A stretch of DNA of 20,000 nucleotides from an uncultured virus (IMG/VR IMGVR_UViG_3300029998_000015) (IMGVR_UViG_3300029998_000015); one strand, 5' to 3'. Shown: positions 1 to 20,000, counted from the first letter of the stretch. Numbers and translations: made by a program. The notes: a model not told the origin generated them from the sequence alone.

Positions 1-314
1 TCATCATTTAAGGTAGAAATATTTTCTAACCATTGTATTTTATTTGTTTCATAAATTGATACAAATTGTTCTCTTACACAAGTTTTTATCCAATTAAATT
101 GGTTTATATTCATTCCAGATTTAATTTCTACATTTTCTAGTTTTATTTTTGATAAATTATCTTTATACCTTTCTAATTCTGATACATGAACTACATAATC
201 ATAATCATTACTAGAATTTGATTCATTTTCATTTAATTGAATAGTGCCAGTATAATATCCTTTTAGAATAATTGGCTCCTTTTTTTTGCCAAAAATTTTA
301 TTTAATAATTTCAT
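1..314 (-). CDS. Hypothetical protein, truncated by the window edge (MKLLNKIFGKKKEPIILKGYYTG...)
   Basis: Manual translation from ATG at 314 stays open to base 1; starts 2 nt after the stop of 317..934; missing from the ORF track because its stop is outside the window. Confidence 0.8.
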   Translation of the reverse strand, partial: MKLLNKIFGKKKEPIILKGYYTGTIQLNENESNSSNDYDYVVHVSELERYKDNLSKIKLENVEIKSGMNINQFNWIKTCVREQFVSIYETNKIQWLENISTLND

Positions 315-316
315 AT

Positions 317-934
317 TTAATTATTTTTTAATTTGTTACTCAATTCAATAAACATATCATACCAATCCTTTGGCTTGCAAATGTTTTCATCATCATATAT
401 TTTTGATTTAATTATATTCATTGAGCCAAAATCATATATTTTTCCAGTTTCTTTAATTTGAATACCAAAATTTAATATTCTCAATGCATGATAAATATTT
501 TTAGATGCATATTCAAAATTATCATCTTTATATGACAGTATAGCATTATGCCAACTTGATGATGCTAATGTTATAACTTTTTTAGAAAATTCTTTTTTAT
601 CAAATTTGGAAATTTTAAAATCAAAAGTTTTTTTAACTATCATATCTTCAGGTAAAAATAAACATTCTAATACTGACATTTGATAATTATTTATTGCATC
701 TATAAATCCTCCTCTTGAATAACAAGTTCCTTGAATTTCTCTATCAGATGATGATATTGCATTATCTTTAAATGATCCACTTGGTAATATTGATCTCTTA
801 TAAACTATGATATAATCAAAATCAGAATACTCATCTGCAGTCCCATATATTTGTGATCCGTATGGAAATATGTTCAATATCTCATTTATGTCTAAATGTA
901 ATTCATTACAAATTTCTTCTGCTGTATAGTTCAT
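317..934 (-). CDS. Nucleotidyltransferase, DNA polymerase beta superfamily
   Basis: hG[GS]..DxD signature PYGSQIYGTADEYSDFDY, plus a C-terminal helical region KNIYHALRIL typical of phage minimal NTase-like proteins. Confidence 0.8.
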   Translation of the reverse strand: MNYTAEEICNELHLDINEILNIFPYGSQIYGTADEYSDFDYIIVYKRSILPSGSFKDNAISSSDREIQGTCYSRGGFIDAINNYQMSVLECLFLPEDMIVKKTFDFKISKFDKKEFSKKVITLASSSWHNAILSYKDDNFEYASKNIYHALRILNFGIQIKETGKIYDFGSMNIIKSKIYDDENICKPKDWYDMFIELSNKLKNN

Positions 935-1290
935 TCTTTTAATATAAATTTTTTAAATATCATCTCTATAATCTCATCATCACTAGCGCCATATTGTTTA
1001 TTTTCAGAATCAATTATTGTATATCCTACTTCATCAGAAACATATTTTTTTATGTCTTCTAATTTAGAGTTATCTATTTCTTTCCAACCTTCTAAAATTT
1101 CATCTTGAATATCTTTGGTACTTTCACCACCTAATTCTACAATTAGTTTATCTGCATTATCATGATATGCACCATATGATTTAACTTTCCATCCAATACC
1201 AGCAACTTTAGCGTCTAACATTACATGAGACATTGCACTTCTTAACCATTCAAGTTCAATAATTATTTTTTTGCGATTCATTCTTTTCAT
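931..1290 (-). CDS. Hypothetical protein
   Basis: 119-aa ORF with a 4-bp ATGA overlap onto the downstream gene. Confidence 0.75.
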   Translation of the reverse strand: MKRMNRKKIIIELEWLRSAMSHVMLDAKVAGIGWKVKSYGAYHDNADKLIVELGGESTKDIQDEILEGWKEIDNSKLEDIKKYVSDEVGYTIIDSENKQYGASDDEIIEMIFKKFILKE

Positions 1291-1292
1291 AA

Positions 1293-1556
1293 CTAATATA
1301 CTATACTTTGTGAAATTTTTTTACCACATCTTTTACAAATATAAATAGGTAAAGTATATCCAGTTGAGTTATGATATGGAAATCCATCAACAGGATCAGT
1401 ATAACCTATTATTTCATCATTTTCAAAATCTACGTCAGGTTCTAATTCAGATAATTCTTCGCAATAACACCATTCGGGATTTTCTTTAATTTCCTTTTCT
1501 AATGCTATTTTACTACGAATTTCTTTATTTTTTTCTTTCGTTATTTTATTTGACAT
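1293..1556 (-). CDS. Small putative zinc-binding protein
   Basis: WCYC and CKRC cysteine pairs; tightly packed in the operon. Confidence 0.65.
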   Translation of the reverse strand: MSNKITKEKNKEIRSKIALEKEIKENPEWCYCEELSELEPDVDFENDEIIGYTDPVDGFPYHNSTGYTLPIYICKRCGKKISQSIVY

Positions 1557-1779
1557 GATTATTTGGTATTACAACATCAGTATTAGTATCAAATGAATTC
1601 ATGATAACTTGTAATGAAACGCCTAACTTAATTGTAGCGTCATAAAACATATGAACATCATCTATTTCTTCAAGCCAATTATCATGTCCATTTATACAAT
1701 GTCCATTGTTTTTGTTTTCCTTTGTAGTTCCACAAGTAATACAGATTGCTTCTGCAGAATGATAGTTATTTTCTATCAT
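1546..1779 (-). CDS. Small putative zinc-ribbon protein
   Basis: CITC...CINGH; overlaps both neighbours. Confidence 0.65.
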   Translation of the reverse strand: MIENNYHSAEAICITCGTTKENKNNGHCINGHDNWLEEIDDVHMFYDATIKLGVSLQVIMNSFDTNTDVVIPNNHVK

Positions 1780-2285
1780 ATAGTTTCAAGTTTTAATGTT
1801 TTTGTAATAGGGTCTAAAAGTACTATATTATACTTATCATCAGATAATATTGTATAATTTGATATTTGAGGATTTTTTACATTATCTTTTACTGTATAGC
1901 CATCAACATATACAACATTAGATTCTCTAATTTTCAATAAAATTAAGGAATGAATTTTTGTTTGTTTATTTGTATATTTAGGATAACATTCTCTCCACTT
2001 TTGATTTTTTACTATTATTTTTTTGAAAACTTCTTCAATTGAAAATTTGCCTATTTCACAAACATTTAAATATACTGAGAATTGATTTTGAATGGCATCA
2101 GCCATTTCTTCAATCAAATGATCCTCATCGTATGGTTTTTGTGTTATTCCAATAAGTTTACAAACTTCTGCGGAAAACTCACCATATTCTTCGTTATATT
2201 TAAGAAATCTTTCAAGAAATTTTTTACCATCAAGGTGATTTAATTCTGAAATTTCATTCAGAATTTTTTCTAATTCTATATTCAT
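1776..2285 (-). CDS. MazG-like all-alpha NTP pyrophosphohydrolase with C-terminal extension
   Basis: ExxE / ExxD motifs KYNEEYGEFSAEV and LIEEMADAIQ. Confidence 0.75.
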   Translation of the reverse strand: MNIELEKILNEISELNHLDGKKFLERFLKYNEEYGEFSAEVCKLIGITQKPYDEDHLIEEMADAIQNQFSVYLNVCEIGKFSIEEVFKKIIVKNQKWRECYPKYTNKQTKIHSLILLKIRESNVVYVDGYTVKDNVKNPQISNYTILSDDKYNIVLLDPITKTLKLETI

Positions 2286-2529
2286 TTATTTTTTCTAATT
2301 TTAATTTTCTAATATCTTGTTCTGAATAAAAATGAGCATTTACAAAATATTCTGAATAATAATGCTCATTAATTATATATGATATACTTGTAGTATATGA
2401 ATTATTGTAAATTACTTTATTGTATATTATATCTTGTATCTTGTATCTTGTATTTTTTTTGAATACTCCAGCAGATGTGATTTTATAAATGGATTTACAT
2501 TTACATAATAATTCATCTCCTATTTTCAT
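2254..2529 (-). CDS. Hypothetical small protein, possibly SH3-like beta barrel, with C-terminal RKLKLEKI segment
   Basis: ORF in operon; GDELLC...FKKNTRYKI pattern also seen in 15397..15732. Confidence 0.65.
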   Translation of the reverse strand: MKIGDELLCKCKSIYKITSAGVFKKNTRYKIQDIIYNKVIYNNSYTTSISYIINEHYYSEYFVNAHFYSEQDIRKLKLEKINEYRIRKNSE

Positions 2530-2532
2530 ATT

Positions 2533-2766
2533 TTAATCATTTATATTCTTACATAAATCACAACCACCTTCACAACCACAATGACTACACCATTCATCTC
2601 TTTCTTTTTTTGATAAATTTTTAAATTCTGTGCGACGTTTAATTGTATTATAAATTATACCTTTTTCCCTATTTATTCTAAGTTCACAGTTATCAAAATT
2701 ACAATCAGGGCCATCTGCTTTACAGCAATCATCATATACATACACTACACATTGTTTATATTTCAT
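2533..2766 (-). CDS. Cys-rich small protein, putative metal-binding
   Basis: DDCCK..DCNFDNC and WCSHCGCEGGCDLC; 4-bp overlap with the upstream gene. Confidence 0.65.
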   Translation of the reverse strand: MKYKQCVVYVYDDCCKADGPDCNFDNCELRINREKGIIYNTIKRRTEFKNLSKKERDEWCSHCGCEGGCDLCKNIND

Positions 2767-3629
2767 ATTTTAAATAATTTATTGTGCTCATTTGTTGATA
2801 ATTCATTGACAGCTTTTACTACCTTATCATAATCATTTCCATACATTGACGCGCAATTAAATGAATTTAGTTCAAGTAATTTATACTCATCATCAATTGT
2901 TTTACATACATCAATAGTATATGCTAAATCAGGTTGATATATTTTTGACATTTTAATTGCAAAATCTGTAGCTTTTTGATCTTGACAAATTCTATCATAA
3001 TAAGGATCAAATGTTCCAATATTTTCTTCATCAAAATATTGTGAGCCAGATACTACTATTCCATCTACCACAATAAAACGATATTCTTCTTTCAATTGTT
3101 GTCTATCAGATATTAATACTAAAGTGTTCATATCTAATCCGCAATATGATTTTGTTAATAAGCTAAATTCAGATTCAAAATTATTGAATGATAACATTTG
3201 TCCTGGAAATGATTTAAATCCATTAGAAGGCCTTATAAACACATGGGTATTAATAAAAGTACTAAAGATTTTATCTTTATTTCTTAATACATCATTTAGA
3301 CCCATCATCAGATAATCTTCATTAAGAAGATAATCACCAAAATATCCATAATAATTATAACATTCATAATTATCAATAGTCAAAAAAACTCCTGGATAAA
3401 TTGGTAGATGTGTTAATTGTCTGCCATGTCCAAGTGAGCCATGAAATATATTAATATTATTATTAGATGAAAATTCGCTAGTAATAAATTTTTTAAATGA
3501 TGAATTTTTTATCTCATCATAAAAACATACATTCGCTCCTGATTTTTTTATGGAATCAATTAAACGTTCTTCATATTCATCCCACAAATTTGTGTCAATT
3601 ATCCAGTTTATCATTTTTTCCTTTCTCAT
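2763..3629 (-). CDS. ATP-grasp domain protein, DUF4343/R2K-clade-like
   Basis: FIRPSNGFKSFPGQ, EEYRFIVVDG, YTIDVC and KLLELNSF (ExN) motifs. Confidence 0.8.
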   Translation of the reverse strand: MRKEKMINWIIDTNLWDEYEERLIDSIKKSGANVCFYDEIKNSSFKKFITSEFSSNNNINIFHGSLGHGRQLTHLPIYPGVFLTIDNYECYNYYGYFGDYLLNEDYLMMGLNDVLRNKDKIFSTFINTHVFIRPSNGFKSFPGQMLSFNNFESEFSLLTKSYCGLDMNTLVLISDRQQLKEEYRFIVVDGIVVSGSQYFDEENIGTFDPYYDRICQDQKATDFAIKMSKIYQPDLAYTIDVCKTIDDEYKLLELNSFNCASMYGNDYDKVVKAVNELSTNEHNKLFKI

Positions 3630-3686
3630 ATACAGTTTTTTACACTATATATTTTTTTAAATTATTAATTTTTAATTATATTAATT

Positions 3687-4238
3687 TTATATATTTACTC
3701 TGAAAAAACTATAAAAAATTTTATAACAGGATTGATATAATTCACCTAATTTGAATTTTTTTCTGCAAAGATTTTTTATTACATCATCATGTTCAAATGC
3801 CCAATGATAGTTATCAATATCAAATATATTAATCCATTTTACATTATTAACTTCATTTAATTCCCCTTCATTTCCTATGCCAATATTATTAGTATCATCT
3901 TTTTTACCTAATAGTGAGTAAAATCTATGAGTCACATTTTGTAAATATGCTGATGGCGAATCATTAATATCAAAACATACTAATTTATTATAATCAATTA
4001 CAAATTTACATTCTTCTTTTGTTTCTCTTGAACATGCCATTTTAAGTGTTTCACCATAATCTAAATGACCACAAGGGCAATTCCATAAGTATTTATGATT
4101 TGATGTACCAGAACCTCTCTGATTAGCTAACACCTGCAAATTTCCTTTATAATATCTAAATATAAAGCCAGCTACTCCAATATTTCTATGTACATAATAT
4201 TCTTTTCCATCAATACCTATTATTTTATGATTTTTCAT
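3687..4238 (-). CDS. Nudix hydrolase
   Basis: Nudix box G-x5-E-x7-RE-x2-EE: GHLDYGETLKMACSRETKEE; C-terminal WAFEH. Confidence 0.9.
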   Translation of the reverse strand: MKNHKIIGIDGKEYYVHRNIGVAGFIFRYYKGNLQVLANQRGSGTSNHKYLWNCPCGHLDYGETLKMACSRETKEECKFVIDYNKLVCFDINDSPSAYLQNVTHRFYSLLGKKDDTNNIGIGNEGELNEVNNVKWINIFDIDNYHWAFEHDDVIKNLCRKKFKLGELYQSCYKIFYSFFRVNI

Positions 4239-4252
4239 TTATTGAATATTTT

Positions 4253-4438
4253 TTATTGCTCAATCCAATGTTCATCTACAAATTTATATTCTATAAATTC
4301 TTTTTTTAAAAATGGAAATTTCCTACAAAATCGAATTTCATGTCGATAATAATAACGATCGCATTCAATTAATTCTGATGATTTATTATCTTCAGATAAA
4401 AAACCAAATTTACTCTTATTATAAATGTTTTTGCTCAT
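4253..4438 (-). CDS. Hypothetical protein
   Basis: 61-aa ORF filling the operon gap. Confidence 0.6.
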   Translation of the reverse strand: MSKNIYNKSKFGFLSEDNKSSELIECDRYYYRHEIRFCRKFPFLKKEFIEYKFVDEHWIEQ

Positions 4439-4592
4439 TTTTTAATTTAGTTAATTTAACATAATGTTCATGAATCTCTTCCCATGTATAAGTTTTAAAT
4501 GATTTAATATGAAACCATGCATCTTCTCTCAAATCATAAATATATTTATGATTTGTAAAGCACCATTTTGTAAATTCTATATCTTCTTTCAT
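4419..4592 (-). CDS. Hypothetical 57-aa protein (MKEDIEFTKWCFTNHKYIYDLREDAWFHIK...), not in ORF track
   Basis: Manual translation from ATG at 4592 to TAA at 4419-4421; fills the gap between co-oriented genes. Confidence 0.65.
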   Translation of the reverse strand: MKEDIEFTKWCFTNHKYIYDLREDAWFHIKSFKTYTWEEIHEHYVKLTKLKNEQKHL

Positions 4593-4598
4593 AATTTA

Positions 4599-6020
4599 TT
4601 ATATTTTTTCGCATTTATCTTGATAACCATAATGAAAAACTGACATAATATATAAATCAAGCATAGATTCATCTCTATCTTTAAAATAATCTAATGAAGA
4701 TTGTTCAAATCTATCTTTGATGTTTGGTACACATTTAAGTATATCATTTGTTGTTATATCAACACCATTCCAAATAACTTCATTCATTGGTGAATCTTGA
4801 ATTTGTTCATAATTATATTCACAAAATAGAATTTCTAATAATTCTTTTGCAGCATTCTGATAATCGTTATAATCTATAGATTCATCATTGTTAATAGAAT
4901 TAATTTTAGATTGATAACCATAATTTAAAATAGAAGTGATATATAAATCCAGCATAGAGTAATTTCTATCATTAAAAAAATCTTTTTTAAATCTATCTTT
5001 TATACTTGGTATAATTGATAGAATTTCGTTCGACTTTATTTCAACACCTTTCCAATCAATTTCTTTTAACTGAGTATTTTCAAATTTTTCATAAATCTCA
5101 TCACCAAATACTTTTTGAAATAATTGTTTTGATGCTTTTTGATATTTTGTATAAGTTTCTTTCTTTTTATTTTTATTAATATAATCATTTTTAAAATCTT
5201 CTTCAGAGAATCCTTTATCAAATTTTTTTAAAAAATTATTTAAAAAATCTATTTGTCTATTATGAAATTCAGTCCATGATTCCCATTTTCTATTAGTAAT
5301 TTCCTCTATGTCAGGACATATTTCAGAATCTTTATATCCCCAAGTTTTACGTAAATCTTTTATAGCTTTTGGACCTTTTTTATCATATTCAAGAAAATGA
5401 TTCAAATCTGATTTAATATTATTATCAGTTGGATAATATGTATTGTCTTTATATAATTCTTCATTAAAAAAGTATTTCAATGTTTCTTTACATAATATAA
5501 TTGATTCTTCTGTCCAATCTAGTTGCATAAATTCATTATTATAATACATATCACAAATAAGTGAAAACCCTTTACTAAATGGATATGGGCTAAATGAACG
5601 ATCGTTAATAACTTCAACTAAACTTGGCTTATAAAAAAAATCACATTCTTTTATTTTTTTATCAAATCTATAATATACATAATCATGATTATTATGAATT
5701 ACCTCAATAGGAGTTTCAATTCCACTAACATAATACATGACTGATTCAAAATAGTCTTTTGGTAATTCTTTGTATTTATCTTTACCATATGGTTTATCTT
5801 TAATTCTATCCCAGTCATCAGTTTCTTTATTTCTCTTATATTTTGGCTCTACTACATAGCCACCTTCTTCTGGTGTATTAGTTTCTGCTACTTCATAACC
5901 ATTACCAATTGAGAAAAAAATATGACTCAACACTTTAAGTTTTGAATTAAAATAATTATCACTTTTGTATAATGTTGGATAATTTTGAATGCTTCTTGAT
6001 ATAAAATCTTTTATTTTCAT
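4599..6020 (-). CDS. Hypothetical protein with a C-terminal tandem duplication of about 85 aa
   Basis: Start moved to ATG 6020 (MKIKDF) because the track start at 6074 lies inside a promoter/terminator; two copies of Y..YQ.A.K.L...W.GV.I..N.IL...P.IKDRF...SMLDLYI.S...YGYQ.K. Confidence 0.8.
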   Translation of the reverse strand: MKIKDFISRSIQNYPTLYKSDNYFNSKLKVLSHIFFSIGNGYEVAETNTPEEGGYVVEPKYKRNKETDDWDRIKDKPYGKDKYKELPKDYFESVMYYVSGIETPIEVIHNNHDYVYYRFDKKIKECDFFYKPSLVEVINDRSFSPYPFSKGFSLICDMYYNNEFMQLDWTEESIILCKETLKYFFNEELYKDNTYYPTDNNIKSDLNHFLEYDKKGPKAIKDLRKTWGYKDSEICPDIEEITNRKWESWTEFHNRQIDFLNNFLKKFDKGFSEEDFKNDYINKNKKKETYTKYQKASKQLFQKVFGDEIYEKFENTQLKEIDWKGVEIKSNEILSIIPSIKDRFKKDFFNDRNYSMLDLYITSILNYGYQSKINSINNDESIDYNDYQNAAKELLEILFCEYNYEQIQDSPMNEVIWNGVDITTNDILKCVPNIKDRFEQSSLDYFKDRDESMLDLYIMSVFHYGYQDKCEKI

Positions 6021-6043
6021 TTGTATATTATAAATAATTTTAT

Positions 6044-6075
6044 CAAAGATAATAATAATTTTTGATATAAACAAA
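6044..6075 (-). promoter_or_regulatory. Bacteroidota-type sigma-A promoter (-33 TTTG, -7 TAnnTTTG)
   Basis: Minus strand reads TTTG-N20-TATCTTTG, ending 23 nt upstream of ATG 6020. Confidence 0.7.
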
Positions 6076-6105
6076 AAAAATCACTTATTTTTCAATAAAT
6101 GATTT
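6073..6105 (-). terminator. Intrinsic terminator after the GNAT-like gene
   Basis: Minus strand AAATCATTTATT-GAAA-AATAAGTGATTT followed by a T-run. Confidence 0.65.
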
Positions 6106-6149
6106 AAAAAGATGCAAGATCATGATATATACTATAAATATATATATTC

Positions 6150-6767
6150 TTAATAATCATAAGAGTCTTTATATCCATATTTATTTTTAATTTCCTCTTT
6201 GCTTTTGTCCATTAATTCATATTCTTCTTCGGTAAATCTACCACTTATTCCTGGATATTGTATGCTTTTTTCTTTTATTGCGACTTTATATTTATTAGAA
6301 AAATCTAAAATAGATTTTCTTAAATATTTCCATCCTTCTACGGAATAGCCAGAAAATGCTAAAACATCATTTGAATAGGTTTTCGAAAAATAATCAAACA
6401 TTTTTTCAAGTAATTTTTTTGAAACTCCTATTTCAAAAAAATCTTTATTTGTAGATAAGTAACTAATTGAATATGAATTACTAGAATCCCAATGTGCAAA
6501 TTTACATATTCCTAATATATCAGTATCACTATGAGCTATTATTAATCTACATGTATCATTATATTTCTTTGATCCTCCATAAGATTGCATATCAATATAA
6601 TCGAAATATTGTATTTTTTTCTTTAAATTATACCTTTCATATCCAAATTCATAATTATGATAGTCATTTTTGTTAATAAATTTACTATAAAAATCACTAG
6701 CTTCTTTAATAGTAAAGATATCAATTTTATAATCAACATCTTTTTTACATGAAATAATATTGTTCAT
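6150..6767 (-). CDS. GNAT-like acetyltransferase fold protein
   Basis: ILGICKF...SISYLSTNKDFFEIGVSKKLL resembles the acetyl-CoA binding motif A, in degenerate form. Confidence 0.55.
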   Translation of the reverse strand: MNNIISCKKDVDYKIDIFTIKEASDFYSKFINKNDYHNYEFGYERYNLKKKIQYFDYIDMQSYGGSKKYNDTCRLIIAHSDTDILGICKFAHWDSSNSYSISYLSTNKDFFEIGVSKKLLEKMFDYFSKTYSNDVLAFSGYSVEGWKYLRKSILDFSNKYKVAIKEKSIQYPGISGRFTEEEYELMDKSKEEIKNKYGYKDSYDY

Positions 6768-6790
6768 ATGTTTATGTATTAATTAGAGTG

Positions 6791-6798
6791 TAAAGATA
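6791..6798 (-). promoter_or_regulatory. Variant Bacteroidota-type -7 element (TATCTTTA)
   Basis: TATCTTTACA on the minus strand, 23 nt upstream of ATG 6767, the same spacing as the 6044 site. Confidence 0.45.
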
Positions 6799-6799
6799 C

Positions 6800-6829
6800 A
6801 AAAAAAAAGATTGTATAAAACAATCTTTT
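6800..6829 (-). terminator. Intrinsic terminator after thioredoxin
   Basis: Inverted repeat AAAAGATTGT-n5-ACAATCTTTT followed by a long T-run on the minus strand. Confidence 0.65.
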
Positions 6830-6857
6830 AACTTTTTTTTAATTATTATAATAAATA

Positions 6858-7193
6858 TTACAAATTGCTATTTATTTGTTCAATTAATTTATTTTTTTGA
6901 GTCATTCCAGTAAAAGTTACTTTTTCTCCTTTAGTATTTATGATAATAGTAGTTGGTATACTCTTTATTGAAAATATTTCTGAAATTTCAATTTCATCTT
7001 CTACGTCTACTGAATAAAATGTCATATCTTTAATTTCATTTGAAACATTTTCAAATATTGGAGTATAAGACTTACATGGACCGCACCATAAGGCACTGAA
7101 TTTCAACGCAATAGGTTTATCATTTTTGAATTTTTGAGTTTCAAAATCCATAATTTTTTCCTTGAATGTTTCTAATGTTAAATGTTCTATCAT
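6858..7193 (-). CDS. trxA: Thioredoxin
   Basis: WCGPC active site, VDVED and cis-Pro SIPT motifs; 111 aa. Confidence 0.95.
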   Translation of the reverse strand: MIEHLTLETFKEKIMDFETQKFKNDKPIALKFSALWCGPCKSYTPIFENVSNEIKDMTFYSVDVEDEIEISEIFSIKSIPTTIIINTKGEKVTFTGMTQKNKLIEQINSNL

Positions 7194-7315
7194 GAGTTAT
7201 TTTTATTTTTTTGTATTAAAAACTGTTTAAATAGTTTAAAATATATTGAGACATTATATATTAAAAAAACTTATTGTAAAACATTTTTTATAAGGAAATC
7301 CGTGTTACAAAGATG

Positions 7316-7927
7316 TTAAATTTTTAAAAATGTAATATCATCGGGGTTAAATCCTTCAGGAATATAATCTTCTATAATATCTTCTTCAATGAAATCATCA
7401 TCTTCTTCTTCATCTTCTTGAATAAATATTATTCTTACTGCATTTATTTTATCATCTTTAGTAGAGTATAAGCATACATATGAACCATCTCCAAATCCTG
7501 TTCTTGAAACTACTCCAAAAACTAAATTACCTCCTAATTCATTAGTATCAGTAATATCACAACAATTACCATAAAAAGATGATTTATCACCCCATTCACC
7601 AATTTCATCCTTAGTTTTTGGATATTTAGAATCATCAAAAATTCCGCATTGACCTGAATCAACTCCAACATCAATACCTGAATCTTTCCAGCTATTGTTA
7701 TTTATTATATCTAAAACATTTTCAATTGATTCATCTCCAAATATTGCAATATTTTCAGATACTCTATTACCAAATTTTTTTTCATCACTATATTTTATAA
7801 ATGATGTCCATTTTCCTATATTACAATTTTGTAGAATTCCACTACACCAAACAGTTTTATCATAGCATGGATCAGTAATTCTTAATATATCACTTTCAGT
7901 ATTAAATTTTCCAATTTTTTTAATCAT
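7316..7927 (-). CDS. DUF4241-like protein with acidic tail
   Basis: LRITDPCY, VGVDSGQCGIFD and TGFGDGSY motifs; family recalled from memory. Confidence 0.6.
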   Translation of the reverse strand: MIKKIGKFNTESDILRITDPCYDKTVWCSGILQNCNIGKWTSFIKYSDEKKFGNRVSENIAIFGDESIENVLDIINNNSWKDSGIDVGVDSGQCGIFDDSKYPKTKDEIGEWGDKSSFYGNCCDITDTNELGGNLVFGVVSRTGFGDGSYVCLYSTKDDKINAVRIIFIQEDEEEDDDFIEEDIIEDYIPEGFNPDDITFLKI

Positions 7928-7947
7928 ATAATTTGTTTTTTATTTAT

Positions 7948-7955
7948 CAAAGATA
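7948..7955 (-). promoter_or_regulatory. Bacteroidota-type -7 promoter element
   Basis: ATTATTATTATCTTTGATAAA on the minus strand, the same string as around 6044-6051; 20 nt upstream of ATG 7927. Confidence 0.65.
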
Positions 7956-7987
7956 ATAATAATATTCCATATAAAAAAATATTTTAT

Positions 7988-8001
7988 AAAATTATATATA
8001 G
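7988..8001 (+). promoter_or_regulatory. Putative phage late promoter AAAATTATATATAG
   Basis: Identical 14-mer at 14077-14090; heads the plus-strand gene block. Confidence 0.45.
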
Positions 8002-8020
8002 GAAAAACAAAATATTTATC

Positions 8021-8236
8021 ATGTGGAAATATACCAATGTTACTTTTATTTATTCAAATCCAGTTGATTCAAAACATGGTGAAAAAGGTGTAGCTCCTGT
8101 TATATATACGTACGTAAAAAGTAAGTATGCAGTTTTACAGGCATTAACATTTTTTGTTCAAGAATATTATCCATGTGGTGTTTATACAAGTTTTGATCCA
8201 AGAACAGTTAAATATAACAAACCAGTTAAAGTATAA
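8021..8236 (+). CDS. Hypothetical protein
   Basis: 71-aa ORF after the TATATA motif with an A-rich leader. Confidence 0.7.
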   Translation: MWKYTNVTFIYSNPVDSKHGEKGVAPVIYTYVKSKYAVLQALTFFVQEYYPCGVYTSFDPRTVKYNKPVKV

Positions 8237-8250
8237 AATAAAAAACAATT

Positions 8251-8907
8251 ATGATTAAAAAATTTTCAAATTTTAAATTATTGAAAGAAAATCCAAGTTA
8301 TATACGTGATGAAAATGGTGATAAGCTATGTGATATGGATGATTTAGATTCTAAACCTTTTTATTGCGATGTAAATGATAAACACACAAATGTATTAAAT
8401 GTGTATTTTGGTGAGTTTAAAGATTCTCATTTTAATGCAGGTTCTGAAATAGATAATCCAAGTTATCCTGGAAGATTATGGACAAAAAGTAAAATAATTT
8501 CTTTTTGGACATATCCTAATGTGGAATTGTTTAAATCTATAATTAAAAAAATAGAGAGTGAATTAAAAATTAAAATTTTTAATAATGGTTGGAGAATAGA
8601 AGTAGTTAGAATGAATGGTGAAATAGTAAATACTGAGTACAGTGAAGATAACGATGATTATTATAATTCTGATGTAGATTTTGATATGGAAGATTTAATT
8701 TCTATTGATAATTATTCAGGTTCAGAAAATGTACCAGAAAGAGAAAAATTGTGGCATTTAATGAATGCAAAGGAAAAATCAGATAAAATAGCATCAGGTA
8801 ATCGTCCTCAAATATATGGTGGTTCTTATAAAACAGCTTGGGGTACAATGAATGACATTAGATGGAGACAAGCAAAATATTCATCTGAGGGAAAACATTA
8901 TAAATAA
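8251..8907 (+). CDS. Hypothetical protein with N-terminal MIKKF..F.L..E leader
   Basis: 218-aa ORF; core YPGRLWTKSKIISFWTYP; family not recognised. Confidence 0.8.
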   Translation: MIKKFSNFKLLKENPSYIRDENGDKLCDMDDLDSKPFYCDVNDKHTNVLNVYFGEFKDSHFNAGSEIDNPSYPGRLWTKSKIISFWTYPNVELFKSIIKKIESELKIKIFNNGWRIEVVRMNGEIVNTEYSEDNDDYYNSDVDFDMEDLISIDNYSGSENVPEREKLWHLMNAKEKSDKIASGNRPQIYGGSYKTAWGTMNDIRWRQAKYSSEGKHYK

Positions 8908-8967
8908 TTTATTATTAAAAAAGGAAATCTAAAATTTTATATATAAAAACAAAAATAATTTCGTAGA

Positions 8968-10404
8968 ATGAAAACATTAAAAAATTATGATCATTTTTCT
9001 AAAGAATATAGAGAAAATGAAAGTGTAAAAATAAATGAAAATGTATTTTCTGATATTTTAAACAAGGTTGTTGGATTCTTCAAACAACATTTTGGGAAAC
9101 ATGCTTGGGTATATTATGCTTTGTATTTACAGAAAAAGGGAAAATTACCAAGAGGCATAGAATTTATATGTCCAACAGCGTATGCGAGTACATCAGATTT
9201 ACCTTCTGATAAAGAAATTGAAGAGTCAGGAGTAGAAACAGAATTAGAAACAGTAGAAGATGAGAAAACAGAAGAAATTCCTGGACTTAAAGGATCTGAT
9301 GAAACTCCTGGAAATAATGATGAAGAGGAAAAAGTAGTTAATGATGAAATTGAAGAATTGGAAAAAGTCAAAGAAAGCTTAAAAAATTTATATTTAAATG
9401 AAGGAGTTCTTGATGATAATGAAGATTTTGTTGGATTAGATCATCCAGATCCAACTGTACGTAATGAAGATGTTGCTGAATTAAAACATGAAGTAATTAA
9501 ACTTTATAATATGAATTCACTTAGGGCAGGAAGACATCAAGCAGAAGGTGATAAAGGAACAGAATATGTAAGAAGAAAGACTAATGCAATATTTATTTGG
9601 GGTGCTCCTGGAATTGGTAAAACTGAAATTTTGCATCAAGTTGCGAGAGAACTAGAAATTGCGGTAATTGAATGGCATCTATCACAAATTGAACCAACTG
9701 ACTTTAGAGGTATTCCTAGAATTGAAAATGTAATGGGAACTGATGATCCAAAAGATGAAAGAACAGTTTGGAAGTTACCAACAATATTTCCTACAAGTGA
9801 TGGAAAAAATGGAAAAGGTGGTATTATGTTTTTTGACGAAATGAATAGAGCACCACAAATGGTTCTTGATGCTTCATTGTCATTAGCATTAAGTGGTAAA
9901 CATGGTAGTTATGAATTACCTCCACATTGGATAGTTATTGCAGCAGGTAATAGAGGTTCTGATTTGAGTTCAGGTGATTTAACAGAAGATAAAATTTTAT
10001 GGAATAGATTTCAACATATCAATTTTTCTCCAAAACCTTCAGATTGGATTGGATATGCAAAAAACATAAAATCAATTAATCCTAAACTTATACAATTTAT
10101 TAAAGAAAATCCAGAATATTATCACAGATTAAAAACTGTTGATCAAGCTCCTAATTGGACATCACCAAGAACTTGGGAAATGGCATCAGAAGAAGATTAT
10201 TTTGAAAGAGGATTTGATTGGAAAAATAGATTATCATATGAAGAAGTAAAAGATATATATGAAGATTTTGTTGGATACGCTAGTGCAGTTGCATTTGTAA
10301 ATTTTCTTAAAAAATTAGATGAAAAAGAACGTGAGGAAGAAAGAAAGAAAAATCCAGAAGGTAAATCAAAAAGAGGAGATGCTCGTGAAAACGATATGTT
10401 ATAA
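8968..10404 (+). CDS. MoxR/AAA_5-like AAA+ ATPase, paralog 1
   Basis: Walker A GAPGIGKT, Walker B MFFDEMNRA, sensor I AAGN, arginine finger NRF, SPRTW sensor II. Confidence 0.9.
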   Translation: MKTLKNYDHFSKEYRENESVKINENVFSDILNKVVGFFKQHFGKHAWVYYALYLQKKGKLPRGIEFICPTAYASTSDLPSDKEIEESGVETELETVEDEKTEEIPGLKGSDETPGNNDEEEKVVNDEIEELEKVKESLKNLYLNEGVLDDNEDFVGLDHPDPTVRNEDVAELKHEVIKLYNMNSLRAGRHQAEGDKGTEYVRRKTNAIFIWGAPGIGKTEILHQVARELEIAVIEWHLSQIEPTDFRGIPRIENVMGTDDPKDERTVWKLPTIFPTSDGKNGKGGIMFFDEMNRAPQMVLDASLSLALSGKHGSYELPPHWIVIAAGNRGSDLSSGDLTEDKILWNRFQHINFSPKPSDWIGYAKNIKSINPKLIQFIKENPEYYHRLKTVDQAPNWTSPRTWEMASEEDYFERGFDWKNRLSYEEVKDIYEDFVGYASAVAFVNFLKKLDEKEREEERKKNPEGKSKRGDARENDML

Positions 10405-10424
10405 AAAAATAAAAATATAATAAA

Positions 10425-11960
10425 ATGATAAAGAAATACGATAGTTATTCTGAAGAATATAAATTAAATGAGAATATATTAACAAATGCGTGGAACAAGT
10501 TAAATAGTTATTTCAAATCCAAATTTGGTAAAAATGCATGGTTGTATTATTCAAAATATTTAAAAGATAAAGGTGAAATTCCAACCTATGTAGATGAGGA
10601 TGGAAAAACTAGAGATGTTGTTGAAATAATTATTCCTGACAATTATCTTAATAATTTAAAAGGTGATAAATCTCCAACAGCAGAAGAAATTGAATCTGAA
10701 ATACGTTCAAGATTCAATGATAAAGGTGAAAAAATTGAAAAAGGAAATAGTGTAGATGAAGCAATGGTAACTTTGAATTATCCAAGTGGTGATGAAGAAG
10801 TGATGAGAAATGTTAATGTAGAGAAGCTTAGAGAAAGGGTTAAAAGAGTTTATAATATGAATTTACATAGAGCAGGAAAACATGAGCAAGAGAATTATGA
10901 TAAAGGATCAGAATTTGCTAGAAAAAAAACTCATGCATTGTTTATTTGGGGTGCTCCTGGAATTGGTAAAACTGAGATTTTACATCAAGTTGCTAAAGAT
11001 TTAGATATTGTTGTTCAAGAATGGCATTTATCACAAATTGAGCCTACTGACTTTAGAGGTGTTCCTAAAATAGAAAATGATAAAACAGTATCTAAATTAC
11101 CTGCTATATTTCCTACAAGTGATGGAAATGGAAAAGGTGGTATAATGTTTTTTGATGAAATGAATAGAGCACCACAAATGGTTCTTAGTGCATCATTGGC
11201 ATTGGCATTGAGTGGTAGTCATGGTGATTATGATTTACCTCCAAGGTGGATTATTATTGCAGCAGGTAATAGAAAAGATGATATCGATACTACTGATTTG
11301 ACTGATGATCCAATTTTATGGAATCGTTTTGCTCATGTTAATTATTCTCCATCTGTTGATGATTGGGTTAAATATGCATTATCAAGAAAAGATATAAATC
11401 CGTTTCTTATTTCATATTTACAATATCATCCTAATTACTTTCATAGATTGGATAAGGAATCTAAAAGTCCAGGTTGGGCATCTCCAAGAACATGGGAAAT
11501 GGCATCACAAGATGAATTTAATGAAAGAAGTGAAGATTGGGCTAATAAATTATCATATCCAGAAATTCAAAATATTTATACTAAATATGTAGGATTAGAA
11601 GCAGCTATGGATTTTGTTAATTATATGAAATTACAGGAATTCTTCAGTGAAAAAGATATTCAAGATATATATGATGGTAATGAAAGATCTAAAAATGTTA
11701 AATGGCCAACTAGACAAGATCAAATTAGAGCTTGCTCTATTGCAATTGCCACATTTAAACAAGGTAAACATATTTCAAAAGAAGAAGTTAAAAATGTATA
11801 TGAATTTGCTACAAGAGGAAAAGAAAATGAAGCAATTGTTGCAATAGCATCTTATTTTGTAAAAGCTCATCCATATATTAAAACTGAATATCAAGACGTG
11901 TGGTTAGATTTTGCTAAAAGATGGCATGTAGTACTACAAAAAACTATGGCAGGAGAATAA
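10425..11960 (+). CDS. MoxR/AAA_5-like AAA+ ATPase, paralog 2, with C-terminal helical extension
   Basis: Same motifs: GAPGIGKT, FFDEMNRA, AAGN, NRF, SPRTW. Confidence 0.9.
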   Translation: MIKKYDSYSEEYKLNENILTNAWNKLNSYFKSKFGKNAWLYYSKYLKDKGEIPTYVDEDGKTRDVVEIIIPDNYLNNLKGDKSPTAEEIESEIRSRFNDKGEKIEKGNSVDEAMVTLNYPSGDEEVMRNVNVEKLRERVKRVYNMNLHRAGKHEQENYDKGSEFARKKTHALFIWGAPGIGKTEILHQVAKDLDIVVQEWHLSQIEPTDFRGVPKIENDKTVSKLPAIFPTSDGNGKGGIMFFDEMNRAPQMVLSASLALALSGSHGDYDLPPRWIIIAAGNRKDDIDTTDLTDDPILWNRFAHVNYSPSVDDWVKYALSRKDINPFLISYLQYHPNYFHRLDKESKSPGWASPRTWEMASQDEFNERSEDWANKLSYPEIQNIYTKYVGLEAAMDFVNYMKLQEFFSEKDIQDIYDGNERSKNVKWPTRQDQIRACSIAIATFKQGKHISKEEVKNVYEFATRGKENEAIVAIASYFVKAHPYIKTEYQDVWLDFAKRWHVVLQKTMAGE

Positions 11961-11981
11961 TTAAAAAAATAAAATTTTAAA

Positions 11982-13490
11982 ATGATAAAAAAATTCAATG
12001 CATTTAATTTTTTGAGTATAAATGAAGATTTTACTGATCCAAAATTAAATAAATTAGCTAAAGGTAAAGTCAGAGCAGCATTAACATCTGTGATGGCTTA
12101 CTATAATTTCTTTGCAGATTTGTTTTTTCAATTGAATATTGCGGAAGCTGCACCTGGAAGTGGAATAGACACTATGGCAACTGATGGTAAAAATATTTTA
12201 TATAATACGAATTTTGTTAATAATGTATTAAAAAATACTGAAGAAGTAGCATTTGTGTTGATACACGAAGTTATGCACAATGCGAATCTTCACTTTATAA
12301 GACAAGGGGATAGAAATCATGATTTGTGGAATCAAGCTGCTGATTATGCTATTAATCTTCAAATATCTGATATGAGTAAAGAAACACCAGATAATGCAAC
12401 CAGTAAGCCTGATATATTGAGAGTACCATCTAATATTTTATTGGATGAAAAATATCGTGATATGAGTGCTGAACAAATTTATGTAGTTCTTGAAAAAGAA
12501 GAAAATGCAAAACCAAAAAAACCAGGAAAACCTGGACAGGGACAACCTGGACAGGGACAGCCTGGACAAGGACAGCCTGGACAAGGACAGCCTGGACAAG
12601 GACAACCTGGACAAGGACAACCTGGACAAGGACAGCCTGGACAAGGACAACCAGACAATTCAGTTCCAGGAGTAGGAGATTTAAGAGCGCCAGGTAGTTT
12701 AGATGACAAAAAAGGTGCAACGTTATTTGAAGGTAGTGATGAACTTTCAGATATTAAAGATCCAGGGGATTTGGCTAAAAAGTGGGGACAAATATTAAAT
12801 AATGCAAAAAGTAATAATCAAGGAACTGGATCACAATCATTAAATAGATGGTTTAATAAAATTGGAAAACCAAAAGTTAATTGGAGATCAGCATTGGTTA
12901 AATTTATGAATAAATGTTTTTCAAGTAATCCTAAATATGGTTATTTTAATAAAAGATTTATTGGACAAGATGACCCATTGTATTTACCAGGATTAAAATA
13001 TCCTAAAGATAGTGGATTTAGAACTGTCGTATTATGTATTGATACATCAGGTTCTATTGGTGATGAGACACTTGGTAGATTTGCAACTGAAATTTATGGT
13101 ATTTTCGGTACAAAGAAAATAGAAGAAGCTATAATTATTTGGTGTGATGACGCAGTGGCAGGAATTGAAAGGATTAATCTTAAAACAAAGAGTGGTGATT
13201 CAATGAATGAAAGTAAATTTAAAGAAATTCTTGGTAAACACTTTAAAGCAAAAGGTGGTGGTGGTACAAGTTTTATCCCACCGTTTCAATGGATAGAGAA
13301 AAATTTAATATCTAAAGGAACTGTTCCATCATTTGTTATATATTTTACTGATGCTATGGGTACTGCTCCAGACAAATTTAAATTTAGTATTCCTAAGTAT
13401 TTTGATAAAATATTATGGGTGATTACTGATACTCAAGAAGCACCACATATAAAATGGCCTCCTGATAATAAATTATTTATTGATAAATAA
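11982..13490 (+). CDS. DUF2201-like protein: N-terminal HExxH metallopeptidase, low-complexity linker, C-terminal VWA domain
   Basis: TMATDG, LIHEVMHNANLH, WNQAADYAIN, MIDAS DTSGS, GGGGTSF, YFTD; the usual neighbour of this ATPase class. Confidence 0.9.
   Translation: MIKKFNAFNFLSINEDFTDPKLNKLAKGKVRAALTSVMAYYNFFADLFFQLNIAEAAPGSGIDTMATDGKNILYNTNFVNNVLKNTEEVAFVLIHEVMHNANLHFIRQGDRNHDLWNQAADYAINLQISDMSKETPDNATSKPDILRVPSNILLDEKYRDMSAEQIYVVLEKEENAKPKKPGKPGQGQPGQGQPGQGQPGQGQPGQGQPGQGQPGQGQPGQGQPDNSVPGVGDLRAPGSLDDKKGATLFEGSDELSDIKDPGDLAKKWGQILNNAKSNNQGTGSQSLNRWFNKIGKPKVNWRSALVKFMNKCFSSNPKYGYFNKRFIGQDDPLYLPGLKYPKDSGFRTVVLCIDTSGSIGDETLGRFATEIYGIFGTKKIEEAIIIWCDDAVAGIERINLKTKSGDSMNESKFKEILGKHFKAKGGGGTSFIPPFQWIEKNLISKGTVPSFVIYFTDAMGTAPDKFKFSIPKYFDKILWVITDTQEAPHIKWPPDNKLFIDK
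12531..12650 (+). repeat. Eight tandem 15-bp units encoding (PGQGQ)8
   Basis: cctggaca[ag]ggaca[ag] x8; varies only at Gln third positions. Confidence 0.95.
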
Positions 13491-13520
13491 AAAAAAATCC
13501 TGAGAAATCAGGATTTTTTT
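13491..13520. terminator. Bidirectional intrinsic terminator
   Basis: AAAAAAATCCTGA-GAAA-TCAGGATTTTTTT between convergent genes. Confidence 0.85.
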
Positions 13521-14049
13521 ATATGTTAAATTTAGATGAATTGTCTTTAATTTCTTTATCAGTAATATATTTATTATATTCATTTGGTAATTCATATTGT
13601 ATCATTTTATATAATTCCTTTCTAAATTTATCTGATATTCTATCATTATCATCTATTACATCAAATATATTTTCATTTCTACCATATTCATAAAATAAAT
13701 TTGCTCCTGATTTTATGCATATTCTTGATGATTCTAATAAATTTAGTTTATCTGTTTTTTTATTATACCAATTTATACTATTATATAAAAATGATGTTAT
13801 TATATCAACAGTTAGTCCAAATTCAATGAATAAATTTAATATATTTATATTTATGTTTTCTATCTTATTTATAAGATTCATTACTATTGGTTCTCTTCCT
13901 TGCTTTGTGTTTGGATCGAATTCTTTAATAAATAATTTTTTTATCTTATCTGAATCATTATTGTTAATATATTCTAGCATTAAAAATAATTGATCATCAT
14001 CATCTAAAAACATCTCTATGTATGTTTCATATTGTTTTAAATATTTCAT
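13519..14049 (-). CDS. Degenerate ankyrin-repeat-like protein, dual-tagged (MKYLKQYE...SSKFNI)
   Basis: IKKLFIKEFDPN, LFIEFGL and CIKSGANL repeats; GRNENIFD matches EGENFYD of the neighbouring gene. Confidence 0.65.
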   Translation of the reverse strand: MKYLKQYETYIEMFLDDDDQLFLMLEYINNNDSDKIKKLFIKEFDPNTKQGREPIVMNLINKIENININILNLFIEFGLTVDIITSFLYNSINWYNKKTDKLNLLESSRICIKSGANLFYEYGRNENIFDVIDDNDRISDKFRKELYKMIQYELPNEYNKYITDKEIKDNSSKFNI

Positions 14050-14053
14050 ATGA

Positions 14054-14090
14054 TTATATATAATTTTATATTTATGAAAATTATATATAG
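14054..14090. promoter_or_regulatory. Back-to-back AAAATTATATATA motifs between divergent genes
   Basis: Minus-strand copy 14054-14067 and plus-strand copy 14077-14090. Confidence 0.45.
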
Positions 14091-14115
14091 TTATAATAAA
14101 AATTTAAAATTTAAA

Positions 14116-14700
14116 ATGAAATATTTAAGATTATTTGAAAGATTGGTAAAAGAACCACCATTTATATCATCAGCAAGAAAAGGAAGTACTAATGCAGTAA
14201 AACAAGCATTAAAAGATGGTGAAGATGTTAATATGAAAGATTCAGATGAAAAAACAGCATTGATGCACGCTGTAAAATTTCCATTTGTTGTTGATGCATT
14301 GATTGAAGGTAAAGCAGATGTTAATGAGAAAGATAGAAATGGTATTACTGCATTGATGATGGCTTCTACCCCAACAGTTATAAATAAATTATTAAATGCT
14401 AAAGCAGATGTAAATATGCAAGATATAAATGGTGAAACTGCAATAATGAGATATTTGTCTTGCTTTTATGATTCTGGTACATTTATTTCAATATTAGAAA
14501 AATTTTTAAAATCTGGATTAAATCTTGATATTAAGAATAATGAAGGTGAGAATTTTTATGATTTAATGATGGGATTTAAGGAATATAATAGTCATAAACA
14601 AGATTATATAAATGATATTGAAATATACATAAACAATAAATTTCCAAAATATAAAAAAGATTTTGATTTAAAAACTGATATAAATAAATTCAATGTTTAA
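14116..14700 (+). CDS. Ankyrin-repeat protein, dual-tagged (MKYLRLFE...DINKFNV)
   Basis: GEDVNMKDSDEKTALMHA, ADVNEKDRNGITALMMA, ADVNMQDINGETAIM; start moved to 14116 to match the family leader and avoid the promoter region. Confidence 0.9.
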   Translation: MKYLRLFERLVKEPPFISSARKGSTNAVKQALKDGEDVNMKDSDEKTALMHAVKFPFVVDALIEGKADVNEKDRNGITALMMASTPTVINKLLNAKADVNMQDINGETAIMRYLSCFYDSGTFISILEKFLKSGLNLDIKNNEGENFYDLMMGFKEYNSHKQDYINDIEIYINNKFPKYKKDFDLKTDINKFNV

Positions 14701-14709
14701 TTATTAAAT

Positions 14710-14734
14710 AAAGCCTGTAAAAAATACAGGTTTT
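14710..14734. terminator. Bidirectional intrinsic terminator
   Basis: AAAGCCTGTA-n5-TACAGGTTTT between convergent genes. Confidence 0.7.
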
Positions 14735-14978
14735 ATTCGTTTATAATAATCATATTAGTTTGAGAAATAGGTAATCTAGCAACAGGAACAACTGAATATC
14801 TACCACTTGTTGCAGTGTTTATTTCCTTTTTTTGCATAAATTCATAATAACCTTCTCTTACAGAAACTGTACTAATATCAATAAAAGAATATTCTGATAT
14901 TATAAGTTCTTTATCAATTGATAATCCGTTATATAAAGTTGTTGTTTTTTCCGATGTATTGAATATTAATGTTTGCAT
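14733..14978 (-). CDS. Hypothetical beta-rich protein, untagged
   Basis: 81-aa ORF with an A-rich leader and a terminator at its end. Confidence 0.7.
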   Translation of the reverse strand: MQTLIFNTSEKTTTLYNGLSIDKELIISEYSFIDISTVSVREGYYEFMQKKEINTATSGRYSVVPVARLPISQTNMIIINE

Positions 14979-15058
14979 TTTTTATTTTTTATATAAAAAT
15001 AAAAAATAAAAGTTTTGTAATTATTTTTTTTTATATATATTGAAAATTCATCATATAA

Positions 15059-15400
15059 ATGAAATATATTAAAAAATTTGAAATTAACATTGAAGATTCA
15101 ATAAAAAAAATTCATGAAGATATGGCTAGAAAGATATTAGATTATAAAAAATATTATGATAAGTATGTTATATTTGAATATCAGAAGGATTTTTATCTTG
15201 CTAAATTTATTTTAATTGATGTGTTTGATCGTGTTGTTCTTGAAATTTATGAATATGATTTCACTAATTTTATTTTTAGCACAAAAAGGACTGATATATT
15301 AACAATTAATGAAATTAATGTGGTATCATCATATGATAGATTAGAAAATGCTAAAAATTCGTATGTATTATTATTAGACACAAAAAAATTCAATGTATGA
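15059..15400 (+). CDS. Hypothetical protein, dual-tagged (MKYIKKFE...DTKKFNV)
   Basis: ORF preceded by TTATATATA; shared terminal motifs. Confidence 0.8.
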   Translation: MKYIKKFEINIEDSIKKIHEDMARKILDYKKYYDKYVIFEYQKDFYLAKFILIDVFDRVVLEIYEYDFTNFIFSTKRTDILTINEINVVSSYDRLENAKNSYVLLLDTKKFNV

Positions 15401-15732
15401 TAACTATATTTGAAAAATATAATACACCAGATTTAAGAAGAGTTGATGATATTTTGATGTGCATAAAAAATTATAAAGGTAAAGTTATAAATTTTGAAAA
15501 AGACAAAAGTTATAAAGTTTGCGGTTTTTATGGTAGTCCACAAGATGCAATAGAAAAATATAATATTTTAGATTATTTACCAATTGAATGCATTGATAAA
15601 GTCGTTATGTTTGATGATAAAAAAAATAAAATAGAGTTTAATGTGAATAGTTATTATAATCACTTACCAGATTTTTTAGATTATTTTTATGTTCCAGAAT
15701 TTACAAATGATACACACAAATATAATATATAA
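15397..15732 (+). CDS. Hypothetical protein, dual-tagged (MITIFE...DTHKYNI)
   Basis: 4-bp ATGA overlap with the upstream gene; shared terminal motifs. Confidence 0.8.
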   Translation: MITIFEKYNTPDLRRVDDILMCIKNYKGKVINFEKDKSYKVCGFYGSPQDAIEKYNILDYLPIECIDKVVMFDDKKNKIEFNVNSYYNHLPDFLDYFYVPEFTNDTHKYNI

Positions 15733-15735
15733 TTA

Positions 15736-16554
15736 ATGAGAAAAATATTTGAATTTAAAGTTTTTGATATACTACAAGACAAAGAAAATGTTAAGTTTTT
15801 AGATAAAGTAAAAAAAGAAAATTTTGAATTATATACAAAATTTTTAAATTTAATTGGTAATAAAGGACTTGATGTAGCTAAGCAAAAATATGAAGAATTT
15901 GATCCTGAATACAAAAAAAGGATGAATGAAATAGAGAAAGAAATAAATAAAAATCTTAAAAAAATAGATAATAAGAAATATAAAGAAAAAGAGAATGAAA
16001 GAATATTAAATGAATATAAATCTGAAATTGAAGAAATTGAAGAAATTATTTATTCATCTGAATTATATAATGTTGATTCTTATATTTATAATGATAAAAA
16101 TATATCAAAATACTTTAATGATTCTAATATAAAAACTAAGAATTCTAATGATTTTGATAAGTTGTTAAAATCTCCAAGTAATTTAGGCTATGAATTATGG
16201 GAATTTTTTCACACTGATACTATATTATATGAACTAAATAAAATAAATATTTATAATAAAAATACTTGGATATTGAAAATTCATCAGTATTACAATTTAA
16301 GTACAAAAGAATTAAAATATTCAATACATTTTGATACTGATATAATTGATGAGTATTATACACCAAATATAGATAAATCTAAAAATCCAAAATTTATAAA
16401 TTATAGAAATTCAAATATCAATAAACTAAGTAAATACACTAGAATTGATATTGATATGGTTTATGAAACACTAGGTAAATATTCAAATATGCTAAGTGAT
16501 AAATATTATAATGATTGGAAAGTTATAAATGATACTAGCAAATATAATATATAA
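15736..16554 (+). CDS. Hypothetical protein with charged coiled-coil region, dual-tagged (MRKIFE...DTSKYNI)
   Basis: 272-aa ORF; K/E-rich helical segment; shared terminal motifs. Confidence 0.8.
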   Translation: MRKIFEFKVFDILQDKENVKFLDKVKKENFELYTKFLNLIGNKGLDVAKQKYEEFDPEYKKRMNEIEKEINKNLKKIDNKKYKEKENERILNEYKSEIEEIEEIIYSSELYNVDSYIYNDKNISKYFNDSNIKTKNSNDFDKLLKSPSNLGYELWEFFHTDTILYELNKINIYNKNTWILKIHQYYNLSTKELKYSIHFDTDIIDEYYTPNIDKSKNPKFINYRNSNINKLSKYTRIDIDMVYETLGKYSNMLSDKYYNDWKVINDTSKYNI

Positions 16555-16657
16555 AGAGATTTAAGAGACTTAACAATTAAAATGACTAACTCATTATGAA
16601 TTATAATTAAATTGAATGGTCATCATTAAAAATAGTAAATAAAATAAAGAAAAGAGT

Positions 16658-17815
16658 ATGATAACAAAGTTTGAAAAATTTAAATTATTTGAAAGCTCAG
16701 ATAGTGCAAAATATGATTTGATTCATGATTTTTTAGATGATAGCTATATATATGATTATTATGATGAACATTATTTGAGTGATTATGATCAAAGTGATGT
16801 CGTAGATATAATAGAATCTAATCCAAATATAATATCAGGTGTTTTTGATAATGATAAATATATAAAAAGTATTATTAGAGATAGTATGAATAATCAAAAT
16901 ATTGGAGATTTCGATGCATATGAATATAAAGAATATATTAATAATCATTTAACAAGAGAAAAAGAAAACAAAATAATTGAGTTATATTATGATAATAATG
17001 ATGATGAAAATATGATTATTAAAACAGAATATGATGGTATAGTATCGATTTCAGACGAAGACGGAGTAAAAACGGTTATGATTACTGAAGATGATACTAC
17101 TGAGGAATATGAAATTCCTGATAATTTTAATATAGTAGTTGAAGAAGGTGATGAAATTAATTATAATACTATTATTGCAAGAAATGATGATATTGAATAT
17201 GATTCTGATATGATAGATGACTTAGATTCTGATCAATTAAAAGATATAATAACAGATGAAAATGAAGAAGGTGAGTTTTTAGAAGAAACTATTACAAAAA
17301 GATATGAGGATAAAACTTTCATAGAAATAATGGAAGAAGAGAAAAGTGTAGATTCTTATGAAGAATTAATTGATAATATGACTCCTAAAAAATTTTATGA
17401 ATATTATAGCTCTTTTATTGATATTGATAAACTTGTAAAAAATTATAAAAAATATGAAGATTCTGATAGTAAATATGATTGGGTGGAGTCTAAAATTCCA
17501 GATAGTATAGAAATTCAACATTATCTGATGGACAATTCTAAGGATTCAAATAATCTTACTTTGCTGCTATTTGAAATATTTGAAGATAAAGGTGATCACT
17601 CAGATGATATATCAGATGAGTATGAATTTCAAAAAAGATATATAGAAGAATATATAAAGGAAAATGGATATGATGATAGTACAGAAGATGAAAAAGGAGA
17701 TTTGATAGCTGAAGCTTTAAAAGATTTGAACTCCAATTTTGTATTAGATTCTCAAATAAAAACAGAATTTAATAAATATATGTTTATTGTAGATTCTGAT
17801 AAATTTAATATGTAA
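16658..17815 (+). CDS. Highly acidic protein with an inserted sandwich-barrel-hybrid-like domain, dual-tagged (MITKFEKFKLFE...DSDKFNM)
   Basis: D/E-rich throughout; segment TEYDGIVSI...EYEIPDNFNIVVEEGDEI. Confidence 0.8.
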   Translation: MITKFEKFKLFESSDSAKYDLIHDFLDDSYIYDYYDEHYLSDYDQSDVVDIIESNPNIISGVFDNDKYIKSIIRDSMNNQNIGDFDAYEYKEYINNHLTREKENKIIELYYDNNDDENMIIKTEYDGIVSISDEDGVKTVMITEDDTTEEYEIPDNFNIVVEEGDEINYNTIIARNDDIEYDSDMIDDLDSDQLKDIITDENEEGEFLEETITKRYEDKTFIEIMEEEKSVDSYEELIDNMTPKKFYEYYSSFIDIDKLVKNYKKYEDSDSKYDWVESKIPDSIEIQHYLMDNSKDSNNLTLLLFEIFEDKGDHSDDISDEYEFQKRYIEEYIKENGYDDSTEDEKGDLIAEALKDLNSNFVLDSQIKTEFNKYMFIVDSDKFNM

Positions 17816-17817
17816 AT

Positions 17818-18396
17818 ATGATAACAAATTTTAATATTTTTGAAAAAATTGATTATTATGATAATAATGGTAACCTTATATATTCGAATAATAATGGTGA
17901 TGTTATTAGATCTAATAAACCGAATGTTAATAATTATAGTGATGAATTTTGGAAATTTATAACTGTCGCTAATTGGAATAAAATAATTAAAACTAAGGAT
18001 GAATTTGAAAATAAAGATAAAGAAGAAGAATTAAAATTGAAAATAAGAGTATTCAAAAATTTTGAATACGATACCATTATAAATTTTAGAAAGGAATATG
18101 ATAAGTTAACAGAAGAACTTTATTTATATTTTAAACCTACTTGGTTAGATAATAAATATTCAACCTTTATGCCATCAGATGACGGATATTTTGACTTAAT
18201 AAGTTCTGTTATAGGAAAAGGAGAATTTTTTATTAAGAGATGTATAAATAATCACAAACTATTTGCTGATATGGCTAAAAATAATGAATATGTAGAAAAC
18301 TTTGGATATATTTTTCAAACCACTTGGAAAGAATATGATGAAATTAATACTAAATATTATCCTTTATATAGAGATTCTAAAAAATTTAATTTATAA
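17818..18396 (+). CDS. DUF4240-like protein, dual-tagged (MITNFNIFE...DSKKFNL)
   Basis: DEFWKFI...SDDGYFDLISSVIGKG...ENFGY pattern; family recalled from memory, moderate certainty. Confidence 0.6.
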   Translation: MITNFNIFEKIDYYDNNGNLIYSNNNGDVIRSNKPNVNNYSDEFWKFITVANWNKIIKTKDEFENKDKEEELKLKIRVFKNFEYDTIINFRKEYDKLTEELYLYFKPTWLDNKYSTFMPSDDGYFDLISSVIGKGEFFIKRCINNHKLFADMAKNNEYVENFGYIFQTTWKEYDEINTKYYPLYRDSKKFNL

Positions 18397-18427
18397 AAAA
18401 AGAGTAGATTTTAATCTACTCTTTTTT
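18396..18427. terminator. Bidirectional intrinsic terminator
   Basis: AAAAAAGAGTAGATT-TT-AATCTACTCTTTTTT perfect inverted repeat between convergent genes. Confidence 0.85.
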
Positions 18428-18428
18428 A

Positions 18429-20000
<1,572 letters not shown>

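What the first reader, a model, noticed from the sequence alone, without database searches (positions are those of the whole stretch)
13519..18396. Seven neighbouring, mostly unrelated proteins share an extreme C-terminal tag [DN]xxK[FY]N[ILVM]-stop
Seen: the C-termini are IKDNSSKFNI, LKTDINKFNV, LLLDTKKFNV, FTNDTHKYNI, VINDTSKYNI, FIVDSDKFNM and LYRDSKKFNL. Position -10 is hydrophobic in all seven and -12 is aromatic in five. The bodies differ: two ankyrin-like, a small barrel, a coiled-coil, an acidic protein and a DUF4240-like protein. The genes lie on both strands and the codons vary, so conservation is at protein level. No other gene called here ends this way. Inference: a portable C-terminal recognition signal for sorting, docking, unfolding or ejection of a cargo class, such as virion-delivered effectors. 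I do not recognise it as a named signal.
Basis: partly seen in the sequence, partly recalled or inferred. Interest (0 to 1): 0.9.

Follow-up and report, generated by a model that had tools for sequence, protein, structure and literature searches.

The report
Portable C-terminal address tag, giant phage
About one gene in ten of this uncultured giant bacterial virus ends in the same four amino acids (Lys-Phe/Tyr-Asn-Ile/Leu) whatever the rest of the protein is, which looks like an undescribed address label whose reader is still unknown.

Summary
All seven C-termini are as described. In the 235-kb record, 41 of 396 likely genes end in K[FY]N[ILVM]-stop, against 0.1-0.2 expected. In a 330-kb relative it is 102 of 573. 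Synonymous codons vary freely, so conservation is at protein level. The motif is strictly terminal: 260 perfect tags against 2 displaced copies. It sits behind a roughly 14-17-residue amphipathic module. It nearly always comes with an 8-residue N-terminal leader, MK[YH][LI]Kx[FY]E. Bodies are mostly unrelated: an SH3-like barrel, ankyrin, LRR, DUF4240, DMP19-like and acidic proteins. The lineage is T4-like. The records are only 33-46% complete, which implies genomes of about 700 kb. No relative was found in 50,697 deposited phage records, and no paper with the motif was found. Tagged units carry the TATATATA upstream motif that tail-fibre genes carry, not the TAnnTTTG motif. My best guess (0.4) is a second address signal, alongside a T4 CTS-like leader, that loads small binder proteins into the virion. 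The receptor is unknown and no head genes were found. Rivals are docking to the phage's ClpC/ClpP, external decoration, or a plain family scaffold.

The parts
13519..14049 (-). Tagged gene 1 (176 aa, helical, no Pfam hit). Leader MKYLKQYE at 14026-14049, tag KFNI at 13522-13533, stop at 13519-13521.
   Evidence: Followed by a hairpin of -11.3 kcal/mol.
14116..14700 (+). Tagged gene 2 (ankyrin repeats, 194 aa from the ATG at 14116; leader MKYLRLFE). Tag KFNV at 14686-14697.
   Evidence: Pfam Ank_2 2.1e-13. Terminator-like hairpin downstream, -14.0 kcal/mol.
15059..15400 (+). Tagged gene 3 (113 aa; leader MKYIKKFE). Tag KFNV at 15386-15397. Its stop overlaps the next start (ATGA).
   Evidence: TATATATA at 15032-15039, 27 nt before the ATG.
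15397..15732 (+). Tagged gene 4 (111 aa; leader variant MITIFEKY). Tag KYNI at 15718-15729.
15736..16554 (+). Tagged gene 5 (272 aa, Lys/Glu-rich, coiled-coil-like; leader variant MRKIFEFKVF). Tag KYNI at 16540-16551.
   Evidence: No Pfam or PHROG hit.
16658..17815 (+). Tagged gene 6 (385 aa, very acidic; leader MITKFEKF). Tag KFNM at 17801-17812.
   Evidence: No Pfam or PHROG hit.
17818..18396 (+). Tagged gene 7 (192 aa, DUF4240-like; leader MITNFNIFE). Tag KFNL at 18382-18393. The Pfam domain covers residues 42-169, so both leader and C-terminal module lie outside it.
   Evidence: Hairpin downstream, -13.5 kcal/mol.
8251..13490 (+). Four neighbouring genes that carry the N-terminal leader but no C-terminal tag: an unknown 218-aa protein, two MoxR-type AAA ATPases, and a DUF2201 metallopeptidase/VWA protein.
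   Evidence: MIKKFSNF, MKTLKNYD, MIKKYDSY, MIKKFNAF; Pfam; N-only list.

Best explanation
The tetrapeptide K-[F/Y]-N-[I/L/V/M]-COOH, together with the amphipathic stretch in front of it (E/D at -14 and -13, an aromatic or Leu at -12, Leu/Ile at -10, D/N at -7, T/S/A at -6), is a portable peptide signal read at protein level by a common receptor that needs the free C-terminus. It is the second half of a two-part address. The first half is an 8-residue N-terminal leader, M-K-[Y/H]-[L/I]-K-x-[F/Y]-E. Leader and tag have been placed on many unrelated small bodies, mostly acidic protein-binding ones (SH3-like barrels, ankyrin, LRR, DMP19-like, DUF4240), in a T4-like lineage of very large, AT-rich phages. 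Up to here the account is shown. What follows is inferred. The address most likely loads these proteins into the assembling virion, as the T4 capsid targeting sequence loads the polymorphic internal proteins into the prohead core. The leader would play the part of the CTS: hydrophobic residues at 4 and 7, then an invariant Glu at 8 as a possible cut site for a Glu-specific prohead protease. The C-terminal tag would give a second contact or sub-address, comparable to the C-terminal propeptide of T4 Alt. The cargo would then be ejected into the host with the DNA as an arsenal of binders and inhibitors.
For: Shown. (1) Enrichment: 41 of 396 genes against 0.1-0.2 expected; 102 of 573 in a 330-kb relative; up to 27 of 38 genes in single 20-kb loci of other relatives. 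(2) Protein-level selection. In this genome TTC is used in 11 of 36 Phe against 17% background. In relatives the tag's Asn uses AAC in 60 of 134 against 12% background, and Phe codons are at background. Leader codons are also at background. (3) Strict terminal position: among 1313 distinct proteins, 260 carry perfect tags, 23 are three-of-four near misses, and only 2 motifs are displaced from the end. Internal copies are at chance. (4) Portability. With termini trimmed, only 4 BLASTP pairs link the 41 bodies. Pfam finds Ank and DUF4240 here and LRR (8), Ank (4) and DMP19-like (1) among 54 tagged proteins of relatives. The DUF4240 match ends 23 residues before the C-terminus. (5) The leader is disordered (residues 1-11, pLDDT under 50) and the last block has low confidence (pLDDT 50), on an otherwise fair model of mean pLDDT 77.6. 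(6) Hierarchy: the tag nearly always comes with the leader (91 of 102; 32 of 41), whereas 31 leader-bearing genes here lack the tag. Circumstantial support for virion loading. [quoted passage not shown] In the CTS, targeting sits at residues 4 and 7 and processing at 8 and 10; gp21 and the phiKZ-type proteases cut after Glu; Alt has propeptides at both ends (PMC9026906, passages). The leader here has L/I at 4, F/Y at 7 and Glu at 8 in 78 of 79, and conservation stops at that point. (8) The lineage is T4-like: gp32, UvsW, PolB, topoisomerase II and PhoH in the relative; UvsX-like and gp5-like hub here. (9) Unit-first tagged genes carry TATATATA about 22-33 nt before the ATG, as the collagen-like tail-fibre and baseplate genes do, and not TAnnTTTG: 8 against 1 here, compared with 13 against 20 for small untagged genes (p 0.02); 9 against 0, compared with 29 against 54, in the relative (p 1.9e-4). 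(10) In relatives the tagged arrays lie beside tail-fibre-like genes.
Against: No capsid, portal, scaffold, terminase or gp21-type protease gene was recognised in this record or in 10 related fragments. The records are only 6-46% complete, so nothing shows that these proteins are in virions. The scale is uncomfortable: 10-18% of all genes would be capsid cargo. The leader also sits on MoxR ATPases, a VWA/metallopeptidase, a nucleotidase and an HD protein. About 70% of tagged proteins are acidic (median pI 5.4-5.8), whereas T4 internal proteins are basic (PMC9026906). The leader's x-[F/Y]-E does not fit T4's L/I-x-E or phiKZ's S/A-x-E. No capsid-targeting signal that needs the extreme C-terminus is known to me; such strict end-anchoring is more typical of receptors that read a free carboxylate. 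That TATATATA marks late genes is inferred from its neighbours and from its likeness to the T4 late promoter (recalled), not measured.
Confidence: 0.4

Rival explanations
1. Docking to an AAA+ protease. The tag would be a C-terminal degron, or an SspB-type tether, read by the phage's own ClpC/ClpP (with ClpS) or by a host unfoldase. Tagged proteins would then be either timed substrates or adaptors that bring host proteins to destruction.
For: The tag must be at the very end and finishes with a hydrophobic residue after a basic one, as ssrA-, MuA- and SspB-type signals do (recalled). This record encodes ClpS, a ClpC-type ATPase (E 8e-218 to S. aureus ClpC), ClpP (6.5e-54) and DnaJ, and the relative encodes Hsp70. 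Ankyrin, LRR and SH3-like bodies are what substrate-recruiting adaptors look like.
Against: ClpS and ClpP sit behind the TAnnTTTG motif, while tagged units sit behind TATATATA, so they may not be expressed together. Making 100-200 proteins only to degrade them is hard to justify. ClpS and AAA_2 were not found in 5 related fragments, but those are 9-46% complete, so this carries no weight.
Confidence: 0.15
2. External virion decoration. Leader and tag would dock small binder modules onto a common site on the capsid surface or tail fibres, giving particles a mixed set of adhesins.
For: The upstream motif is shared with tail-fibre genes, and tagged arrays lie next to tail-fibre-like genes in relatives. 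The bodies are binding folds.
Against: No docking partner is known. Acidic DMP19-like and DUF4240-like bodies are not obvious adhesins. The number of different modules is very large.
Confidence: 0.12
3. No separate receptor. Leader and C-terminal module would be the conserved ends of one old, fast-diverging protein family, kept because they close or oligomerise the fold, and the different bodies would be divergence or insertions inside that frame.
For: The largest subgroup is one family: an SH3-like barrel with a VGDY motif. It gave 2519 hits at E <= 1e-3 among 1.84 billion representatives, and 141 of the best 150 end in the tag. The helix before the tag is modelled with fair confidence.
Against: Ank, LRR and DUF4240 are independent, widespread families whose domain limits exclude leader and tag. 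The leader occurs without the tag on enzymes. The leader is modelled as disordered and does not pair with the C-terminus. The all-or-none, end-anchored pattern fits a read signal better than a fold element.
Confidence: 0.15
4. Import into, or tethering at, another phage-made site in the infected cell, such as a replication or assembly compartment or a hub protein. This would be analogous to the peroxisomal pair PTS1 (C-terminal tripeptide) and PTS2 (N-terminal nonapeptide).
For: Two short end-anchored signals on folded, unrelated proteins, with one usable without the other.
Against: No compartment or receptor gene is known for T4-like phages. No chimallin or tubulin-like family appeared in the Pfam scans, though the records are incomplete and I did not check whether Pfam holds models for them.
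Confidence: 0.1
5. A nucleotide-level signal: the codons AAA TTT AAT ATA TAA would act as a promoter, a start region for the next gene, or a recombination site.
For: 23 of 41 tags abut or overlap the next start. AATATATAA resembles the TATATATA motif. Lys is always AAA in this genome (41 of 41 against 89% background).
Against: 18 of 41 tags have no coupled gene downstream, and 6 are followed by strong hairpins. Asn AAC is used in 45% of relatives' tags, which breaks the DNA motif. F/Y and I/L/V/M exchanges keep the chemistry but not the bases.
Confidence: 0.03

Closest known systems
Capsid targeting sequence (CTS) of phage T4 internal proteins IPI-III and Alt
   Same: A short terminal peptide shared by otherwise unrelated, fast-evolving small proteins of a T4-type phage. 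In the CTS the key hydrophobic residues are at 4 and 7, followed by a Glu-dependent processing site, and Alt has propeptides at both ends (PMC3012670 and PMC9026906, passages). The leader found here has that layout.
   Different: The CTS is N-terminal. The finding itself is a C-terminal tetrapeptide that must be the very end of the chain. There are tens to hundreds of carriers per genome instead of a handful. The carriers are mostly acidic. The cut motif does not match L/I-x-E. Neither a protease nor virion presence is shown.
Encapsulin cargo-loading peptides and microcompartment encapsulation peptides
   Same: Short terminal peptides, often an amphipathic helix at a C-terminus, that load unrelated cargo into a protein shell; encapsulin shells have the phage-capsid fold (recalled, not tested here).
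   Different: Those peptides tolerate trailing residues and have other sequences. Here the motif is end-anchored (260 against 2) and no shell partner is identified.
C-terminal recognition signals of bacterial AAA+ proteases and their adaptors (ssrA tag, MuA tail, the ClpX-binding tail of SspB)
   Same: Extreme C-terminal position, a basic residue followed by hydrophobic last residues, and a Clp system encoded by the same phage; the comparison motifs are recalled.
   Different: The sequence differs. The tag is paired with an N-terminal leader. Its genes carry a different upstream motif from the clp genes.
Class II PDZ ligands (hydrophobic-x-hydrophobic-COOH) and the peroxisomal PTS1/PTS2 pair
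   Same: [F/Y]-N-[I/L]-COOH fits hydrophobic-x-hydrophobic at a free C-terminus. A C-terminal signal of 3-4 residues combined with an N-terminal signal of 8-9 residues on folded cargo mirrors PTS1/PTS2 (recalled).
   Different: No PDZ or TPR receptor was found in the Pfam scans of this record. Bacterial PDZ proteins are mostly periplasmic, and these proteins have no export signal.

Membership tests
T4-type capsid targeting sequence / internal proteins | N-terminal peptide of about 10 residues with targeting residues at positions 4 and 7 | tested here: met
   This applies to the co-occurring leader, not to the C-terminal tag. L/I at 4, F/Y at 7, and sharp loss of conservation after residue 8 in 79 canonical leaders. 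The criterion is from PMC9026906.
T4-type capsid targeting sequence / internal proteins | Removal by a gp21-family prohead protease at L/I-x-E (S/A-x-E in phiKZ) | tested here: not met
   The leader ends x-[F/Y]-E, so only the Glu at P1 fits. No Peptidase_S77 match in this record or in 5 relatives, but the records are 9-46% complete.
T4-type capsid targeting sequence / internal proteins | Carrier proteins are present inside the virion and are ejected | not testable with these tools
   No cultured member and no proteome.
T4-type capsid targeting sequence / internal proteins | The phage belongs to the T4-like group | tested here: met
   gp32, UvsW_N, PolB, topoisomerase II and PhoH in the 330-kb relative; UvsX-like recombinase (phrog_97, 5.9e-58) and gp5-type hub here. 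No Gp23 match.
C-terminal degron or adaptor tail of Clp-type proteases | Signal at the extreme C-terminus with hydrophobic last residues | tested here: met
   260 terminal against 2 displaced copies. The last residue is I/L/V/M in all 41.
C-terminal degron or adaptor tail of Clp-type proteases | Binding to, or degradation by, a cognate unfoldase | not testable with these tools
   ClpC, ClpS and ClpP are encoded. No binding test was run with them.
PDZ class II ligand | A PDZ-domain reader in the same compartment | tested here: not met
   No PDZ family among the Pfam hits for 394 proteins of this record or for 142 proteins of the relative. Host proteins were not examined.
Single paralogous family (full-length homology) | Bodies alignable once the ends are removed | tested here: not met
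   4 BLASTP pairs among 41 trimmed bodies at 1e-3. Distinct Pfam families occur: Ank, LRR, DUF4240, DMP19. It is met only within the SH3-like subgroup.

The most novel reading that the evidence does not exclude
A T4-like megaphage lineage runs a two-signal protein-sorting system: an N-terminal octapeptide plus an end-anchored C-terminal tetrapeptide, comparable in logic to PTS2/PTS1. It addresses a hundred or more different small binder proteins per genome to one destination, most likely the capsid interior. Each infection would then deliver a large, rapidly evolving arsenal of pre-made effectors along with the DNA.
Probability: 0.3. Interest if true: 0.9.

Novelty: new variant of a known kind. 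Interest (0 to 1): 0.8.

Why it matters
Portable targeting peptides are rare, useful finds. The T4 CTS became a tool for packing foreign proteins into capsids. A four-residue, end-anchored tag carried by 10-18% of the genes of an uncultured group of very large phages implies a receptor and a destination that nobody has described. It also marks a whole class of several hundred hypothetical proteins (ankyrin, LRR, SH3-like, DNA-mimic-like) as one functional set, probably host-directed binders. The tag is easy to test, by peptide pull-down with a free or blocked C-terminus and by reporter fusions. It gives a simple sequence rule for finding members of this class in metagenomes.

Tried and rejected
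- Nucleotide-level readings (promoter, start region for the next gene, recombination site) were rejected from codon variation and from tags at the ends of transcription units.
- Chance and composition were rejected.
- Full-length homology was rejected for the set as a whole.
- Pfam on 394 proteins and PHROGs on the 41 tagged plus 66 large proteins named no family for the tag-bearing bodies beyond Ank and DUF4240, and found no head genes.
- tblastn of two family members against 50,697 phage records found nothing, and megablast of 12 kb of the window found nothing. The tool warns that records of the same or a very near genome may be left out.
- A scan of 185,579 prokaryote species genomes found no relative.
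- Searches for gp21- and gp23-type families in this record and in 10 related fragments gave only sub-threshold noise.
- ClpS and AAA_2 searches in 5 fragments were empty but uninformative, because the fragments are 9-46% complete.
- Complex prediction with two copies of an SH3-like member returned 'no answer' (score 0.01 against a mark of 0.42). This is not evidence either way.
- The single-sequence model of the ankyrin protein was too poor to use (mean pLDDT 54).
- Foldseek against the PDB gave no match at E <= 0.001. The weak top rows were small barrels (ribosomal protein chains, MazF).
- phmmer of the phrog_20754 'protease' against PDB sequences gave nothing usable.
- Literature searches found no description. 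One search covered the four tetrapeptide strings as whole words and found 0 papers.

Full report
**What is there.** The window is part of a single-contig virus record of 235,318 bp with 24.4% G+C. CheckV rates the record 33% complete. No other ORF of the 56 listed for the window ends in this way. The ankyrin gene is better started at 14116 (MKYLRLFE) than at the first ATG, 14050.

**More than chance.** I built a greedy non-overlapping gene set of 396 ORFs covering 92% of the record.
- 41 end in K[FY]N[ILVM]-stop.
- The expectation is 0.10 from amino-acid frequencies and 0.15 from the composition of the last 20 residues.
- 1000 shuffles of the last 12 residues gave a mean of 0.196 and a maximum of 3.
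- The same tetrapeptide inside proteins is at chance: 13 seen, 18 expected.

The tagged genes lie in clusters across the record, and the window holds one of the larger clusters.

**Protein level, not DNA level.**
- In this genome Phe is TTC in 11 of 36 tags (17% genome-wide), Asn is AAC in 7 of 41, and the last residue uses eight codons. Only Lys is uniform (AAA in 41 of 41 against 89% background).
- In 134 distinct tags from related contigs, Asn is AAC in 60 (45%) against 12% background (p 2.5e-21). Phe and Tyr codons are at background. Lys AAG is mildly depleted, 7 of 134 (p 0.01).
- 23 of 41 tags abut or overlap the next start. The other 18 do not, and 6 of those are followed by hairpins of -11 to -16 kcal/mol.
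- So the tag is not a promoter, a start region or a recombination site. That note is a lead, not independent evidence.

**Anatomy.**
- Relative entropy against the genome's amino-acid background is high at -4 to -1 (K, F/Y, N, I/L) and at -6 (T/S/A).
- It stays above 0.9 bit at -7 (D/N) and at -10 to -14 (L/I; E/K/N; L/Y/F; E/D; E). It is 0.88 bit at -17 and lower at -8, -9, -15 and -16.
- Untagged C-termini show 0.1-0.2 bit. The shared part is therefore a helix-like module of about 14-17 residues ending in the tetrapeptide.
- The motif is all-or-none and end-anchored. Among 1313 distinct proteins from this record, a 330-kb relative and other related loci, 260 have a perfect tag and 23 match three of four positions (KFG[LI] seven times). 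Only 2 have the motif within the last 12 residues but not at the end.

**A second signal.**
- Most tagged proteins begin MK[YH][LI]Kx[FY]E or a variant such as MITxFxx[FY]E.
- With a loose pattern, 32 of 41 tagged and 31 of 355 untagged genes carry it (odds ratio 37, p 1e-21). Several of the nine 'misses' have obvious variants or a mis-called start.
- In 79 canonical leaders, positions 1-8 are nearly fixed and conservation stops after Glu8 (78 of 79). Leader codons vary at background.
- The leader also occurs without the tag, including on the four genes just upstream in the window: two MoxR ATPases, a DUF2201 peptidase/VWA protein and an unknown protein.
- The tag rarely occurs without the leader. 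The order is hierarchical: the leader is general, and the tag marks a subset.

**The bodies.**
- With 12 residues trimmed from each end, BLASTP at 1e-3 links only 4 pairs among the 41.
- Pfam finds ankyrin repeats (two proteins) and DUF4240 (one). In the DUF4240 protein the match covers residues 42-169 of 192, so leader and module lie outside the domain. PHROGs adds nothing.
- The largest subgroup is a family of about 90-120 residues with a VGDY motif. Its AlphaFold model has mean pLDDT 77.6. It is a small barrel followed by a helix (residues 98-113). Residues 1-11 are under pLDDT 50 and the last block is at 50.
- Foldseek gives only weak rows, to small barrels in ribosomal proteins and to MazF.
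- Among 54 longer tagged proteins from related contigs, Pfam finds LRR in 8, ankyrin in 4 and DMP19-like in 1.
- Tagged proteins are small (median 112 aa in relatives) and mostly acidic: 70% have pI below 7, with a median of 5.4-5.8 against 6.5-7.9 for untagged proteins of similar size.

**Spread.**
- A profile of the barrel subgroup finds 2519 proteins at E <= 1e-3 and 459 at E <= 1e-10 among 1.84 billion cluster representatives.
- 141 of the best 150 end in the tag (KYNL is commonest), and they start with the leader.
- Close homologues keep both ends while the middle drifts.
- None of the family was found in 50,697 deposited phage records or in one genome each of 185,579 prokaryote species.
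- Related IMG/VR contigs have 20-27% G+C, and up to 27 of 38 genes in a 20-kb locus are tagged.
- I read a whole 330-kb relative. 102 of its 573 genes are tagged, 91 of those with the leader, and there are 121 leaders in all.
- CheckV rates that contig 46% complete and this record 33% complete, which implies genomes near 700 kb.

**What kind of phage.**
- The relative encodes gp32, UvsW, a split family-B polymerase, topoisomerase II, PhoH and thymidylate synthase. It also encodes Hsp70, IF3, Cas6/Cas3-like proteins and the Thoeris inhibitors Tad3/Tad4.
- This record encodes a UvsX-like recombinase, a gp5-type hub with an M23 peptidase, DnaB, ribonucleotide reductase, a sigma-70 family protein and NusG.
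- It also encodes ClpS, a ClpC-type ATPase, ClpP, DnaJ and peptide deformylase.
- The lineage is therefore T4-like. No capsid, portal, terminase or gp21-type protease was recognised. Given the completeness figures, this says little.

**Expression class.** Two 8-mers are strongly enriched upstream of genes.
- TATCTTTG is enriched 14-fold. It fits TAnnTTTG, which I recall as the -7 element of Bacteroidota promoters. It precedes long arrays of tiny untagged genes, ClpS, ClpP and DNA ligase.
- TATATATA is enriched 11-fold and peaks 22-33 nt before the ATG. It precedes the collagen-like tail-fibre genes and the baseplate block.
- Among genes with at least 35 nt of upstream spacer, tagged genes show TATATATA 8 times and TAnnTTTG once, with 5 showing neither. 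Small untagged genes show 13 and 20 (p 0.02).
- In the 330-kb relative the tagged genes show 9 and 0 (1 both, 9 neither), against 29 and 54 for untagged genes (p 1.9e-4). Leader-only genes show 5 and 0.
- Tagged genes thus share a putative promoter class with structural genes. Calling it 'late' is an inference from its neighbours and from its likeness to the T4 late promoter (recalled).

**How it most likely works.** Shown: a protein-level, portable, strictly C-terminal signal, paired with an N-terminal leader, on many unrelated small binder-type proteins. That pattern implies a common reader.

Inferred: the destination is the virion. The precedent is T4.
- CTS targeting depends on residues 4 and 7 and processing on residues 8 and 10.
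- gp21 cuts after Glu at L/I-x-E, and phiKZ-type proteases cut at S/A-x-E.
- Alt loses propeptides at both ends (PMC9026906, passages).

The leader here has the same layout. The lineage is T4-like, and the genes share the upstream motif of structural genes and lie next to them.

Against this reading:
- The number of carriers is very large.
- The carriers are acidic.
- The leader also sits on ATPases.
- The cut motif does not match known prohead-protease motifs.
- No head genes or proteome are available.
- No capsid-targeting signal is known to need the extreme C-terminus.

I put virion-interior loading at 0.4.

**Rivals.**
- Docking to the phage's ClpC/ClpP or to a host unfoldase, as a degron or an adaptor tail (0.15). 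It fits the end-anchoring and the encoded Clp set, but the clp genes carry the other upstream motif.
- External decoration of the particle (0.12).
- A family frame with no separate reader (0.15). This is weakened by the independent domain families, by the leader occurring alone and by the disordered ends.
- Another intracellular destination (0.1).
- A DNA-level signal (0.03).

**Novelty.** I found no description in three full-text searches, in Pfam or PHROGs, or in deposited phage genomes. The concept is known: portable terminal address peptides such as the T4 CTS, encapsulin and microcompartment peptides, and PTS1/PTS2. This signal, its strict end-anchoring, its pairing with a leader and its scale are not. 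I class it as a new variant of a known kind.

Noticed in passing
G000 93694-96811 (ClpS, ClpC-like), 130390-131145 (ClpP), 63954-64961 (DnaJ), 121360-121794 (peptide deformylase); outside the window: The phage encodes its own ClpS, an 844-aa ClpC-type unfoldase (E 8e-218 to S. aureus ClpC), a ClpP (6.5e-54), DnaJ and peptide deformylase. The 330-kb relative encodes Hsp70. Together this is close to a full proteostasis kit.
   Followed up: partly
G000 216811-222409 and 232809-234001; outside the window: A second, separate paralogous array: 13 tandem genes of 116-168 aa plus two more, sharing an N-terminal block (M.KEELS.WF..KFNSCYPV...FWFYDE.FIRK) with variable C-terminal halves. They carry no KFN tag. 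Copies also lie beside tagged arrays in relatives.
   Followed up: no
whole record; examples at window 15032-15039 and upstream of G000 224662-232392: There are two upstream motif classes. TAnnTTTG (as TATCTTTG, 14-fold enriched) precedes arrays of tiny genes. TATATATA, 22-33 nt before the ATG, precedes tail-fibre, baseplate and tagged genes. The first suggests a Bacteroidota host (recalled promoter consensus).
   Followed up: partly
tags of related contigs (L016-L041): The invariant Asn of the tag uses the rare codon AAC in 45% of cases against 12% background. This may reflect selection for accurate decoding at a critical residue.
   Followed up: no
window 12490-12720, inside the DUF2201/VWA gene 11982-13490: There is a run of about ten PGQGQ repeats between the metallopeptidase-like and VWA-like halves of the protein.
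   Followed up: no
window 19054-19941 (-): An Asn-rich protein built of degenerate repeats of about 11 residues (NN[IF]xSxF...). It has no tag and runs towards the window edge. In the Pfam scan at E <= 1e-4 a 601-aa ORF over this stretch (G000 143364-145169) had only a sub-cutoff CBM_5_12 match.
   Followed up: no
L044-L061 (330-kb relative G001): The relative carries Cas6- and Cas3-like genes, Thoeris inhibitors Tad3 and Tad4, IF3, a histidyl-tRNA synthetase fragment, intein and homing-endonuclease interruptions of IMPDH, RtcB and PolB, and many DUF7487 homing-endonuclease-like genes.
   Followed up: no
P0011 (243 aa, metagenome protein): A two-unit fusion of the barrel family. The first unit's tag is lost (…DASKLQVNIISKKL), and the second unit's leader follows without its Met. 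The fused protein keeps a tag only at its true end.
   Followed up: no
G000 16091-16492: A leader-bearing protein ends in KFRI. Relatives have seven proteins ending in KFG[LI]. These are rare near-miss variants of the tag.
   Followed up: no
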